Origin: a virus
Lineage: Duplodnaviria; Caudoviricetes
Length of the DNA stretch: 64,000 nucleotides
IMG/VR virus record: IMGVR_UViG_3300046739_000039
Location: 1 to 64,000 of that record
Direction: 5' to 3' (one strand)
Shown here: positions 1-64,000 of the stretch, piece by piece
How positions within the stretch are numbered: the stretch's first letter is position 1
How the letters are laid out: the number at the start of each line of letters is the position of its first letter
Notes under the pieces: model-generated
Database searches by the model: none
What the model was told of the DNA's origin: nothing
The model's input: the letters and a program-made list of their open reading frames with translations, nothing else
Made by a program: the position numbers and the translations under genes

Positions 1-73
1 CTGCACCACCATTCGCATGGTGGTGCAGACAGTTGCCACAAACCCAGACCGTACCGTAATTCTCAAGAGGCAT

Positions 74-262
74 TTAGAATAGTCCTCCACTAAAGAGAGT
101 AACCATGAGAACTCCAGCGACTACTACGATTGGCCAACCTACCAGCAATCCGAAGAATGCAAATAGAGACTTAGCCTGATTGTGCTTTGCCTTACGCATT
201 CCGAAATATCCGGAGATAGCGAAGACAGTACCGACAATGAGATAACCCGTAAGGAATCCCAT
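74..262 (-). CDS. small membrane protein, hypothetical
   Basis: 62-aa ORF with two hydrophobic segments; AGGAAG RBS upstream on the minus strand. Confidence 0.7.
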   Translation of the reverse strand: MGFLTGYLIVGTVFAISGYFGMRKAKHNQAKSLFAFFGLLVGWPIVVVAGVLMVTLFSGGLF

Positions 263-561
263 TTATGCACTTCCTTTCTAGTCGGACAGTACCGAATAGG
301 GAACTGTTAAATTCCCTATTCGACACAATCAGACTAGACCAGGAACACAAACCTACGGTCGAACTCTTCTCCGCTCATCCACTCGAACGTGTCGTCACTC
401 CACAGAACGCAACGCTCACCGTTCGAGCGCGCACCACAGACGATACCGACAATCTTGCCATTGCGAACAGTCACTGTCTAGCCTTCCGCCAACCACCCTG
501 TCTAGGTGGACAACGCATAGCTAAGCACATGTCTTAGCTACACGCAATCCCTCTAACAAGA

Positions 562-942
562 TCAGCTCTCGCGCGTCAGTCCAAGAGCCTCACGCAGGTA
601 AGGGCTCATGTTGTCTACGGCTGTCTTCAGCTCAGCCGCTACCAGCCTTTCAATGCGCCGTGTGGCGCGCTTAGCGCCTTCCTGCGTGTCCAGGAGCCGA
701 AGGGGTGCGCCGCTAGGCGTACGGCTCCAGAAACCCTCAGGAACACCCGAGCAAGGCATTACGCGGACGCTGTCAATCCGCACACCATGCGCCTTGAGTT
801 GACGCATGAGACCCTGGATTGACTCGGCATTCTTGACCAGAGGAGTACCGAGCAAACGCCAGTCACGCACAACGTGCGAGCAAGTAGACGCGTGGATCTT
901 GACATTGCCGTCATCGATGAACGCGCTAAGTGCCTTGAGCAT
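562..942 (-). CDS. hypothetical early protein
   Basis: 126-aa ORF with GGAGG RBS, co-oriented with neighbours. Confidence 0.75.
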   Translation of the reverse strand: MLKALSAFIDDGNVKIHASTCSHVVRDWRLLGTPLVKNAESIQGLMRQLKAHGVRIDSVRVMPCSGVPEGFWSRTPSGAPLRLLDTQEGAKRATRRIERLVAAELKTAVDNMSPYLREALGLTRES

Positions 943-1027
943 GGTCTAACCTCCGTGTCTGTCACCCTGTTCTAGGTGAACAACACCCATCTAAGCACGA
1001 GTCTTAGAAGGATGCAACCCATCTAGT

Positions 1028-1342
1028 TCAGAAACCTTGCCGTGCCTGAATCTCTTCACGCCACATGATCGTTAGCAAGCGGCACTCATCGTAGTAATCC
1101 TCGTATTCCTCGCTTGTGCGACCATTGAAGCCGTATTCGTTGGCTTCAAAGAAGGAAATACCGAGAATAGCCACACCTTGCGCAAAGCTACCGTAGATCT
1201 TGCCCAGCACGCACAGATAGCCACTTTCCATATCCAGGCTGTAGGCGTGAATCCTCTTTGCCCAATTCGGATTCTCCGAATCCAGCAATGCAATACCCTT
1301 TTCCATTGCAATTTCGAGTTCAATGAAACTACGCATTTTCAT
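1028..1342 (-). CDS. hypothetical protein, paralogue of 2164-2463
   Basis: GGAG RBS; shares GI..L...W..RI....LD......C.(L/I)G..YG.(F/Y) pattern with 2164-2463. Confidence 0.75.
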   Translation of the reverse strand: MKMRSFIELEIAMEKGIALLDSENPNWAKRIHAYSLDMESGYLCVLGKIYGSFAQGVAILGISFFEANEYGFNGRTSEEYEDYYDECRLLTIMWREEIQARQGF

Positions 1343-1416
1343 CTCCCTAATTGGTGGAGTAATCCACTCAGACTATAAACCCTCAAGGCTTACGTATTTC
1401 TGAGTGGAAAGCACCA

Positions 1417-1644
1417 TCAATCAGTGAAACAGGCGCGAATGAACGTGTCACGGTCGAAACGAGGATTACTCTCCGCGAACATATTCGCGAATTCATACAT
1501 CATTTCGCGCAATACATCGTGTGTCTTCTGGTGTCCTGGTGCGACCAGTCCCGGAATGACCTTTCCGTCAATCAGAATCTGTGTTTCTCGAATCTGAGTA
1601 CGGAGAATGTCAGCCGTTGCCTGAAAGTCTTCGCGAGTAAACAC
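1417..1644 (-). CDS. hypothetical protein
   Basis: GTG start after GAGG; C-terminal NPRFDRDTFIRAC motif of a type common in phage small proteins. Confidence 0.75.
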   Translation of the reverse strand: MFTREDFQATADILRTQIRETQILIDGKVIPGLVAPGHQKTHDVLREMMYEFANMFAESNPRFDRDTFIRACFTD

Positions 1645-1794
1645 GTTTTTTACCTCAGTTCCCGATACTCAGTCGAATTGTCTGCGATTCACCGGTAATT
1701 ACCCAGTAAATTCCTCCGACGATAAGCATAACCATGGCCCAAAGACCTAGAAATGCCCACAAGAGCGGCAGAATAACAAGCCTACCGATAACCA

Positions 1795-2100
1795 CTAGTT
1801 TCGCACCTTCTGTCGATTTTCGATGTATGCAGCCAATGCGTCAAGTTCTTGTTGATCCCGTTCAAGTGACGCGTTATAGTCGCGTTCAGAAACGAAATCC
1901 CTAATTGACATATCAGCCGTTACCGCTCCCATTGTGCTAAGCACAGTAGAAAGCGGATAACCGGGAGAATGCCACCATGACGCAATTGTCTGCGCACATT
2001 CGTCGGAAATGAGGTTTCCGAATTGAAGCCATTCCCAGACCTCAAACGCTACCTCATTAGTCGACAGATGGAATTGTGGATTTCTATACACAATATCCAT
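1795..2100 (-). CDS. hypothetical protein
   Basis: 101-aa ORF with AGGAAAG RBS. Confidence 0.75.
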   Translation of the reverse strand: MDIVYRNPQFHLSTNEVAFEVWEWLQFGNLISDECAQTIASWWHSPGYPLSTVLSTMGAVTADMSIRDFVSERDYNASLERDQQELDALAAYIENRQKVRN

Positions 2101-2163
2101 TGGACTTTCCTTTCCCTAGATAGTCCTAGAACCATTGAATCCGCTAGTTACTGCGGTTTGGTA

Positions 2164-2463
2164 CTAGAGTACGCTACGGAGACCGGAAATAACCAGCCTC
2201 CACGCTTCGGTAAGTTCCGCGTAATCCTCGTTCTCGTCATCGAAACCAAATGGATGACCGGAGTACGAACCTGCCGCACCGTATTGTGTCCACAGTTCGT
2301 ACTTATAGGTCCCGTACAACTGACCGATAATGCAATTGATCTGACTGTACAGATCCAGCTTATCCAGATCAATTCGATTGATCCATGCGTGAATCGAACC
2401 GTGCTCAATTGACAGGAAAGTAATTCCCGCACTGATACGGTCGTACATCTGTGCTTGAGCCAT
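2164..2463 (-). CDS. hypothetical protein, paralogue of 1028-1342
   Basis: AAGGGG RBS; sequence similarity to 1028-1342. Confidence 0.75.
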   Translation of the reverse strand: MAQAQMYDRISAGITFLSIEHGSIHAWINRIDLDKLDLYSQINCIIGQLYGTYKYELWTQYGAAGSYSGHPFGFDDENEDYAELTEAWRLVISGLRSVL

Positions 2464-2513
2464 TACAACCCCTTACAGGATTCAATGGTTTTAGCACTAT
2501 CCAGAGCCCAATT

Positions 2514-2531
2514 TTCAGTTCTCAAACAACG
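2514..2531 (-). promoter_or_regulatory. rrn-type boxA antitermination-like element
   Basis: minus strand CGTTGTTTGAGAACTGAA resembles the actinobacterial rrn leader boxA (TGTTGTTTGAGAACTCAA) and lies just downstream of two promoters. Confidence 0.55.
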
Positions 2532-2569
2532 GTCGTACTTTCCTGCGTTGTGCGCTTCGTTCTGGTCTA

Positions 2570-2598
2570 ACCGTAGTACCTGTGGTGCAGTGTGTCAA
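2570..2598 (-). promoter_or_regulatory. sigma70/HrdB-type promoter
   Basis: TTGACA-N17-TACGGT on the minus strand. Confidence 0.65.
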
Positions 2599-2649
2599 CC
2601 CGCTGTCTCAGTGCCTGTGTGGCGCCGTGCCGTTGTGCTGACAGGTAGA

Positions 2650-2677
2650 ACACTACACAGCCCCTAGGGGCTGTCAA
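2650..2677 (-). promoter_or_regulatory. sigma70/HrdB-type promoter
   Basis: TTGACA-N16-TAGTGT on the minus strand. Confidence 0.55.
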
Positions 2678-2810
2678 CACCCACTGTGCGAGTCTCTGAG
2701 AGGCTGTCTAAGAGCCTAGGAAGGCTCTAGGGTCCCCAGGGTCCACCAGACACAGCGACACCCCCTGACAGGCCATACAGGCGCGTCTAGGGGGTGTCTT
2801 GAGGTACAGG

Positions 2811-2927
2811 CTAGGGAGCCGTGACGTTGTACAGGTTCTGTCCATCCTTCACACCTACTGCCCAGCCATGCCACATACCAAGGGCATATGCCAGGACAAT
2901 AAGAAGAATTACACTAAGGATTTTCAT
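2811..2927 (-). CDS. small membrane peptide (38 aa, not in ORF track)
   Basis: MKILSVILLIVLAYALGMWHGWAVGVKDGQNLYNVTAP with AAGGA RBS. Confidence 0.55.
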   Translation of the reverse strand: MKILSVILLIVLAYALGMWHGWAVGVKDGQNLYNVTAP

Positions 2928-3033
2928 AATTCCTTCTACTTAATAGAGAGGTATTTAATGAGAAATATAAATAGATAGAGACTAAGTTAATTAACCTTAA
3001 TCTCTATCTATTTATATATACATATATTTAAAG

Positions 3034-3062
3034 AGGGTAGCGGACAGACTGTTACCTGTCAA
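3034..3062 (-). promoter_or_regulatory. promoter firing into an AT-rich palindrome
   Basis: TTGACA-N17-TACCCT on the minus strand. Confidence 0.6.
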
Positions 3063-3360
3063 CCATGCCAGAGTTGAGGTCACCAATAGCGATATCGATT
3101 GCTAGCGTAGCCTCATAAAATGAGGTCTTACCCCAATAGCAATAGATATCAATGGCGTCTTTCCTTGTAGAATTCCCCCGCTTAATGTCACGGGCGAAGA
3201 ACTCCGCCATTTCCTTATTGGTGGGGTCAATCCATGACGCACATGTCCAGCACCATTTACCACCACGATAAGTGGATTCAATGACTGGATTCACCACGTG
3301 TGGACCCTGGAATTCCTCGTATACGTGCTCATGAATTTCAGAGAACAATTCGAGTTGCAT
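3052..3360 (-). CDS. hypothetical protein
   Basis: ORF with CxxC; start moved to MQLELF, just after the upstream stop. Confidence 0.65.
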   Translation of the reverse strand: MQLELFSEIHEHVYEEFQGPHVVNPVIESTYRGGKWCWTCASWIDPTNKEMAEFFARDIKRGNSTRKDAIDIYCYWGKTSFYEATLAIDIAIGDLNSGMVDR

Positions 3361-3364
3361 TTCC

Positions 3365-3574
3365 CTATTCTCCATTCTCGGTTTTCTCAATCATTGTGGT
3401 CAGAGCATTACGCCACTTAATAGCGTCGGCATAACTGAGATATGCATTTACCTCTCTGTCAGGCTCACGCTCTAGCGTCAAGCGCACGTGAATTACGAGC
3501 CCCTTACCGGGGAGCATTGCCCGTCCGATGCTGCGTATGCCTGCTAGCCATGATGCCCTAGGACGTCCAGCCAT
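3365..3574 (-). CDS. hypothetical protein
   Basis: AAGGGG RBS before MAGRPRASW. Confidence 0.6.
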   Translation of the reverse strand: MAGRPRASWLAGIRSIGRAMLPGKGLVIHVRLTLEREPDREVNAYLSYADAIKWRNALTTMIEKTENGE

Positions 3575-3585
3575 GATCAATCCCC

Positions 3586-3765
3586 TTACGCGTGAGTCGT
3601 TGTGTTGAGCCTGTTGTGAAACTCCCTGGGGGACAGAGACTGTCCACCCGTTACCGCAAGGCTCCACAGGTCACGCGAGCATTCGGGACACCGTGACGTA
3701 CGGGTGATTCCTCCGAACGTGTGGAGTTTTCCGCATGAGCACTTGAAGAATCCCCGAATGATCAT
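3586..3765 (-). CDS. small zinc-ribbon protein
   Basis: CSC...CPEC motif; GAGGA RBS. Confidence 0.6.
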   Translation of the reverse strand: MIIRGFFKCSCGKLHTFGGITRTSRCPECSRDLWSLAVTGGQSLSPREFHNRLNTTTHA

Positions 3766-3872
3766 GATTGTGTTCCTCTCTAGCAAGATCGATTAGGTGG
3801 GTTGGCTAGATTCCCCACGGGGCCCGTGTGATCTTGCTACAGGCCCCGTGGGGGACGTTCTAGGGGTTGGTC

Positions 3873-5657
3873 CTACTCACCCCAGGGGAGTCCTACGCGC
3901 TCCGCACAGTCGGGACCGTAGCCAACGGTCACGGAACGCTCATCCGTCAGACCCTTTGCGCAGAACACACAACGCTTATGCGTGTGTCCGAACCGTGCCG
4001 CATCCTCCGCGCTGATAGCGTCCGTGGCTTTGATCACGTGAATGGACTTAGGGGAGTACTCCCACCCGTTGTCAGTGAACTTAACGGCGTAGGCAATTCC
4101 CTTGACCGTGCGAATCTTGTAATACGTGTTGTTGAAGAAATAGACACCGTTCATATCCACGGTGACATTTCCAACGAGCATTTCGTCTTTTGCCTTTACC
4201 GGCGCGTCCTTAATCTTGAGGTTTTCCACTTCCCCATCAATTACCTTGCAACGGGTAATGGCAGTCTCAGCGTTCCCCTTCCAATCCTTGTGCGCCTTAA
4301 TACCGGCCGTAAGGCTCACGCGCTCCCCCACCATGCCGTCAAGGGCAGGTGACGACGCAAACCAACTGAACACGTTACCGGACGCGTCAGACAGCTTGTA
4401 GAGCGTGCTAGAGCCGTACTGCGTTTCGACGTTCCTTTCCGTTTCCACGGTGAGTGCGAGCGACCAACGCTCCCCGATTTCCCCAACGTGAACGGAAGTG
4501 CCCTTTTCGACCTTACGGATTAGCGTCCTTTCCAGGAATCGCGCCCACGCTTGCGGAGCGCTAGCGAGAATTCCCATATTGCGGAAAGAGACTTTTTCGG
4601 CGCGGGCAATGCTCTTGAGATTCAGCACGTACTCAGATGAGCCGCTGAATTCATCCGACCCAATCCATGCGCGCAATTCCTCGGCGCGCCCGTACATGTC
4701 TGCGGAGTGCTTAGAGAGACGCTTAAGGTCCTCAAGATACTCAGCGTTCCACTTGTCACGCTTAGGCGGATTGATGACGTCAAGGACAATGCCCTTAGTC
4801 GCTCCGGGCTCATTCGTCCGCACAAAGCCATACTCAGTGACTACGGCCCATGCAATGGCAAGAGCGGTAAGCGTCGTCACGTCCCGCTCACGTCCGCCAA
4901 ACTCCCCCGTGAATTCCTCCACATCGCTTTTCATTTTGTCCGGCGAGTAGGGAAGGGCAGTCCAACCCGTGAAATCCTTAATGCACGACGAACCAACCTG
5001 AACGTATTCGCCCGTTTCCGTGTTCCGCATGACATACGTCGACTTGCGGTAACGGTCCGTCTGGCAGTGGTCACACCACCCATTGCGGAGCAAGGAACGG
5101 TCAATCGACTTGACGCCCGGATAGGTGCGGACAATCAGACCCGCGTGAATGTCGTAATCGAGCGTCGCGACGAATTCCCAGTTAGGAAGCTTCGGCGCAA
5201 TTCCCGTGATTTTCGTCATGAAAACCACGTACTCAATTTCAATGCCGAACGCGTTGGTTTCCTTTTCGGTTACCTCACGCCATTCGACGTTGAGTCCGCC
5301 CGGAATACCGCGCTTTTCGCAGCGCGCATTAATCTTTTCGATCTTTTCGCGCGTCATTGCCAATTCGTATTCATTGAGCGAGAATTCCCAGGAAATGAAT
5401 TCCTCCCCCATTTCATCCGTGGAATTCACCACGGACTCATGCATACGCGCGTCCCGTTCCGCCTTACGCGTACGGTCGCTCATACGGCGCGCGTCCGGGC
5501 TCACACGGACACAGGTACGGCACAGGCGCGCACCCTCACCCTTCCCAGGGATGACAACGCGTCCGCATGCCGTGACGTCGTTGTGCATGCCCTTAGTGAT
5601 CACGTGCATGACTGCCCCGTGGAGCCGCGCGCCCGTTGTGATCTTGCTTGCGTCCAT
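3873..5657 (-). CDS. multidomain protein with Zn site, OB-fold-like segment and C-terminal DUF6011-like zinc ribbon
   Basis: 594 aa; CDHC...VGSSC; VGEIGER...AGIKAHKDWKG OB-like; C-terminal CVFCAKGLTDERSVTVGYGPDC. Confidence 0.8.
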   Translation of the reverse strand: MDASKITTGARLHGAVMHVITKGMHNDVTACGRVVIPGKGEGARLCRTCVRVSPDARRMSDRTRKAERDARMHESVVNSTDEMGEEFISWEFSLNEYELAMTREKIEKINARCEKRGIPGGLNVEWREVTEKETNAFGIEIEYVVFMTKITGIAPKLPNWEFVATLDYDIHAGLIVRTYPGVKSIDRSLLRNGWCDHCQTDRYRKSTYVMRNTETGEYVQVGSSCIKDFTGWTALPYSPDKMKSDVEEFTGEFGGRERDVTTLTALAIAWAVVTEYGFVRTNEPGATKGIVLDVINPPKRDKWNAEYLEDLKRLSKHSADMYGRAEELRAWIGSDEFSGSSEYVLNLKSIARAEKVSFRNMGILASAPQAWARFLERTLIRKVEKGTSVHVGEIGERWSLALTVETERNVETQYGSSTLYKLSDASGNVFSWFASSPALDGMVGERVSLTAGIKAHKDWKGNAETAITRCKVIDGEVENLKIKDAPVKAKDEMLVGNVTVDMNGVYFFNNTYYKIRTVKGIAYAVKFTDNGWEYSPKSIHVIKATDAISAEDAARFGHTHKRCVFCAKGLTDERSVTVGYGPDCAERVGLPWGE

Positions 5658-5775
5658 GATCCAAACCTCTCAGTGACTGTCTGACGTGATCGTTTAGAGC
5701 GGGTGGTGAAACGGGGCCTAGGCTACGTCCTAGACGTTCCTAGGCCCCGTTGTGTGGCTTGTGGAGCCTGTGAGA

Positions 5776-7731
5776 TCAGACGGCGCAAACCTCGTGAACG
5801 ATAATGATGGACTCCCACCCGTAACGGGGAGTGCCCGTTCCGTGTGCCGCGCCGTACGCGTCCGCAATGCGCGCGTCGTCATGCGCCTGCGCTGCGTTCA
5901 TGTCCAACGTGATCCAACCCAGGTCAACCGTCGCGCCCGTGCGCTCATCAACGATCACGGACAGTCGGTAATCCATGGTGACGATCGTCTCGACAAATCC
6001 CGCGTCATTCGCGTCCGTTCCATCATCATCAATGGAGCAAACGGGACCGTTGACACCCTTTGCCTGTGCGCACTCCCCAACGTGAACGGCCGAACCATTC
6101 TCGCCGTAGCACTCGAATACGGGGGACACAGCACCCTGGGGCGCGTCATCCTCAGCATTCACGTTCATCTCTTCCAACAGTTCACACGCGGCGCAAGGCT
6201 TGTCCCCCGTGTGCTTTGCCTGGCACTCCGCGTAGAGAATGGCGGAGCAATCGGCGCACTCCGGAACGTCGCACAGGTTGAACACGTGCTCTTCCTGGAC
6301 GTCCGGCACGTTCTCCATAACGGAGATAACCGAACGCGCCATGCGGAGCGATACGGAGTAATCCGAACCGTCCGAAATGGCGACGCCATTCAAGACAGCC
6401 TCAATCGACTTGTCGGCACTCCAGTGGAATTCACCGTGTGAATCCGTGACGCTCATAGGCCACGCCTGTACGAGGATGGCTACGGCGCTCTCAGAGGGAA
6501 CAACCAACACGTCTCCATCCTTGACGTCTTCCGAGCACTGAGACGCGTTGTAAGCCTCCGCAGTGCTGTCAAACGCGTGCACACGGGACGTGTGAACAAT
6601 GGTGGGAGTAACCAGGGCCCGGCACTTAGGGCAGGAAAGCTCCGCAGCGACCATGGACACAGGCGCACCCGTGATCGCACCCTCATAGTCACAACTAGGG
6701 AGACTCGCGCCACGGTGAACCATGGTCATGCGCTCATCCATGGTGGTGGACACGTCGCACAGGAAAGAAGCCATGTAACGGGGCGAACCGGTAGAGCGGC
6801 ACTGCGTGCACTCGTACACGTAACCCTTTTCCGTCTCAGCGTAGAAACGGAGCTTATGCGTTCCCTTGGAAAGGCTGAGACGGTACTCACCGTTCACCAT
6901 GACCAAATCAGCGATTCCCGCATTTCCCATGGGAATGGAAAGGCACGGCATTACCCGAACTCCAAAACCATTCCCATCGGACATGTCCACCTGTGCGTTC
7001 TCCAGAATGGACGTCCACCACTCGTGCGTGCCTGACTCGTAATTGTCGCTAGCGATATCCCCGTATTCGAACGCGAGAATTTCCGCCACGTCCGGCACGT
7101 TCATTTCCATCACGTCACGCGTGGACTGCCCATAGCGCTTCATTTCGCGCGCAACGTCACGGCATTCCGGCGCGTGATAGTGGGAGCGTCCCGACATTCC
7201 AGGAGTGTTCTGGACAACACACACCGTGGCCACGTTGCCAACGTTCGGCGCGCCACCCCACACGGACGGGTCAACGGGGACAACAAGGGTTCCGGGGGCA
7301 AGGTGAGAGCGGTCAAGATCACACACACCCTCTGTCTTGCCGACGTAGTCCGTGAACGCACCCGTGACCGGACGTCCGCACCCGTAGAAACACTGAGTGG
7401 CAGAGGTGATGCTCTGAACGTCCGGGGTCCAGTTGGAAGGCTCTTCCCCCTGGATTTCCACACCCTCTGAAACGCTCTCAGCGTCCGTCTCCCGCGCGTT
7501 CAGCCACTCCGCGTACTCCGCACTCCGCTTACGCTCCGCCGTGCCGCAGCGCTTGCACAGGGGCGCGTCTCCCGAACCGTCGACGTAGGAAGAGATGCCC
7601 TTACCGCACAGGGTCTCGTCATTGCTCGGGGAGTAGTGGACTGCCTTGCCCTTGCCCACCATGGCGAACATGAGCTTCACAGGCTCACCCGTAGTGGCGG
7701 AAAGGATCTTGTCGTTGACGATCATGGTCAC
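5776..7731 (-). CDS. large Cys-rich mosaic hypothetical protein
   Basis: 651-aa ORF, GGAG RBS, many CxxC motifs. Confidence 0.75.
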   Translation of the reverse strand: MTMIVNDKILSATTGEPVKLMFAMVGKGKAVHYSPSNDETLCGKGISSYVDGSGDAPLCKRCGTAERKRSAEYAEWLNARETDAESVSEGVEIQGEEPSNWTPDVQSITSATQCFYGCGRPVTGAFTDYVGKTEGVCDLDRSHLAPGTLVVPVDPSVWGGAPNVGNVATVCVVQNTPGMSGRSHYHAPECRDVAREMKRYGQSTRDVMEMNVPDVAEILAFEYGDIASDNYESGTHEWWTSILENAQVDMSDGNGFGVRVMPCLSIPMGNAGIADLVMVNGEYRLSLSKGTHKLRFYAETEKGYVYECTQCRSTGSPRYMASFLCDVSTTMDERMTMVHRGASLPSCDYEGAITGAPVSMVAAELSCPKCRALVTPTIVHTSRVHAFDSTAEAYNASQCSEDVKDGDVLVVPSESAVAILVQAWPMSVTDSHGEFHWSADKSIEAVLNGVAISDGSDYSVSLRMARSVISVMENVPDVQEEHVFNLCDVPECADCSAILYAECQAKHTGDKPCAACELLEEMNVNAEDDAPQGAVSPVFECYGENGSAVHVGECAQAKGVNGPVCSIDDDGTDANDAGFVETIVTMDYRLSVIVDERTGATVDLGWITLDMNAAQAHDDARIADAYGAAHGTGTPRYGWESIIIVHEVCAV

Positions 7732-8641
7732 TCCCTGGTCTGTCGCCCGTTGTTGGGCAGGTTGCTGACTCTATGCCCTATAGGGAGCGAGGCACACCAA
7801 CCAAAGATCCTTTAGACCAAACCTTTGCCAAGACCATACCTCCACTGTCCCACTCTGTCCCCTATGTCCATTTCCCTTTGACCCTGTCAACCCTCCGCAC
7901 ACACCCAATCCACCCAATTTTGAAACGGCCGCGCGGAACATAAGACGCTACACAAACCCTCTGTACGCCTCTCTAACAAGATCCTTTACACAAGACACCC
8001 AATCACTCCAGTCCCTTCCTGGCAGGCCCGTACAGACGATTTTCACTCTCAGTCATAACTGACAGAGCATCAGCAAACACACATACTTTGCTGACTGCGA
8101 ATCAGCCATACACCCTCTGACCTGCACAGATATCAACTGACACACCGTCAGTTTACCTATGCAAACACTGACACCACGTCATATGTCACCCTGTGTTCAT
8201 GATCAGCAATGTGCAGAGCACATATACACCACTAACTACTATACGGGGTCATATACTCCTATACCAGGAATATACGACATCTCCCCTTTGTCCGATTTAA
8301 TCCCCCGTATCCCCTATATCGCACTATAAAGGGCAAATAGGACATACAAACCATAAGGAATATAACTCACAGTTACAATCATACGGTTTTTTCCCTAGTC
8401 AAACTATCCAATTTCGTCACATAGAGTGATAATCAGCCCAAAATGGACATCCCAGAGGGTGCAGAGCACATATCGGACATAATGCACATAGCCCCTAGAG
8501 CCCCCATTGATGCCTATACACACCCATACAGGGGCACACGCGACTAGTTGCATATCAGGGTCATAGCTGCCATATCGGACATAGAGGGCAAATGCGGACC
8601 CCCCTACCTTTAACGGACATATGTGGACAAAAGGGGCGCCC

Positions 8642-8705
8642 TAGTTAAAATTACGAATTTTAGATACTAAGCGAATACAGTATCCTTAGTTAAAATTACG
8701 AATTT
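8642..8705. repeat. 19-bp perfect direct repeat TAGTTAAAATTACGAATTT
   Basis: copies at 8642-8660 and 8687-8705. Confidence 0.9.
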
Positions 8706-8767
8706 CGGGTTCTATTCAAATGCAGTATCCGAATAGGGGTATAGCCTTTTAAAATTGAATTTAAGAC

Positions 8768-8796
8768 TTGACGCAGAACGAAGTTCGCTGTAAGCT
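8768..8796 (+). promoter_or_regulatory. promoter
   Basis: TTGACG-N17-TAAGCT upstream of the 8823 ORF. Confidence 0.65.
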
Positions 8797-8822
8797 ATGG
8801 CCATACTCAAGGAGGATCTTCG

Positions 8823-9032
8823 ATGGCTAGACAGAAGGTATACACCGACCACGTATTCGATACTAAGGCTAAGGCTGAGAAGTACATAAAGGACCACTAC
8901 AGTCCTGAGAAGAACTACATTATGCGGAATGCTCAGAAGGCAGGTAAGAAGGTTTCCGTAGAAGTAGAAAAGCGAGGACGCAGTAATAGCGGTAGCGATA
9001 TCCATTTCGTTATCGTTATCGTTGTAGGCTAG
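8823..9032 (+). CDS. small basic hypothetical protein
   Basis: AGGAGG RBS, own promoter and terminator. Confidence 0.8.
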   Translation: MARQKVYTDHVFDTKAKAEKYIKDHYSPEKNYIMRNAQKAGKKVSVEVEKRGRSNSGSDIHFVIVIVVG

Positions 9033-9036
9033 ACAG

Positions 9037-9079
9037 AGAAAGCCCCTTTCCGTTTTATAGGATTGGGGCTTTCTTTATT
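9037..9079. terminator. bidirectional intrinsic terminator
   Basis: AGAAAGCCCC...GGGGCTTTCT followed by a T-tract, between convergent genes. Confidence 0.6.
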
Positions 9080-9230
9080 TCTATCGGCGTACTAGTTCTC
9101 CGGTACATCCCAGTCTTGGACACTGTTTTGTATCAGTTGTTTCCGCCTTGCATTTCGTACATCTGTATACGGGTCTTGCTGGTTCATCTCTTTTTGCCAT
9201 TTTAGATTCGCTTTCGTTAGATTAGGATCT

Positions 9231-9470
9231 TTAGATTCGTCCCTCATTCAGAATAACTATTGTCTTTCTGCCTCGGCAATTAATACTGGGGCAGGTATTG
9301 AGAGAAGTTCTCAAACCGCAGTTAGAGCACTTTCTCATGGGTCTGTCCGGCAGTCTGATAGGTCTTACGTCCTTCATCTTCTCTCCTGTCTTGTTCAGCT
9401 CCCCCTTCGGAAGCGTTGCTTGGCTCTTAACGGGCTTACAAGGCCCTTCTGAGGCTCTGTAGGTACTCAT
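9231..9470 (-). CDS. small zinc-finger hypothetical protein
   Basis: CSNC...CPSINC; GGAG RBS. Confidence 0.55.
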   Translation of the reverse strand: MSTYRASEGPCKPVKSQATLPKGELNKTGEKMKDVRPIRLPDRPMRKCSNCGLRTSLNTCPSINCRGRKTIVILNEGRI

Positions 9471-9978
9471 AGGTCTCCTTGTTCCACCAGGCGTCCATGA
9501 AGGCGTTGTGGGCCCCCTCAGCCTGTTCTGGTACGCGAGGATTTCCCAGGCGCACGATTTCTGATTTCAGGTCGTTCGTGTACATGGGAAAGCCCGTAGG
9601 AAGATCAATCATTCTTCCATAGAGCTGACAGAGGGCTACATGGTCATAAGCTGAGTAGTAGGCCCATAGTTCTGGATTAGGCGTATCGAGTACGAAGCGC
9701 TTGATGTTATCGGCAATAGTCTTTCTGTCGGTAACAGTTCGCTTGTCATAGTCTTTGTGGAGTTCATCCCAATAAGGAAGTCCGTCTGTACCGACTGTTG
9801 CCGGAAGGGAGGTGAATACGTTCTTTCTCAGCCAGTCATGTTGGTAGACGTCTTTCAGGAGTTCGTAATCCTTGACTACTTGATAGATACCTGTACCGTC
9901 TTCCCGGATCATTCCGATAGAGATAAGACGGATAGTATTGCCGTCTTCAAGGAATTCTGTGTCGTAATAGATTCTCAC
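9436..9978 (-). CDS. 3'-5' exoribonuclease, RNase AS/Rv2179c (DUF5051)-like DEDD family
   Basis: YYDTEFLEDG..I.LISIG, WAYYSAYDHVALCQLYG, HNAFMDA motifs; GTG start overlaps the upstream TGA. Confidence 0.85.
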   Translation of the reverse strand: MRIYYDTEFLEDGNTIRLISIGMIREDGTGIYQVVKDYELLKDVYQHDWLRKNVFTSLPATVGTDGLPYWDELHKDYDKRTVTDRKTIADNIKRFVLDTPNPELWAYYSAYDHVALCQLYGRMIDLPTGFPMYTNDLKSEIVRLGNPRVPEQAEGAHNAFMDAWWNKETYEYLQSLRRAL

Positions 9979-10142
9979 AGTGTCTTCTGCCACTCCTTGA
10001 TGATATCCAGGTCTACACGGATGCAATAAGTGCGCAGAAGTGTCTTGAGAGCTGTGGGAGCCATGTCCCAGAGGTTCTTGGGGACTCCCGCGTGTTTTAT
10101 CAGCAAACCTAGTTCCCTGACGTTATGGACGTTGTTGGTCAT
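9975..10142 (-). CDS. hypothetical protein (55 aa, not in ORF track)
   Basis: MTNNVHNVRELG...; translationally coupled to both neighbours. Confidence 0.6.
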   Translation of the reverse strand: MTNNVHNVRELGLLIKHAGVPKNLWDMAPTALKTLLRTYCIRVDLDIIKEWQKTL

Positions 10143-10339
10143 ACCTTATCCAGATCTCTGTAGTCGTTGCGTTCCTGGAGGATTTCATTGTCCGTTTTAT
10201 TCAGAGTTTCCAGGAACATGGCTTCACTGATTTGTCCGGAGTAAAAGGCACAAGCATCCAGATATCTGGCGGCATTTCCTACGACTCCAGCATTACTGCT
10301 CATAAGGTATTCCGTCAGGTAATCGGCATCCTTCTTCAT
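10139..10339 (-). CDS. hypothetical protein
   Basis: AGGAG RBS; coupled to the next gene. Confidence 0.7.
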   Translation of the reverse strand: MKKDADYLTEYLMSSNAGVVGNAARYLDACAFYSGQISEAMFLETLNKTDNEILQERNDYRDLDKV

Positions 10340-10487
10340 TCTGTCTCCTTATTCAGCTTCTCTACGTCCCTTATTGTCTTTGCCGAACCGAGATACGCGT
10401 TGTTTTTTGCCGAACAGGTCCCAGTCTCCCGAGACCTTGTTCAGTCGTGCGTACCTTCCTCCGTTAAAAGTTACTACGTGTTGGTGC

Positions 10488-11006
10488 TCAGAGCCCATTT
10501 TCCTGTTTCCACTCCTCAATTTCCTCCAAATGGTCGGCTGTGATGCCTGTTTGGGGAGAAATCCAGCGGATTCCGCTTCCTGGAGCACAGTTTTTCTCAA
10601 TCCAGTCCCTGTCAGCTCTTCCGACTGCATCATCGAGCCACAAAAACGGGATTCCTGGGCGATTTTCGTTCATCCAACTGGCTACTCGCTTCGTTTTCCA
10701 GTAAAGACCCTCTTTATTCCAGTGATCCCGGTCAATCCAGTCGATAACTGGGAGCTTGGGAAGGCCGATATGGCAGCCAACCCATTCATCGGCTTCAAAC
10801 TCCCAAGTCGTTGCCCAGATCAGCTCAGCTCCGGTAGCCGTCAGTTCGGCCCCGTGAGAGGGCTTGAGCCACAGTCTGTAGCCCTTTGGCGGGTGTCCGG
10901 TAGCTGGGAACGCTCTGTGGGTTTCAAAGCCCTCAGGGCGCTGTGTAGCCTTTGCAGCGTACGGGTTCAAAGGCCCGTCCACATCAAGTAGTAGTGCGAA
11001 TTTCAT
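10488..11006 (-). CDS. HAD-superfamily phosphatase (HAD_SAK, Swiss-army-knife RNA repair type)
   Basis: LLLDVDGPLNP, ELIWATTW, FLWLDD motifs; GGAGG RBS. Confidence 0.8.
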   Translation of the reverse strand: MKFALLLDVDGPLNPYAAKATQRPEGFETHRAFPATGHPPKGYRLWLKPSHGAELTATGAELIWATTWEFEADEWVGCHIGLPKLPVIDWIDRDHWNKEGLYWKTKRVASWMNENRPGIPFLWLDDAVGRADRDWIEKNCAPGSGIRWISPQTGITADHLEEIEEWKQENGL

Positions 11007-11110
11007 TATTTGCCTCCGTTTTACAGCAGCACCCGAAACCAAAGTTCTTCATGCCGCTATCTGTGTATTCGTATTCCCATTCACATGAAGAACAGCATGG
11101 TCCTTCGTGC

Positions 11111-11524
11111 TCAGAATTTTCCGCCATATTTCAGTCTGTCCTTATTGCACCAGGAGTGCAGTGCAAGTAGCTTGCCATTGTGGAATATCTTTGATACATA
11201 GTCATTCGTCTTGTGGAATTTGGTTATTTCCGTGGAACAGTAGCGGCAATGATAGCCATGAGGAATATGCATTTCACGGCTGAGTTGTTCCTGCCAGTCA
11301 GACGGGTAAACCTGATCTCCTTTCATGTTGTTGCATCGTTTATGCGTCAATTGAATGTTGTCCGGACCATTTCCCCCGCCTTCGGCGCGAGGATGTATAT
11401 GATCCCTGGAAGCATCTGTAAGTTCTACGTACTCACCACATAAGGCACAGATACCGTTGAAGTCAGCGTGTATCCGTGCCAGTGGTTTAGAGTAGTAAGA
11501 ACTTTGGTTCTTACGTCCCATCAT
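11111..11524 (-). CDS. HNH endonuclease
   Basis: CALCG...DHIHPRAEGGGN...NIQLTHKRCNNMK. Confidence 0.9.
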   Translation of the reverse strand: MMGRKNQSSYYSKPLARIHADFNGICALCGEYVELTDASRDHIHPRAEGGGNGPDNIQLTHKRCNNMKGDQVYPSDWQEQLSREMHIPHGYHCRYCSTEITKFHKTNDYVSKIFHNGKLLALHSWCNKDRLKYGGKF

Positions 11525-11777
11525 TTATCTCGTCTCTACTTTTTCTTGACCGCAGCCAAGAATTGTTCGAATGTGTGGTCGTAAAGGTATCTACGCATGG
11601 CAGACCAGCACTTCAGCTCCAGTACATGTTCCTTCTGGTGACCTGGTACCATGCAGGGACCAACTTTACCTATGTCCATCTGTTCAAACTTCATATCCCC
11701 GAACCTTTTTCGTTAGTAGTACCCCCACCAACCCCCTAAGAAGTACTCTACCAGAGCTGGTCTTGTAGTACAAGGAC

Positions 11778-11806
11778 TTGACAAGTACCACGGTGCTCTG
11801 TATAAT
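11778..11806 (+). promoter_or_regulatory. consensus promoter
   Basis: TTGACA-N17-TATAAT. Confidence 0.85.
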
Positions 11807-11892
11807 GTTCTTTATACTTAACTACTTAAGAGATACTATTAGTACTACCTACTTCTAACTTAGATAAGAAGTATATTTCGAATAGGAGAAAT

Positions 11893-12114
11893 ATGGAGAA
11901 GAACAGTACAGCTATGGTTTCTAGAAGTCTAAGACTTCATAAGGATACTTTACGTACTCTAAAGCAACAAGCTGATCTTCAAGGATTAGGAATCACTGTT
12001 TATATTCGTAAGGTTCTTGAATCTCTGGTTGATAATCTAAAGAGCCAGGAAGCTATGACTGAACTGGTTGAGGTAACTGAGGAGCTGGGACTTTATGAAT
12101 CAAGAGTTATATGA
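11893..12114 (+). CDS. putative ribbon-helix-helix DNA-binding protein
   Basis: SLRL....LRTLKQQA...G..ITVYIRKVLE pattern; AGGAG RBS. Confidence 0.65.
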   Translation: MEKNSTAMVSRSLRLHKDTLRTLKQQADLQGLGITVYIRKVLESLVDNLKSQEAMTELVEVTEELGLYESRVI

Positions 12115-12292
12115 TTCGGTCTATTCTTCTCTGACCGGAGTCATAGATGTAAAGTCTGTCTGGGAACAGGAATTCATTGATAAACTTACTCTCCAGGCAG
12201 TTGAAGGCGCTCAAAGATATGTCAATGACCTGGAAGAGTCCGTTGGTCATCTGAAAGAGACCATTCGTAGACTTACTCAGGAGACATCTTGA
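12095..12292 (+). CDS. hypothetical protein
   Basis: overlapping operon ORF. Confidence 0.65.
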   Translation: MNQELYDSVYSSLTGVIDVKSVWEQEFIDKLTLQAVEGAQRYVNDLEESVGHLKETIRRLTQETS

Positions 12293-12510
12293 CAAACTAT
12301 GATGAGCTTGCTAGGTTCTTAGCACTGGCCATTCGCAATCTTGGTGGCTCAATGAAGGTCTCTACAGAACTTCTTGACAAGATGCCACCTACTAGATTAG
12401 TATGGGACTCAACATCGCAGCCTGGATATATCACTCTGGCTACGATCAGCAACGATGTAATCATGCTTGAAGTCCAACCGTCAAGCACTGTTGTAAAGCA
12501 GGAAGATTAG
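12289..12510 (+). CDS. hypothetical protein
   Basis: TTG start overlapping the upstream stop; AGGAG RBS. Confidence 0.65.
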   Translation: MTNYDELARFLALAIRNLGGSMKVSTELLDKMPPTRLVWDSTSQPGYITLATISNDVIMLEVQPSSTVVKQED

Positions 12511-12581
12511 TGTTATACTGATCTAGCCTCCTTTCGAAAAGCTCTAAAGGCAGCAGCGTATAGTACTGCCTTTAGAGTCCT

Positions 12582-12656
12582 CGGGTACGGGGAAGATGGT
12601 AATCCGCCTGTTTTGGGAACAGGATGAACTCGGTTCGATTCCGGGGTACCCGACCA
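12582..12656 (+). tRNA. tRNA-Pro(TGG)
   Basis: cloverleaf, loop TTTGGGA, encoded CCA. Confidence 0.9.
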
Positions 12657-12736
12657 TGAGCTAGCACAACTATGTACACACCCTCAACAATTGATATGAT
12701 TCGGTGCTCAGCATAAGTAATAGCTCATTTCAGTAT

Positions 12737-12808
12737 GGCCCTTTAGCTCAATTGGCAGAGCACTCGGTTGAAGCCCGAGGTATATCGGTTCGAGTCCGGT
12801 GGGGGCCA
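12737..12808 (+). tRNA. tRNA-Phe(GAA)
   Basis: cloverleaf; CTCGG-TTGAAGC-CCGAG. Confidence 0.9.
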
Positions 12809-12880
12809 CTCCCCCGTAAATCATTTCCTGATCCGTAATGGTGTTGGTCTCTTTGATGAGAGACAGGGGGACCGATTTAT

Positions 12881-12952
12881 GGCTAAGTAGCTCACTGGTA
12901 GAGCAGCCGTCTCATACGCGGCCGGTAGTAGGTTCGATTCCTACCTTAGCCA
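12881..12952 (+). tRNA. tRNA-Met(CAT), elongator or Ile2
   Basis: cloverleaf; loop CTCATAC. Confidence 0.9.
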
Positions 12953-12953
12953 C

Positions 12954-13032
12954 TGCGCGGATAGAGAAACGGTGTCTCACCAGCCTCATAAGCTGGCAAG
13001 TAGTGAGGGTTCGACTCCCCCCTGCGCTCCCA
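12954..13032 (+). tRNA. tRNA-Met(CAT), initiator-like, atypical
   Basis: CCAGC-CTCATAA-GCTGG; 1:72 mismatch; T-loop TTCGACT; CCA. Confidence 0.7.
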
Positions 13033-13115
13033 CGTATTATCCCAGCGAGCCTAAAGCTTGCCAAGCCCTATTAAACGTAGTACACTCTAGTTATCGAAAT
13101 TAACTAGGAGGAACT

Positions 13116-13469
13116 GTGGGAGATAGGGCAAACGTTTATATCCACGAAAATGGTCGTCCGGGCGTATACCTGTACACGCACTGGGATGGCACGATGTTAC
13201 CGCGTCTGGTGAAGAATTCTTTACAGACAGATCGTGCACAGAACCGCTTGACGGATACGGCGTATCTGACTAGAATCGTATTTGAGGACATGATTTCGAA
13301 CTCCTTGGGTGAAGAGACTGGTTACGGCGTATCAGCGGAAGTACAGGACGGCGATGACCGTATAGTAGATATCGACACTCATAACTGCATAATAACTTTA
13401 AAGGGTTATTCCTACGACTGGGATAACGTACCGATCGACCCCCTTGCCTATGAGGATGAGATCTGGTAG
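13116..13469 (+). CDS. hypothetical protein
   Basis: AGGAGG RBS; MGDRA...YLYTHWDG motif. Confidence 0.8.
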   Translation: MGDRANVYIHENGRPGVYLYTHWDGTMLPRLVKNSLQTDRAQNRLTDTAYLTRIVFEDMISNSLGEETGYGVSAEVQDGDDRIVDIDTHNCIITLKGYSYDWDNVPIDPLAYEDEIW

Positions 13470-13507
13470 AAATTAAGTCCTGAGCACGACGGATAAACTG
13501 CTCACCT

Positions 13508-13580
13508 TCGGTATTAGTGTTTAACGGCAGCACATCAGTCTTCCAAACTGAGAGAGGGAGTTCGAATCTCCTATACCGGA
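13508..13580 (+). tRNA. tRNA-Gly(TCC)
   Basis: TCAGT-CTTCCAA-ACTGA; cloverleaf. Confidence 0.88.
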
Positions 13581-13594
13581 CTCTGGAGGTAAAT

Positions 13595-13747
13595 ATGCCT
13601 AAACGGGCTATGACAGGTGAAGAAAGCAATAAAGCGGGTAAATGCTACATGCATAGATGCCCGAATAAGGCTATGATAGAAATAACCTTCTTCAGTAAGA
13701 AAGTAGAAGTATGTACACGTCATAAGTACCTTGACGGTACAAAGTAA
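13595..13747 (+). CDS. small Cys/His protein
   Basis: GGAGGT RBS before MPKRAM; C..HRC...CTRH. Confidence 0.7.
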   Translation: MPKRAMTGEESNKAGKCYMHRCPNKAMIEITFFSKKVEVCTRHKYLDGTK

Positions 13748-13752
13748 TTTAT

Positions 13753-13823
13753 TCCCCGATGGTGTAACGGCAGCACAACGGTCTCTGACACCGTTAGACT
13801 TAGTTCGAATCTAGGTCGGGGAG
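13753..13823 (+). tRNA. tRNA-Gln(CTG)
   Basis: cloverleaf; loop CTCTGAC. Confidence 0.9.
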
Positions 13824-13824
13824 C

Positions 13825-14208
13825 TGGACGCCAAAGCTCAGTGCACAAGAGCACGGATAAGCCGGATAGTAGCTCATAGTTTTCTAGATACGTTATGAGT
13901 GATAATAAGGCCGAAACGTGGGATTAAGCCACGCTACGTCCAACCACTTGCTGTGTGGAAAACGAAATAGGTCCGAGGTTCTGTGATCTGGCGCTCGGAT
14001 AGCCTGGAATGATACAAGTGGGGTCGAACCCATTCACCCAAGAGTAAAGGTCATTGAGGGTGAGCACAGCAGCTAAACGCTCGTACAGAATTGGGAAAAG
14101 AACGGATTTGGAAGCCTCGTAATAACCATGGTAAAAGAGGTGGAAGATGAAGGGAAGATACTGAAGAGCGGTGCGCTAGGACTATTATCCTAGTAAGGCA
14201 CCCACGAG
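13825..14208 (+). ncRNA. three consecutive orphan structured RNA candidates
   Basis: closing stems TGGACG/CGTCCA (13825-13942), TGCTGTG/CACAGCA (13949-14071), CTCGT/ACGAG (14080-14208), each with internal hairpins; no credible ORF. Confidence 0.5.
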
Positions 14209-14214
14209 AGACCA

Positions 14215-14285
14215 TGGGGATTCGTCTAACGGCAGGACGCGAGATTTTGGTTCTCGCTATGGAGGTTCGAATCCTTCATCCCCAG
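14215..14285 (+). tRNA. tRNA-Gln(TTG)
   Basis: CGAGA-TTTTGGT-TCTCG. Confidence 0.9.
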
Positions 14286-14392
14286 CGCGCGAGTCCCCCT
14301 AAGGGATACAACACCCTATTGACATTGCACCCTAGGCCGGGGTACGATGGACGGGAAAGCCGACGGTACCTAACGGCACTCGTCTTCCACAT

Positions 14393-14467
14393 GCCTTGTG
14401 GGACTGCTGGTTGTGGTCACAAGCTTGTCACGCTTGAATCAGGCGGGTTCGATTCCCGTACGAGGCG
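14393..14467 (+). tRNA. tRNA-Asp(GTC)
   Basis: CAAGC-TTGTCAC-GCTTG; G73. Confidence 0.85.
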
Positions 14468-14556
14468 CGCCATTGCTAGAGAACACCTCTAGTGAGTTAC
14501 TGCATAACGCGAGGATGGCTCCGTAAAGGTAACTCTTAATTTTCACAAACTTAAAG

Positions 14557-14674
14557 GTCTATAATTCAGCACGAGTGTTATAGACGCCTTGCCGGGCAGG
14601 TAGTAGATCCGGTGATGAGCCTGGACCTAGAGCCCCAGGATAATACCCGATAATCGTGCTGACTTATCGGGTAT
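14557..14674 (+). ncRNA. kissing-loop structured RNA candidate
   Basis: loops TCAGCACGA (14566-14574) and TCGTGCTGA (14654-14662) are exact complements on two perfect hairpins. Confidence 0.6.
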
Positions 14675-14678
14675 CTTT

Positions 14679-14749
14679 GTCCCTATGGTGTAATGGAAAC
14701 ATAACAGACTCTCAATCTGTAGTTCGGGGTTCAATTCCCCGTAGGGACA
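14679..14749 (+). tRNA. tRNA-Glu(CTC)
   Basis: ACAGA-CTCTCAA-TCTGT. Confidence 0.88.
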
Positions 14750-14754
14750 CGTTC

Positions 14755-14886
14755 GGCACCTTCATAGGTTCCAAAGATATGGCCATGCCCCTGTCGGGGG
14801 TTCGAGTGGGTATCGTTAGCGGAAATTGGAATACGCTGCCTATGATAGATCAAAGTAAGTGGGGCTATTTGGTGCCTAGCTCCCAC
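14755..14886 (+). ncRNA. pseudoknotted orphan RNA candidate
   Basis: 5' GGCACC pairs GGTGCC in the loop of GTGGGGCTA/TAGCTCCCAC; also TCATAGG/CCTATGA and TTCCAA/TTGGAA. Confidence 0.5.
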
Positions 14887-14916
14887 ATAAGCCTAGAGGT
14901 AGCTCCTCTAGGTTCT

Positions 14917-14988
14917 GCTCCTGTAGACTATGGGAAGGTCCCCTGGTTTTCACCCAGGACGGCGCGGGTTCGAATCCCGTCAGGAGTA
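14917..14988 (+). tRNA. tRNA-Glu(TTC)
   Basis: CCTGG-TTTTCAC-CCAGG. Confidence 0.88.
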
Positions 14989-14990
14989 CG

Positions 14991-15160
14991 TTGTACGAGA
15001 TGGGCAGTTCCGAAAGGACAGGAGTACTGGCATTCCCTACCCATCCGGGGGATGTCCGTGTAGAGAAGCGGCGAGAGACAGGGAAGGTGCCGCCATGCGG
15101 GAGTACCGCTATACTTTGGCAGGTATAGTAGGCACGAGGGATGAGACCGCACGCCACAAT
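14991..15160 (+). ncRNA. multi-helix orphan RNA candidate
   Basis: GATGGG/CCCATC, TCC-GAAA-GGA, GCGGC/GCCGC, CTATAC/GTATAG, and a TTCCCT/AGGGAA cross-pair. Confidence 0.45.
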
Positions 15161-15170
15161 AAGGAAACAA

Positions 15171-15560
15171 ATGAAGACTTGTACAAAATGTGGAAAAAGT
15201 AAGTTACTAGAGTTATTTGGTAGCACTCCTAAAACCAAAACAGGCAGACATGCTTGGTGTAAGAACTGTCTGAAAGATAGAGCTTGGGAGAGCAAGTTAA
15301 AGAGCCATTATAACTTGACACTTATCGAGTACCGTGCTTTACTAGAGCAACAGAACGGCAGATGTGCCATCTGTGGCCTGGAACCTTTAGAAAGACGCTT
15401 AGCGGTTGACCACGATCATAAATGCTGCTCAGGTGATAAGTCTTGCGGTAAGTGTGTAAGAGGACTACTTTGCATCAATTGCAACCTAGGAATCGGTGCA
15501 GCACAGGACAATATCGTCATCTTAGAGCGCATGATTGAGTATCTACGTGGTAATATGTAA
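15171..15560 (+). CDS. endonuclease VII-like (homing-type) endonuclease
   Basis: KTCTKC...CKNC; QQNGRCAICG...LAVDHDH...VRGLLCINCNLGIG. Confidence 0.9.
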   Translation: MKTCTKCGKSKLLELFGSTPKTKTGRHAWCKNCLKDRAWESKLKSHYNLTLIEYRALLEQQNGRCAICGLEPLERRLAVDHDHKCCSGDKSCGKCVRGLLCINCNLGIGAAQDNIVILERMIEYLRGNM

Positions 15561-15607
15561 TTGCTATAGCGATCACTTAGTGATTTCTTTCTAGAAAGGT
15601 TTAACAA

Positions 15608-15922
15608 ATGGCTTTTACATACGCAGTAGTTAAGGCGGAGAACCTGTCGGTAAACGACCAAGTTCGTGCCATCGTATGTGCTGACGGACACGCATATGTG
15701 TTCCCAGTTCCTACGACTGGTGGTGCCACATTTGCATCCACAGTTAAGAAGATTGTTGCTGCCGACGTTCCACCTGGAACCGACAGCGCAGGTAACCCTG
15801 TTACCAGTTCTTCTGTGCTGTGGACTATTTATCTAAATAACGCTTCTCAGTTTGCTCTGCCTAACCAGGCAACCATTAATGACACTGTAGACTTTGTCGT
15901 TAGAGCTACTGGAACAGCGTAA
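15608..15922 (+). CDS. hypothetical beta-rich protein, possibly virion
   Basis: 104 aa; AAAGGT RBS. Confidence 0.75.
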   Translation: MAFTYAVVKAENLSVNDQVRAIVCADGHAYVFPVPTTGGATFASTVKKIVAADVPPGTDSAGNPVTSSSVLWTIYLNNASQFALPNQATINDTVDFVVRATGTA

Positions 15923-15940
15923 TCTATTTGTAGGAGATAA

Positions 15941-16285
15941 ATGAAGAGTACTATTACATTTGCAGACGTTACTACATCTGACTTCCTGGCGTATATCGCT
16001 GCTGGAAATATTGATGGTAATTCCTCCGCAGCACACACTTTTACTGATCCATATGCGACTATTACAAGTGTAGGACCCTATTCAGATGGTGTGAATTCTT
16101 TTATTAGAATTCACTTTACTGATGAGTGGGGAGCGGATCGTGTTGCCACTAGATTTCCAACGGAAACGCTGATAGTTTCTGATGTATCCACAGATCCGGA
16201 TATACCGACGGTAACGGGTGTAGCAACAGTAATTACATACTCTGACAGTACCACAGCCACTTATGAGGGAACTCTAGTGGAGTAA
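15941..16285 (+). CDS. hypothetical Thr-rich protein, possibly virion
   Basis: 114 aa; AGGAG RBS. Confidence 0.75.
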   Translation: MKSTITFADVTTSDFLAYIAAGNIDGNSSAAHTFTDPYATITSVGPYSDGVNSFIRIHFTDEWGADRVATRFPTETLIVSDVSTDPDIPTVTGVATVITYSDSTTATYEGTLVE

Positions 16286-16287
16286 GC

Positions 16288-16316
16288 TTGACAGCCTGCC
16301 ATTGGGCTAGTACAAT
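16288..16316 (+). promoter_or_regulatory. promoter for tRNA block
   Basis: TTGACA-N17-TACAAT. Confidence 0.8.
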
Positions 16317-16323
16317 GGCACTT

Positions 16324-16395
16324 GCCCCTTTAGCTTAGTAGGAAAAGCGCGGCTCTTGTAAAGCCAAGTGCTCGGTTCGAATCCGGGAAGGGGCT
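16324..16395 (+). tRNA. tRNA-Thr(TGT)
   Basis: loop CTTGTAA; cloverleaf. Confidence 0.85.
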
Positions 16396-16407
16396 CTTTA
16401 CAACTAT

Positions 16408-16479
16408 GCCTCTGAAGTTCATTGGTTGAATTTCCCCTTGGTACGGGGAAGGTACAGGGTTCAATTCCCTGCTGAGGCT
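16408..16479 (+). tRNA. tRNA-Thr(GGT)
   Basis: TCCCC-TTGGTAC-GGGGA. Confidence 0.85.
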
Positions 16480-16483
16480 CTTT

Positions 16484-16557
16484 GCTCGTGTAGCCCAATG
16501 GCAGAGGCCATAGTCTCAAAAACTATGTTAGTGTCGGTTCGAGTCCGACTGCGAGTA
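16484..16557 (+). tRNA. tRNA-Leu(CAA), short variable loop
   Basis: ATAGT-CTCAAAA-ACTAT. Confidence 0.88.
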
Positions 16558-16637
16558 CAATTAACAACTTGGTGAATTTGAGTGCACACACCTAGCCGCG
16601 CCTGCTCGGCCGTCAAAGAGTAGTTGTTAAGAATTAT

Positions 16638-16710
16638 GGTTCTATAGCCCAGCGGCAGAGGCATTCGACTTAAAATCGAAACAGCGTCGGTTCGAATCCG
16701 ACTAGAACTA
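16638..16710 (+). tRNA. tRNA-Leu(TAA), bldA-equivalent anticodon
   Basis: TTCGA-CTTAAAA-TCGAA. Confidence 0.9.
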
Positions 16711-16714
16711 CTTC

Positions 16715-16785
16715 GGCGGTGTAGCATAAGGGAAATGCGCCTATCCTGAACCGATAGGATATCTCAGTGTAAATCTGAGCACCAA
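16715..16785 (+). pseudogene. degenerate tRNA-like element (GAA loop)
   Basis: D arm GCAT/ATGC; 6-bp arm with CTGAACC loop; T arm CTCAG-TGTAAAT-CTGAG; acceptor only 4 bp. Confidence 0.55.
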
Positions 16786-16791
16786 TGACAT

Positions 16792-16870
16792 GCCCGTGTG
16801 GTGGAATGGAAGACACGCTGGTCTTAGGAACCAGTGCTTCGGCGTGCAGGTTCGAATCCTGTCACGGGTA
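16792..16870 (+). tRNA. tRNA-Leu(TAG)
   Basis: CTGGT-CTTAGGA-ACCAG; variable arm GC-TTCG-GC. Confidence 0.92.
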
Positions 16871-16871
16871 C

Positions 16872-16900
16872 TTGACACACAGAGTAGAACGTAGTACGCT
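16872..16900 (+). promoter_or_regulatory. promoter
   Basis: TTGACA-N17-TACGCT. Confidence 0.7.
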
Positions 16901-16932
16901 CCTCTTAACACTTTCTAGGGGAGAAGATACTA

Positions 16933-17148
16933 ATGGAAATTGTTTGGCAGATCGTAGGATACGCAAGCCCAGTGATTCTTATGGGCCTGTTCATCTGGTT
17001 CATGATCCTCAAGCAAGGATGGCGGTTGGCACAGATCGTAGCAGGTGGCATTATGGGCTTGCTTATGGTAGCATCTGTACCGCAGCTTCCAAACGCAGTG
17101 CACAACGGTTTTGAAGGCATTATTACTGCCTTTCAGAACACAAAGTAA
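16933..17148 (+). CDS. small membrane protein
   Basis: two hydrophobic helices; GGGGAG RBS. Confidence 0.75.
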   Translation: MEIVWQIVGYASPVILMGLFIWFMILKQGWRLAQIVAGGIMGLLMVASVPQLPNAVHNGFEGIITAFQNTK

Positions 17149-17164
17149 GAAGCCTTCGGGCTAT

Positions 17165-17204
17165 ATGGTGTTAGTGTAGTGGTAACACGTCAGTCTCCAA
17201 AACT
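17165..17204 (+). pseudogene. 5' fragment of an interrupted tRNA-Trp(CCA)
   Basis: ATGGTGT acceptor, D arm GTGT/ACAC, TCAGT-CTCCAAA-ACT, then the break. Confidence 0.8.
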
Positions 17205-17222
17205 CTGTGCTATACTGGATAC

Positions 17223-17585
17223 ATGAGTAGAGATATTGAGGCTGTAAGAGCCGCACGACGCCGTTGGTATGAGAAGAACAAGGAAGCTGAGAAAGCTAAA
17301 GCCTTAACTCGTAAGAAAGAGCTAATAAAGCGCAATCAGGACTACATAAATGCCATTAAGGCCAGTCCCTGTACAGACTGCGGTGTTAGCTATCCTTACT
17401 ACGTTATGGACTTTGACCATCTCGTACAAAAAGATAAGACAGAACTTGTCAGTGTCTTAATGAGAAAGCCTGCAACTTTAGAGGTTATTCAAGCAGAGAT
17501 TGACAAGTGCGAGCTTGTGTGTTCTAATTGCCACAGAGCAAGAACACATACTCGCTCATATGCCACTGGTGTACCGGAAGCATGA
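17223..17585 (+). CDS. HNH endonuclease
   Basis: PCTDCG..YPYYVMDFDH...EIDKCELVCSNCHRART; extended -10 TGCTATACT just upstream suggests a leaderless transcript. Confidence 0.9.
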   Translation: MSRDIEAVRAARRRWYEKNKEAEKAKALTRKKELIKRNQDYINAIKASPCTDCGVSYPYYVMDFDHLVQKDKTELVSVLMRKPATLEVIQAEIDKCELVCSNCHRARTHTRSYATGVPEA

Positions 17586-17630
17586 CTGGCTCCAACCCAG
17601 CAGGACAAGGTTCGACTCCTTGGTGGCGTG
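17560..17630 (+). tRNA. tRNA-Trp(CCA), overlapping the HNH 3' end
   Basis: ATGCCAC/GTGGCGT acceptor; CTGG-CTCCAAC-CCAG; G73. Confidence 0.8.
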
Positions 17631-17634
17631 CAAT

Positions 17635-17666
17635 GAGTGTTGAGGGTTCGAATCCTTGACACCATG
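17635..17666 (+). pseudogene. 3' fragment of the interrupted tRNA-Trp
   Basis: GA completes the ACTGA anticodon stem; T-loop TTCGAAT; ACACCAT is the exact complement of ATGGTGT at 17165. Confidence 0.8.
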
Positions 17667-17716
17667 CGCTATATTTGATACGATAATGTTCAATCGCTTC
17701 CGCAAGGAAGCCTTAT

Positions 17717-17788
17717 TCCCGCGTAGCTCAATGGCAGAGCAGTCGACTGTTAATCGACCGGTTGTTGGTTCGAATCCAGCCGTGGGAG
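17717..17788 (+). tRNA. tRNA-Asn(GTT)
   Basis: GTCGA-CTGTTAA-TCGAC. Confidence 0.92.
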
Positions 17789-17791
17789 CTT

Positions 17792-17941
17792 GACAACGAT
17801 GCGTAGATAAGAGATACTTCATCGCAAAGGAAACCGCAGGTCGGAGGTTTGAATCCTCCCCTCCCGACCACTTCGGGTAGGTAGCTCAGTGGATAGAGCG
17901 GCGGTCACAGAAAAAGACTTTTATCGATCTTTCTAGTTGTC
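17792..17941 (+). ncRNA. Y-RNA-like RNA 1 (YrlA-type, circularly permuted tRNA domain)
   Basis: GACAAC/GTTGTC and GATAAGAG/CTTTTATC stems; inside: T arm GGAGG-TTTGAAT-CCTCC, closed acceptor stem with ACCA in the loop, D arm GCTC-AGTGGATA-GAGC; adjacent to Ro60. Confidence 0.8.
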
Positions 17942-17952
17942 TTTAAATTTAC

Positions 17953-18062
17953 ATACCGATGCGAAGACTAGGGTTACTTCTAACCAACCAAATATAGAGT
18001 GGGCAGGTTCGATTCCTCCCTCATGGGCTGGTGCCCTTTCCTTGGTCGCTTTTTCTAGGTAT
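17953..18062 (+). ncRNA. Y-RNA-like RNA 2 (reduced T-loop cargo)
   Basis: ATACC/GGTAT and GACTAGG/CCTTGGTC stems; shared GATGCGAAG...TTACTTC / TTTCTA motif; T-loop TTCGATT. Confidence 0.7.
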
Positions 18063-18078
18063 ACAACTTAACAAGCTT

Positions 18079-18151
18079 TACCCGATGCGTAGTCCACAGT
18101 TACTTCTTCAATTGGTGAAAACAAAGCACTGTAGACGATTTTTCTAGGGTA
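18079..18151 (+). ncRNA. Y-RNA-like RNA 3 (minimal)
   Basis: TACCC/GGGTA and GTCCACAGT/ACTGTAGAC stems; shared motif; only a small hairpin as cargo. Confidence 0.7.
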
Positions 18152-18161
18152 TATATTTTTA

Positions 18162-18309
18162 TGAGTACCGATGCGTAGTTCAGGAGTTACTTCTAATTTC
18201 CTGTTAAGAAAAAGGACCGGGTTCGAATCCCGGCGCGTCCATCCTTGGGCGTGAGGTGTAATGGCTGCATTAAGATATCACACTTCGGAACGCCTTTTCT
18301 AGGTACTCA
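18162..18309 (+). ncRNA. Y-RNA-like RNA 4 (permuted tRNA retaining an Asn GUU anticodon arm)
   Basis: TGAGTACC/GGTACTCA; shared motif; TTTC-CTGTTAA-GAAA, CCGGG-TTCGAAT-CCCGG, CGCGTCC/GGGCGTG, D arm GTGT-AATGGCT-GCAT. Confidence 0.75.
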
Positions 18310-18317
18310 ATTCTTAT

Positions 18318-18349
18318 ACCCCTATATCATGAGCGATATAGGGGTTTTT
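18318..18349 (+). terminator. intrinsic terminator after the Yrl array
   Basis: ACCCCTATATC/GATATAGGGGT followed by a T-tract. Confidence 0.7.
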
Positions 18350-18388
18350 AATTCACTTGTAACGTACCACACTATCAAGGAGGCAATA

Positions 18389-19975
18389 ATGGGTAAGTTC
18401 AACAAGCCTGTACGTACGGGAGTTACTTCTCCTGTAAAGACCACTAAGTCGGCTCTCAATGCAGACTTCAAGGCGGGTTTTGCGCGCACTCAGCAGAGTG
18501 AGCTGTTTCTACTTGCCGTTTCCAACTTTGTTGGTAAGGACACGTTTTACGAGACTGCCCAGAACCGTGATGACCGTTTCGCTAAGCTTTCTGCGGAAGT
18601 TGCTGTTGCGGACCCTCAGTGGTTCGGTGGCTTTGTCGGTTGGCTCCGTAACGACGCGTTCATGCGCTCTGCGTCCGTTGTAGCGGCTGTTGAGGGTGCT
18701 AAGGCACTCTACGACTCCGGAGTCATGAACGGGACTCCTAGGGCCCTTGTAGCAGCGTCTCAGGCGCGTGCTGATGAGCCTGGAGAGGTGCTGGCTTACT
18801 ACGAGGCTAAGTACGGTAAGAACTTCCCTGCCTTCCTTAAGAAGGGTGTTGCAGACGGCGCTAAGCGTCTCTACAACGAGTACTCTCTTCTTAAGTACGA
18901 CACTGACTCTAAGGGCTACCGTTTTGCGGATGTTCTTCAGTTGACTCACGCAAAGGCTGAGGGCACTAACCAGAATGCTCTGTTCAAGTACGCTTTGGAC
19001 CGACGTTATGGTAATGGCTCTATTGAAGGCCACGATTACGCGCTTGACATGATTAGCACTCGTGCTAACCTGATGGCTGCGCCTGTCGAGAAGCGTAAGG
19101 CTCTGATTGGTACTCAGGCCGGTATGCAGACTCTGTCTCGTGCCGGATTCACCTGGGAGGCGCTGTCTGGATGGCTTCAGGGTCCTATGGATGCTACAGC
19201 TTGGGAAGCGGTTATTCCTAACATGGGTTACATGGCGTTGCTCCGCAACCTGCGTAACTTTGTGGATGCGGAAATCTCTGCTACTGTTCTTCGCAGGGTT
19301 CTTAACAAGCTTGCTGATCCTGAGCAGGTTGCAAAGAGCAAGCAGTTCCCTTTCCGATTCCTTGCGGCTTACCAGGCTAACAAGGGTAACCTGAAGATCG
19401 CTTCGGCACTTGAGGAAGCTCTTGAGGCATCTCTGAGCAACGTTCCTTCTCTGAAGGGTCGTACTCTGATCCTGGTTGACCGTTCTGGTTCTATGTTTGA
19501 CACCAATGGTGGCACTCAGGGACTTGACAGAGCTGACACGGCTGCTATCTTTGGTTCTGCGCTTGCGCTTCGTGCCGAGGATGCTGACCTGGTTCAGTTC
19601 GGGTCTTCTTGGGGTGGACGTAAGCCTTACGAGGCTGTAACCTTCAAGAAGGGTAATTCTCTTCTGCCTATGCTGGACAAGTTCCGTGACATGGGTGGAA
19701 CCGATACCCGAGCTGCTGTTCAGGGGAGCTTCAAGAACCACGACCGTATTATCATCGTAACTGATGAGCAGTACAATGGTTGGGGTGGAGATCCGCTTAC
19801 CTCTGTTCCTGCTAACGTTCCTGTCTACACCTGGAACCTTGGCGGTTACCGAGTAGCCCAGAGTGAGTCTGGTTCTAAGAAGCGTCACACCTTCGGTGGA
19901 CTGACTGACAAGGGTTTCCAGATGATCCCTCTCATTGAGGCGGGTCAGAGCCAGCAGTGGCCTTGGGAAAGCTGA
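18389..19975 (+). CDS. rsr: Ro60/Rsr RNA-binding protein (TROVE plus vWA domains)
   Basis: SELFLLAVSNFVG..TFYE, RADEPGE.LAY, TWEALSGW, MGYMALLRNLRNF, SKQFPFRFLAAY, vWA MIDAS LVDRSGSM...GGTD...TDEQ; AGGAGG RBS at ATG 18389. Confidence 0.93.
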   Translation: MGKFNKPVRTGVTSPVKTTKSALNADFKAGFARTQQSELFLLAVSNFVGKDTFYETAQNRDDRFAKLSAEVAVADPQWFGGFVGWLRNDAFMRSASVVAAVEGAKALYDSGVMNGTPRALVAASQARADEPGEVLAYYEAKYGKNFPAFLKKGVADGAKRLYNEYSLLKYDTDSKGYRFADVLQLTHAKAEGTNQNALFKYALDRRYGNGSIEGHDYALDMISTRANLMAAPVEKRKALIGTQAGMQTLSRAGFTWEALSGWLQGPMDATAWEAVIPNMGYMALLRNLRNFVDAEISATVLRRVLNKLADPEQVAKSKQFPFRFLAAYQANKGNLKIASALEEALEASLSNVPSLKGRTLILVDRSGSMFDTNGGTQGLDRADTAAIFGSALALRAEDADLVQFGSSWGGRKPYEAVTFKKGNSLLPMLDKFRDMGGTDTRAAVQGSFKNHDRIIIVTDEQYNGWGGDPLTSVPANVPVYTWNLGGYRVAQSESGSKKRHTFGGLTDKGFQMIPLIEAGQSQQWPWES

Positions 19976-20022
19976 TGTGGTAAGATAGTACAACCGCAGA
20001 GGATCGGGTAAATCCTCACACT

Positions 20023-20094
20023 GGGGCTATAGTGTTAATGGCAACACGGAAGTTTTGCATACTTCAATTCGGGGTTCGAATCCCCGTAGCTCCA
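20023..20094 (+). tRNA. tRNA-Ala(TGC)
   Basis: GAAGT-TTTGCAT-ACTTC; G3:U70. Confidence 0.9.
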
Positions 20095-20189
20095 CATCGC
20101 AAATCCTGAGAGCGGGCTAAACCGGTTACGCCCTTAAGGGATGATTCCAGAGATGGTGACTACACTGGATTAACAAAGTAGTCACACCT

Positions 20190-20262
20190 GCTCCGGTAGC
20201 TCAGTTGGTAGAGCAGCAGGCTCTTAACCTGCGTGTCCACGGTTCGAGTCCGTGTCGGAGTA
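20190..20262 (+). tRNA. tRNA-Lys(CTT)
   Basis: GCAGG-CTCTTAA-CCTGC. Confidence 0.92.
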
Positions 20263-20407
20263 CAGTGTAGCTGAGAACAATCCCTGCGGCTTTGTATCGT
20301 AAATTGCTCACTAGGCAGCGTGCGCACCTGTCCTAGCCATATCAGTCCTATATGCGGTTGCAGACATGCGAGGGATCTATATGTACCCCTCATTGTATGG
20401 ACTTTAT

Positions 20408-20480
20408 GATTCATTAGCTCAGTTGGTAGAGCGGGAGACTTTTAATCTCATGGCCCTCGGTTCGAGTCCGAGATGAATCA
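20408..20480 (+). tRNA. tRNA-Lys(TTT)
   Basis: GAGA-CTTTTAA-TCTC. Confidence 0.92.
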
Positions 20481-20572
20481 CTTTTCCCGAGGAGGGATGT
20501 AGGAGAGGCAGTCGGAGATATCTCATATGAGATATGGCTAGCGACGTGTAGGGAAAAACTATTGGAGGAAAT

Positions 20573-21172
20573 ATGGAACCACGTGCAGGTGATTTCGGTT
20601 TAGTATCCATTAAAGGCGGAGTAGGTTTTCTTATTCGCATCGGTCAATGGCTAAACGGAGATGGCTTCTTAGATTACGAACATGCCTTTATTTATATTGG
20701 CAATGGTCAGATTGTAGAAGCTGAACCTGGTGGTGCTGTTATTTCTCAATTGGACTCCTATGACGGACGTCCAATTATGTGGTCTACTGATCTGATTCCC
20801 TTGACAGACGCACAGCGTAATGTCATAGTGGAGGCAGCAGTAAGTCAGGTAGGAACGCCGTATAGCTTCCTTGATTATCTGGCTATCGGGATGTACCGTC
20901 TAGGTATCAAGCATCCCGGCGTGGCAAATCGTGTTGAGCAGTCTAAGCACTTGATTTGTTCTCAGCTAGTAGCTGAAGACTTTTCCCGTGTCGGTGTGGC
21001 CCTTACGGACTATCCTCCGTACCTAGTTACTCCTGGACGTCTCACCAAGTATCTGCTACAGTTGAAGAGTTACAAGACATTGGCTTCACAGGTTCAAAGA
21101 TCTGGTGCCAACAGTGTAAATATTCAATCGGCAGGAGACGTTAACCTTGGCCGTATACGCGGACGTAAGTAA
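20573..21172 (+). CDS. permuted papain-like NlpC/P60 (YiiX/YebB-type) amidase
   Basis: GDFGLV, EHAFIYIG..QIVEA, VGTPYS, ICSQLVA with His preceding Cys. Confidence 0.8.
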   Translation: MEPRAGDFGLVSIKGGVGFLIRIGQWLNGDGFLDYEHAFIYIGNGQIVEAEPGGAVISQLDSYDGRPIMWSTDLIPLTDAQRNVIVEAAVSQVGTPYSFLDYLAIGMYRLGIKHPGVANRVEQSKHLICSQLVAEDFSRVGVALTDYPPYLVTPGRLTKYLLQLKSYKTLASQVQRSGANSVNIQSAGDVNLGRIRGRK

Positions 21173-21294
21173 TACTAAATGGTTCTTTATATGTCGTAGT
21201 TGTAAGCCTCATCTCATCTCTGATAGCTATCCTATTAGAGTAAAAGCTGAGCAGATGGAACAAAGACATATAGACCGCAAACACAAGTAAGTTT

Positions 21295-21367
21295 GTCTCC
21301 GTAGCTCAATGGATAGAGCGCTTGACTACGAATCAAGAGGTTGGGGGTTCGAATCCCTCCGGAGACA
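21295..21367 (+). tRNA. tRNA-Arg(ACG)
   Basis: CTTGA-CTACGAA-TCAAG. Confidence 0.93.
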
Positions 21368-21479
21368 CAGGGATATCTAAGCCGTTCTGAAACACACCCT
21401 ATAAAGTCTCAATGAACGGGAGATCCGCCAGAGTCTCTGATATCTGGCATTTTCTTTTAGCACTACCTTGGGAGTTGAT

Positions 21480-21983
21480 ATGTCTCGTACTCGTAAGGAT
21501 CGTCCATATTGGGTTCTAAAGCAAGACCCTAAAATGGATCGTTACGCAACGCATGACCATATGGTTGTTCTTTATGACGTAATTGGTGAAGAGCCTGTTT
21601 ATCGCAGCGTTCCTAATAAGCAAGGTTGGGGCTGGCATCGGGAAGTCTGGTACACGCGTAAGCTGTATGGTAAGACTGCTGTACCTGTTGAGTGCACACT
21701 TGACATACCTGAGGGTCCCCGCCATACTTGGAAGAGACGTCGCAGCCTACTAGACTCTGACCGTATCAACCAGAAGAACTGTTACTGGTGGCTTGACTAC
21801 TACCCTAACGTCCGTAGTCACAAGGACTTCAAGCAGTTGACAAGCGGCGCAGTACGGTCTAAGGTTAAGCAGAAGCTGCACGAAGCGGTGCGCGACTATG
21901 GTTCATCGCTCGATGAGGACATCTGGTACGATGTGGATGTCTTCGTAGACTCTAAGCACATCAACAAGGGTTGGTGGGACTAA
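21480..21983 (+). CDS. hypothetical basic protein
   Basis: GGAG RBS before MSRTRKDRP. Confidence 0.8.
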   Translation: MSRTRKDRPYWVLKQDPKMDRYATHDHMVVLYDVIGEEPVYRSVPNKQGWGWHREVWYTRKLYGKTAVPVECTLDIPEGPRHTWKRRRSLLDSDRINQKNCYWWLDYYPNVRSHKDFKQLTSGAVRSKVKQKLHEAVRDYGSSLDEDIWYDVDVFVDSKHINKGWWD

Positions 21984-21995
21984 TTAAGGAGTGCA

Positions 21996-22148
21996 ATGGG
22001 TAAGAAGGCAATCGGCGCCAAGGTCAATGTTCCTGGTGTCGGTAAGGGACTGGTAGAGTCTCACCCGCGTAAGATTAAGGGTGAAGAGGTCCAGGATGTT
22101 CGTATCGGAGACCACAAGGTTATTCGAGTCCCTACTGATAAGCTTTAG
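21996..22148 (+). CDS. small hypothetical protein (50 aa, SH3/KOW-like)
   Basis: AAGGAG RBS; MGKKAIGAKVNVPGVGKGLV. Confidence 0.7.
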   Translation: MGKKAIGAKVNVPGVGKGLVESHPRKIKGEEVQDVRIGDHKVIRVPTDKL

Positions 22149-22174
22149 GTATTACCCCGCCTTCGGGCGGATTT

Positions 22175-22252
22175 GCCCCAGTATCGCCCCCGGCTTCTAA
22201 CCGGTCTTTAAAAGCGTAATGGAGTATGCAGGTTCGAATCCTGTCTGGGGTA
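22175..22252 (+). tRNA. atypical tRNA-Arg(TCT) lacking a normal D arm
   Basis: acceptor GCCCCAG/CTGGGGT; CCGG-CTTCTAA-CCGG; T arm GCAGG-TTCGAAT-CCTGT; 8-nt D region and 23-nt variable region. Confidence 0.65.
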
Positions 22253-22281
22253 CGCAATGTAAACAACACTAAGGGGAAATA

Positions 22282-22452
22282 GTGAAGTTCAAGCGTGGCG
22301 ACAAGGTAGAGACCGTTGATGGTAGGGTTGGCAAGGTCACCTTTACTGACACGGCCCGTGGCAAGGTAGCTGTACAGGCTACTGAGGACGGTGTTGGTCA
22401 TCGCAAGGGTGATGAGCAAGCCTACAACGAAGGTGAAGTCCGCAAGGCTTAA
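22282..22452 (+). CDS. small hypothetical protein (56 aa, SH3/KOW-like)
   Basis: AAGGGG RBS; FKRGDKVETVDGRVGKV. Confidence 0.7.
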   Translation: MKFKRGDKVETVDGRVGKVTFTDTARGKVAVQATEDGVGHRKGDEQAYNEGEVRKA

Positions 22453-22492
22453 GCTATAATATATAGACCGATTTAAACTTAGGGGAAATAAC

Positions 22493-22660
22493 ATGGGAAC
22501 CCATCCCGGTAACTCACCTGTTCCTGAGAGGGCAGATCACCCTGTGAACTGTAATCTCTCCAAGAGCGGTAAGCACCAGCCTGTTACTAAGGAAGCTGTA
22601 TTCCAGGGCAACCACATCAAGTTCAAGGTGTGTAAGTCCTGTGGCGGTTCTTTGAAGTAA
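22493..22660 (+). CDS. small hypothetical Zn-binding protein (55 aa)
   Basis: AGGGG RBS; C...H...CKSC. Confidence 0.65.
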   Translation: MGTHPGNSPVPERADHPVNCNLSKSGKHQPVTKEAVFQGNHIKFKVCKSCGGSLK

Positions 22661-22685
22661 AGTACAACGGCCCTTCGGGGCTTAT

Positions 22686-22756
22686 GCCCGATTAGCTCAA
22701 TGGGAGAGCGGCGGTTTTACACACCGTATACGGGGGTTCGATTCCCTCATCGGGTA
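22686..22756 (+). tRNA. tRNA-Val(TAC)
   Basis: GCGGT-TTTACAC-ACCGT. Confidence 0.9.
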
Positions 22757-22927
22757 CGTGGCAAATAAACCAGAATATCCAAAACCAGCATTTCCTAAAC
22801 CAACTCAACCAAAGGGACCAAGTGGTCCGCCTAGAGGATACGATGAAGACTGACAAGGCCCTAGGGTCTCTATGGATAGTAATGGCAGTAGGTATCCTTT
22901 ACTGTCTAGCACATTTGAATGGCTAAT

Positions 22928-23005
22928 GGGTCTGGACGGTGTCGACGTAGGTGAAAGCCGCACGCGGAACGCTCACGGACAGGGGTTCGATTCCCCTCAG
23001 ATCCA
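22928..23005 (+). ncRNA. miniature tmRNA-like RNA (tRNA-like domain only, no mRNA domain)
   Basis: GGGTCTG/CAGATCC acceptor with G3:U70 and A73; stemless D loop GACGGTGTCGAC; GGAC-AGGGG-TTCGATT-CCCCT; only about 30 nt between the halves. Confidence 0.75.
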
Positions 23006-23066
23006 CGGCTGGTTATGCAGGAATTACCCCGTACCTGCGTGCTCAACGGTTAAGAGCCCAGCGCTT

Positions 23067-23144
23067 GCGCATTGACCTAATCTGATGGGATTCAGAGACA
23101 GTCTGCAAAACTGTTGGTTACCGGTTCGATTCCGGCAGTGCGCT
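23067..23144 (+). tRNA. atypical tRNA-Cys(GCA), 8/4 fold
   Basis: ACAGT-CTGCAAA-ACTGT; 8-bp acceptor GCGCATTG/CAGTGCGC; 4-bp T stem; U73. Confidence 0.75.
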
Positions 23145-23159
23145 CTTTAAGGAGATATA

Positions 23160-23267
23160 ATGGCTAAAGTAACTTGTGGCGTGTGTGAAGGTCGTAAGAC
23201 TGTTAAACGTCCGGGCGGTACAGTAACCTGTGGTGGTTGTAACGGTAAGGGTTACGTCAATAGATAA
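23160..23267 (+). CDS. 35-aa DnaJ-type zinc-finger miniprotein
   Basis: AAGGAG RBS; CGVCEG...CGGCNGKG. Confidence 0.7.
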   Translation: MAKVTCGVCEGRKTVKRPGGTVTCGGCNGKGYVNR

Positions 23268-23272
23268 TACTC

Positions 23273-23357
23273 GGAGATATGCCAGAGCGGTCTAATGGGC
23301 TCGACTGCTAATCGAGTAGGGATAAAACCCACGGGAGTTCGAATCTCCCTATCTCCG
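23273..23357 (+). tRNA. tRNA-Ser(GCT)
   Basis: CTCGA-CTGCTAA-TCGAG; long variable arm. Confidence 0.92.
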
Positions 23358-23362
23358 CGCAT

Positions 23363-23446
23363 GGAAGAGAAGCAAATGGTTAGCGGCTACGCTGGAAACG
23401 TAGTAAGGCTCTCAAGGCCGAGCGGGTTCGATTCCCGTCTCTTCCG
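23363..23446 (+). tRNA. tRNA-Ser(GGA)
   Basis: CTACG-CTGGAAA-CGTAG; long variable arm. Confidence 0.88.
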
Positions 23447-23545
23447 CAGCACTTAGGCAGTGCAACCCTATGTGGTCTGCCTTTTATCGCGGTCTGGCCT
23501 AACGCCAGGGGCTCCGGTACTAAAACAAAATCAGTAGGGCACAAT

Positions 23546-23631
23546 GGAAGAACTAACATCGGTGGCGTGGCAGCGTCTTGAAAACGCTACGGGGGTGAAA
23601 CTCCGTGGGGGTTCGAATCCCTCTTCTTCCG
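23546..23631 (+). tRNA. tRNA-Ser(TGA)
   Basis: AGCGT-CTTGAAA-ACGCT; long variable arm. Confidence 0.88.
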
Positions 23632-23635
23632 CTTT

Positions 23636-23711
23636 GCTCCTGTGGCCAAGTCTGGTGAAGGCAGCACTCTTATAAGGTGAAGACGCGTCGGTTCAAATCC
23701 GACCAGGAGTA
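23636..23711 (+). tRNA. tRNA-Ile(TAT)
   Basis: CACT-CTTATAA-GGTG; cloverleaf; A73. Confidence 0.8.
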
Positions 23712-23727
23712 CGTTAATGGAGAATAG

Positions 23728-24036
23728 ATGCGCGATATTACAATTGAGAACTTCAATGAGGTTCTTGAGTCCGACAAGCCCGTTCTAGTCGATTTCTGGG
23801 CTGAGTGGTGTGGTCCTTGTAAGATGATGACCCCCGTGCTAGAGTCTGTAGACAACGACAACGAGTGGTTGGATGTAGTAAAGATCAACGCTGATGAGCA
23901 AGCAGAGTTGGCTAAGCGTTATGACGTGGCATCAATTCCCACTCTTCTAATGTTTAAAAAGGGTAAAGTTGTTGAGTACCACGTAGGCGCCTTGCCAAAG
24001 TTCAAGCTACTTGGTATCATTAACGAACACAAGTAA
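23728..24036 (+). CDS. trxA: thioredoxin
   Basis: VLVDFWAEWCGPCK. Confidence 0.95.
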   Translation: MRDITIENFNEVLESDKPVLVDFWAEWCGPCKMMTPVLESVDNDNEWLDVVKINADEQAELAKRYDVASIPTLLMFKKGKVVEYHVGALPKFKLLGIINEHK

Positions 24037-24041
24037 ATCTA

Positions 24042-24113
24042 TCGCCTGTGGTGAAATGGTTATCACGAGACTCTGATAAAGTCTAATTCCAAGTTCAATT
24101 CTTGGTGGGCGGA
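24042..24113 (+). tRNA. tRNA-Ile(GAT)
   Basis: AGACT-CTGATAA-AGTCT. Confidence 0.85.
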
Positions 24114-24115
24114 CT

Positions 24116-24190
24116 GTGACCGTGCCAGAGTAGTCTAACGGGCCTGTCTGTGGAACAGGTATCTCGCGGGTGCAAATCCCGTCGGTCACC
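24116..24190 (+). tRNA. tRNA-His(GTG)
   Basis: CCTGT-CTGTGGA-ACAGG; C73; no encoded G-1. Confidence 0.85.
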
Positions 24191-24192
24191 CC

Positions 24193-24273
24193 GGTAACGT
24201 TGAGCAGGTGGTGGGCTCCAGAGACTGTAAATCTCTCGCTTCGGCCATGGGGGTTCGATTCCCTTCGTTACCA
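24193..24273 (+). tRNA. tRNA-Tyr(GTA)
   Basis: AGAGA-CTGTAAA-TCTCT. Confidence 0.9.
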
Positions 24274-24275
24274 CT

Positions 24276-24307
24276 GGCCCTACATGTTTGGGATGTAGGG
24301 CCTTTTT
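24276..24307 (+). terminator. intrinsic terminator
   Basis: GGCCCTACAT/ATGTAGGGCC followed by TTTTT. Confidence 0.8.
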
Positions 24308-24330
24308 CCTTACCCAAACTAAGGACCAAA

Positions 24331-24702
24331 ATGAATACTAAGAAACAAGGCGACATTGGTGTCGCTGCGGCTATACTGCACTTTACTGAATTAGGTTGGG
24401 CAGTATCAAAACCTCTAGCTGATAGTCAAAGATATGATCTAATTGTGGATGACGGCCTTGCGTTATTTCGAATAGAATGCAAGACTTCTGATTATATTCG
24501 CAATGGAAAATATGAAGTGAAGTTAGCAACAGCAGGAGGTAACCAATCATGGAATGGTGTCATTAAGCAGATATCAGCCAATGATTCTGATCTTCTCTTT
24601 ATCCGTACGACTGCTGGAGATCAATACTTGCTACCAACCAAACTAGTTGACGGGATGGGTTCCTTGACGCTAGGATCTAAGTACGAGGAATACAAGCTGT
24701 AA
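24331..24702 (+). CDS. PD-(D/E)XK endonuclease (group I intron-associated family), free-standing
   Basis: KQGDIG.AA...GWAVSKPLADSQRYDLIVD...RIECKT. Confidence 0.85.
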   Translation: MNTKKQGDIGVAAAILHFTELGWAVSKPLADSQRYDLIVDDGLALFRIECKTSDYIRNGKYEVKLATAGGNQSWNGVIKQISANDSDLLFIRTTAGDQYLLPTKLVDGMGSLTLGSKYEEYKL

Positions 24703-24733
24703 AAAGAGCCCCTGTCAGGTTGACGATGAGTCC

Positions 24734-24762
24734 TTGACAGGGGTTTTTCAATGTTCTAGGCT
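24734..24762 (+). promoter_or_regulatory. promoter for the RNA ligase, overlapping a terminator hairpin
   Basis: TTGACA-N17-TAGGCT. Confidence 0.7.
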
Positions 24763-24790
24763 GTACCACAACATCAACGAAGGAGGAGCA

Positions 24791-25846
24791 ATGAAGCTGT
24801 ACGATCTGTTCGGTTACCGAGAGTACATGTACATGCATGACCAGGGTTACGTTCGTGAGAATGCACACCCGACGCTTGATCTGGTTATCTATAACTATAC
24901 GGAAAAGGCGCAGTTCGACAACGAGTGGAACAACGTCACTACTCAGTGCCGTGGTCTTATCGCAAATTCGGCAGGCACAGTAATTGCGCGTCCATTCGAT
25001 AAGTTTCTGAACTATGAGCAGAATCCTGCTGATAAGCTTCTTATGGACTTCCCTGTTATAGCTACCGATAAGATGGACGGCTCTCTTGGTATCCTCTGGG
25101 ACTACAAGGATGAGCAGGGTATTGCAACTCGTGGTTCTTTCACTTCTGAGCAGGCAATTCACGCTACTGAATTGTGGAAGCGCAAGTATGGTTTCCGCAT
25201 TTCGGCTAACTGGACTTACCTGTTCGAGATCGTCTATCCCGCAAACCGTATTGTCCTGGACTACGACGAGATGGATGAGCTGGTTCTGCTGGGGGTACGG
25301 GACATTGAGGAAGGCGATGTGTTGCTTCCTAACGAGGTTCCAACGTGGCGGGGTCCCAAGACTCAGACCTTCCCCTACAAGACGCTCAGAGAGGCCCTGG
25401 AGGCCCCTCCGCGACCCAATGCAGAGGGCATGGTCGTCTACTTCCCGGACTTTCAGTACCGAATCAAGATCAAGCAGGCAGATTACATCGCTCTGCACAA
25501 GATTGTGACCGGTTTGACAGAGCGGCGAGTGTGGGAGAACATGAAGGAGGGTCAGACGCTCCAGGATCTGTGCGAAATTATTCCTGATGAGTGGCATGAC
25601 TGGCTTCGTGATACCTATAAGAAGATCCGTCAGGACTTTTTGCTCATTGACACCCTCGCGAAGAGTGACTATCGTCAGATTTGCGCAGCTCTGGAGCGGG
25701 ATGGGTTGCTAGGAGACCGAAAGGAGTTCGCACGCCTCGCAACCAGCAAGGAATGGACTGAATATCCTACCCTGGTATTCAATTTGCTGGATGGAAAGGA
25801 CACCACTGACCGTATCTACGGGATGATTCGTCCTACCGCAGAGTAA
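24791..25846 (+). CDS. RNA ligase, T4 Rnl1 (RnlA) family
   Basis: CRGLI, ARPFDKFLNY, motif I KMDGSL, ATRGSF, TYLFEI, EGMVV, KIK; AGGAGG RBS. Confidence 0.9.
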   Translation: MKLYDLFGYREYMYMHDQGYVRENAHPTLDLVIYNYTEKAQFDNEWNNVTTQCRGLIANSAGTVIARPFDKFLNYEQNPADKLLMDFPVIATDKMDGSLGILWDYKDEQGIATRGSFTSEQAIHATELWKRKYGFRISANWTYLFEIVYPANRIVLDYDEMDELVLLGVRDIEEGDVLLPNEVPTWRGPKTQTFPYKTLREALEAPPRPNAEGMVVYFPDFQYRIKIKQADYIALHKIVTGLTERRVWENMKEGQTLQDLCEIIPDEWHDWLRDTYKKIRQDFLLIDTLAKSDYRQICAALERDGLLGDRKEFARLATSKEWTEYPTLVFNLLDGKDTTDRIYGMIRPTAE

Positions 25847-26017
25847 CTAGGTTCTGTATACACAAAAAAGACTGGTCTAATGCTATCCTTATGGGGAAAA
25901 CAGCATTAGACCAGTCCATACACAACGAACTTGGGGCAGGAAATTTGGAGAAATGAATCGGGTGACATGATCTTTTGCTGTTGTCCTTTTCAAATCTAGC
26001 CCCCAAGTGAGTTGCTG

Positions 26018-26446
26018 ATGACACAACCAGAGACACCTACGTGGTCTGGGGCGGTACAGAGAGAACTAGACGGTTTGCAGCGAAATGTTGAAACTCGATT
26101 TACGGATTTTTCCAGCCGCCTGGACAGATTATTAACCCTAACTGAATACTACGCCGATAAGCGCTCATCTGATATCCAATTTAGTAACCTAAATGAAAAA
26201 GTAGAAGACTCTGAGCATGATATTGAGAATATAAAGAGAGATCTAAGAGAGTCTTTGGAGTCATTGAGACGCGATATTCAGGCGGAACGTGAAAGATATG
26301 AGCAAGCGATAGGCAGAGAAACCAACGCGCGACAGACACAGCACACCGGGTATCTGAAGGCTAGACAAGAACAATTTAGATGGTTAATGGCCATGGTAAT
26401 GATACCGATTGCGATTGCGGTAGTAGACCTGCTGGTACGTAAGTAG
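26018..26446 (+). CDS. coiled-coil protein with C-terminal TM helix (possible lysis or membrane protein)
   Basis: heptad-rich body with a hydrophobic tail. Confidence 0.7.
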   Translation: MTQPETPTWSGAVQRELDGLQRNVETRFTDFSSRLDRLLTLTEYYADKRSSDIQFSNLNEKVEDSEHDIENIKRDLRESLESLRRDIQAERERYEQAIGRETNARQTQHTGYLKARQEQFRWLMAMVMIPIAIAVVDLLVRK

Positions 26447-26514
26447 TAGACAACCAGATCTGCATAGTGTAGGATGTACTGCACTATGCAGATCTTTTCT
26501 ATTAAGGAGGCACA

Positions 26515-27501
26515 ATGCATTCCGTAACAGTCATTGCGGAACTGGAGATTCTTGCTAAGGTCGACCAGGATATCTTTGAAGTCCTGTGGAACAAGGAGAG
26601 TTACGGTAGAGCATCTGCGGCTAACCACCTTGGTACTTACAAGAATATTTCGGTATCTGAAAAGCTGATTCGCACATGGCGAGAGAAGCATATCCCTGTA
26701 ATTGCTCCGTCTGTTGATGTGAGTACCGGTTACAGTGGTGGTAAGACCATCGTGGTTATGCCTGACGTTCAGGCCCCTCTTCACGATGCTGAGCTTGTAG
26801 AGAAGTTCACAAGGTTCCTCGGAGACTTCCAGCCTACTGAGCTTGCTCAGGTTGGAGACTTCACAGATTCGACGGAGATTAGCAGGTGGGTACGTGGAAA
26901 GAAGCCCGAGTTTGCGGGAGACCTACAAGCCGGGTTCGATGCTTCCCGAAATATCCTTGAGAACATCCGAGAAGTATTCGATGGACGTATTCGTATCGTC
27001 AGGTCTAATCATGACGACCGACTTGAAATCTATCTGGAATCGTGTGCTCCTGGCCTTACAACACTACGAGCACTGACCCTGGAGAATCAGGCAGGTTTTG
27101 ACGAGTATGATGTAGAGTTCATCCGTGACGCGGTTGTAGAGCTTGCTCCCGGCTGGGTTATGGCTCATGGTGACGAAGGCTCTCTGAGCCCTTCTGGTGG
27201 TAAGACAGCCTTGGGTCTGGCTAAGAATAAGTTCGGTGTCTCTGTGGTCTGTGGTCATACACACCGTGCAGGTATTACGCCTGAGACCCTGGGATACAAT
27301 GGCGCAAACCAGCGCATCATCACGGGTATGGAGGTTGGCCACTTTATGGATATGGGCAAGGCTGACTACCTACGAAAGAAGGGCGCTACTGCTAACTGGC
27401 AGCAAGCCTTTGGAATTCTTCGTATTAAGGGAGATATCGTATCTCCTCAGTTGGTTCCTGTTATTGACGGCGAGTTTTGTGTGAACGGAGTTTGGTATTA
27501 A
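26515..27501 (+). CDS. calcineurin-like metallophosphoesterase
   Basis: PDVQ, GDFTD, SNHD, AHGD, GHTHR. Confidence 0.9.
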   Translation: MHSVTVIAELEILAKVDQDIFEVLWNKESYGRASAANHLGTYKNISVSEKLIRTWREKHIPVIAPSVDVSTGYSGGKTIVVMPDVQAPLHDAELVEKFTRFLGDFQPTELAQVGDFTDSTEISRWVRGKKPEFAGDLQAGFDASRNILENIREVFDGRIRIVRSNHDDRLEIYLESCAPGLTTLRALTLENQAGFDEYDVEFIRDAVVELAPGWVMAHGDEGSLSPSGGKTALGLAKNKFGVSVVCGHTHRAGITPETLGYNGANQRIITGMEVGHFMDMGKADYLRKKGATANWQQAFGILRIKGDIVSPQLVPVIDGEFCVNGVWY

Positions 27502-27502
27502 T

Positions 27503-27922
27503 ATGTACAACCCAATGAATGACGTCAAGGAATTCCATGACACATTCGCTCCAGACCAGCGAAATGACAGTTTCCTCGGTAAGACCCTACGTAGAACTGG
27601 TCTGATCACTGAGGAGTATCAGGAAGTAATTGAGGCTCTGGAGTTTCTGGAAGATACCTACTGTGGTATGACTTCTTTCAATCCTAAGGATGCAAAGGAG
27701 GAGGTTGCCAAGGAATTGGCTGATCTTCTTTATGTAGTCTATGGAACGGCTGAAGAACTTAACATTCCATTGCAGGAAGTATTTGAAGCTGTACATAAGT
27801 CAAATATGTCCAAGGCGAATCCGGATGGTACAGTTAGTCGTAATGAATTCGGGAAAGTTCTCAAGCCCGATACCTACGTCAAGCCGGATTTGAGTTTTAT
27901 CAATGACAATCGATTTCTATAG
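27503..27922 (+). CDS. MazG-like nucleotide pyrophosphohydrolase
   Basis: ITEEYQE...KELADLLYVVYG...VHKSNMSK...GKVLKP. Confidence 0.9.
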   Translation: MYNPMNDVKEFHDTFAPDQRNDSFLGKTLRRTGLITEEYQEVIEALEFLEDTYCGMTSFNPKDAKEEVAKELADLLYVVYGTAEELNIPLQEVFEAVHKSNMSKANPDGTVSRNEFGKVLKPDTYVKPDLSFINDNRFL

Positions 27923-28118
27923 ACGAGTATTCGATGAAGGAGACGTATGGCGAGAAGAAAGCTGGACAGCTCATTCTGCTCAGGAAGTCCCCTTTGATAT
28001 GACCGCTGAAATGCATGTCGCCTGTACTTACATGGATGGGCAGCATTATGCGGGACCACAATGTCCGCACGAGGAGCCTGATGAAATAGCTCCTGGTTGG
28101 ACAGCACAGCAACGATAA
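27903..28118 (+). CDS. hypothetical protein
   Basis: 71-aa ORF in operon, followed by a terminator. Confidence 0.5.
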   Translation: MTIDFYRRVFDEGDVWREESWTAHSAQEVPFDMTAEMHVACTYMDGQHYAGPQCPHEEPDEIAPGWTAQQR

Positions 28119-28178
28119 GATAACCCCGGCCCTGTAGTATAGGGTTCGGGGTTATTTTTATTTGAAAAAGGAGATCCT

Positions 28179-28634
28179 ATGCCACGCAGAAAGCCCAGTA
28201 ACAGAGTCCCTAGAATTCAGCCGCAGACCAGGAGAGCGGGTTCAGCATGGGATAACACATTCCTTGGTAACGTCCCTCAGGCAAACCAGGTGACTCCGTC
28301 ATCTTATATCGATCTGAATGCTACGCGTGACCGTGCGGCACACTTGACCGACGAGAGATTATCACAAGAAATTGTTATGGCTCTTAATGGTGACGACGAA
28401 GAACTGTTACCATATCAGCCAACACCTACTATTAATCCTGGAAGACCGCGTACATTAGCAGCAGGATATGATGAAAGAAGCCAGTCTCTTCGTATAAAAT
28501 TCAGAGACGGGCCTTACTATACTTATTACAATGTTCCACCCTCTGTTTGGTGGAAGTTCCAAAGAGCCCAGTCTCCAGGAAGATTTATCAATACGACACT
28601 TAACCGATTCCCTTACTCAAGAGGTTTGACTTGA
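28179..28634 (+). CDS. KTSC-domain protein
   Basis: AGYDE....L.IKFRDG..Y.YYNVP..VW..F..AQSPGRFIN. Confidence 0.85.
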   Translation: MPRRKPSNRVPRIQPQTRRAGSAWDNTFLGNVPQANQVTPSSYIDLNATRDRAAHLTDERLSQEIVMALNGDDEELLPYQPTPTINPGRPRTLAAGYDERSQSLRIKFRDGPYYTYYNVPPSVWWKFQRAQSPGRFINTTLNRFPYSRGLT

Positions 28635-28981
28635 TTCACAATAAGAAGCATGATTTAGGACCATTATTTTGGCACACTATTCGACTACAGAAGAAGTCAG
28701 CTATTTTCCACCGGTATCCTTCCCATGAGGTTGAAGCACCATACCGGTGGTCCAACTCACTTATCATCCGTATCCCGTGGTGCCGTCTAGGGCTTGTAGT
28801 GGGCCTCTGGCGCTCTACAGACAGGTCAGAGGAGCAGATGCTCCTTGACGCCCTGGAAGGTCGTCAGATCAGCGACAACGAGTTTTCGGATGCTGAGAAG
28901 GCGCATATACGTCGTACCATGATTAAGAATCAATTTTCGGCAGAACAACAGGAACTACTAGTAGACGCATTGGACATTTAA
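28631..28981 (+). CDS. hypothetical protein
   Basis: coupled ORF with GAGG RBS. Confidence 0.7.
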   Translation: MIHNKKHDLGPLFWHTIRLQKKSAIFHRYPSHEVEAPYRWSNSLIIRIPWCRLGLVVGLWRSTDRSEEQMLLDALEGRQISDNEFSDAEKAHIRRTMIKNQFSAEQQELLVDALDI

Positions 28982-29250
28982 TGTTTAGACGATTCGTAAA
29001 ACCAAAGACTGACGAGAAGATCAAACTACGACTATTGAATAGACTTCGCAGAGTATCCGACCAAGAACTAGTCCGCTGGATTGACAATATCCACACAGGA
29101 CTGGGACGCAACGTTTCGGAAATGCGAAAGAGCCTCACCCATGAAGACACGAGTGAGGCTCTAACATATATAGATGACTCTAGACAAGGCGCAGTATCTT
29201 TGCTTGCTGCTCTCCAAGTGATGGAAGAGCGTATTACCAAACTCGGATGA
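28981..29250 (+). CDS. hypothetical helical protein
   Basis: coupled ORF (TAATG). Confidence 0.7.
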   Translation: MFRRFVKPKTDEKIKLRLLNRLRRVSDQELVRWIDNIHTGLGRNVSEMRKSLTHEDTSEALTYIDDSRQGAVSLLAALQVMEERITKLG

Positions 29251-29473
29251 CGCAGACAATGTAGTATCCAATCAACCCAATGATGACTGCTCGGAGTAGC
29301 TTAACAAGCAATCCGATAAGAGGACTGGTATTGAACCAGCGACCGAAACGTGTGTTGTCTAGCTGGGAACCTACGTAGGCACCTGCGACAGTAATGGCAG
29401 CCACCTTGAGGAAGTCGTGCATGTTTGAGTGGGGCTCTGGTATATCCCACAGCCCGTTGTCGTCCTGATACAT
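29234..29473 (-). CDS. small membrane protein, antisense to the late operon
   Basis: AAGGAG RBS; own promoter TTGACA-N17-TATGGT at 29506-29534. Confidence 0.7.
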   Translation of the reverse strand: MYQDDNGLWDIPEPHSNMHDFLKVAAITVAGAYVGSQLDNTRFGRWFNTSPLIGLLVKLLRAVIIGLIGYYIVCVIRVW

Positions 29474-29578
29474 TCTGGTCTCCTTAAGTAGTTGGTATTG
29501 ATCACACCATAGCGACAGTACCCCAAGATGTCAACTCAGGTACAATATAACTATTGAGAAACTAATCTGGAGAATGAT

Positions 29579-31153
29579 ATGACTACTGAAATTGACCTAG
29601 ATGAATTAACAGCAGAAGAGCTTGATGCTCATAGTAAGACTACTATTGATCTAGATCCTAGAACTCAGGCATTTGTGGATGCCCTTGTAGAACGACTGCT
29701 TGTATTTGCTGATGAATTGTCTGGGCACCCTCTTTATGGGTATCAGCGTCCCTTCGCCGCCAGACTTATGGAATCAGTTATTATCAATGACGGTGCAACA
29801 GTTACAGCCTTGTTCTCCCGTCAGTCCGGAAAGACTGAGACGGTAGCGGCTACTGTAGCAACCCTTATGATTATGTTACCCAGACTCGCCAAGATTGAAC
29901 CATTCAATGAACTGTTGGATGACTTTAAGGAAGGCGTCTGGGTAGGAGCGTTTGCGCCCGTAGATGACATGGCTAAGACTCTTTACTCTCGTATCATTTC
30001 CATGTTTGAATCTGAGCGGGCTAAAGAGATCCTTGCTGATCCATCCATTGATGAGAAGGTAAGAGGCCGTGGGGCCGAGATGAAGCTAGAACGCTGTGGC
30101 TCTCTGGTACGTCGTCAGACTGCTCACCCTCGTGCGAACATTGAAGGTAAGACCTATCACATCGCTCTCCTGGATGAGTCACAGGTAGCTGATCAGAAGG
30201 TTGTCGACAAGTCTATCCGCCCCATGCTTGCGTCTACTAACGGAACCTTCTGTATGACAGGAACTCCTACGTATGAAAAGGGAGTATTCTACCGAGAAAT
30301 CCAGCATAATAAGCGCAATGCTACTAAGCGTGGGGCTCGTACCAACCACTTCCAAGCCGACTATCGAGAAGTATCCAAGTGGAACAAGCGATATGAAAAG
30401 GCTGTTGCAGGTGACATGCTTCGTATGGGATACGAGTCTGATGAATTCAAGCTCTCCTATCGACTGCTCTGGCTCCTGGAACAAGGAATGTTTACCACCT
30501 CTGAGCGTCTTGATGAGCTTGGAGATAAGACAATGCAGATTGTCAAGAGCTATTACACGACCCCTATCATTGTTGGTATTGATCCTGCCCGAAAGATCGA
30601 CAGCACTATCGTTACCGCTGTATTCGTAGACTGGGATCACCAGGACGAATATGGATACTACAATTGCCGCGTACTTAACTGGCTGGACCTACAAGGAATG
30701 GACTGGGAATCCCAGTATCATAGAATTGTTGAGTTTGTATCCAAGTACAATGTGTGGGCTATCGGAGTAGACGTAGGTGGAATGGGAGACATCTTTATCT
30801 CCAGATTGCGAGTACTACTACCACACATCGAAATTGTAGATGTATCCTCACAACGTCCTGCCCAATCGGACAGGTGGAAGTATCTACGTGAAATGCTGGA
30901 TAGAGCCAAGATCGGTTGGCCTGCTCATGCTAAGACACGAAATCTAAGAACCTATCGAAACTTCGTACAACAGATGTCTGACCTTCAGGTTAAGTTTGAA
31001 GGACCCTATATGCTGGCAGAAGCTCCGAAGGAAGTAAACGCGCATGACGACTACTGCGACTCTTTGGCAATAGCACTGAGTGTCATTCCTGAGAATCTAA
31101 ATGAAGAGGTCGAGATTTCAAATAACCCCTTTTATGATAGAAAGCGTAGTTAG
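29579..31153 (+). CDS. terminase large subunit
   Basis: YQR, Walker A SRQSGKT, Walker B LLDESQ, GTP, nuclease GIDPA...HDDYCDS. Confidence 0.95.
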   Translation: MTTEIDLDELTAEELDAHSKTTIDLDPRTQAFVDALVERLLVFADELSGHPLYGYQRPFAARLMESVIINDGATVTALFSRQSGKTETVAATVATLMIMLPRLAKIEPFNELLDDFKEGVWVGAFAPVDDMAKTLYSRIISMFESERAKEILADPSIDEKVRGRGAEMKLERCGSLVRRQTAHPRANIEGKTYHIALLDESQVADQKVVDKSIRPMLASTNGTFCMTGTPTYEKGVFYREIQHNKRNATKRGARTNHFQADYREVSKWNKRYEKAVAGDMLRMGYESDEFKLSYRLLWLLEQGMFTTSERLDELGDKTMQIVKSYYTTPIIVGIDPARKIDSTIVTAVFVDWDHQDEYGYYNCRVLNWLDLQGMDWESQYHRIVEFVSKYNVWAIGVDVGGMGDIFISRLRVLLPHIEIVDVSSQRPAQSDRWKYLREMLDRAKIGWPAHAKTRNLRTYRNFVQQMSDLQVKFEGPYMLAEAPKEVNAHDDYCDSLAIALSVIPENLNEEVEISNNPFYDRKRS

Positions 31154-31200
31154 CTGATATCATAATAAACAACACTAGTGTTTTAACTTAAGGAAACAAT

Positions 31201-31638
31201 ATGGCAGAAATGTACCAGGAGGCCGGACGCGCAGCACAACTAGCTCCCGCTCCTAGATTCCCTGAAAGAGATCGTGGCGCTGTCAATTATGAAGCAAAGG
31301 GCGCTGCGAATCCCGAGCGTCGTGGACCACTCCGTTTTGAAGAGGGTATTGCTACTGACACCGACGTTCCTAATGACTTCCAACTAGGTGCTATGCAGGG
31401 ATACCGCACAGCTCCCGGACGTCCTAACCACAACCTGAACGTATTCGAGAAGCCAGCCGCTGAGACAATGCGTGAGCGTGCTCACGTAGGTTCTGCCGCA
31501 TGGATTGATTCTGCTGGTATGACTGGTGAGTTTATGCACGGAGTCAATGTAGACGCTAACGCTGCTCGTAGATTCGAAGAGGTTAACCGTAGTGGTGGAC
31601 GTTACGAGCGTCTACACGGAGCGGTAATCACTGACTAA
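31201..31638 (+). CDS. hypothetical virion-module protein
   Basis: AAGGA RBS; position in the module. Confidence 0.8.
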   Translation: MAEMYQEAGRAAQLAPAPRFPERDRGAVNYEAKGAANPERRGPLRFEEGIATDTDVPNDFQLGAMQGYRTAPGRPNHNLNVFEKPAAETMRERAHVGSAAWIDSAGMTGEFMHGVNVDANAARRFEEVNRSGGRYERLHGAVITD

Positions 31639-31841
31639 TGAATAGTGATATCCAGAATAGATTTACTTTCCATCCCGCTACTCCAACCACCGCGTCTCTA
31701 TACGAAGCTATGCGCGCGAAGGCTCTGGAGTTAGCGGCATGGATGGACGAGAATGCTCCCGAGAGTCGTGAGCTTTCTCTTGCTTTGACCAACTTAGATC
31801 AAGCGGTCATGTGGTTCAATGCCGCAGTCGCAAGAAATTAA
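31638..31841 (+). CDS. small protein resembling the Acb2/Tad1 cyclic-nucleotide sponge family
   Basis: RFTFHP...SRELSLALTNLDQAVMWFNAAVARN resembles the Acb2/Tad1-type hairpin motif (recalled, not searched). Confidence 0.55.
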   Translation: MNSDIQNRFTFHPATPTTASLYEAMRAKALELAAWMDENAPESRELSLALTNLDQAVMWFNAAVARN

Positions 31842-31850
31842 GGAATTGAT

Positions 31851-32147
31851 ATGAGTTTTGTTCAGGAACTAGAGGCAAAGTTTGCTGGACTTAAGGACAA
31901 GGCTGAGGATGACCTTCACGCTCTTGTACTAAAGTTAGAGGCTATTTTCCACCGTGTACATCAAGCACAGTTGGCAGAAGGTCTAAAGCAAGCATTGTCT
32001 GCTGACATCCACGCTGCTGTCTCCCACGCTGAGGTTGTAGCTGGAGGGCTGCAATCTGACGTTAAGAAAGCAGCTTCCGGAGCTGTTAAGGTTGTAGAAG
32101 AGGCTGTAGAAGCTGAGACTTCAACTAGAACATCTCGTCGCAAGTAA
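31851..32147 (+). CDS. hypothetical helical protein
   Basis: AAGGA RBS. Confidence 0.75.
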   Translation: MSFVQELEAKFAGLKDKAEDDLHALVLKLEAIFHRVHQAQLAEGLKQALSADIHAAVSHAEVVAGGLQSDVKKAASGAVKVVEEAVEAETSTRTSRRK

Positions 32148-32175
32148 TTAACCCTATCTACATTGGACGTGAATT

Positions 32176-32559
32176 ATGGCCGTACGCTCAACCAGCGGAA
32201 CACTTACTGGTGGTGCCGCTCTTAACACCACGCTCACCTCTTGGGAGAAGTTCGTAGTAGTTACCGTAACTAACGGTGCTACCGCAGGACGACTATCTGT
32301 TACTACAGATGGAACTACTCCTACTCTAGGTGGAGCGGATACAACTACCGTCAGCGTTGGAGCTAACGCAACTGTTGCTCTAGTAGTGAAGAATCGTCTT
32401 CCTGCTCCAGAGTTGACAACTTCAACACCTCTTGCTACCGACCCGTCTGCCGTACCTGTATTCGGTACTGCGCAAAGCAAGGTAGGTCTGATCTCTGACC
32501 AGCCTCTTGCTTACAACATCTCTGTTGTTGAAGACGGCGGAACTAGCGTAATTTACTAA
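32176..32559 (+). CDS. putative virion decoration protein (paralogue of 32772-33074)
   Basis: Thr-rich; SGTL...TDG..P...LISD motif shared. Confidence 0.7.
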   Translation: MAVRSTSGTLTGGAALNTTLTSWEKFVVVTVTNGATAGRLSVTTDGTTPTLGGADTTTVSVGANATVALVVKNRLPAPELTTSTPLATDPSAVPVFGTAQSKVGLISDQPLAYNISVVEDGGTSVIY

Positions 32560-32569
32560 GGAATCCAGC

Positions 32570-32764
32570 GTGACAGTCTTCTATGACAGACGTAGCGCTG
32601 TGTATAACGAACTGTCCGGAGATACCGTTGAATTTATCACTGGTATCTCCGGACAGAATGATTCAAGTACTTATGGATACAGTGGTGGTAAATTACCCCC
32701 ACTTAGCGCTACTATGCCCAAGTATCCTCTAGACCAGACTACCTCCGTAGTTGACATGAGATAG
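32570..32764 (+). CDS. hypothetical protein
   Basis: AAGGA RBS, GTG start. Confidence 0.65.
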   Translation: MTVFYDRRSAVYNELSGDTVEFITGISGQNDSSTYGYSGGKLPPLSATMPKYPLDQTTSVVDMR

Positions 32765-32771
32765 GAAAGCT

Positions 32772-33074
32772 ATGGCAGCAACTAGAGCAAAGTCAGGAAC
32801 GTTAACTATTAACACAGTTGCGCCTGTTAACTTTCCACAATACTTTGCTAATATTACAATTATTCACCGAGGCACTACAGGAACTATCTGGCTCCGTACA
32901 GATGGTGTAGCTCCTGTAGCCTTAGCGGATGACAACTTCCCGGTACTACCAGGGCAAGCTGCATCATTCCCTAATGGAATTCTTACACAAGAACCTATCA
33001 CCAGATCTATTAGTGGAACTAGTGTCCAACTAATCTCTGACACAGCAGTTCCATACACCGTGTACTGTTCTTAG
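32772..33074 (+). CDS. putative virion decoration protein
   Basis: paralogue of 32176-32559. Confidence 0.7.
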   Translation: MAATRAKSGTLTINTVAPVNFPQYFANITIIHRGTTGTIWLRTDGVAPVALADDNFPVLPGQAASFPNGILTQEPITRSISGTSVQLISDTAVPYTVYCS

Positions 33075-33150
33075 TCGGGTAACATTTAGAATTAAGTTTC
33101 GTGATACCCTATACGCATAGAGACACTAATTCGAAGAATCAGGTAAATAC

Positions 33151-34860
33151 ATGTCAATGACGTTTTACTCTCCTTCTATGAGAGCCGCAGCATCAGACCT
33201 AGCGATTGCGATTTCGCCACTAGGTCTAGTAGAGCTTTCCGACGAAGAGTTTGAAATGCATGGTCCGCGTCTTAATAGATATGCGGAATACTGGGCATGG
33301 TACCTAGGACATCACTGGGGAACTCGTCGTGAGTTTGGTGATCCACAACTTACCTTCAATTACGTACAGGCATTTGCCGACTATATTAATAACTTTTGTT
33401 TCTCCAGAGGCATCTCTTTTGACACCGTTAAGGAATACGACCACATTGTTCCAGCCTTGCTAAAGCGCATTTGGCAGATGGATAACAACATGAAGGCCGT
33501 TACCTGGGAAATGGGTCAGCAGGGAGGCGTCTCTGGAGACTCTTTCGTTAAGGTGGCTTACGAGTCTCCATGGGTTGATGACGCAGGAAACAATCACGCA
33601 GGACGTGTACGTATCCTTCCCCTTAACTCTGCATATTGCTTCCCTACCTGGCACCCACACGATAGAGACAGACTCCTAGAGTTTAAGCTTAAGTACCGTT
33701 TCTGGGGCACAAACACAGAGGGTACGAGAAGCGTATATACTTACACCGAATTAATCCGCTCCGACGTCATTCGTGAATATGTTAATGACGAGTTGATTGA
33801 TGAGCGTCCAAATGCTCTAGGTGTTATTCCTATTGTTCACATTGCTAATCACCCTGCCTCTGGTTCTCCTTGGGGAATGTCTGATGTGCAGAACCTGATT
33901 ACTCTTAACCGTCAGTACAATGAAACTGCTACAGACATTGCTGACATCGTGAACTACCATGCCGCGCCCATTACTGTTGTTATCGGTGCGAAGCCCTCTC
34001 AGCTTGAGAAGGGAACTAATCGTGTGTGGTCCATTGGAAACAAGGACGTAACTATCAGCAACCTTGAGAACGGCGTAGAACTAGAGGGTCCTCTAGATGC
34101 GCTGAACATGCTTAAGGTCGCTATGCACGAGATGACAGGTGTGCCTGAGTCCGCTCTAGGACAGTCACAGCCTATCTCAAATACTTCTGGTGTAGCTCTA
34201 GCCATTCAGTTTTATCCTCTTATGCAAAAGTTCGAGCTAAAGAAGATACAATATGGTAAGGGACTACAAAAGATTAATGAGTTAGCATTAAAGACACTCT
34301 TTATCTTTGAACCAGAAGCTACCCTTTATAATCCTGAAACAGAAGGAATTATCAAGGAGGGTCAGCCACTGGCAATTGACCCAAGAGATCCATTGGTTTA
34401 CTTTAGTGATATAGACTGGCCTTCACCACTTCCGGTTGACCGCCTAGTTAAGTTGAATGAAATCGGCGCAATGATGAATATGGATCTCGAATCTCGTAGA
34501 GGTGCCCTTAAGGATCTTGGGGAGCAGTTCCCAGATGAGAAGCTACAAGAAATCTTTGATGAGCTTCACGAGGATGCCGTACGTGATGGTGCTCTACGCA
34601 TGTTGAGAACTCAGATCGATTCTGTAATTCAGGAATTGACTGGAATGGTTCCACAACCTGATGGCACATCAGAGCCTGTGCCACCTCAGCAGAACGCTGA
34701 AGGAAACCCTGTACCGCCTTCTGGCGGCCCTGGAACTATCAATAAGATAGATCTTCAGGAACTTGATGGGGTCGGCTCTATGGACGCTCTACGCGAGACT
34801 GTTGTCAGAGCATATGGTACAAAGCTAGGTTCACGACAGCTACCTACTGACGACAACTAA
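33151..34860 (+). CDS. portal protein (SPP1 gp6-like)
   Basis: size and synteny; YLGHH, NALGVIPIVHIAN, G.SD, SGVAL. Confidence 0.9.
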   Translation: MSMTFYSPSMRAAASDLAIAISPLGLVELSDEEFEMHGPRLNRYAEYWAWYLGHHWGTRREFGDPQLTFNYVQAFADYINNFCFSRGISFDTVKEYDHIVPALLKRIWQMDNNMKAVTWEMGQQGGVSGDSFVKVAYESPWVDDAGNNHAGRVRILPLNSAYCFPTWHPHDRDRLLEFKLKYRFWGTNTEGTRSVYTYTELIRSDVIREYVNDELIDERPNALGVIPIVHIANHPASGSPWGMSDVQNLITLNRQYNETATDIADIVNYHAAPITVVIGAKPSQLEKGTNRVWSIGNKDVTISNLENGVELEGPLDALNMLKVAMHEMTGVPESALGQSQPISNTSGVALAIQFYPLMQKFELKKIQYGKGLQKINELALKTLFIFEPEATLYNPETEGIIKEGQPLAIDPRDPLVYFSDIDWPSPLPVDRLVKLNEIGAMMNMDLESRRGALKDLGEQFPDEKLQEIFDELHEDAVRDGALRMLRTQIDSVIQELTGMVPQPDGTSEPVPPQQNAEGNPVPPSGGPGTINKIDLQELDGVGSMDALRETVVRAYGTKLGSRQLPTDDN

Positions 34861-34934
34861 TTCGTATACACGTAAGTAAATTCATTCGGGACATATTCGG
34901 AAAACATCCAGTTAAATTCTAGGAGATAAAAGAC

Positions 34935-35753
34935 ATGACAGTTCCAGCACAACCAGGTTTGGCGGCAACAATTGAGTCTCCAAATCCACAGGACAATGGT
35001 GCCCAAAGTCCAGCACCTTCCCCAGCAGCCTTTACACATGGCGCCTCCGGTGAGAGAACATTCTCAGAGGCAGACATTGCAGCGGCACGCAAGCAGGAGA
35101 AGGATAAGCTGTATGGAGAGATCACTTCTTTGAAGGATCAGTTCCAGGCAGCACAGAAGACTCTTCAAGAGATTCAGGACCAGAAGGCAGCGGAACTTGC
35201 AGAGGTTCAGCGTAAGCAAGCCGAAAAGGAATCAGCAGCTCAGGCTAAGCGTGAAGAAGAGATGTCTGCAAAGGCACTTCTTGAGTCTAAGCTGAAGGAG
35301 ACAAATGATACTTGGGAGTCCCGCTTTAATCAGCTCCAGACGGAGCGTGAGCAAGAGCGTGCACTACTTGCCAAGGAAAGAGAATATAATGAACTTGTAG
35401 AGTACAGAAACTCTCAGCTAACAGCTAATGCTGATGACATTGCTCCTCAGTTCCACAACTTCATTGCTGGGGACTCTCGTGAGCAAATTGACAACGCTAT
35501 AGCACAGGCAAAGGCTGCTACTCAATCCATCTTTGATGAAGTAGCGGCTGCACGTCAGCAGCAGACTGCACAGATGCGTGGAGTAGCACCTACAGGATAT
35601 ACGGCTCTTGGTCCTCTTGAAGGTTCAATGAGTCAGAAGACATACACACCAGCGGACATCAATAATATGTCTATGGCTGAGTACGCTAAGTTCCGTCAAG
35701 AATCGGGACTAGCCGGAAATGACGCAGCACGAAATCGCGGAATTCTCGGATAA
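34935..35753 (+). CDS. capsid scaffolding protein
   Basis: coiled-coil between portal and capsid genes. Confidence 0.8.
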   Translation: MTVPAQPGLAATIESPNPQDNGAQSPAPSPAAFTHGASGERTFSEADIAAARKQEKDKLYGEITSLKDQFQAAQKTLQEIQDQKAAELAEVQRKQAEKESAAQAKREEEMSAKALLESKLKETNDTWESRFNQLQTEREQERALLAKEREYNELVEYRNSQLTANADDIAPQFHNFIAGDSREQIDNAIAQAKAATQSIFDEVAAARQQQTAQMRGVAPTGYTALGPLEGSMSQKTYTPADINNMSMAEYAKFRQESGLAGNDAARNRGILG

Positions 35754-35811
35754 TTAAAACACCCTGGGTACGGCTAGTGCCCGAACCCATATAAGCGATA
35801 AGGAACTAAAT

Positions 35812-36849
35812 ATGGCTGGTTCAGCAATTACGGGCACACCGAATATCTCCGGTGCTCCAACAGCTTACCCTGGTGGAAGCTCAGCTCTTTCTCCTGCTAT
35901 CCAAACTATTTGGAGTAAGGAAATTCTATTCCAGGCAATGCCGATTCTGAGATTCGAGCAATTTGCCGTTAAGAAGACAGAGCTAGGCGTTACTCCAGGT
36001 CTTACCATTAACTTTATGCGTTACAACAACCTAGGCAATGCTTCTCAGCTTGTTGAAGGTATCCGTATGCAGACAGCTCCACTTACAGCTAGCCAGTTCA
36101 GCATTACCGTTGCTGAGCAGGGATTCGCTGTAGCCGTTTCTGAGCTTCTACTTAACGCTTCTTTCGATGATGTTATGGCATCCGCAAGCCGTTTGCTTGG
36201 TCGTAACATGGCAACATACCTAGACGTAAGCGCACGTAACACTTTGCTCCAGGCTTCTTCTCAGCTATTCGGTTACCAGAAGGACACTGGCGCAATCAAC
36301 AACCAGGTTTACTACAACGTAGGAACTCCTGGAACCTCTAACGCTTCCCTAACAGGTGACTTCAACCTGACTTCACAGACTGTATACGATGCAGTCGAAA
36401 CACTGGCAACAAAGAATGTACCACGTCTAGGTGAGACATATGTCTGTTTTGTCCACCCTCACCAGAGCCGTTGGCTACGTAATGATCCTCAGTTTATCGA
36501 GATGACTAAGTATGCGGCCCCAGGTAACTTTATGCTGGGAGAAATCGGACGTTTGAACGATGTCGTATTTATCGAGACAACTCAGGTACGTAACGTTGTA
36601 GGTGGAGCTGGAGCCGGTTGGACCACCGACACCACCACTGGTGGAGTAACAACTGGTAATGGTGCTGCTAACCGTTACGATTCCATCTTCATTGGAGACA
36701 ATGCATTCGGTCACGCTATCTCTCTTCCTGTAGAACTTCGCGATGGCGGTATCTTGGACTTCGGGCGTGAGCACGCCCTAGCCTGGTATGCTATTTGGGG
36801 ACTTGGACTGATTACTGACATTTCTGTAGTTATCGCCTCTACCAACTAA
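35812..36849 (+). CDS. major capsid protein (N4-gp56 family)
   Basis: LRFEQFA, YVCFVHP, GEIGRL..V.FIET; followed by a terminator. Confidence 0.92.
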   Translation: MAGSAITGTPNISGAPTAYPGGSSALSPAIQTIWSKEILFQAMPILRFEQFAVKKTELGVTPGLTINFMRYNNLGNASQLVEGIRMQTAPLTASQFSITVAEQGFAVAVSELLLNASFDDVMASASRLLGRNMATYLDVSARNTLLQASSQLFGYQKDTGAINNQVYYNVGTPGTSNASLTGDFNLTSQTVYDAVETLATKNVPRLGETYVCFVHPHQSRWLRNDPQFIEMTKYAAPGNFMLGEIGRLNDVVFIETTQVRNVVGGAGAGWTTDTTTGGVTTGNGAANRYDSIFIGDNAFGHAISLPVELRDGGILDFGREHALAWYAIWGLGLITDISVVIASTN

Positions 36850-36877
36850 TACGAGCTGTATGTCCGTTTTGGACAGG

Positions 36878-36912
36878 ACCCCTCCTCAGTCCCCAAACTG
36901 GGGAGGGGTTTT
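36878..36912 (+). terminator. intrinsic terminator after the capsid gene
   Basis: ACCCCTCC...GGAGGGGT followed by TTT. Confidence 0.75.
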
Positions 36913-36959
36913 CTTATATAATTTAACTAATACACGAGACACTAAATCTGGAGAATAGA

Positions 36960-37334
36960 ATGCCACCACGTAAGCGTGCCGGAGATCTTACCGGTATTGA
37001 GACTGAGCGTCTTCAAAAGGAAAACCAGGCAGCCCTTAAGGAGCGCGCCAAGGAAATTGCCATGATGGCAGAAGTTGAGAATGAGTTCAACGATATTCCT
37101 GTTGACTATTCCAACGGTCCGATTACTTCCGTTGTAAGTGACCTTGATGTAAGTGATGAGATTGCTCTAGAAGAGCCAACCAAGACTATTATTCCTATCA
37201 CTACACTTGAGCAGGTTACCTTTGGTGCCGGGAAGCACTACAACTTTGAAGAGGGACGCAAGTACGTTGTTCCTGTAGAATTGGCACGACACCTATCAAG
37301 CAAGGGCCTCCTTTGGGAGGGCGGATACCGTTAA
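36960..37334 (+). CDS. hypothetical virion-associated protein
   Basis: GGAG RBS; synteny. Confidence 0.75.
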   Translation: MPPRKRAGDLTGIETERLQKENQAALKERAKEIAMMAEVENEFNDIPVDYSNGPITSVVSDLDVSDEIALEEPTKTIIPITTLEQVTFGAGKHYNFEEGRKYVVPVELARHLSSKGLLWEGGYR

Positions 37335-37347
37335 GGGGAAATAGAAT

Positions 37348-37800
37348 ATGTCAGGTAATCTAACTGATACAACCGATCGTGCAATTCTCAACTGGATAAC
37401 CGGCACGTCACTAGGTGGTTGGACCCCACCATCAACAGCATATATTGCTTTGCTTACTGTGGACCCTGCAACTACCGCAGCTATTCCTACAGATCCTCAG
37501 CTATCAGAGCTGACTGAACTAGCAGCTACAGGTTACGCTCGACAGATCGCTACATTTACTGTGGCTACTTCTCCTACACAGGGAACCAGTCAGATCCAAA
37601 ACAGTAACTTGATTACATTTGGTCCGTTTACTTCTGCCTCAGGTTCAGGAACTCCTACGACCTATGGCGCTCTAGTCAATGTGGTATCCGGTACTTCCGG
37701 AGAAGTCATTGGTGTATGGGAGTGGGATACTCCTATTACAGCTCCGCAGAATCAGTCCATTACTATCCCGATTGCAAATCTCACCTTCACACAACAGTAG
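37348..37800 (+). CDS. putative virion structural protein
   Basis: YIALLT.DP...GYARQ...NSNLITF motif typical of actinophage minor structural proteins. Confidence 0.75.
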   Translation: MSGNLTDTTDRAILNWITGTSLGGWTPPSTAYIALLTVDPATTAAIPTDPQLSELTELAATGYARQIATFTVATSPTQGTSQIQNSNLITFGPFTSASGSGTPTTYGALVNVVSGTSGEVIGVWEWDTPITAPQNQSITIPIANLTFTQQ

Positions 37801-37806
37801 GTCTCC

Positions 37807-38631
37807 ATGCCATTTACTACTCAGGACATGATTAACAGAGTCCGTATAGAGTTGGGAGATACAGGAGCACCTTTTTCTGATACGTTTCTGGGGACTGGAA
37901 TGGTCTCTACTTACGATCTCACAGACTTCAACATCTGGAATGAGACCGTAACTTGGATTAGAAACCAGTCCCCAGTAGTATTGGTAAAGGGAACAGATTA
38001 TGCGATGAACTACCAGGAAGGAAGAATCTTCCTGACAGGAGCACCAGCTCCTCTACCGCAAGGAGATACCCTAGTAATTTCTGGGTATGCCGGTGGAATG
38101 TTCTCTGATGATGAGTTAACTACCTTCATTAACGATGCTGTGCTACAGCACGCGAATGGGAGAACAGTAAAGACTAGATTCAAGGACTCCAACGGTTTCA
38201 TCAAGTATGTAACTGTGCCCCTGGATCTAGCCAACCTCCCAGACATAGAAGGCACCTTAGTGGCCCTCAGAGCCACCATAGACGCCCTCTGGGCACTCGC
38301 TACAGATGCGAGTACCGACATTGATATTTCGAGCGCAGACGGGACTACAGTCCCACGTAGTCAGAGATACCAACAGCTACGCGAACAGATAGATGGCATG
38401 ACTGCCAGATACAATCAGCTTTGCGCTATGCTTAATGTCGGACTTAACGCTATTGAAATGTCTAAGATCAGAAGAGTATCCAAGACTACTAATCGTCTGG
38501 TACCGATCTTTGAAGACAGAGAGTACGACGACTACGATGTTCCACGTCGTCAACTACCACCTATCGATAACAGAGATGAGGATAAGAGCAATCTACAATC
38601 CCCAATCTTTGGTGGTATGTGGGGACTATAA
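37807..38631 (+). CDS. head-to-tail adaptor (neck)
   Basis: RVRIELGD...FSDDEL..F. Confidence 0.75.
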   Translation: MPFTTQDMINRVRIELGDTGAPFSDTFLGTGMVSTYDLTDFNIWNETVTWIRNQSPVVLVKGTDYAMNYQEGRIFLTGAPAPLPQGDTLVISGYAGGMFSDDELTTFINDAVLQHANGRTVKTRFKDSNGFIKYVTVPLDLANLPDIEGTLVALRATIDALWALATDASTDIDISSADGTTVPRSQRYQQLREQIDGMTARYNQLCAMLNVGLNAIEMSKIRRVSKTTNRLVPIFEDREYDDYDVPRRQLPPIDNRDEDKSNLQSPIFGGMWGL

Positions 38632-38666
38632 ACTAATGAAGACCCTTATAGACAAGGATGTATTCG

Positions 38667-39407
38667 ATGGGAAGAATAGGGTGGAAAGGTGGCCGATTCT
38701 CCGTTGATTTCGAAACATCCGAAATCTATAGGGGTCTTCGTGATTGGCAGAGATTAACCGGTGATCAGGTTTACTGGTATCGCTTTGCTTATGACCAGTC
38801 ATCAATAGATCCGGTATACGGAGAAGCCGCAGGACCATTGGGTCGTGTGTACTTTGGTCCTAATACCATTCCGGCATTGCACGTAATCCACATTGAAGGA
38901 GAGAACGACAACACTGAGAATGGTTTCTACTATAATGACCGTGCGCATATTACGCTATCATTTGATCAGCTAAAGCGAACTGGTATGGACAGAATGGATC
39001 TCAATACACAGAACTATCTCAAGGATAGATTCGTGTATGACACCAAGGTCTTCCGCGTTACTAGCGTACAGATCCTTGGACAGATTCAGCAGAAGGACAT
39101 CATCGTTTCCATTGATGCTACACAGGTTAAGCCTGATGAGCTGGTTAATGATGTTCAGTTCGCGCAGTATGCAACACCTAACGACGTTCAGTTCTCGCAG
39201 AGACTGAGTTTGAACGATGCCGTATACGACACCTACAGCAGTGGTCGTGGAGTATTCTCCCTGGACTACAAGGTAGATAACGGTACAAGCAATCTAACTA
39301 AGATGATTAATCAGGTAACACCTACTCTACGAACACCGGCTTACGTGGTTCCTGCCACAACTGGTTACGGAGAAGGTCTATACGGAGACGGCCCTTACGG
39401 AGGATAA
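38667..39407 (+). CDS. putative head closure/neck protein
   Basis: synteny; C-terminal GYGEGLYGDGPYGG. Confidence 0.65.
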   Translation: MGRIGWKGGRFSVDFETSEIYRGLRDWQRLTGDQVYWYRFAYDQSSIDPVYGEAAGPLGRVYFGPNTIPALHVIHIEGENDNTENGFYYNDRAHITLSFDQLKRTGMDRMDLNTQNYLKDRFVYDTKVFRVTSVQILGQIQQKDIIVSIDATQVKPDELVNDVQFAQYATPNDVQFSQRLSLNDAVYDTYSSGRGVFSLDYKVDNGTSNLTKMINQVTPTLRTPAYVVPATTGYGEGLYGDGPYGG

Positions 39408-39410
39408 ACC

Positions 39411-39611
39411 ATGGCCATTGTTATTCCAGCTAAAGGGCAACCAGATTGGGATGTCACATTAAATACCGCATTGGTGGAACTAGAGTCTGAAATAAGTAGC
39501 ATAAAAGCTGGTACATCAGTAACGGGATCACGTGGAGGCAATGCAGCACTAGCTAGTCTTATCACTGCACTGGCATCTCTAGGTCTGATTACTGATAATA
39601 CAACGGCTTAA
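39411..39611 (+). CDS. short fibre-like protein
   Basis: shares the IP.KG..WDV.LN.AL N-terminal motif with the next two genes. Confidence 0.7.
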   Translation: MAIVIPAKGQPDWDVTLNTALVELESEISSIKAGTSVTGSRGGNAALASLITALASLGLITDNTTA

Positions 39612-39626
39612 TAACGGAGAATTAAT

Positions 39627-40637
39627 ATGACTTATACGCCAATTCCGAAAGGCACAGAGAACTGGGATGTGCCTCTTAATGCTGCACTCTCACAATTAGA
39701 CTCTAATATCACAGCGTCATCTGGAACAGCTCTTCAAAGAGCAAACAATCTATCTGACTTGACTAACCCTGCACAGGCCAGAAGTAACCTAGGTCTTACT
39801 GGTCTAGCCAATGCGCTGTCTAACATGACTGCTACAACTAACCCTGCGGTGACTAGCGACAGTACACAGGGTTACTCCATTGGTTCTACGTGGTTCAACA
39901 CCACAACTAATGCTATGTTTGTAGCATCATCTGTAGCAGTCGGCGCTGCTGTGTGGCTTCAGATTCCTCCTACCTTTGTGGACCGTACAACGACACAAAC
40001 CGTAGCAGGAGTAAAGACCTTTACTTCCACGCTTCAGACATCCCAGGGAACAGCGACTAACAGTGCTATTACCGCTGCGGTTACTGGAGATACCCAGGCA
40101 CGCTTTAACGTCCGTATGGATGGACAACTGGAATGGGGTCCTGGTGGATCTACCGCTAGAGACATCAACTTATACCGTGGCAACTCAACTACGTTAGTAA
40201 CAGACGATGAGTTCCAGGCGGCGAACTTTACCCCTGCCGGTTGGATTCCTTACACACCTACTTGGACAACATCTGGTACTGCTCCTTCTATTGGTAACGG
40301 AACTCTTACAGGTCGTTACGCCATTAGCGGTAATACTGTTAACGTGGTTATTAATCTCATTGCCGGTTCGACTACGACCTTTGGTACAAACGGGCAGTCA
40401 TTCTCTCTACCAATTCAAGCGGCTAACCAGACAGTGTCTTACGTCGGACATGCACACTTGCTTGACACAACTCGTTGGGGAGGTCAATGTATCGCTTCGC
40501 CTAATGCTAGTAACACCGCACCATTCTTTCCTGCATCAGCAACTGATACCAGATTGACCGGTTTGACAAATGCGGTTCCACAGACGCTGACTACAGCAGC
40601 CCAGATTCGCTTGTCTCTCGCATATGAGATTGCATAA
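39627..40637 (+). CDS. neck/collar fibre protein
   Basis: IPKGTENWDVPLN..L...RANNLSDL. Confidence 0.75.
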   Translation: MTYTPIPKGTENWDVPLNAALSQLDSNITASSGTALQRANNLSDLTNPAQARSNLGLTGLANALSNMTATTNPAVTSDSTQGYSIGSTWFNTTTNAMFVASSVAVGAAVWLQIPPTFVDRTTTQTVAGVKTFTSTLQTSQGTATNSAITAAVTGDTQARFNVRMDGQLEWGPGGSTARDINLYRGNSTTLVTDDEFQAANFTPAGWIPYTPTWTTSGTAPSIGNGTLTGRYAISGNTVNVVINLIAGSTTTFGTNGQSFSLPIQAANQTVSYVGHAHLLDTTRWGGQCIASPNASNTAPFFPASATDTRLTGLTNAVPQTLTTAAQIRLSLAYEIA

Positions 40638-40647
40638 GGAGCACTAA

Positions 40648-42996
40648 ATGACTTACTCAGCAATTCCTAAGGGCACCCCGAATTGGGACGTGCCCCTTAA
40701 CAGTGCACTGTCACAATTAGATAATGCCATCACCGCTAATAACGGTAATGCTCTTCAGAGAGCCAACAACCTATCGGATCTAACCAGTGCTGCTCAGGCG
40801 CGTCTGAATCTAGGTATCAGTTCTAGCTCAGCCGCAGGAGTCAACCAGTACAACGTTAAGGATTACGGCGCGATCGGTAACGGTACGGCTGACGATACTG
40901 TACCTATTCAGAATGCTATCGCTGCGGCTACTGCTGCGGGCGGAGCCGTTGTCTTCCTACCCCACGGAACTTATCTCGTAAATAGCGGAACCGGTTTTTC
41001 TACTTCGTCCAGCGGTGTCACCATTCAGGGTGAGGGATCTAACGCTACTCAGATCGCTATTGGATCTGGCTTCACCGGAACATCTCTGTTCACCTGGACA
41101 GGTAACTACGGTGGTGTGCGAGAGCTAAGCATCATCGGAAATAGTACAACTACTACCAGTAATCCAGCAGCTCACGCTGTAACTGTTTCTGGTGCACAGA
41201 CTTTCCGAGTATTGAATGCAACCTTCCTGAACATTAATGGGTACGCTATTCGTGCCATCGGAACAGCCAGTCAATCACTTCATGGTGGTATGGTTCATAA
41301 CGTAAAGATCCAGAGCTGTGCCGGTGGAATTTATATTCTTTCCGATTCAACAAACACAGCAGCAAACTTTATGCTGTCTAATATCTTTACCAGATTCCTA
41401 GGTGTTAACTCAGGAACTAATGCGAACCTTGATGGTATTCACATTGAGGATTCATGGGATGTCTTGATGCAAAACGTCATGCCATGGATGCAAGCAACGC
41501 TAGGCGGAACTGGTGCAGCCCTTCGTATCAAGGGAAACTGTGCTGCTACATTCATTGAGAACCTTGATGCGCTAGGACCACAGACAGGAACCAACGTAGT
41601 AATTGAGGACGGGCCTAACGGTTCTCCTCAGAATGTTCAGATCACTGGTGGAGTTATCCAGCAGGGTAATGTTGGTCTTCTCATCTCTGGTGGTTCTAAC
41701 CAGGTACGTGTAAACACTATGCGTATTATTAATAACAATACTCATGGTGTTACTGTAAGTAGTACCGGTTTCGGTATCTATCTCAACCAGTGTTTGTTCT
41801 CTCTTAACGGAGCAGGCGCAACAGGTACCAACTATGAGATCAACTGGTCTGGTACTGCCACTGGGTATATCACATACAATAGATTCGGAACAGCGATTAC
41901 ATCTATCGGTGTAGCTGGTGTTCAGACCTCTATCAACGTGGCAGCAGGACAGAACGTACGAGTAACTGATGCAGATTTCCAGGGTACTGGAGCAGCTTCA
42001 ACTAACTGGATTACCAACCTTCCAACAGTTTTCTATGAGACTGGTGGTTCTAAGCTTAATTACCGTACAACTATTACCGCTAATAGCGATACTCGTCCTA
42101 TTGAACTACAGCCATCAGCAGCGGCTAATACTGCCTTTGCTGTAAACATCAATGGTACTGACGTTAACGACCGAGTAAGAATGCTGGGTAATGGTGTAAC
42201 TCAGTATGGTGTAGGATCATCTGCCAGAGACACTAATACTGGTAGAGCAGCGGCCGGTGTATTCTACACAGATAAGAATATGCTTATCGGATCTGCTACA
42301 GCTTTAGGCGATAACGGTGTAGGAGAAGTTCAGCTAGCCAACGCTACGACTGTTCCAACTACTAACCCTACGGCCGGTGCTGTTCTTTACGCTACTGGTG
42401 GTGTCCCTCAGACTAGATCCTCTGGTGGCGCCGTAGTTGATTTTGGTAGAGTGAATTCGGGTCAGTCAGGTATCAACCCTAATACGCAAGGATTTGTAAC
42501 CTGGAATTACGATCCTATGATTACCCTCGCTACAGGTGCTGGTGCTAATACTTCTGGAACAATTTATATGCACAGAGTTTATCTATCTGCTGGTACTGTA
42601 GTAACTAGCCTTGCAACGGGTGTTCAGACAATTGGTGCCACTCTTACAGCCGGTCAGAACCTTATGGCTATCTATGATGCCTCTGGAAACCGTCAGGGAA
42701 TTACCGCTGACCAGTCAGCCGCTTGGGTGAGCACTGGATTTAAGACTGCTGCTCTGACAGGTTCGTACACAGTAACCACTGCGGGATATCACTACATCGC
42801 TATCTTGGCTGTAGGAACTACTCCACCCGCTTTCTATCAGGCTGCTAACGCTCCATCAGCTCTGTTCAATGGAAACGTTACGGGAGCAACCTTGCGCCAC
42901 GCTACAAACGGTACTGGCCAGACAACATTGCCTACAACCAGAACTCTATCCAGCAATACCTCAAGTACGGTTAACTCCTGGGTAGCAGCACTTTAA
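40648..42996 (+). CDS. fibre/appendage with pectate-lyase-like beta-helix (putative depolymerase)
   Basis: YNVKDYGAIGNGTADDT..IQNAI...VFLPHGTY. Confidence 0.85.
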   Translation: MTYSAIPKGTPNWDVPLNSALSQLDNAITANNGNALQRANNLSDLTSAAQARLNLGISSSSAAGVNQYNVKDYGAIGNGTADDTVPIQNAIAAATAAGGAVVFLPHGTYLVNSGTGFSTSSSGVTIQGEGSNATQIAIGSGFTGTSLFTWTGNYGGVRELSIIGNSTTTTSNPAAHAVTVSGAQTFRVLNATFLNINGYAIRAIGTASQSLHGGMVHNVKIQSCAGGIYILSDSTNTAANFMLSNIFTRFLGVNSGTNANLDGIHIEDSWDVLMQNVMPWMQATLGGTGAALRIKGNCAATFIENLDALGPQTGTNVVIEDGPNGSPQNVQITGGVIQQGNVGLLISGGSNQVRVNTMRIINNNTHGVTVSSTGFGIYLNQCLFSLNGAGATGTNYEINWSGTATGYITYNRFGTAITSIGVAGVQTSINVAAGQNVRVTDADFQGTGAASTNWITNLPTVFYETGGSKLNYRTTITANSDTRPIELQPSAAANTAFAVNINGTDVNDRVRMLGNGVTQYGVGSSARDTNTGRAAAGVFYTDKNMLIGSATALGDNGVGEVQLANATTVPTTNPTAGAVLYATGGVPQTRSSGGAVVDFGRVNSGQSGINPNTQGFVTWNYDPMITLATGAGANTSGTIYMHRVYLSAGTVVTSLATGVQTIGATLTAGQNLMAIYDASGNRQGITADQSAAWVSTGFKTAALTGSYTVTTAGYHYIAILAVGTTPPAFYQAANAPSALFNGNVTGATLRHATNGTGQTTLPTTRTLSSNTSSTVNSWVAAL

Positions 42997-43005
42997 GGAT
43001 GAGAT

Positions 43006-43626
43006 ATGTGGTTATTCAATGAAGACAAAGCTATTAAGGAGAAGTTCTCCGGACTGGTTGTCACAGATGTAAATGCTCCTGACGCAGGAAGACCTGTTCA
43101 AGTTATCTGGCTAGACTCTGATGTAGAGCTAGTTAACTTGACTTACCCGTCAATCATTATTGCGAATACCGGTATTTCATTCGATGCGGAGCGAGCCCAC
43201 GCAGGTTGGGCTCAGCTCCCTTATACACCCGAAAGTTTTCCAGACTGGATTTCTGATGCGAATAACAATGTATCGGAATCCCCATACTGGGCTTTTACTC
43301 CTATCCCGTATAATATTGATTATCAAATAGAAGTGCTGTCTAGAAATAACCAGCATTCAACTTTCCTCTCTGCCGTACTGGCGGGTCCTGATTATCTAAG
43401 TACGAGACATGGATATCTTGTCGTTGAAGAAGACGGCACCGTAAGAAGACTGGACCTCATGACTGGTCCTGACCGACAGAATACGCATGACACAGATGGA
43501 AAAAGAATTTTCCATACGATCTATACTGTAAGAGTTTCGACAGAATTGCTTCCGTCCGAAATCAGCACCTACTCTAAGGTTACGACAGTTGTGGACACTA
43601 TCGAAGTTCTACCGCCACAAGTCTAA
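43006..43626 (+). CDS. putative tail terminator/completion protein
   Basis: immediately upstream of the sheath; P.PYNIDYQIEV. Confidence 0.65.
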   Translation: MWLFNEDKAIKEKFSGLVVTDVNAPDAGRPVQVIWLDSDVELVNLTYPSIIIANTGISFDAERAHAGWAQLPYTPESFPDWISDANNNVSESPYWAFTPIPYNIDYQIEVLSRNNQHSTFLSAVLAGPDYLSTRHGYLVVEEDGTVRRLDLMTGPDRQNTHDTDGKRIFHTIYTVRVSTELLPSEISTYSKVTTVVDTIEVLPPQV

Positions 43627-43674
43627 TCTATATACTGATAGTAGCCACTACTTTCAATTAGCTAGGAGATATTA

Positions 43675-45576
43675 ATGACTTATCAGCGTCCTGGGGTATA
43701 CGTAAATACCTCGCTAACTCCTTTGTCTACGGGAACAACTTCCCCTGGACAATCTACGGCTGCCTTTGTAGGTGTTCACTCTCAGGGACCTACAGCGCCA
43801 ACTCTTATTACAAGCTGGAATGACTTCCTAAACATTTACGGTGGCTTTGGAAACGCAACCAACTACCTACCGTTTGCCGTATGGCAGTACTTTGCCAACA
43901 ATGGTAATCAGGCTTACGTTGTCCGTGCTGCTGCCTCTGACGCTGTTACAGCGACTCAGACACTGAACGACCGTGAAGACGGTGTGGGAGCCGTACAGCC
44001 CCCTGCCGGTGTGGGCGCAGCTCCTGCGGGAACTATTACTCCGTCATACACTTACGAGTACACAGTAACCACCACCACTGCTAGTGGTGAGACTGACGGT
44101 GGAACTCCTGTTACTGCTGTTGCTAACCAGACTCTTACTGCTACTAATAAGGTAGTTCTTACTTGGACAGCGGCAACTGGAACCATTACTGGCTACAAGG
44201 TGTACCGTAGAAACCTGACTCTTGATGGTCCTACCTCTACACCGCGTCTACTAGGAAGCGTCGCAGCTCCTGCTGTTACCTTTACTGATGATGGTTCTTA
44301 CACTCCTGCTGGAGCTATTCCTACATTCAACAACACAGGAACTGCTGTTCCTATTCTTAAGATCTCCTGTGTAGCCGTTGGTGCCTGGGGTAACAATGTT
44401 TATGTAGACATCACAGATAGCACAACTGGTGTAGGACGTTTCAACGTAATCGTTCGTTATGGCGGAACTGCGGACTCCAACATTGTTGAGAGATTCCTTG
44501 ATATTACTATGAACCGTACAGATCAGCGCTACGCGGTAGCCATGATCAATTCCACACTGCTGGGATCAAAGTACATTCAGGTAACTGACCTAGGTGTGTA
44601 CACCACATGGATTACCGACATTACTCCACGCCTACAGAGTGCTACTGCTCTTGCTGGTGGATCTGACGGTGCTGGAACTCCAAGTCTTCTAACAGCTACA
44701 CAAAGACTTTCTACTATTGAAGATAACCTGGATCTAAATATTCCAGGTGTAACAGATACACTGACTCTTAATCCTGTTCTTGCGTGGACAAACACACAAC
44801 CTAATATCTTTGTGGTTGTAGATGCTCCGCAAGCTATCATTGGTTCTGATGGTGTAACTCCTTCTGAGTCTGCCACCGTGAATAACTACCTAGCTATGGT
44901 AGTAGGAAACGCTGAGATTGTTCCTTCCCCAACTGTTGCAGTATATGCACCTTGGGTAAACATTCCAGACCCTGTCTCTACCACACCTGGGGCTACTAGA
45001 AAGCTTCCACCTGGTGGAGCTGTTCTAGGTCTTTACTCTCAGACAGACGCGCAGTATGGCGTACAGAAGTCTCCTGCGGGTGTAACTATCCCAGTTCAGA
45101 GATGTGCTGGGGTAGAGCTAGCATTCCAGAACAGCAACCTTGATACCCTGAACTCCAACGGTGTAAACATTATCCGTAATGTTTCTAGCTACGGGTTCTG
45201 TGTAATGGGTGCAAGAACACTTCTGCCTAACCAGCCAAACCGCTACGTTTCTATTCAGCGTACTTTGATGAGTATTACTCAGACGCTGCAAGAAATTACT
45301 CAGGTAGCTATTTTCGAAAACAACAACTCCACTCTGTGGGCAACCTTGAGCGCAATTGTTACTCAGTACCTACAAGGAATTTGGCAGACTGGTGTTCTCG
45401 CAGGAGACACAGCAGACGCTGCTTACTTTGTACAGTGCGATGCAAGTAACAACACTCCAACATCTATTGCTGCTGGAGAAGTTCACATTCAGGTTGGATT
45501 GGCTCTGAATAGTCCTGCTGAGTTCATCGTTATCGATATTAACCAGATGGCCTCTTCTTCAACCACTTCATCCTAA
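43675..45576 (+). CDS. tail sheath protein
   Basis: YQRPGVYV, AAFVG..QGP, PPGG.V.G, GARTL, FENN...W, PAEFI. Confidence 0.95.
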   Translation: MTYQRPGVYVNTSLTPLSTGTTSPGQSTAAFVGVHSQGPTAPTLITSWNDFLNIYGGFGNATNYLPFAVWQYFANNGNQAYVVRAAASDAVTATQTLNDREDGVGAVQPPAGVGAAPAGTITPSYTYEYTVTTTTASGETDGGTPVTAVANQTLTATNKVVLTWTAATGTITGYKVYRRNLTLDGPTSTPRLLGSVAAPAVTFTDDGSYTPAGAIPTFNNTGTAVPILKISCVAVGAWGNNVYVDITDSTTGVGRFNVIVRYGGTADSNIVERFLDITMNRTDQRYAVAMINSTLLGSKYIQVTDLGVYTTWITDITPRLQSATALAGGSDGAGTPSLLTATQRLSTIEDNLDLNIPGVTDTLTLNPVLAWTNTQPNIFVVVDAPQAIIGSDGVTPSESATVNNYLAMVVGNAEIVPSPTVAVYAPWVNIPDPVSTTPGATRKLPPGGAVLGLYSQTDAQYGVQKSPAGVTIPVQRCAGVELAFQNSNLDTLNSNGVNIIRNVSSYGFCVMGARTLLPNQPNRYVSIQRTLMSITQTLQEITQVAIFENNNSTLWATLSAIVTQYLQGIWQTGVLAGDTADAAYFVQCDASNNTPTSIAAGEVHIQVGLALNSPAEFIVIDINQMASSSTTSS

Positions 45577-45587
45577 GGAGTAACTAA

Positions 45588-46163
45588 ATGGGTACTACCA
45601 ATGTAGCTCCGCTAGCTAAGGCATCTCCATCCATTGCCCACCTAGCTACGGACCCGCTTCGTAATTTTAAGTTCAACGTAAATATCATGCACCCCAGCAT
45701 TAAGGGATTTGCATCAATGGGATTCATGACTGTTTCAGGTCTGAATATCACCACTGAGGTTATTCCTTATCGTGAGGGTGGAATGAATACCACTACACAG
45801 AAGATGCCCGGACAGTCCGATTTTGCACCTATCACCCTATCTCAGGGTGTTGCGGTAGGTTCTGGACCGATGTGGAAGTGGATGACCGATTTGTTCAAGG
45901 TCATGCAGGGAACAGGTACCGGAACACCTGGTAAGGACTTCCGTGCCACTGTAGACGTTATGGTTCTGGATCACCCGGTAACCAGCTCTACAGTTCCTGT
46001 AAAGGCTATCTATCGAATCTACAACGCATGGCCAACCAGCATTGCATTCTCTGACCTAGACGCAGGAGCTAACGCAGTTCTTATGCAGCAGCTTTCTCTA
46101 GCGCACGAGGGCTTTGACTTCAAGCTAGCCTCTAAGATTGGTCTTTCAGGCGTTAGCTTCTAA
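45588..46163 (+). CDS. tail tube protein (T4 gp19-like)
   Basis: DPLRNFKF, YREGG...K.PG, ITLSQG, NAWP. Confidence 0.92.
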   Translation: MGTTNVAPLAKASPSIAHLATDPLRNFKFNVNIMHPSIKGFASMGFMTVSGLNITTEVIPYREGGMNTTTQKMPGQSDFAPITLSQGVAVGSGPMWKWMTDLFKVMQGTGTGTPGKDFRATVDVMVLDHPVTSSTVPVKAIYRIYNAWPTSIAFSDLDAGANAVLMQQLSLAHEGFDFKLASKIGLSGVSF

Positions 46164-46210
46164 TAGGCTAGAATAAGTAATAATCTTTCGTGACAATATT
46201 TGGAGAACGT

Positions 46211-47074
46211 ATGGAACACCAGATGCCTCAGTATTCTATGTCCTTTGATGATGATCAGGGGCAGGTAGTATCACACGACAATGCAGACCTTAATTCACTT
46301 ACGAAAAAGGTATTGCAGTCTATGAACCCTGCCCCTGTCATTGATGCTCTTCCCGACACGGCTGTTAAGCTACCAGCGGGTATTGTAGTTGATGGCAAGG
46401 TCTATCAGGATGCTGAAGTTCGTGAACTGACCGGTGAGCATGAGGAGAAGTTGGCTAAGTCTCGCCTGGCTAATAACGCGGCTAAGTATGTCAACACCCT
46501 TCTACTATGCGGAACAGTCTCAGTCGGTGGCCAGGAAGCCACACCCGCTCTATTAGAAAGTCTCCTACAGGGTGACCTGGATATGCTTATGCTAGGTATT
46601 CGTAGAGCTACCTTTGGTGACGACTTTGAGGTATACGAAGTCGAGTGTCCGCACTGTCAGGAACTCAATGACCTAGAGCTAAATCTTAAGGACATCCCTG
46701 TCAAGGAGTTAGATGATCCAGATACTAGGGAGTTCCTTATAGATCTTCGTAGAGGACGCAAGGCCAAGATTCAATTCCCAACCGGAGCTGTCCAGACCGA
46801 GATCTTCAAGAACAACCTGACTATTCCTGAAATGAATTCTCTTACCTTGGCAGAATGTGTTATCTCATTCATTGAAGCTGATGGCACAGAGAAGATGTCT
46901 ACAGGACTAGCTGATGTAAAGAAGCTTGGTGTTTCTGATAGAACAAAGCTTCAAGAATACATCTATGATAATCAACCAGGACCACGATACGATCAGGTAA
47001 CTGCCCTTTGCTCTTCTTGTGAAGGAGAGGTTTCTGTCCCACTAACTGTGGGTATCCTGTTTCGTGAACTCTGA
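46211..47074 (+). CDS. tail assembly chaperone/baseplate hub protein (T4 gp26-like)
   Basis: VRELTG..E, IRRATFG, CPHC, CSSC. Confidence 0.75.
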   Translation: MEHQMPQYSMSFDDDQGQVVSHDNADLNSLTKKVLQSMNPAPVIDALPDTAVKLPAGIVVDGKVYQDAEVRELTGEHEEKLAKSRLANNAAKYVNTLLLCGTVSVGGQEATPALLESLLQGDLDMLMLGIRRATFGDDFEVYEVECPHCQELNDLELNLKDIPVKELDDPDTREFLIDLRRGRKAKIQFPTGAVQTEIFKNNLTIPEMNSLTLAECVISFIEADGTEKMSTGLADVKKLGVSDRTKLQEYIYDNQPGPRYDQVTALCSSCEGEVSVPLTVGILFREL

Positions 47075-47300
47075 TTATCAGAGCCTGTATAAAGAATACG
47101 AACAATTAGTTGATGCATTCCATTGGCCTCTTTCTGAATCGAGACAACTTACTTATAGGGAACGCAAGCATTGGATAAAGAGATATCTCTATAAGCTGGA
47201 GCAAGAGTATGAAAGAATGCACCAGACTAATAACTCAAATCAAGTCATTACGCGCTCCGTAGGAGAAGGCGTTACTTTCGGTGGAACGCCATATAGGTAA
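47064..47300 (+). CDS. small tail assembly chaperone-associated protein
   Basis: FHWPLSE..L..RERKHW; lies between chaperone and tape measure. Confidence 0.65.
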   Translation: MNSDYQSLYKEYEQLVDAFHWPLSESRQLTYRERKHWIKRYLYKLEQEYERMHQTNNSNQVITRSVGEGVTFGGTPYR

Positions 47301-47339
47301 TATAATTGAAAGTAACACCTTCACTTAAGGAGATCTCAA

Positions 47340-50300
47340 GTGGCTACACCAACTCCGCCTTCTATCGGGCCTAATATCGGTACCAGCCGCTTGTTGAATG
47401 TTAATAATCTTCAACAAGCGGCTGATTCGTTTACAAAACAACTTAACAAGCTAACCGCCTCACTAGGCACAGCGATCAGAAGCACGAGTTCTTCCGGAAG
47501 TAACAGCAACGGAGGAGCCTTCGGTTCTTCCTGGAACTCTGGTTCCAACCGTTCTAACTACGGTAACGGTGGTAATGGTCGCTTCACTGTAGGCTCCCTT
47601 AATGCTGGCTCCTCTAATGGCGGAGGCGGTAGGTTCGGGAGTCTCGCAGGCATGTCCAGACTTTCCGCTGGTGCGGCTGCTATTGCGGGTACAGGTTCTG
47701 CCCTTATTAACTATGCTAATAAGAACATGGCTTCTAATTTCCAATTGGATTACTTTGGTACTAATGCCTCAGTAGCTGGTGGAATTCCTGGAAGTAATTT
47801 CCAGGCTTCTAACAGAGTTGCCAGAGCTACGGTATTCAACAATAACAACGTTGCCCTTAATGCGACAGACGCTGCGAAGGCTGGTTATCTAAACCAATAC
47901 ACCTTTGGTAACTCTCAGTTCAATGGTGTAGCTAACCCTGCCTTTGTTTCCGGTCAGAACATGTCCCGTCAGTTTGCTTACGCCAACCCAACAGCAGGTG
48001 CCTATGGTGGTGCGCTAGCAGCTCAGCAGACTTACTCTGGTCGTTCCCTTGCAGCACTTAATGCTTATGGCTATGGCAGTCCTATTTCCATGGGTGGCGT
48101 AAAGAATTCCATGGGCAACATTGCTCAAGGAATCTACGGCAGAACATTCGGTAATCAGAATGTAAACATGAAGCAATTCAATGCTGCTATTCAGCAGGGT
48201 GGTTCGCTAGCTGTAAACCTACAGGCTGTAGGTGCCTCTGCTGGTTGGAGTCAGTCAACCATTCAGTCTTATCAGAACGTTCTTCAAGGACAGGTTGCCG
48301 CTCAACAGAAGGGAATGGGAGAAAGCAAGTACTACAGTTTGCTTAGTCAGGCTGCGGGTGGAAACAGATCTGCTGTTAACCAGCTAGCCAAGACTACTGG
48401 TATGGGTTCCTCAATGTTTGAGAACCAGAGAAATCTAAACGCTACTCGTCTTACTCGACAGAACGATATTCTGGATTCTCTCGCCCCTGCATTCGATTCA
48501 GCTACCAAGGCAGTAGACAAGTTCTCTCGCGCTCTTACTTCCTTCCTACAGTCAACCGGATTGGATAAGGCAATCGGTGCCACCTCCGGTTACATGGCTC
48601 CCTTCTCTAACGCCCTGGGTGGCCTCTCTGGAGGCTTTGGAGCGGGTCTAGGTCTAATGGGTGCCGCTCGCTTTATGAGGGGCGGAGGAGGGCTCCTAGG
48701 CGGTTTGTTCGGTAGAGGAGCAGGAGCCGCAGCAGGCGGAGGATTGATCAACGCAGGTACCGCAGGTGCGGGAGCTGGGGCAGGTGGCGCAAGCGTTATT
48801 ACCTCTATGGGTGGCGCGGCTGCTACTGGTGGTTTGCTGGCTCGTGGTGCCGCAGTTCTGAAGTCACCGCTAGGTAAGGCGGGTGCTCTAGGTGTTGGTG
48901 GTTGGGCTCTTGACAAGTACGGACACAAGGTTGTCAACAAGACTGTAAAGAATAAGACAGGAAATAAGTGGGCTAATGGTGCTGTAACCGTAGGTTCCGC
49001 TGCTGCTACTGGTGCCGCTATCGGTACAATCTTCGGACCTGAGGGAACTCTTATCGGTGGTGCTCTAGGTGCCGGTTGGGGATTAGGTGAGGCTATCTTT
49101 GGTGGTGCTACTGGTGAGGGTGGGGTTACCGGAACAAGTGGTAACTCTGCTAGAAACTCCTCTGTTCAAGGAGCTGGTACAGCTTCAGCAGCACAGATCA
49201 TTAAGTATGCCGAGACTCAGTTAGGTGTTCCGTACGTTTGGGGTGGTGAACAGCCTGGAAAGGGCTTTGACTGTTCAGGTCTTACACACTGGGCATACGG
49301 TAAGGCGGGAGTAAAGATTCCTCGTATTGCTTCTGACCAGCAGACTATTGGTACTGAAGTTCCTACTAACAAGACACAGCCTGGTGACTTGCTGTTCCAG
49401 GGTAATCCTGCTCACCACGTTGTTATGGCTATCGGTGACGGGAAGATTATTGAGGCCCCACACCCCGGAGCAAAGGTAACTATTCGTCATCTTAATCCAA
49501 GCTCCTACACAAACGCTAAGCGTATTGTTGGATCTATTGGTAATCTGAATTCTCTACTAAATGAGAATGGTGATGACTCAGGCGGAACACTAGGTAACAA
49601 GAGTTACGGTGGAGACCTGGGAACCTACGGAACAAGTGAAGCGGAAGTTGTTGCTTCTGCTCTAGCAGGCTCCGCAGGAAGTATGCCTATGGCTGCATCT
49701 GCTAAGACTGCTAGTGATGTTTCAGGATCAGGTACAGGTGGTAATCCAAAGGCTACTGGAAGCAATGAGAAGGCTCACCTGAAGTCATACGCTAAGGCTC
49801 TGCTAGCTAAGCACGGTTGGTCTAACCAGTGGGCTTCCTTTGACGCTCTGGAGATGTCAGAGGCCGGTTGGAACGTTCATGCCACCAACCCTCAGTCAGG
49901 CGCTTACGGGCTTGCTCAGGCTCTTCCTGCTAGCAAGTACACCAGTGCAGGCAAGGACTGGAAAACATCCGGTGAGACTCAACTTCGTTGGATGATGGAC
50001 TATATCGCTGACCGCTATAAGTCTCCTAATGCCGCGTGGTCATTCCACCAGAAGAATAACTGGTATGCTGCTGGTGCGTGGAATATCGATAAGGATCAGC
50101 CTGCTACAGTTCACAAGGGCGAAATGATTATTCCTGCACAGCAGGCGGAAACAATTCGTCAGACTCTTCTGAACAATACCTATAACCCAAACTTGCAAAA
50201 GGCCATGGGATCTAACGGTGGCGGGCAGTCTATTACATTTGGAGATATCCATCTCACACTACCTAACTCATATGGTGGAACACCTGCGGAAGCACGTGAC

Positions 50301-50369
50301 ATGGGCAAGACTATTGTCAATGCCATGGAAGACCACCTTCGTCTTAAGAATCTACAGATTGGACAGTAA
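47340..50369 (+). CDS. tape measure protein with NlpC/P60 peptidase and lytic transglycosylase domains
   Basis: PYVWGG...FDCSGL...HHV; EAGWN..ATNP.SGAYGLAQALP. Confidence 0.9.
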   Translation: MATPTPPSIGPNIGTSRLLNVNNLQQAADSFTKQLNKLTASLGTAIRSTSSSGSNSNGGAFGSSWNSGSNRSNYGNGGNGRFTVGSLNAGSSNGGGGRFGSLAGMSRLSAGAAAIAGTGSALINYANKNMASNFQLDYFGTNASVAGGIPGSNFQASNRVARATVFNNNNVALNATDAAKAGYLNQYTFGNSQFNGVANPAFVSGQNMSRQFAYANPTAGAYGGALAAQQTYSGRSLAALNAYGYGSPISMGGVKNSMGNIAQGIYGRTFGNQNVNMKQFNAAIQQGGSLAVNLQAVGASAGWSQSTIQSYQNVLQGQVAAQQKGMGESKYYSLLSQAAGGNRSAVNQLAKTTGMGSSMFENQRNLNATRLTRQNDILDSLAPAFDSATKAVDKFSRALTSFLQSTGLDKAIGATSGYMAPFSNALGGLSGGFGAGLGLMGAARFMRGGGGLLGGLFGRGAGAAAGGGLINAGTAGAGAGAGGASVITSMGGAAATGGLLARGAAVLKSPLGKAGALGVGGWALDKYGHKVVNKTVKNKTGNKWANGAVTVGSAAATGAAIGTIFGPEGTLIGGALGAGWGLGEAIFGGATGEGGVTGTSGNSARNSSVQGAGTASAAQIIKYAETQLGVPYVWGGEQPGKGFDCSGLTHWAYGKAGVKIPRIASDQQTIGTEVPTNKTQPGDLLFQGNPAHHVVMAIGDGKIIEAPHPGAKVTIRHLNPSSYTNAKRIVGSIGNLNSLLNENGDDSGGTLGNKSYGGDLGTYGTSEAEVVASALAGSAGSMPMAASAKTASDVSGSGTGGNPKATGSNEKAHLKSYAKALLAKHGWSNQWASFDALEMSEAGWNVHATNPQSGAYGLAQALPASKYTSAGKDWKTSGETQLRWMMDYIADRYKSPNAAWSFHQKNNWYAAGAWNIDKDQPATVHKGEMIIPAQQAETIRQTLLNNTYNPNLQKAMGSNGGGQSITFGDIHLTLPNSYGGTPAEARDMGKTIVNAMEDHLRLKNLQIGQ

Positions 50370-51166
50370 TGGCTACTAAATTACCTTCAGAGCCAATCTC
50401 CGGTCAGCTCTACCCTGAGCTAAAAGGAAAGCCTGGTGGGCGTACGTTTCAAAACCCACCATTCCATCCAAACATTCTGAATGTTGGTGGAGCAAATAAG
50501 GCAATCAATCCAGGTAACTGGGACCCGTATAACCCAGGTGGAACCAAGAATTTCAATAGAGGAATCCTTATCTCCGGTCCGGATGTTATCGATGGTCTTA
50601 CCAATAGTGACACCTACATCGTAAACTTCCTGTACAACCCGTCAACAGTTCAAGAGTCAAGAGGGCTGGACAATAACAATGGTGTCCTGCCCTCTTGGGC
50701 TAGAAATCCTGATGATCCAGGCAAGTACAATGTGTCTCTTAATACTGCGGTAAACTTCTCACTACTATTTGATAGAACCTATGAATTATGGGACGCCGGA
50801 TACAGAGACACCCTTGCAGGAGTATTCGGAGTCAGAGCAGACGTTGAGGCTTTCTATAACCTCATGGGTATCAACTCATTTGTTTCCCAGTCAAAGTCAG
50901 CGATTGTGGGTAAGACAGACTTGCCAGGACTGCCTAACGGAGTAGCGGACGTAGTTGTACAGGGACCCATGCAAATGGTTCCTTCCTACCTGTCCTTCGG
51001 TTACCACTCCTCAGGCTCATTGGAGTACTTCGGATACATCTCCTCTTTCGATGTGACATATACACACTTCACTCAGAAGATGGTTCCTGTACGTTGCGCG
51101 GTCAACGTAACCTTTACCGTGACACCACCAGTTCAGTCAACAGATAAAGCCAAAAACTCAGGATAG
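50369..51166 (+). CDS. baseplate/tube initiator protein
   Basis: FLYNPS...FSLLFDRT; synteny. Confidence 0.65.
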   Translation: MATKLPSEPISGQLYPELKGKPGGRTFQNPPFHPNILNVGGANKAINPGNWDPYNPGGTKNFNRGILISGPDVIDGLTNSDTYIVNFLYNPSTVQESRGLDNNNGVLPSWARNPDDPGKYNVSLNTAVNFSLLFDRTYELWDAGYRDTLAGVFGVRADVEAFYNLMGINSFVSQSKSAIVGKTDLPGLPNGVADVVVQGPMQMVPSYLSFGYHSSGSLEYFGYISSFDVTYTHFTQKMVPVRCAVNVTFTVTPPVQSTDKAKNSG

Positions 51167-51174
51167 GAATTAAC

Positions 51175-51456
51175 ATGGCAATCAGTATTTACAGCAGATA
51201 CGCTGATAATCAAGTAGTCCCTATCACTGATAAGAAGGGTGTAACCAAGTCAACCATCATTATTAGTCCTCCAAGTAAGTCAGTCGTATACGGTATTAGT
51301 ACTTATACCTGGCAATTAGGGGATCAAATTGACTACCTAGCTTTCTCCGCATACGGAGATGAGACACAATGGTGGCGCATTGCAGATGCTAACCCAGAGA
51401 TTTTATTCTGGGATAACGTTCAGCCGGGGGCGCAGGTGAGAATTCCAAGTGCTTAA
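51175..51456 (+). CDS. LysM-like baseplate wedge protein
   Basis: GDQID.LA..AYGD...WWRIADANP...GAQVRIP. Confidence 0.85.
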   Translation: MAISIYSRYADNQVVPITDKKGVTKSTIIISPPSKSVVYGISTYTWQLGDQIDYLAFSAYGDETQWWRIADANPEILFWDNVQPGAQVRIPSA

Positions 51457-52684
51457 TCCTTCACCCTCGTATGCAGACTTCTCTGTGTTTGTCAATGGGA
51501 CTACTCCCCTAGCACAGTTCACACCCTGTGTCAAGATAATTCAGTCTATGAATTCTCACTCTATTGCTTTTCTAGATGTTGTTTACGTGGGATCTAACAT
51601 CGGTACCACTAACAGCCGCTCAGCTCATAAGTGGACCTATCTAAAAGAACAGACTCCTATCCAGATTGTCTATGGACAGAAGCCTAATTTTATGAATGCC
51701 TTTGTAGGATATGTTGCGTCTTATGAATTGATTCGACTGGGTACCGATGTTGGTAACAACAAACTGACCACCAGCACCGTACGCTACACCATCACAGGTG
51801 CCTCACAGGTCATGCAGTCCACTATCAACACAGCATGGAAGCACACCAGTCCTTCTACCATCGCGGGAAACATTGCGAATAAGAATGGACTACGTGGAAT
51901 TATCCACACATACCAGTCAGCCATTGACTATCGTCTACAGAATTCTAGTGACTTTAAGTTCCTGGCTCAGCTAGCCGATGAAATTGGCTACAGATTCTAT
52001 GTGGATAATACAGACTTGTATTTCATTAATCCAACACAAATCCTTAATAGAAATAATGCTCGCAATATTCCGCAGTTCTGGTCTCACAATCAGCCGGGTA
52101 TATATGACACCGTACGATCCTTCAGACCTGTCGTAGGTACGATCACCCCCGATGGGGGAGTCGTGGCCAACAGAAACGTTGTGGGACTCAACCCTACTAC
52201 TGGAAAGCTTACACAGGCTACGGCTATAGCCAGCGCCCTTACAGCATCAGGTAACCAGATTGCTGATTACATTACTAAGTATTACAATGATGCTCCTGCT
52301 GAGTCTTACTACGAAGCACAGCAGAAGGTAAATGCTGACGCATTGCGAAACCTATATTGGAATACAGCTTCAGCTACGCTTCGTGGAGATGCTAGAGTTC
52401 ATCCGAATAGTCTTGTCAATATTGTGGGTGCTGCTCTTACTCCTGATGAAGTAGGTGTATGGTTAGTAAATGACACTACCCACCATTTAGAAAAGCAACC
52501 ACCAGGTGGAAACAAGTATGGTAATACATACACCACAGACGCTACGCTGATTCGAGATCATATCTACACAGCAAATACCAGTCAGCTTTCAGCGCTACAG
52601 GATCTCACAAGATCTGTGCCCGCTAAACTGGTAGGTAGCAAGTGGATATCATCGAATATTGGAGCGACTATCTATGCAACCTAA
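51449..52684 (+). CDS. baseplate hub (gpD/VgrG-like)
   Basis: SDFKFLAQLADEIGY.FYV; synteny. Confidence 0.8.
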   Translation: MLNPSPSYADFSVFVNGTTPLAQFTPCVKIIQSMNSHSIAFLDVVYVGSNIGTTNSRSAHKWTYLKEQTPIQIVYGQKPNFMNAFVGYVASYELIRLGTDVGNNKLTTSTVRYTITGASQVMQSTINTAWKHTSPSTIAGNIANKNGLRGIIHTYQSAIDYRLQNSSDFKFLAQLADEIGYRFYVDNTDLYFINPTQILNRNNARNIPQFWSHNQPGIYDTVRSFRPVVGTITPDGGVVANRNVVGLNPTTGKLTQATAIASALTASGNQIADYITKYYNDAPAESYYEAQQKVNADALRNLYWNTASATLRGDARVHPNSLVNIVGAALTPDEVGVWLVNDTTHHLEKQPPGGNKYGNTYTTDATLIRDHIYTANTSQLSALQDLTRSVPAKLVGSKWISSNIGATIYAT

Positions 52685-53288
52685 TTACAATGCAATCTAC
52701 CGGGCACTGGTCACCTCTACTACTGATCCAACGAACAGTGGAAAGATTAGGGTCCAGTGCCCACAGGTTGCTGGACTAGCCGAAATCAGATCGGCCGAAC
52801 CTGTTAATGCAGCGCAACCCATTCCTAAAGTAGGAACTACTATCTGGATTATGTTCAGTGGTGGAGATATCACTAAGCCTGCATACTTTGGAAACTCTGT
52901 ATGGAACTCTAGTTTTCTTGTACAGGACTGGACTAACTTCACACTCGCTAGTGGTTTCACAACAAATGGAAATAATAACGGTACTCCGCAGTTTCAGGTA
53001 GTAAGTGAGTATGGTTCTCTGAAAGTAAATCTTCAGGGAGGTATTAACATTACTTATCCCAGCAGCACTATCGCCAACGGTGGAACATGGACAACCATTC
53101 CTGGTGTAGCTAGACCTACTGGACCTATTCTGAGAACGTTAACAGCCGCCTGTTCCGCAGCTTCCAGTACCACACTATCCTTGAAGCTCGACTTTGCTTC
53201 AGGTGGTAGTGCTAATATTGTTGGTACAAACACTACTACAATCCAACCACCTTGGGTTTCTTTAAGCGGCCTCTACTACTACATTTAA
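52674..53288 (+). CDS. baseplate spike (gpV/gp5 OB-fold)
   Basis: YRALV...DP...GKIRV.CP...P.VG..IWIMF.GGD...P. Confidence 0.85.
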   Translation: MQPNYNAIYRALVTSTTDPTNSGKIRVQCPQVAGLAEIRSAEPVNAAQPIPKVGTTIWIMFSGGDITKPAYFGNSVWNSSFLVQDWTNFTLASGFTTNGNNNGTPQFQVVSEYGSLKVNLQGGINITYPSSTIANGGTWTTIPGVARPTGPILRTLTAACSAASSTTLSLKLDFASGGSANIVGTNTTTIQPPWVSLSGLYYYI

Positions 53289-53303
53289 TCTGGGATAATA
53301 AAT

Positions 53304-53723
53304 ATGGGAACACAGATAAGCATCCCCTTCGCTGTTCTAGAGAATGGCGCAGTGGCGACAGAAACAGATAATGATATTCAGGTATCACAGCGTATCGATG
53401 CTATTGTTTCTACTGAGGTAGGACAGCGCGCAATGAGAGCCAAGATGGGCCTGCCACTATCTAGACTTCTATTCGATACAAGCAGCGCTCTTGTAGCCTC
53501 TGAGATGAGAACTATGGTTACTCAACAGCTTCAGAAGTACGAGCCTGGAATTGAAGTAGTATCGGTGACACCTAATGTCACACAGGCTAACGATGGCGTA
53601 GCCTCAGTAAATGTAAACTATCGACCTATCGTGGCCGCATCCACTACCAGCGCCGTGGCAAATACTGTCACTGTTCTTGTGGGTGGAACAGTAAAGGAAG
53701 GGATTGTAAGTGGCAACAGTTAA
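53304..53723 (+). CDS. baseplate wedge gp25/gpW-like
   Basis: T.VGQRAMR...G...LLF...YEP. Confidence 0.85.
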   Translation: MGTQISIPFAVLENGAVATETDNDIQVSQRIDAIVSTEVGQRAMRAKMGLPLSRLLFDTSSALVASEMRTMVTQQLQKYEPGIEVVSVTPNVTQANDGVASVNVNYRPIVAASTTSAVANTVTVLVGGTVKEGIVSGNS

Positions 53724-55236
53724 CGGTGTTCCGGCTATTGATTACACAAGTAAGGACTACAACGGTTTCATTACCTCCATGCTGGACTTCGCTAAGACAG
53801 CGTTTCCCGAGTGGACTAACCAGAATCCTGGTTCTCTAGAAGTAATGCTTCTAGAATCTCTAGCCCGAGAACTAGACGTACTCTCCTACTACGGAGACAG
53901 AATTGTTGGGGAAGCCTATATTGGTACGGCTACTCAGCTATCCTCAGTAATCCAATTAGCTGAGCTTCTGGGATATACTCCTGGTCAAGCTCTGGCAGCC
54001 ACGGGAACTGTTACGTTCCAGACTGCCTCAACCTCAGGTGCCGTGACTATTCCGTTAGCTACACAAGTCACTACGAACTATGTGTCTAGCATTAATGGAC
54101 CTATCGTATTTGAAACAACACAGGTAGCTACTGTTCCTGCCAACGGTGGGACTCTTGCGGTACCTGTAATCCAGGGTGTCACACAAGGCTCTGCTGTATT
54201 TACCATTGGTAATAACACAACAGCACCATTCGCTATTACCACTGAGCTTATTGGGACGTCTGATGGTTCAGATCTTCAGACATTCTCTCTGGCTAACAAC
54301 CCAGTGGTCAGTGAATCTATCACTGTCTATATTCAGAATCCTGCATTTGGTTCAACCAGTGGGCAAGATCCTATCCTCCCATGGAACCGCGTTGCTTCTC
54401 TGCAACAAGCTGGCTCTTCTGACCAGGCATGGTCTGGAACTGTAGACGCTAATGGTGTTGTAACTATTCATTTTGGTGACGGAATCAATGGAGCTGTTCC
54501 TGCCGCAGGTCTAAATGTCTATGCGAACTATCGTGTAGGTGGAGGAACTATCGGTAACCTAGCAGCGAATGCTATTGTCGATATTGCTTCAGCCATTACT
54601 GGTGTTTCTATTTCAGCATCCTCTGCCACTACTGGTGGAACATCCGCAGAGACTATTGATCAGATTAGAACAAACGCTCCTCGTGCTTTTACTACACAAC
54701 AGAGAGCCGTGACATTAGCTGATTATGGTAGTCTGGCTATGTCCCTTCCTATTGTTTCTCAGGCGAATGCTGTAGCTAACACGTACACCAATATCACTGT
54801 ATACATTACGGGACAAGGAAACACAGTTCCTACACAGACCACACTTGATACGGTTACTCGTTTTCTTCAGCCGCTGTCACTAGCTGGAACAGTGGTCACC
54901 TGTACCGCTGCAACACTTGTTCCTATTAACGTAGGTTCTACAGGTAGCCCGGTACTGATCGGCTGTAGCTCTCGTTATAGCCCAACGTCTATTCAGATTC
55001 AAGCCACTCAGGCTATTCAGAATCTCTTCGCTCCATCGAATGTTCAACTAGGTGGACGCGTAACACTAAGCTCCGTGTACTCTGCTCTTTATGCGATTCC
55101 GGGAGTTCAGTACATTAACATTCCACTGTTCGTTAGAAGTGACGCTACTCAGTCTGGTGCTGCTGATATTCTTATGAGAAGCTTTGAACTAGCTACGTCT
55201 GGTAATATCGTCATCACTGTAACGGCAACCACATAA
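53710..55236 (+). CDS. baseplate J-like protein
   Basis: IDYTSKDY, FGDG..GAVP, RAVTLADY. Confidence 0.92.
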   Translation: MATVNGVPAIDYTSKDYNGFITSMLDFAKTAFPEWTNQNPGSLEVMLLESLARELDVLSYYGDRIVGEAYIGTATQLSSVIQLAELLGYTPGQALAATGTVTFQTASTSGAVTIPLATQVTTNYVSSINGPIVFETTQVATVPANGGTLAVPVIQGVTQGSAVFTIGNNTTAPFAITTELIGTSDGSDLQTFSLANNPVVSESITVYIQNPAFGSTSGQDPILPWNRVASLQQAGSSDQAWSGTVDANGVVTIHFGDGINGAVPAAGLNVYANYRVGGGTIGNLAANAIVDIASAITGVSISASSATTGGTSAETIDQIRTNAPRAFTTQQRAVTLADYGSLAMSLPIVSQANAVANTYTNITVYITGQGNTVPTQTTLDTVTRFLQPLSLAGTVVTCTAATLVPINVGSTGSPVLIGCSSRYSPTSIQIQATQAIQNLFAPSNVQLGGRVTLSSVYSALYAIPGVQYINIPLFVRSDATQSGAADILMRSFELATSGNIVITVTATT

Positions 55237-55245
55237 GGAGAAACA

Positions 55246-55911
55246 ATGGTAGCGGTTTATCCAGCAGCTATTAAGACTTTTGCATATAGACAGGACTACA
55301 CTGACCTAGTTGAGGCCGCAGACGTTAACGTTTCTTATGATGAGATCCGCGCAGTTCAAAATACTCTCGGTGTAAATCCTCAGCAAGAAACAATCGACAG
55401 CACGTTAACTAAGTACAGCAGCGTCAGCAGTAGAATATCTGCGGTAAGAAGAGGTACGACAACCCCGTACGCGGGAGCGTCTGCTCACGATGTGCAGGTG
55501 GCATTCAACAACGATTACATTCCTTCCTGGAATTCAAAACTGTTTGATACTCACCATATCCTTAACGGATCTAATCTGGTTTGTCCTCGTGATGGTATTT
55601 ACCATTTCAATTTCTATGTGAGATGGCACAAGGATAGCGTTCAGACAGCTAACCTACTTCCTACCTTTGACAGAAATGGTAAGCTTCAGATTGAAGGACA
55701 GTTCAACGGTTCCACTTCGTTCCTTACCTGTCAGACAGACTGGTTCCCTGAGGGCTTCAAGGATTTTGCGCGTCAATCAGCCTCAATGATCTATCCTTGG
55801 TATAAGGGACAATCACTGAGAGTAAAGCTTTACCAAAGTGTATACAGAGCCGGAACCCTGTTTGCTACTGCCTATGCGAACGTTGCATACATCAGAGACA
55901 TACCATCATAA
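55246..55911 (+). CDS. minor tail protein
   Basis: synteny; VEAADVN...EIRAVQ.TLG. Confidence 0.7.
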   Translation: MVAVYPAAIKTFAYRQDYTDLVEAADVNVSYDEIRAVQNTLGVNPQQETIDSTLTKYSSVSSRISAVRRGTTTPYAGASAHDVQVAFNNDYIPSWNSKLFDTHHILNGSNLVCPRDGIYHFNFYVRWHKDSVQTANLLPTFDRNGKLQIEGQFNGSTSFLTCQTDWFPEGFKDFARQSASMIYPWYKGQSLRVKLYQSVYRAGTLFATAYANVAYIRDIPS

Positions 55912-55920
55912 GGAGTTTAA

Positions 55921-58320
55921 ATGAGCCAAGGATTTGGTGTTGATATCTATGGTATTGACTACTATGGATATTCACAGCCAGCGGACTACAGCGTTGCACC
56001 CTTCGTAGCTAAGCAAGCTAATTACGGTGACATCGTACTTTCCTGGGCTTCTCCTAATACAACCTCATGGAAGTTTCTGGAACTGGTTAGAAGTACATAT
56101 GGGTACCCTAACCGTCCAGAAGACGGAGTAGTACTTACGACCATCACCCCCGGAACTATGGTGCGAACCTATGATGATCCGGGGCTTGATGCTGGAACAA
56201 TTTATTACTACGCAATGTTTATTACCATTGAGGCTCCTACATGGAGTTCAGGATCTACCTACGTATTAAATCAACAAGTGCTATTCAATGGTCTTTACTG
56301 GACTAGTACACAGAATGGAAACATCAACCACACCCCTGCGGCAGGGTCGTCCTTCTGGTCACCTACGGAATACGTTCCTTCATGGTATCCAGCAGGCTTT
56401 GCAGCGACACTAGCTCTGGGTAATCAGGGTTATACTAATCTGCTTTACTACAGAACCCCCCAGCCGTATAAGACAACCACATCCGATACCTTCTCAACTG
56501 TTGAAGTTGACAACCAGTCGCTGTACAACTACGAATCCCTATTCGGATTCGGTCTGGATATGATTAAAGCTGAATACGATTCATACCTAGAATTGAGTGA
56601 TGCGGATACCGTCTCGGCTGCTCACCTGGATATGTTAGGACAGCAGCTAGGTATTAATACTGACTACCTGTCTACTCCTCAGCAGAGAAGACAGCGTATT
56701 AAGAATGCCGCAGTTAACTACCGCATTAAGGGACAGACACAAAGCATTCACAATATTATCGCTGAGCTAGCTGGTTGGGATTCCGAAATTACAATAGGCG
56801 CCAACATGTATAACAGCGCTGATCAAACTGCATTCATTCACCCAGCGTATGACAAGTGGAATCTTAATTCCACGTACTTCCCAGGTCAGCAGATTCAGTA
56901 CAATGGATACAACTACAACTGTACGACTCAGGCCAAGGGGCAGGCACAGGCTCCTACAGGAACCACAGCGTCTAACACTTGGTGGTCCGCCGCTCAGATT
57001 TATATTCTGGACAACACAGTCAATAAGAATCCACAGACTAACGCTTATTCCACCTGGGGATTCACAGGATTGAGCGGTACTACTGGCAGCATGGAAGGTG
57101 TCCGTACTGGACTGCCACACCCTACTGATACGACTATCAACTACTGGGGAGCACTGTCCTCTAAAGCTACCAACAACCCTGGAAACAGTTTCTATAACTT
57201 GGATTCCACATTCAAGTTGAATACACCTAACTATGCAGCAGGTACAAACTATGTAATCAATAACTCTGTTCTGTACACTGACGGCTATTACTATCTAGCA
57301 TTGAAGCCGTCTGGACCTGGTACCCCTTACGGAGCCAAGACTCCCGGTACTGATCAGAACTTCTGGAAGCCGTTCTACTATGTGACTACAGATACACCTA
57401 ACATTGTTAGAGATGGTGTACCTATTCAGCAGTTGGAGCAGTGGAATACGGCTACTACATATCAGCCTGGTGACTATGTTCAGTACAACGGTATTACTTA
57501 TCTGTGCCAGCAGACCAATCTAAACTCTGCGCCTACCGGATACTACTATTCCAATGCCGGATGGGTATTTATCTCTCCTTCTCAGAAGACCGTAGTTACT
57601 TCGTCTTATTGGGCTCGTAAGGTAAATGACGCGGGAGCGAATACAACTGTTACTCCATTCTTGTATTTCTATGACAAGAAGGGTAAGCTTATTAATAACA
57701 CCTCTGTTAACTACTCAGGCTATAACGTAGGCTCTGAAGGTGTATTGGCTCGAATGGTAGCTGACTACACAGACCTGCATGGAACTACTGAGACGTCTAT
57801 TGCTAACGCGAATACAGATGGAACAATCCATACGGGTACCTGGTTTGGTAGTGGAACCGCTGGAACAATGGCTAACGTCTGGTTCAGCAGTTATGGTATG
57901 GCTGCGGTGAATCAATTCATCACTGGAACTCTTACGTATCAATACCTAACCATTGATGCTGGGGCTCCTTTCGGTAGATTTGCTATGACCTTCCTCACTG
58001 ATTATGTCGATACAGCTCATAAGACTCACGGATTAGTATTTGGTATGCTTAACGCTAGCAATTTCTTTTACGTGACAAGAACAAGTCTGCGTAAGGTAGT
58101 AGCAGGAGTGGACAGTCTTATAGCTTCATGGACTCGTTTGTCCAATGGAGATCGAATTGTTGTAGACGCTGGACTTGACGTAGACGTTTATAAGTACAGC
58201 CGCACAGGTGACGGTGCCCTAACACGTATCGCGCACTCAGTAGGAACTGGTCCAGGCGACACAGGAACTGTCGGCCGAACTGGCTATATTCACAAGTACT
58301 CAGCAACTGGAGCACTCTAA
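55921..58320 (+). CDS. baseplate wedge/tail protein (gpI-like) with CBM5/12-like repeats
   Basis: LDMLGQQLG...YRIKG; repeated W.....Y..G..V.YNG..Y modules. Confidence 0.8.
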   Translation: MSQGFGVDIYGIDYYGYSQPADYSVAPFVAKQANYGDIVLSWASPNTTSWKFLELVRSTYGYPNRPEDGVVLTTITPGTMVRTYDDPGLDAGTIYYYAMFITIEAPTWSSGSTYVLNQQVLFNGLYWTSTQNGNINHTPAAGSSFWSPTEYVPSWYPAGFAATLALGNQGYTNLLYYRTPQPYKTTTSDTFSTVEVDNQSLYNYESLFGFGLDMIKAEYDSYLELSDADTVSAAHLDMLGQQLGINTDYLSTPQQRRQRIKNAAVNYRIKGQTQSIHNIIAELAGWDSEITIGANMYNSADQTAFIHPAYDKWNLNSTYFPGQQIQYNGYNYNCTTQAKGQAQAPTGTTASNTWWSAAQIYILDNTVNKNPQTNAYSTWGFTGLSGTTGSMEGVRTGLPHPTDTTINYWGALSSKATNNPGNSFYNLDSTFKLNTPNYAAGTNYVINNSVLYTDGYYYLALKPSGPGTPYGAKTPGTDQNFWKPFYYVTTDTPNIVRDGVPIQQLEQWNTATTYQPGDYVQYNGITYLCQQTNLNSAPTGYYYSNAGWVFISPSQKTVVTSSYWARKVNDAGANTTVTPFLYFYDKKGKLINNTSVNYSGYNVGSEGVLARMVADYTDLHGTTETSIANANTDGTIHTGTWFGSGTAGTMANVWFSSYGMAAVNQFITGTLTYQYLTIDAGAPFGRFAMTFLTDYVDTAHKTHGLVFGMLNASNFFYVTRTSLRKVVAGVDSLIASWTRLSNGDRIVVDAGLDVDVYKYSRTGDGALTRIAHSVGTGPGDTGTVGRTGYIHKYSATGAL

Positions 58321-60726
58321 ATGGCATATCCAAAAATTAATACACTAACCGATATCTTCCAGCCTGATGGATTTGGTTTCTTCGGATTCGGAGATGGCGG
58401 ATTCGGTGGAACGTATGAGCTGATCAATCCTCAATGGAACACCAATAGTGGTAGTTTTGGATTTGACCCTATTAAGATGCTTCCATTCGTAGAGGCTACT
58501 GACACGCCTAGCTATGTCGGTGCCTCGCTGTATGATCTTACGCAGAGTAGTTTCTTTGCGAAGATTACTCCTGCACCTGCGGGTAACGGAAGTATTCAAA
58601 CTGGATTGCTCATTAGGTTCGATAGACACAACTATGTTGAAATCTCTTACGGACCTAATGGGCAGTTCAATGCCTACGTTTCTAATAACTCGAATGTAAC
58701 TACTACAGCAATGCCTATTTACGATCCAGTAGCACATGCTTATTGGAGAATTCGTAATGAAGACCCTGCAAATATCTTCTTTGATACCTCTCCTGACGGA
58801 AGCACTTGGACTGAACAAGGTCACGTCGGATTCGATTGGGATATCTCCGCAGTTACTGTATCGATTTTTGCGGGATTCAATGCCATCGAGAATCCAGGTA
58901 ACCTAGCATATGTGTCGAATGTAAATGTACCGGCAACCAGTTTGCAGTTGAAGGGTCACGTCAATAGCGTTACCTCTATTACTGGTGGGTATATCGTCAC
59001 AGATCCTAATGCACTTTCCGGTAGTCTGAACGCCTCAGCGGGCTTCAGAGGCAAGTTCACAGCCACCCTGGGTATTCCTGAGGGAGGCATGTCGGACTTC
59101 GCTTACAACATCAACCTGCAAGCTGTAGACCCCTTGATTCTGAATCAGTGGACTCCTTCCAACTACCTGAACTTCACGGGTACTAGTTCCACATTGAACT
59201 CTGCCAGTTGGCAGCGTGAGTTTAATGCTTTCCAAATTCCTATGCCTTATAGAGATGGAAGCTACTTCCAGCCTGCTGCATACGCTGATACTCAATACAA
59301 CGTCAGCTTCTCTCCTGACATTACGAATCAGAATCTGATGACTAGTGTTCAGATGGAAACTACAACCGGTCTTGATAACCGTCTGCCATTAGTGGCATCC
59401 ATTTATCAAGATGGCTGTGCGTACTCTCCGGGGTCAGGAGTAACCTCTATCACCCGTAGCACTGAGCACCCATTGAACGGTCAGTACTCTGGAAAGATTG
59501 TTAGCTCTACAAGTGCAGGAACTCTCGGTGACGGTACGTTCTCATACTGGGTAATTCCACAGAGAAAGGCTTTGACCAAGGTTCGTTTCGATCCATTAGG
59601 AACTCCGGAGGCATTGTTTGGAAGTGTTTACTTCTCTACAACGCGCTCCAATACTATTTGGTTTGCCGGACTTGTTTATTACGATGCGAACTACAACATC
59701 ATGTCAGCATCCACACACCTTCAAGCGCTTATCCCAGGTAAGTCAACACATCCTGGTGGTGGCGTTTGGCGTCAGGCAACAGTGTACGCAACCAACGTTC
59801 CGGCTACGGCTGTATATGTAAGTGTTGTTCCTTTCATTCAGACCAATACCGTGACTCCTCCGTCAGAGGTTTCATATATCAGTAACAACTTTATTACTAC
59901 TGCGTCTATTGGATTTACTGAAGTACCATCTACTTACGAGCACCCTAAAACAGCTCATATTGATGTGAAGGCAGACAGAGTAAACTACGTTCTCAATTCT
60001 GGATTCAATACTGGAACTACGAACTGGTTCCAAGGAAATGTTGGTATTACCGGAACTCCTAACTCTGCAACGCTAGCGTGGGACAACTCAGTGGGTTACC
60101 GCTCAGTAGGTTCTCTGCGAATGAGTCTGACTCCTCCAAGTGGGACGTATACGGGTGGTAGTACCTCCAAGATCGGGGCATCTACACAGGCTAACTTCAA
60201 TGGCGGAAGCCGTCAACCTATCGTCCAAGGGTTGAAGGTAGGACATACCTACACGATCTCCGCATGGATCAAACAGGGAACAAATTGTCCAGACGTCCTT
60301 ATGGATTTCCGAGACAGCAATGGTTTAGGTGTTGGTGGTGTAAGTGTGAATACCCAGAAGATAACCAATCCAGAGAATATCGATGGAACATGGACAAGGA
60401 TTCAGTTTACTTACACAATTCCTCCAACAGGTCTGAGTGAGTATTACATGTACTTCTACGTTCTATTCCCAAGTCTTTCTCAGGCCCCATTCTCATACTG
60501 GGTTGATTCAATTATGGTTGAAGAAACTACCGCAGCTTATGAAGGCTACTTTGATGGAGGCTTTGCCTCTGCTGATTACAAGTGGGAATCTGGTGGAGCA
60601 GCCAATAACAGTAGATCTTATTTCTATAAGGATTACAACAACAAGCTACTTAGATTGAACAATGCTCTCCCTACAGTTCTACCTGTAGGTGAGTATTACT
60701 CATTACTATTTGCTCAACCTATTTAA
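58321..60726 (+). CDS. minor tail/receptor-binding protein with CBM4_9-like domain
   Basis: NYVLNSGF...YTISAWIK...W.R; YFDG. Confidence 0.75.
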   Translation: MAYPKINTLTDIFQPDGFGFFGFGDGGFGGTYELINPQWNTNSGSFGFDPIKMLPFVEATDTPSYVGASLYDLTQSSFFAKITPAPAGNGSIQTGLLIRFDRHNYVEISYGPNGQFNAYVSNNSNVTTTAMPIYDPVAHAYWRIRNEDPANIFFDTSPDGSTWTEQGHVGFDWDISAVTVSIFAGFNAIENPGNLAYVSNVNVPATSLQLKGHVNSVTSITGGYIVTDPNALSGSLNASAGFRGKFTATLGIPEGGMSDFAYNINLQAVDPLILNQWTPSNYLNFTGTSSTLNSASWQREFNAFQIPMPYRDGSYFQPAAYADTQYNVSFSPDITNQNLMTSVQMETTTGLDNRLPLVASIYQDGCAYSPGSGVTSITRSTEHPLNGQYSGKIVSSTSAGTLGDGTFSYWVIPQRKALTKVRFDPLGTPEALFGSVYFSTTRSNTIWFAGLVYYDANYNIMSASTHLQALIPGKSTHPGGGVWRQATVYATNVPATAVYVSVVPFIQTNTVTPPSEVSYISNNFITTASIGFTEVPSTYEHPKTAHIDVKADRVNYVLNSGFNTGTTNWFQGNVGITGTPNSATLAWDNSVGYRSVGSLRMSLTPPSGTYTGGSTSKIGASTQANFNGGSRQPIVQGLKVGHTYTISAWIKQGTNCPDVLMDFRDSNGLGVGGVSVNTQKITNPENIDGTWTRIQFTYTIPPTGLSEYYMYFYVLFPSLSQAPFSYWVDSIMVEETTAAYEGYFDGGFASADYKWESGGAANNSRSYFYKDYNNKLLRLNNALPTVLPVGEYYSLLFAQPI

Positions 60727-60799
60727 TAACAGTTAATAACTAAGAAGAGAGATATAGATAATCTATATCTCTCTTCTTTATTTATATAAGTATATATAG

Positions 60800-60828
60800 A
60801 GGGTAGTCCAGTACCACAGGTCTGTCAA
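60800..60828 (-). promoter_or_regulatory. antisense promoter firing into an AT-rich palindrome
   Basis: TTGACA-N17-TACCCT on the minus strand, same boxes as 3034-3062. Confidence 0.55.
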
Positions 60829-60864
60829 GTCTGCTATGCTGTGTGCCCTACCTAAGGAGACCGA

Positions 60865-61128
60865 ATGAATTTCATAGCCGTGATTCTCATGGCTGCGTAC
60901 GTGTGGTTATTCGTAAGCAACTTTACAACACGCGTACCTGGGTGGTTGATCCACTTGACAGTGATCCCCATCATCGCCTATCTTGCTCTACATGCACCGC
61001 ACGACACACAGAACATCCTGGGTGTTGCTGGTGGTGTAATGCTGGTACAGTCGTTCTTCAAGAACGATACGTCCGCACCCAAGAGCCCTGTCAAGAGACG
61101 GAGATCCAATATACCTCCGCCCCCTTGA
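60865..61128 (+). CDS. membrane protein with 3 TM segments (possible holin)
   Basis: AAGGAG RBS; hydrophobic segments and a basic tail. Confidence 0.65.
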   Translation: MNFIAVILMAAYVWLFVSNFTTRVPGWLIHLTVIPIIAYLALHAPHDTQNILGVAGGVMLVQSFFKNDTSAPKSPVKRRRSNIPPPP

Positions 61129-61153
61129 CAGATCCGCAGAGACTATCTACAGT
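61125..61153 (+). promoter_or_regulatory. promoter
   Basis: TTGACA-N17-TACAGT. Confidence 0.7.
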
Positions 61154-61185
61154 CGTAATCACTTAAACATCTACAGGAGGCAAAC

Positions 61186-62181
61186 ATGACCCGCGACTTC
61201 AGTAAGGACCTGACGATCATGGTCGCAGGTTCCGGCAACGCTACCATGACTCATCTTGAAGAGTCTCTGGCTGAGTGGATCTTTGGATCTGTTGACGAGC
61301 GAGAGGTGCACGTGATTCTTCCCGTGCTCTCTGAGATGGGTCCGGGCGTCCGGAATCTCATCAAGCTCGGTATGGAATGGGAGTTCAAGTTCACTGTTAT
61401 TCAGGCCAAGGATGCGCCTATGACTCGTGAACTGTCTGGAGTTCCTGAGGATTCCTTTGTCCGCATGGATGGAGAGCGTGAAGCATTGGAGCATGGTCTG
61501 TCGCTTCTGACGGAGCGTGACAAGGCTGGAGATGAGACTGCTTTCTTCCTGGCCTATGATCCGAAGAGCACCTATGAGCAGGGTAATCCTGCTCTCTCTG
61601 ACTTTGAGATCATTGGAGATGCTAAGAATTACCAGTGGCTCACCACTCTGAATCTCTGTGAGGGTCTTATCGATTCCTTTGAGGGATTCGAGACTACTGA
61701 TGAGATGCTTAAGAGGGAACGTCTTCAGCGTGAGTTTGAGGACAAGCAGCGAGCAGAAGAGGCTGCTAAGCCTAAGCCTGCTAAGAAGGCTGTAGCTACC
61801 CGTAAGAGGGCCGTGAAGAAGGTGGAGCCCCAGGAGTCCAAGCCCCTCGTTGCAGAGGCTGAGAAGCCCCTTCAGGAGCCTTCTGAGGCTAAGACTGAGG
61901 ACCCGTGGAATGGAGTGAACAAGGGATTCCCTAATCCTCACCGTGAGCCCCTGCCGGGTAACCCTGTGCATGACAACAAGCTGTCTGCCAACGTTACTAT
62001 TGCTGTGCCCACTCCTGACATTCAGGAAGATATTCGTGAGGCACATGCTGAAATTGTCAAGCGTAATACTGTTGCTGTGTCCCGTGACGATCTGGCTGAC
62101 CTTAGTCAGAACATCAAGGAACTCTCTTCGGCATTCGGTAACATCATGGATACCTTTACTCGAATCCTTAAGGACAGCTAA
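61186..62181 (+). CDS. hypothetical protein with Rossmann-like N-terminus
   Basis: AGGAGG RBS; 331 aa. Confidence 0.8.
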   Translation: MTRDFSKDLTIMVAGSGNATMTHLEESLAEWIFGSVDEREVHVILPVLSEMGPGVRNLIKLGMEWEFKFTVIQAKDAPMTRELSGVPEDSFVRMDGEREALEHGLSLLTERDKAGDETAFFLAYDPKSTYEQGNPALSDFEIIGDAKNYQWLTTLNLCEGLIDSFEGFETTDEMLKRERLQREFEDKQRAEEAAKPKPAKKAVATRKRAVKKVEPQESKPLVAEAEKPLQEPSEAKTEDPWNGVNKGFPNPHREPLPGNPVHDNKLSANVTIAVPTPDIQEDIREAHAEIVKRNTVAVSRDDLADLSQNIKELSSAFGNIMDTFTRILKDS

Positions 62182-62435
62182 TGTTTCCTCGTAAGAAGCC
62201 CATGCTTGAATTCAAGATGAAAGTAACTATCGACCACACGCCGAATCATGTGGTTATTGAATATACGACACACGCAAGGACTGCCACTAAGGCTATTGCT
62301 GCTACCTTTACTCACTTCAATGATGAAAAGGTAGTCTGCATTAGTGGTAATGGTAAGAGTAATGTCTATCCCCGAAGCAGGCTGCTGGGTATTGAGTGTG
62401 TCTTTGTAAAGGAATTGGCAAATGACAAAGACTGA
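62181..62435 (+). CDS. hypothetical protein
   Basis: coupled ORF. Confidence 0.7.
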   Translation: MFPRKKPMLEFKMKVTIDHTPNHVVIEYTTHARTATKAIAATFTHFNDEKVVCISGNGKSNVYPRSRLLGIECVFVKELANDKD

Positions 62436-62724
62436 TATGGTGGGCCTGGGTTGCCCTGAGCTTCCCGATGGCTATTACTACAACGTTTATGTTTCAAGCT
62501 CTGAGGGAAGTATTTATCTCTCTGTGTATCAGGAACGTAAGCGTATGTGGGACAAGCGTATCTTCAATACCCATGACTACCCCAGGTACTTCAATGGTGA
62601 GCGCGAGGGTATTGACGAGATTATCAAGCGATTGGCTGATGAGTACCAGGACCACGTAGCACGTCGAATCAAGACAGTGGAATGGTACGCTAACGCCAAG
62701 AAGTACAAAGGAGATCATAAGTAG
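62422..62724 (+). CDS. hypothetical protein
   Basis: AAGGA RBS. Confidence 0.7.
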   Translation: MTKTDMVGLGCPELPDGYYYNVYVSSSEGSIYLSVYQERKRMWDKRIFNTHDYPRYFNGEREGIDEIIKRLADEYQDHVARRIKTVEWYANAKKYKGDHK

Positions 62725-63053
62725 TGGTAAGTGCACGTTGTATGCGAGATATGACCTGCGTATTGGAGAGTGGTCACAAGGGAAACTGTGAGTTTATCCC
62801 GTGGCCTACTGCTGATCAGCTCCGAGAGATGAGCAAGGAGCCTAAGCAGATCGGTGGGACGCACTACAAGACCATGGAGATTCAGCCATGGGAGGTGATC
62901 GAACGCGCTGAGCTTGACTTCTGGGAAGGTAATGTGGTTAAGTACGTCATGCGCTACCGATCCAAGAACGGCCTGGAAGATCTTGAGAAGGCCCTTCATT
63001 ATCTTGAGTACCTAATTGAAAGGGAAAAGAAGAATGCCGAATCCGACATCTGA
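62724..63053 (+). CDS. DUF3310 (SaV / T7 gp1.7-like) protein
   Basis: GGTHY...IQPWEVI...FWEGNVVKYVMR...KNGLEDLEKA..YL. Confidence 0.85.
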   Translation: MVSARCMRDMTCVLESGHKGNCEFIPWPTADQLREMSKEPKQIGGTHYKTMEIQPWEVIERAELDFWEGNVVKYVMRYRSKNGLEDLEKALHYLEYLIEREKKNAESDI

Positions 63054-63324
63054 GTTCGTTATTGAAGTTCTGATGGATGAGTGGCCTGAGTGGGATGGTA
63101 ACGAGCTTTACACCACGAAGGAACTTGCCGAATACTTTGGTATTCAGGATTACGTGTCATCCTTCTATGACAAGTGGCTGGCTGATATTCCAGAGGCCGA
63201 AGAGCCTGGAGGATTTCACTGGTTGTTCATCAGTAAGGGTCTGTACCATCTTCAAGAGGACGGCAGTCCTACGGGTGTGTCTATGCGGTTCCGCCACGTT
63301 CACGGAGACTGGAGTAAGGCATGA
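63034..63324 (+). CDS. hypothetical protein
   Basis: overlapping operon ORF. Confidence 0.65.
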   Translation: MPNPTSEFVIEVLMDEWPEWDGNELYTTKELAEYFGIQDYVSSFYDKWLADIPEAEEPGGFHWLFISKGLYHLQEDGSPTGVSMRFRHVHGDWSKA

Positions 63325-63440
63325 TTTCTATTCCGCTTAGTTGGCTGATCATCTTCGCCATCTTTGGTGCAGTTTGTTTCGGTAAGTATCTTGTCCAGGG
63401 ACTCATTGGTCTGTGGATTGTGTTGAGATGGGGTAAGTAA
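63321..63440 (+). CDS. small membrane peptide (39 aa)
   Basis: ATGA overlap; GGAG RBS; hydrophobic. Confidence 0.55.
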   Translation: MISIPLSWLIIFAIFGAVCFGKYLVQGLIGLWIVLRWGK

Positions 63441-63836
63441 TTGACAGCCCAGGATATCTGGGACGACCTATGGGGATCTCCAAAGAAAGAGGAGGTCCCC
63501 GTTAAGTCGTCTTTTAATTCAGTTGAACTAGCTAGGTATTTCCAGGACCAATTCATTGGTGCCAAATGGCATTCAGGATTTGGAATGGTTAACCTACAAG
63601 CACTGGCAGCACAGTTTGCCAAGTGGAAATCTCGTACTGACTCTGCTACAGTCAGAGCCATGATCGATCTGTACATGACCGATGAGTCTCTACGTGGGAA
63701 GAATCCTGGGTGGACAGACTTCCTTGGACATGCTGAGATGATCAATGCTAAGCTCACAGCTAAGCCGGTCAAGGATGAGTGGGATCTGATTGAAGAGGAG
63801 TGGGAACGAGAGCATGGTAAAGATTCAACTGTCTGA
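63441..63836 (+). CDS. hypothetical protein upstream of the helicase loader
   Basis: TTG-start ORF, 131 aa. Confidence 0.7.
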   Translation: MTAQDIWDDLWGSPKKEEVPVKSSFNSVELARYFQDQFIGAKWHSGFGMVNLQALAAQFAKWKSRTDSATVRAMIDLYMTDESLRGKNPGWTDFLGHAEMINAKLTAKPVKDEWDLIEEEWEREHGKDSTV

Positions 63837-64000
63837 CGAGTTCTATGCACAGCGCTGGGATGGCGCTAATATCCCTATCAAGTTCCGGGGAATTCGACTG
63901 GCAGACTATCAGTCACCTCACGCTACTGGTCTCCGGGCTAAGGAAGCTGCTGAGGTATTCGTCAATAACTTTGAGGATCATTATGTTTCAGCAAAGCGTG
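63814..64000 (+). CDS. DnaC/IstB-like ATPase (helicase loader), N-terminal part, runs off the window
   Basis: ANIPIKFRGIRLADY resembles a DnaC N-terminus; ATPase motifs are not visible in the window. Confidence 0.45.
   Translation, partial: MVKIQLSDEFYAQRWDGANIPIKFRGIRLADYQSPHATGLRAKEAAEVFVNNFEDHYVSAKR

What the first reader, a model, noticed from the sequence alone, without database searches (positions are those of the whole stretch)
17792..19975. Tandem array of four modular Y-RNA-like RNAs with interchangeable cargo domains, directly upstream of a phage Ro60 gene
Seen: four units (17792-17941, 17953-18062, 18079-18151, 18162-18309) share one architecture. Each has an outer stem, then 5' GATGCG(T/A)AG, an inner stem, TACTTC, a cargo, the inner stem 3' strand, G-N3-TTTCTA and the outer stem 3' strand. 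The stems differ in sequence but covary (outer: GACAAC/GTTGTC, ATACC/GGTAT, TACCC/GGGTA, TGAGTACC/GGTACTCA; inner: GATAAGAG/CTTTTATC, GACTAGG/CCTTGGTC, GTCCACAGT/ACTGTAGAC, GTTCAGGAGT/ACTTCGGAAC). The loop motif is near-invariant, as expected for a protein-binding RNA handle. The array ends in a terminator 40 nt before a clear TROVE+vWA Ro60 ORF. Established: Ro60/Rsr binds Y RNAs through a bulged stem; bacterial YrlA RNAs are encoded next to rsr and carry a tRNA-like module; Y RNA can tether Rsr to effectors such as PNPase. Inference: one phage Ro60 is programmed by four adaptor RNAs sharing a handle but displaying different cargos (full tRNA elbow, minimal T-loop, none, tRNA mimic with anticodon). 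This could be a reconfigurable RNP for tRNA repair or surveillance, or an anti-defence decoy. Single YrlA genes are known; I do not recall a diversified four-member array, but novelty needs a search.
Basis: partly seen in the sequence, partly recalled or inferred. Interest (0 to 1): 0.92.

Follow-up and report, generated by a model that had tools for sequence, protein, structure and literature searches.

The report
Four Y RNAs beside phage Ro60
A Streptomyces-type phage carries four small structured RNA genes, two of them rearranged tRNA look-alikes, just ahead of its gene for the RNA-binding ring protein Ro60. They are very probably that protein's partner "Y RNAs", a known kind of particle, here in a large conserved set that databases leave unannotated or mislabel as tRNA.

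Summary
Four tandem units (17792-17941, 17953-18062, 18079-18151, 18162-18309) share one handle: outer stem, CGAUGCG(U/A)AG, inner stem, (U/A)UACUUC, variable interior, inner stem, UUUCUAG, outer stem. The 5' motif occurs only here in the 111.7-kb phage genome. Consensus folds of orthologues from seven related phages recover the handle for each unit class. On 31 units, 93% of cells pair against 66% when shuffled.

A handle model finds all four window units, including two it was not trained on. In five whole phage genomes, all 24 of its hits adjoin the Ro60 gene on the same strand. Every contig with the handle also encodes a TROVE protein. Related arrays have 2-7 units, and mycobacteriophage Bxz1 has three.

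Units 1 and 4 have YrlA topology: T arm, closed acceptor-like hairpin, D arm. The ARAGORN tRNA-Asn call inside unit 4 is a false positive.

This is a Ro60/Y-RNA module of the YrlA/YrlB kind, a new member rather than a new system. Expression, Ro60 binding and the role of the interiors are inferred. This scan already found the same array in other BRock-type phages and similar arrays elsewhere.

The parts
17656..17684 (+). Candidate sigma-70-like promoter (TTGACA, 17 nt, TACGAT, with TG) upstream of tRNA-Asn. It could drive tRNA-Asn plus the four units as one transcript.
   Evidence: Consensus scan, 10 of 12 matches. This is a consensus match only.
17717..17789 (+). tRNA-Asn(GUU), ending 2 nt before unit 1. 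Its 3' processing would create the 5' end of unit 1.
   Evidence: Rfam tRNA 66.3 bits and ARAGORN.
17792..17941 (+). Unit 1, a YrlA-type Y RNA. Outer stem 17792-17797/17936-17941; GAUGCGUA 17798-17805; inner stem 17806-17813/17918-17925; AUACUUC 17814-17820; stem 17833-17837/17901-17905; T arm 17843-17859; closed acceptor-like hairpin 17860-17881; D arm 17884-17899.
   Evidence: RNAalifold on 8 orthologues gives 40 pairs, 18 with compensatory changes. Rfam YrlA 30.7 bits, E 1.6e-4. Handle model R2 53.1 bits, and this unit was not in the training set. Coordinates.
17790..17818 (+). Promoter-like TTGACA-17-GATACT overlapping the 5' handle of unit 1. The TTGACA is kept in all 8 unit-1 orthologues.
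   Evidence: Its function is unknown, and it is a caveat for the 5' end of unit 1.
17953..18062 (+). Unit 2, a YrlB-like Y RNA. It has the handle, an imperfect T-arm-like hairpin (18001-18020) and a GC hairpin (18025-18036), but no D arm.
   Evidence: RNAalifold on 7 orthologues recovers the handle. Model R1, built from unit-3 orthologues only, scores it at 36.3 bits, E 5e-6. R2 scores 61.9 bits.
18079..18151 (+). Unit 3, a minimal Y RNA. It has the handle plus one small conserved hairpin (18107-18119) whose loop is AAUUGG-like.
   Evidence: RNAalifold on 8 orthologues gives 14 pairs, 6 with compensatory changes. R2 scores 66.1 bits.
18162..18309 (+). Unit 4, a YrlA-type Y RNA with an extra hairpin. 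Anticodon-loop-like hairpin 18197-18211 (loop CUGUUAA); T arm 18217-18233; closed acceptor-like hairpin 18235-18252; D arm 18256-18270; inner stem 18178-18187/18282-18291.
   Evidence: RNAalifold on 8 orthologues gives 38 pairs, 21 with compensatory changes. The closed hairpin pairs in 100% of cells, with 3 compensatory pairs; the tRNA-type acceptor pairing holds in 79% with none. R2 scores 51 bits, and this unit was not in the training set.
18318..18349 (+). Intrinsic terminator-like hairpin (11 pairs) plus a T run, closing the array.
18389..19975 (+). Phage Ro60 (Rsr-like) gene, 528 aa, TROVE plus vWA with MIDAS-like residues. RBS AAGGAGG at 18377-18383.
   Evidence: Pfam TROVE 6.3e-17 and VWA_2 7.6e-5. 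PDB hits: phiLo Ro60 9KOP/9L5Y at 4e-23 and D. radiodurans Rsr 2NVO at 3.6e-4. Translation. Annotated 'Ro-like RNA binding protein' in relatives.

Best explanation
The region is a small operon of four Y RNA genes of the bacterial YrlA/YrlB kind, placed in the phage's tRNA island directly upstream of its Ro60 gene.

Shown by sequence: each RNA closes its 5' and 3' ends into one handle. The handle has a variable outer stem and two invariant G-C/A-U pairs with a UA bulge. Next comes an internal loop carrying UGCG(U/A)A on the 5' side and a U-rich strand ending UUUCUAG on the 3' side. A variable inner stem follows, then (U/A)UACUUC.

Inferred: the handle is the docking site for the phage Ro60 ring. 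The 5'-strand CG(A/U)A motif corresponds to the GNCGAA/CGAA motif of known bacterial and phage Y RNAs, and UUAC corresponds to their YUAY.

The interiors differ. Units 1 and 4 display a tRNA elbow (T arm, sealed acceptor-like stem, D arm). Unit 4 adds a hairpin with an anticodon-like 7-nt loop. Unit 2 keeps only a T-arm-like piece, and unit 3 only a mini hairpin.

Inferred mechanism: the array is transcribed with tRNA-Asn and ended by the terminator at 18318-18349. It is then cut into RNAs of about 73-150 nt, and each loads onto Ro60. As with Deinococcus and phiLo Y RNAs and PNPase, the RNAs would then gate the ring or tether it to tRNA-binding or RNA-decay and repair factors during infection.
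For: - Motif uniqueness.
- Four independent consensus folds give the same handle with many compensatory changes.
- On 31 units, 93.2% of cells pair against 65.9% shuffled, and the covariation score is 0.723 against 0.186 (0 of 500 shuffles reach it). Slid controls score 0.13 or less.
- Model R2 finds the untrained window units 1 and 4 at 53 and 51 bits. Nothing else in the genome scores above 22 bits.
- In five whole phage genomes (about 600 kb), 24 of 24 R2 hits adjoin the Ro60 gene on the same strand.
- Of 82 loci tested, 27 are R2-positive. Of these, 23 hold Ro60 within the fetched locus, and the other four lie on contigs that also encode TROVE. All 53 loci that matched the pattern but not R2 lack Ro60.
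- Each Ro60 clade has its own 3'-strand motif, shared by all units of a genome.
- The best Rfam YrlA hit in each phage genome lies beside Ro60.
- The motifs agree with PMC4201824 (GNCGAAN0-1G, YUAY, T-AS-D order). PMC12135203 shows a phage Ro60 binding two upstream Y-like RNAs and host PNPase.
- Nearby genes are of the RNA-repair or RNA-decay kind: Rnl1-type ligase, HAD_SAK_2, Rv2179c-like exoribonuclease.
Against: - There are no expression or binding data.
- The Rfam YrlA score (30.7 bits) is far below the gathering score of 69 bits.
- The 5' motif is UGCG(U/A)AG, not an exact GNCGAA.
- Folding energies are not unusual for units 1-3.
- The A5 alignment was fitted to the model structure, which favours pairing counts.
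- A conserved promoter-like site sits inside the 5' handle of unit 1. If it is used, it would give a transcript without that strand.
- In one complete phage (G002) the units lie about 33 kb from the TROVE gene, on the other strand.
- No promoter-like site lies between the terminator and the Ro60 ATG.
Confidence: 0.8

Rival explanations
1. The units are stand-alone tRNA-like decoys or anti-defence RNAs. They would soak up host anticodon nucleases or other tRNA-targeting immunity factors, and the shared handle would be a processing or stability element, not a Ro60 site.
For: Units 1 and 4 mimic the tRNA elbow. Unit 4 and its counterparts in many phages carry a 7-nt loop with U at position 2, and the 'anticodon' varies between phages (GUU, GCU, GAU, GGA, UCU and others). 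The array sits among 29 tRNAs and near RNA-repair-type genes. One phage has its units far from Ro60.
Against: Every genome with the handle also encodes TROVE, and most have it adjacent. The handle's 3' motif changes with the Ro60 clade. Units 2 and 3 have little or no tRNA mimicry yet keep the full handle. A decoy role could also coexist with Ro60 binding.
Confidence: 0.1
2. The array is a cis-acting leader that controls Ro60 expression, for example by terminator read-through that responds to Ro60 or tRNA levels, and is not a set of free RNAs.
For: The array ends in a terminator about 40 nt before the Ro60 start, and no promoter-like site lies between them.
Against: In Atuin, four units lie downstream of Ro60. 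In G002 the units are 33 kb away on the other strand. Unit number varies from 2 to 7. Each unit is a self-closed structure with its own covarying terminal stem.
Confidence: 0.04
3. Unit 4 is a genuine extra tRNA-Asn(GUU), as ARAGORN and Rfam call it, and as relatives annotate it (tRNA-Arg in GiJojo, tRNA-Ser in Alone3). The rest would be decayed tRNA genes.
For: ARAGORN calls tRNA-Asn at 18170-18240, and Rfam tRNA scores 32.8 bits. GAUGCG can pair with the strand after the T arm in 4 of 8 orthologues.
Against: That acceptor pairing breaks in 4 of 8 sequences at two positions and shows no compensatory change. The competing closed hairpin pairs in 48 of 48 cells, with 3 compensatory pairs. The D arm is missing from the tRNA alignment. 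The called anticodon changes identity between close relatives. The handle stems covary around the whole unit.
Confidence: 0.03

Closest known systems
Mycobacterium smegmatis YrlA and YrlB with Rsr, and the YrlA-like RNAs of mycobacteriophages such as ET08 and Bxz1 (Chen et al. 2014, PMC4201824; Rfam RF02553)
   Same: Encoded just upstream of the Ro60 gene on the same strand, and actinobacterial in setting. The ends pair into a stem that carries a CGAA-type 5' motif, followed by YUAY. The tRNA-like module runs T arm, closed acceptor-like stem, D arm. A second RNA keeps only a T arm (YrlB, like unit 2). Bxz1 itself shows three units of the same build upstream of its Ro60 gene.
   Different: There are four units here (4-5 in close relatives, up to 7 elsewhere) against the one or two reported. 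The 5' motif is UGCG(U/A)AG, not GNCGAA. There is a clade-specific conserved 3' strand, UUUCUAG, with a UA bulge. Rfam's model scores only 30.7 bits. No binding, modification or RNase P data exist for these RNAs.
Thermus phage phiLo Ro60 with Yrl1 and Yrl2 (NAR 2025, PMC12135203; PDB 9KOP, 9L5Y)
   Same: A phage-encoded Ro60, and the best PDB match of this protein (E 4e-23). Several Y-like RNAs lie upstream of the gene, each a stem, internal loop and stem with a CGAA-type motif. In that system, binding to Ro60 and complexes with host PNPase were shown in vitro.
   Different: phiLo has two RNAs and no described tRNA-like modules. Here there are four, and two carry tRNA elbows. The host and phage lineages are unrelated.
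Deinococcus radiodurans Yrn1/Yrn2 with Rsr and PNPase (RYPER), and the four human Y RNAs
   Same: Several small RNAs share a Ro-binding terminal stem and differ in the distal module. In Deinococcus they are encoded upstream of rsr (four small RNAs a-d were seen there). The Y RNA tethers Ro60 to an effector.
   Different: Those handles keep the metazoan-type bulged helix. Yrn1's tRNA-like part is arranged differently. No Rfam Y_RNA hit was found here.

Membership tests
YrlA-type bacterial/phage Y RNA (Chen et al. 2014; Rfam RF02553) | Encoded within about 4 kb of a Ro60/TROVE gene on the same strand | tested here: met
   The units span 17792-18309 (+) and Ro60 spans 18389-19975 (+). The same layout holds in relatives.
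YrlA-type bacterial/phage Y RNA (Chen et al. 2014; Rfam RF02553) | Reaches the Rfam gathering score of RF02553 (69 bits) | tested here: not met
   Unit 1 scores 30.7 bits, E 1.6e-4. Bxz1, a relative of the mycobacteriophages in which the family was reported, reaches only 32.5 bits. None of the five phage genomes passes, so this cut-off excludes actinophage YrlAs in general.
YrlA-type bacterial/phage Y RNA (Chen et al. 2014; Rfam RF02553) | GNCGAAN0-1G motif near the 5' end (presumed Ro60 contact) | tested here: inconclusive
   Unit 2 has UGCGAAG, with the CGAA core but U in place of the first G. Units 1, 3 and 4 have UGCGUAG. The position in the 5' strand of the terminal stem-loop-stem is as expected.
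YrlA-type bacterial/phage Y RNA (Chen et al. 2014; Rfam RF02553) | Conserved YUAY after the stem, at the start of the variable region | tested here: met
   AUAC in unit 1 and UUAC in units 2-4, invariant TAC-TTC in orthologues.
YrlA-type bacterial/phage Y RNA (Chen et al. 2014; Rfam RF02553) | tRNA-like module in the order T arm, closed acceptor-like stem, D arm | tested here: met
   Met for units 1 and 4, with covariation in the T stem and the closed stem. Unit 2 has only a T-arm-like hairpin (YrlB-like), and unit 3 has neither.
YrlA-type bacterial/phage Y RNA (Chen et al. 2014; Rfam RF02553) | Bound by Ro60/Rsr in vivo; carries tRNA-type modifications | not testable with these tools
   Needs RIP/EMSA and modification mapping.
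Ro60/Rsr protein (TROVE + vWA) | TROVE domain | tested here: met
   PF05731, 6.3e-17, 62.3 bits against a cut-off of 23.
Ro60/Rsr protein (TROVE + vWA) | C-terminal vWA domain with MIDAS residues | tested here: inconclusive
   VWA_2 scores 23.7 bits, below the 27-bit cut-off. DRSGS, GTDT and VTDE motifs are present in the translation.
Ro60/Rsr protein (TROVE + vWA) | Sequence homology to Ro60 proteins of solved structure | tested here: met
   phiLo Ro60 9KOP/9L5Y at 4e-23 and D. radiodurans Rsr 2NVO at 3.6e-4. The ring fold itself was not modelled.
tRNA (for unit 4, called tRNA-Asn by ARAGORN) | Conserved acceptor stem pairing of the 5' and 3' ends, and a D arm after position 9 | tested here: not met
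   The acceptor pairing holds in 79% of cells, shows no compensatory change and breaks in 4 of 8 sequences at two pairs. The D arm is deleted in the Rfam alignment. The competing closed hairpin pairs in 100% of cells with covariation.
Metazoan-type Y RNA (Rfam RF00019) | Match to the family model | tested here: not met
   No hit at E up to 10 on 17600-18450.

The most novel reading that the evidence does not exclude
Actinophage Ro60 genes come with a diversifying set of 2-7 adaptor RNAs whose interiors are swapped, gained and lost while the handle co-evolves with the Ro60 clade. The anticodon-loop-like hairpin that follows UUACUUC has U at loop position 2 in all 12 distinct 7-nt loop sequences I compiled by eye from two scripts, and its 'anticodon' is hypervariable. 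It could present bait to host tRNA-cleaving defence nucleases or to tRNA-modifying enzymes. That would make the Ro60 particle a phage counter-defence or tRNA-surveillance device whose specificity is set by which RNAs the array holds.
Probability: 0.12. Interest if true: 0.8.

Novelty: new member of a known kind. Interest (0 to 1): 0.45.

Why it matters
The finding gives the Ro60/Y-RNA field a large natural series: dozens of cultured and metagenomic actinophages with 2-7 paralogous Y RNAs. One handle is held constant within each genome while the effector modules vary. This could help work out what the tRNA-like module of bacterial Y RNAs is for, which is still unknown.

Cultured relatives (BRock, GiJojo, Alone3, Neville, Atuin) and their laboratory hosts make direct tests possible.

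There is also a practical annotation point. These RNAs are unannotated or mislabelled as tRNAs or small ORFs in GenBank phage records, and Rfam's YrlA threshold misses them.

Tried and rejected
- **Rfam at gathering thresholds** gave only tRNA and tmRNA hits in the array. The YrlA hit appeared only at relaxed E-values.
- **Folding energy against shuffles** did not discriminate.
- **My first rigid, anchor-based pair count** of the inner stem gave only 64% pairing, because the 3' loop length varies by 1 nt between units. Ortholog alignments and covariance models replaced it.
- **Model R1**, built from unit-3 orthologues alone, found unit 2 but missed window units 1 and 4 at E up to 1. The iterated model R2 found them.
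- **The 16-base DNA pattern scan of viral contigs** returned mostly chance single matches: 53 of 82 loci tested (80 from this scan plus two bacterial loci) had neither an R2 hit nor Ro60.
- **The tRNA reading of unit 4** was rejected.
- **The encoded ACCA in the loop of unit 1's closed stem** is not conserved in orthologues, so I give it no weight.
- **Literature access:** the supplementary tables of Chen et al. 2014 and two Wolin-lab reviews were not held. I could not check how many YrlA-like RNAs per phage were already listed there.
- **tblastn with this Ro60** found no mycobacteriophage in the 'phages' collection. Bxz1 was reached by accession instead.
Full report
**What is there.** The window belongs to a complete 111,671-bp virus record. 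Its nearest named relatives are Streptomyces phages of the BRock type: BRock, GiJojo, Alone3, LuckySocke and pSt2308. The region lies inside a tRNA island with 29 tRNA calls.

- tRNA-Asn(GUU) ends at 17789.
- Four units follow at 17792-17941, 17953-18062, 18079-18151 and 18162-18309.
- AU-rich spacers of 11, 16 and 10 nt separate the units.
- A terminator-like hairpin with a T run lies at 18318-18349.
- An RBS follows, then a 528-aa ORF at 18389-19975.

The ORF matches Pfam TROVE (6e-17) and, more weakly, VWA_2. It carries DRSGS/GTDT/VTDE MIDAS-like motifs. Its best solved relatives are the Ro60 of Thermus phage phiLo (4e-23) and D. radiodurans Rsr.

**Checking the observation.** The word CGATGCG[AT]AG occurs four times in the 64 kb, only here. 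The combined 5' pattern occurs four times in the whole genome, and its reversed control never. Single-sequence folding energies are unremarkable for units 1-3, so the case rests on comparative evidence.

**Comparative evidence for the structure.** The interval between tRNA-Asn and the Ro60 gene holds the same kind of array in GiJojo, Alone3 and pSt2308 (five units), in BRock (four), and in metagenomic relatives L010-L012. I aligned the orthologues of each unit class separately and let RNAalifold predict the fold.

- All four alignments gave the same handle: outer stem, two invariant pairs (G-C, A-U) with a UA bulge on the 3' side, an internal loop, then the inner stem.
- Compensatory changes were seen in 18 of 40, 21 of 38, 6 of 14 and 6 of 14 predicted pairs.
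- A covariance model built only from unit-3 orthologues (R1) picked up other unit classes and units in distant phages.
- On the resulting 31-unit alignment, 93.2% of cells pair against 65.9% after shuffling. Cells changed on both sides number 119 against 37. The covariation score is 0.723 against 0.186 (0 of 500 shuffles reach it), and slid controls score 0.13 or less.
- That alignment was fitted to the model, which favours pairing. The MAFFT-based folds do not have this bias.
- The second model (R2) finds window units 1 and 4, which it had not seen, at 53 and 51 bits. Nothing else in the genome scores above 22 bits.

**Link to Ro60.**

- In five whole phage genomes (GiJojo, BRock, Neville, Atuin and the L015 contig; about 600 kb), all 24 R2 hits at E up to 0.1 lie beside the Ro60 gene on its strand.
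- A pattern scan of IMG/VR returned 85 stretches. I tested 82 loci: 80 of these plus two bacterial loci.
- 27 loci are R2-positive. Of these, 23 contain Ro60 in the fetched piece. All 53 R2-negative loci lack it.
- The four exceptions all sit on contigs that encode TROVE. One locus was simply truncated. One has a seven-unit array about 0.8 kb upstream of Ro60. One is a provirus with a weak TROVE match 2-10 kb away. One complete phage (G002) has its units about 33 kb from the gene on the other strand.
- Arrays have 2-7 units. Two bacterial loci, from Marinactinospora and an Acidimicrobiales MAG, have 2 and 3.
- More distant Ro60 phages keep the 5' UGCG(A/U) motif and GUUACUUC but carry a different 3'-strand motif in each clade, shared by all units of a genome (Satis, Frankenweenie, VanLee, Neville, L015, Bxz1). 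That pattern is expected if one genome-encoded partner reads the handle.

**What the units are.** Chen et al. 2014 (PMC4201824) define YrlA RNAs by four features:

- proximity to rsr on the same strand;
- a GNCGAAN0-1G motif near the 5' end;
- a conserved YUAY that starts the variable region;
- a tRNA-like module ordered T arm, closed acceptor-like stem, D arm.

They also found T-arm-only partners (YrlB) and YrlA-like RNAs in 22 phages.

Units 1 and 4 have this topology with covariation. All four units have (U/A)UAC. The 5' motif is a near match (UGCGAAG in unit 2, UGCGUAG in the others). Unit 2 is YrlB-like. Unit 3 is a bare handle with one small conserved hairpin.

Rfam's YrlA model hits unit 1 only at 30.7 bits against a threshold of 69. 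It does no better on mycobacteriophage Bxz1 (32.5 bits), and in each phage its best genome-wide hit is next to Ro60. Bxz1 shows three units of the same build upstream of its Ro60 gene.

**Unit 4 is not a tRNA.** ARAGORN and Rfam call a tRNA-Asn at 18170-18240. GenBank annotates the equivalent element as tRNA-Arg in GiJojo and tRNA-Ser in Alone3.

- The acceptor pairing this call needs uses the invariant GAUGCG of the handle. It breaks in half of the orthologues and shows no compensatory change.
- The competing closed hairpin pairs in 48 of 48 cells, with three compensatory pairs.
- The stem-loop read as an anticodon arm is real. It has a 7-nt loop with U at position 2 in all 12 distinct 7-nt loop sequences I compiled by eye, and the middle triplet varies widely.
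- In Chen's scheme this stem-loop is the 'V' stem-loop.
- Whether it mimics an anticodon arm functionally is open.
- As an inference, this layout fits the published idea that YrlA arose from a dimeric tRNA transcript (10.1101/312249).

**How it most likely works.**

- Shown: the architecture, its conservation and covariation, and its genomic tie to Ro60.
- Inferred: the array is co-transcribed with tRNA-Asn from the promoter-like site at 17656-17684 and ends at the terminator.
- Inferred: it is processed into four RNAs, and each docks on the phage Ro60 through the handle.
- Inferred: the distal modules gate the ring or tether it to partners. This follows the Deinococcus Rsr-Y RNA-PNPase complex and the in vitro phiLo Ro60-Yrl-PNPase complexes (PMC4201824, PMC12135203).
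- The neighbourhood encodes an Rnl1-type RNA ligase, a HAD_SAK_2 phosphatase and an Rv2179c-like 3'-5' exoribonuclease. This fits an RNA-repair or surveillance setting but proves nothing.
- Caveat: a promoter-like TTGACA-17-GATACT overlaps the 5' handle of unit 1, and its TTGACA is kept in all eight orthologues.

**Novelty.** Phage Ro60 genes with adjacent Y RNAs, and sets of Y RNAs that share a Ro-binding stem, are established. I found no paper describing arrays of three or more in actinophages. The 2014 supplementary tables and two reviews were not available to me.

Earlier notes of this scan report the same four-unit array in other BRock-type phages and similar arrays beside Ro60-like genes in unrelated phages. 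I file this as a new member of a known kind: real, well conserved, under-annotated, and of moderate interest.

Noticed in passing
L001 3360-3434 (GiJojo gene 29); L002 2857-2930 (Alone3 gene 36); L006 2204-2275 (VanLee tRNA-Arg); L008 2245-2335 (Frankenweenie tRNA-Pro): tRNA genes annotated in GenBank records fall inside Y-RNA-like units upstream of Ro60. They are probably false tRNA calls, made from handle strand, hairpin and T arm.
   Followed up: partly
L007 1897-2307 and 2357 (Neville gp88-gp90 and the gp91 start): Three small 'hypothetical protein' CDS overlap the four Y-RNA-like units. The annotated Ro60 start at record position 56525 overlaps the last unit (56491-56575), so it is probably set too far upstream.
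   Followed up: partly
window 17790-17818: A sigma-70-like TTGACA-17-GATACT sits inside unit 1's 5' handle. The TTGACA is conserved in all 8 orthologues. Unit 1 alone has AUACUUC, which gives the better -10. It may be an internal promoter for units 2-4.
   Followed up: partly
L012 2366-2465 and L011 2364-2465: A conserved element of about 100 nt lies between unit 0 and unit 1 and is closed by a TGATAGAAGG/CCTTCTATCA stem. It is not a handle unit, and its identity is unknown.
   Followed up: no
G002 (contig of L111): units at 1143-1331 and 4403-4539 (+), TROVE at 37282-37500 (-): A complete 106-kb phage whose Y-RNA-like units are about 33 kb from the Ro60 gene, on the other strand. It is the only clear case of unlinked units.
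   Followed up: partly
G004 (contig of L093) 777-1583: A seven-unit array about 0.8 kb upstream of a TROVE ORF, the largest array seen here.
   Followed up: partly
window 9436-10026 (-), 10488-11042 (-), 24734-25846 (+): An Rv2179c-like 3'-5' exoribonuclease, a HAD_SAK_2 'Swiss Army Knife RNA repair' phosphatase domain and a T4 Rnl1-type RNA ligase flank the tRNA island.
   Followed up: partly
window 22928-23008: Rfam tmRNA hit (55.4 bits) that spans model positions 1-374 in only 81 nt. It looks like a miniature tmRNA-like element with the interior missing.
   Followed up: no
window 18107-18119, with counterparts in Neville, VanLee and L015 units: The small hairpin of the minimal unit keeps an AAUUGG-type loop across distant phages. 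This resembles a tRNA D loop, so it may be a mini D-arm mimic.
   Followed up: no
window 57580-57676: A weak handle-model hit (22.3 bits, E about 0.005) far from the array. By eye it shows no outer stem or 5' motif, so it is probably chance.
   Followed up: partly

Follow-up and report, generated by a model that had tools for sequence, protein, structure and literature searches.

The window analyzed here covers the first 64 kb of an IMG/VR phage record of 111,671 bp, the closest GenBank relatives of which are the Streptomyces phages LuckySocke, Alone3, GiJojo, BRock, and pSt2308. Its tRNA array (12.5–24.3 kb) holds ~30 tRNA genes, all on the + strand. One short gene of the array, separated by 170 nt from tRNA-Val(UAC) upstream and by 61 nt from a tRNA-Cys-like gene downstream, is read here as a miniature tmRNA (mini-tmRNA) consisting of the tRNA-like domain (TLD) only. 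Its parts and its upstream neighbor are listed below, with conservation taken from the homologs described later and with scores from the covariance model R1.

22686..22757, + strand: tRNA-Val(UAC), the upstream neighbor of the mini-tmRNA in 9/9 Streptomyces-phage relatives examined
22928..23005, + strand: predicted mini-tmRNA (TLD-only tmRNA) gene, 78 nt to the discriminator A73; R1 score 97.9 bits
22928..22934, + strand: acceptor stem, 5' strand GGGUCUG, pairing with 22998–23004; G1, G2, and G3 invariant
22935..22945, + strand: stemless D-loop analog GACGGUGUCGA, which contains a conserved GG and supplies the GA for the tandem G.A; its counterpart in the tmRNA consensus is GAucuGGaUUCGA, and homologs keep GG and UCGA
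22946..22953, + strand: helix 2a, 5' strand CGUAGGUG, forming 8 pairs with 22970–22977
22954..22969, + strand: apical module, composed of an AAAG internal loop, a CCG/CGG 3-bp stub, a CACG cap, and a 3' loop AA
22970..22977, + strand: helix 2a, 3' strand CGCUCACG; 8 covarying pairs
22978..22980, + strand: GAC, in which G-A are the tandem G.A partners and C is the T-arm linker ('GGAC' signature); aligned to the tmRNA consensus cGGAC in the RF00023 alignment
22981..22997, + strand: T arm AGGGG-UUCGAUU-CCCCU; 5 pairs, 4 of them compensatory, 97.4% paired
22998..23005, + strand: acceptor stem, 3' strand CAGAUCC (U70 at 23002), and A73 (23005); TCCA in 31/31
3' of 23005, + strand: the bases after A73 are CGG; no encoded CCA

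The Rfam tmRNA model RF00023 matched positions 22928–23008 (+) with 55.4 bits (gathering score 47, E = 5e-19). The alignment covers model positions 1–374 with both tmRNA ends in the standard 5'→3' order; 304 interior positions are replaced by 12 nt, leaving ~300 model positions absent. The aligned parts are the acceptor stem (GGGUCUG/CAGAUCC with G3:U70 and A73), the D-loop analog ending in UCGAC, the base of helix 2a, the GGAC segment, and the T arm. A genuine phage tRNA-Ala reached only 23.5 bits on RF00023, and the mini-tmRNA match thus stands far above the level of chance or of a generic tRNA. The coordinates, strand, and tmRNA-like ends given in the initial annotation of the locus were borne out by this match. 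The same annotation had looked to both Rfam and ARAGORN for confirmation, which came from Rfam and not from ARAGORN; the latter made no call for the mini-tmRNA and reported no tag.

With just 16 nt between the helix 2a strands (22954–22969), the gene has neither an mRNA-like domain nor a resume codon, and no tag ORF in frame. The pseudoknots PK1–PK4 are missing, and the interior has no room for them. An anticodon arm and a D stem are also lacking. The RF00023 alignment and the tag-less ARAGORN result thereby agree with what had been claimed at the outset about the tag ORF, the pseudoknots, and the anticodon arm. A tRNA-Ala identity was rejected on account of the missing anticodon arm and D stem and the silence of ARAGORN; the genuine tRNA-Ala(UGC) lies at 20023–20095. 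A two-piece or permuted tmRNA of the alpha-, beta-, cyano-, or mitochondrial type was rejected because the ends are in the standard order, and RF01849–51 and RF02544 gave no match over threshold in the window or the remaining genome. RF00023 found no second tmRNA over the cut-off in the whole 111,671-bp genome, and the remaining 48 kb yielded zero matches to any Rfam family or in ARAGORN. There is therefore no separate coding piece in this genome, a point the initial annotation had singled out for a search. The sole match to the apical block in a search of the window for an antisense partner was the mini-tmRNA itself. These results support the assignment of 22928–23005 as a miniature tmRNA gene, with a predicted product that comprises the TLD only and ends in an alanine-accepting stem.

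Blastn detected unannotated ~81-nt homologs in 8 further Streptomyces phages. Pattern scans of IMG/VR added 22 contigs with mini-tmRNA homologs, and a scan of GTDB genomes added 2 credible MAG contigs; a match in a Paraburkholderia MAG (L037) was dismissed as a chance pattern match without T arm or acceptor stem. Jay2Jay, a BE1 phage, carries a diverged copy at the same place. The final set held 31 distinct sequences of 80–85 nt from Streptomyces phages, IMG/VR contigs, and the 2 MAG contigs. The initial annotation had named a recent deletion from a full tmRNA as the outcome that would overturn its reading; this does not fit, as several phage lineages share the 80–85-nt form at the same place. 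R1 was built from 6 gap-free 81-nt members with a hand-drawn structure, using Streptomyces-phage and IMG/VR members only. It recovered the 31 distinct members with 52–102 bits, and the controls scored 31 bits (tRNA-Ala) and 29 bits (the 3' part of a true tmRNA).

The fold was examined on the alignment of the 31 homologs. Standard pairs were formed in 96.4% of the pair cells, and compensatory changes were found at 17 of the 23 pairs (195 cells). None of 500 shuffles matched the observed covariation score, and pairing fell to 41–53% in the slid-partner control. The single-sequence minimum free energy fold of the mini-tmRNA gave z = −0.71 and thus says little about the structure. In the acceptor stem, G1:C72 (31/31), G2:C71 (31/31), and G3:U70 (30/30) are fixed, the TCCA 3' end is invariant (31/31), and A73 never varies; pairs 4–7 covary with compensatory changes. 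This contrast indicates selection on the identity set of alanyl-tRNA synthetase (AlaRS), and the invariant alanine identity suggests that charging matters. The T loop (GTTCgA.TC) is nearly invariant. The alanine identity (G3:U70/A73) pointed out in the initial annotation and the SmpB-region signatures (the UCGAC...GGAC tandem G.A and helix 2a) are conserved among the homologs.

Part of the originally drawn interior did not survive the alignment. The proposed GGU-GAAA-GCC and GCG-GAA-CGC hairpins were paired in only 48% and 59% of the cells, respectively, with essentially no compensatory change at either. What the alignment supports is a helix 2a of 8 bp that leads through a conserved internal loop to a capped 3-bp stub. 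All 8 pairs of helix 2a show compensatory changes (93.8% of cells paired). The stub (CCS/SGG) is paired in 98.9% of the cells, and its third pair switches between G:C (18 members) and C:G (11 members). The apical pattern G-AAAR-CCS-(4–5 nt)-SGG-NA-C is kept in almost all 31 members, including the Mycobacterium phage DS6A. In the window, the apical block with its closing G...C reads GAAAGCCGCACGCGGAAC, and it is identical in 5 of the 8 aligned Streptomyces-phage relatives. In tmRNA, helix 2a has 8 supported pairs preceded by tandem G.A pairs, which in E. coli are 19-GA-20/333-GA-334 (PMC1168896). The Rfam tmRNA consensus continues after helix 2a with a GAa loop and then the C-rich/G-rich helix 2b (gcGAacacccc...gggggg-g-agg), a junction that resembles the purine-rich loop and the C-rich/G-rich stem of the mini-tmRNA. 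We infer that the apical module may be a retained tmRNA helix 2a/2b junction.

The initial annotation implied that the gene is new in kind. This does not hold, since tmRNA database papers already list 'Mycobacterium phage DS6A (TLD only)' (PMC4131195; PMC11915505). The DS6A element (tmID 11587/Phage__Mycobacterium.9) lies at NC_023744.1 28478–28560. It scored 43.2 bits on RF00023, below the Rfam cut-off that the window copy exceeds with 55.4 bits, and it reached 62 bits on R1 (E = 1e-14), a model built without it. The two elements are of similar length (83 nt for DS6A, 81 nt for the window gene) and share the G3:U70/A73 acceptor, the stemless D loop, helix 2a, and the T arm, and neither has a tag frame or pseudoknots. 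Their apical blocks (GAAAACCGCACGCGGUAC in DS6A, GAAAGCCGCACGCGGAAC in the window) are versions of a shared module. The shared architecture and apical block and the R1 score thus make the window gene a member of the DS6A-type kind; judged by sequence, it is the same kind of gene as the published 'TLD only' tmRNA. The carriers differ in the host genus (Mycobacterium for DS6A), in phage type, and in genome size (60 kb for DS6A vs 112 kb). In DS6A, the TLD-only element is the sole RF00023 match, whereas the searches of the other phages also pick up tRNAs. LuckySocke, the closest annotated relative, has a tail sheath, ~35 tRNAs, and Ro60. The Streptomyces copies always follow tRNA-Val(UAC), which sets them apart from DS6A, and they are not reported in the TLD-only tmRNA literature examined.

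Compared with the standard one-piece tmRNA (RF00023), the mini-tmRNA retains helices 1, 2a, and 12, the alanine set, the UCGAC...GGAC tandem G.A, and the 8-bp length of helix 2a. It is devoid of the mRNA-like domain, resume codon, tag frame, and pseudoknots (~300 nt), and no tag or stop codon could be read from it. CDS-less tmRNAs are known from jakobid and oomycete mitochondria (RF02544) and from ~65-bp Mallomonadaceae plastid genes in two plastids (PMC11915505, PMC3590771). These resemble the mini-tmRNA in having only the tRNA-like part and no tag frame, with SmpB encoded elsewhere. They are reduced cellular or organellar genes that serve their own ribosomes, whereas the mini-tmRNA is an additional copy that a virus brings to a host with an intact tmRNA, and its gene order is standard. 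The full-length phage tmRNAs of cluster C1 (e.g., Bxz1) and of the BE cluster are likewise tmRNA-derived and lie in phage tRNA islands (PMC4131195, PMC5764925), but they measure 269–285 nt or longer, and the copy of the phage Tomas reads as carrying a tag that ends in ALAA.

A BE-type variant of the mini-tmRNA occurs in 82 GenBank Streptomyces phage records. Among the matches listed, it is mostly unannotated, and two copies stand under a tRNA-Leu or tRNA-Val label. Overall, the family is present in over 90 GenBank Streptomyces phage records, almost always without annotation. Three BE phages carry both forms: Tomas (NC_070781.1; full tmRNA 97147–97421, mini copy 88030–88110), Jay2Jay (NC_029098.1; 97949–98233 and 87505–87584), and Riptide (PV654398.1; 94862–95130 and 83298–83377). 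Their full tmRNAs (269–285 nt, 93–104 bits) lie ~10 kb from the mini gene, and that of Tomas reads as carrying the ALAA-ending tag. The BE-phage mini copies have lost the UCGAC/GGAC signatures and score ≤33 bits on RF00023 and 60–77 bits on R1. As the two forms lie ~10 kb apart in one genome, the mini form must be a gene in its own right rather than an allelic variant. The coexistence in Tomas, Jay2Jay, and Riptide probably reflects a single evolutionary event, because the three phages belong to one clade. The breadth of the family, its coexistence with a full tagged tmRNA, and the invariant alanine identity go beyond what has been published.

The mini-tmRNA has no encoded CCA and only a C after the discriminator, as do almost all the neighboring tRNAs. 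The 1 kb upstream of it contains no promoter-like site, and the sole + strand terminator-like site in the scanned stretch (24276–24302) lies just past the last tRNA of the array. No SmpB gene was found in the source phage genome or in 5 carrier phage genomes. An all-vs-all blastp of the ORFs within 5 kb of 26 elements revealed no conserved protein neighbor beyond close relatives. The lack of a phage SmpB, a shared protein neighbor, and an antisense partner suggests that the mini-tmRNA works with host factors. In the relatives, the tRNA island also holds RNA ligase, phosphoesterase, and Ro60 genes. A Ro60-like (TROVE) gene of ~590 codons is found inside the tRNA island of the window (~18.3–20.0 kb, TROVE match 19190–19378), with homologs in BRock, Tomas, and LuckySocke.

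Three further tRNA-like genes in the array were missed by ARAGORN. The gene downstream of the mini-tmRNA, 23067–23144 (+), combines an enlarged D region with an anticodon loop reading GCA (Cys) (Rfam tRNA, 32.5 bits); BRock has a tRNA-Cys(gca) annotated correspondingly. The sequence at 22175–22252 (+) (Rfam tRNA, 30.0 bits) is 91–94% identical to unannotated stretches in the BE phages Francob and Enygma. At the place corresponding to 23363–23446 (+) (Rfam tRNA, 37.9 bits), LuckySocke has tRNA-Ser(gga).

The spacer between tRNA-Val and the mini-tmRNA is filled by an unannotated, proline-rich micro-ORF, 22758–22853 (+), which starts with GTG 1 nt past the discriminator and C of the tRNA-Val and encodes a peptide of 31 aa (VANKPEYPKPAFPKPTQPKGPSGPPRGYDED). 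By tblastn, it has matches in GiJojo (L022:281–361) and pSt2308 (L025:318–398) only, where the peptide has 26 aa and follows V-T-x-KPSYPRPAFPKPxQPKGPTGPGR. The synonymous/non-synonymous codon differences for the three pairs (10/6, 7/7, and 8/2) suggest a selected peptide. No Shine–Dalgarno sequence precedes the micro-ORF, and it may therefore be leaderless after processing of the tRNA 3' end. Its YPRP motif is reminiscent of insect proline-rich, ribosome-targeting peptides. The corresponding spacers of Alone3 (L021:269–394) and LuckySocke (L001:2360–2501) have no micro-ORF; what they contain is a tRNA-like stretch of 126 nt, interrupted by a long insert and bearing no annotation (Rfam tRNA, 37.5 bits).

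Bacteria rescue stalled ribosomes mainly by trans-translation. With the above results in hand, we consider it fairly probable that the window carries a functional TLD-only (CDS-less) tmRNA gene of the DS6A family, the product of which competes with the host tmRNA for SmpB. The mini-tmRNA would be transcribed with the + strand tRNA array and excised by tRNA-processing enzymes, and the host would add CCA, as for the CCA-less neighboring tRNAs. Host AlaRS could then charge it via the invariant G3:U70/A73, and its contacts with host SmpB would involve helix 2a, the tandem G.A pairs, and a D loop of the tmRNA type. In doing so, it would draw SmpB away from the host tmRNA; a charged copy would in addition contend with the latter for EF-Tu and stalled ribosomes. 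Lacking a resume codon and a tag frame, it could not complete trans-translation; the predicted outcome is less tagging and proteolysis of the products made during infection.

The database papers, which cite Mao et al. 2009, report strong inhibition of the E. coli tmRNA by 'a similar molecule', whether it can be charged or not, and suggest titration of SmpB as the possible cause (PMC4131195; PMC11915505); the experiments concerned that molecule in E. coli, as distinct from the window RNA and its host. The functions proposed in the initial annotation, titration of SmpB or rescue without a degradation tag, match this published hypothesis for the DS6A RNA. The published inhibition needs no chargeability, yet the alanine set is invariant, so an active, charged role would fit better than a passive sponge. 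The BE phages also carry a full tmRNA, whose action a pure SmpB sponge would block too. The loss of the UCGAC/GGAC signatures from their mini copies likewise speaks against competition for SmpB, a reading that gives the conserved apical module no role. Together, the fixed alanine identity and the side-by-side occurrence with a full tmRNA argue for more than passive titration.

These two observations bear on the main rival, active rescue of stalled ribosomes without a tag, which we regard as rather unlikely. Here, the Ala-charged mini-tmRNA would enter stalled ribosomes with host SmpB and EF-Tu and accept the nascent chain; the peptide would be freed untagged, by drop-off and peptidyl-tRNA hydrolase or by an ArfB-type release, or would receive a short alanine tail over repeated rounds. 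Peptidyl transfer to a TLD-only tmRNA occurs in vitro (Shimizu and Ueda 2006, cited in PMC3895274), and a charged mini-tmRNA could therefore enter stalled ribosomes. Invariance of the AlaRS identity set in 30–31/31 members, against covariation of the other acceptor pairs, is what an essential role of charging would produce. A second rescue route also explains more readily than a sponge why the BE phages have a full tmRNA as well. Mitochondrial CDS-less tmRNAs found together with SmpB are assumed to assist still where mRNAs are incomplete, and tags of just 2 aa (Ala-Ala) occur naturally (PMC11915505). Against this stand the facts that no release mechanism is known for a peptidyl-TLD without a resume or stop codon, that no protein neighbor is conserved across lineages, and that the sole experimental report describes inhibition (PMC4131195). 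If true, tag-less rescue would give the phage a cheap recycling of ribosomes without degradation tags.

A bolder proposal, in our estimate quite unlikely, makes the mini-tmRNA an alanine-charged, template-less actor on stalled ribosomes and not a passive SmpB sponge. Together with host SmpB, it would repeatedly add Ala, giving a short tail, or free the chains untagged, and the apical module would be needed on the ribosome or SmpB. Its function would be distinct from that of tmRNA, because the BE phages keep the mini copy beside a full tagged tmRNA; the micro-ORF might perhaps be coupled to it.

The other readings are weak. It is improbable that the RNA acts as bait, and not on trans-translation itself, against host defenses that sense or cut tmRNA or tRNA-like RNAs (SmpB-like domains, tRNA-directed nucleases). 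The gene content of the relatives' tRNA island (RNA ligase, phosphoesterase, Ro60) is of a sort commonly interpreted as counter-defense, and defense systems having SmpB-like OB folds with predicted tmRNA binding have been described (PMC11090510). This case is purely circumstantial, with no linked defense target identified; DS6A carries the family in a 60-kb genome without a tRNA-scoring RF00023 match or a Ro60 gene, and bait would leave the invariant alanine identity unexplained. We rejected, as very improbable, a Y-RNA-type partner of the phage Ro60 protein. The window phage, BRock, and Tomas encode a TROVE/Ro60 protein, and bacterial and phage YrlA RNAs mimic tRNA and carry a tRNA-like module (PMC4201824); however, two carriers, DS6A and a 205-kb phage, have no TROVE gene, the ends pair into an aminoacyl-type acceptor stem of 7 bp, with G3:U70/A73, where a Y RNA would have its Ro-binding stem, and no Y-RNA family matched over threshold at the mini-tmRNA. 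Hardly credible is a non-functional sequence, be it left over from the decay of a tmRNA or tRNA-Ala, a tmRNA fragment of the attP type, or a piece of a small coding ORF: a window ORF (22872–23075) overlaps the mini-tmRNA, and a hypothetical CDS of GiJojo (gp44, PP725410.1 17023–17265) starts 2 nt before the homologous stretch and runs across it, probably a spurious call over an RNA gene, but conservation follows the RNA pairing (195 compensatory cells), ORF starts differ between relatives, a 1-nt indel between the close relatives Alone3 (80 nt) and LuckySocke (81 nt) would frameshift a CDS, both tmRNA ends are present in the standard order, which distinguishes the gene from attP fragments, and the same 80–85-nt form recurs across distant phages. 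The covariation and the indel thus exclude a coding or decayed sequence.

The present results turn a single published oddity (DS6A) into a defined, covarying family of at least 31 distinct sequences. A dedicated family model is needed for annotation, because ARAGORN misses the window copy and the BE variants fall below the Rfam tmRNA cut-off. To our knowledge, little is known of how phages handle trans-translation. Many of the carriers are SEA-PHAGES isolates that grow on laboratory Streptomyces strains, and three features invite experiments: the alanine identity set, which is invariant; the apical module, which is conserved; and the BE cluster, where the mini form naturally coexists with a full phage tmRNA. 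With this family, it becomes practical to ask what a virus does to tmRNA function, be it blocking, hijacking, or replacing it.
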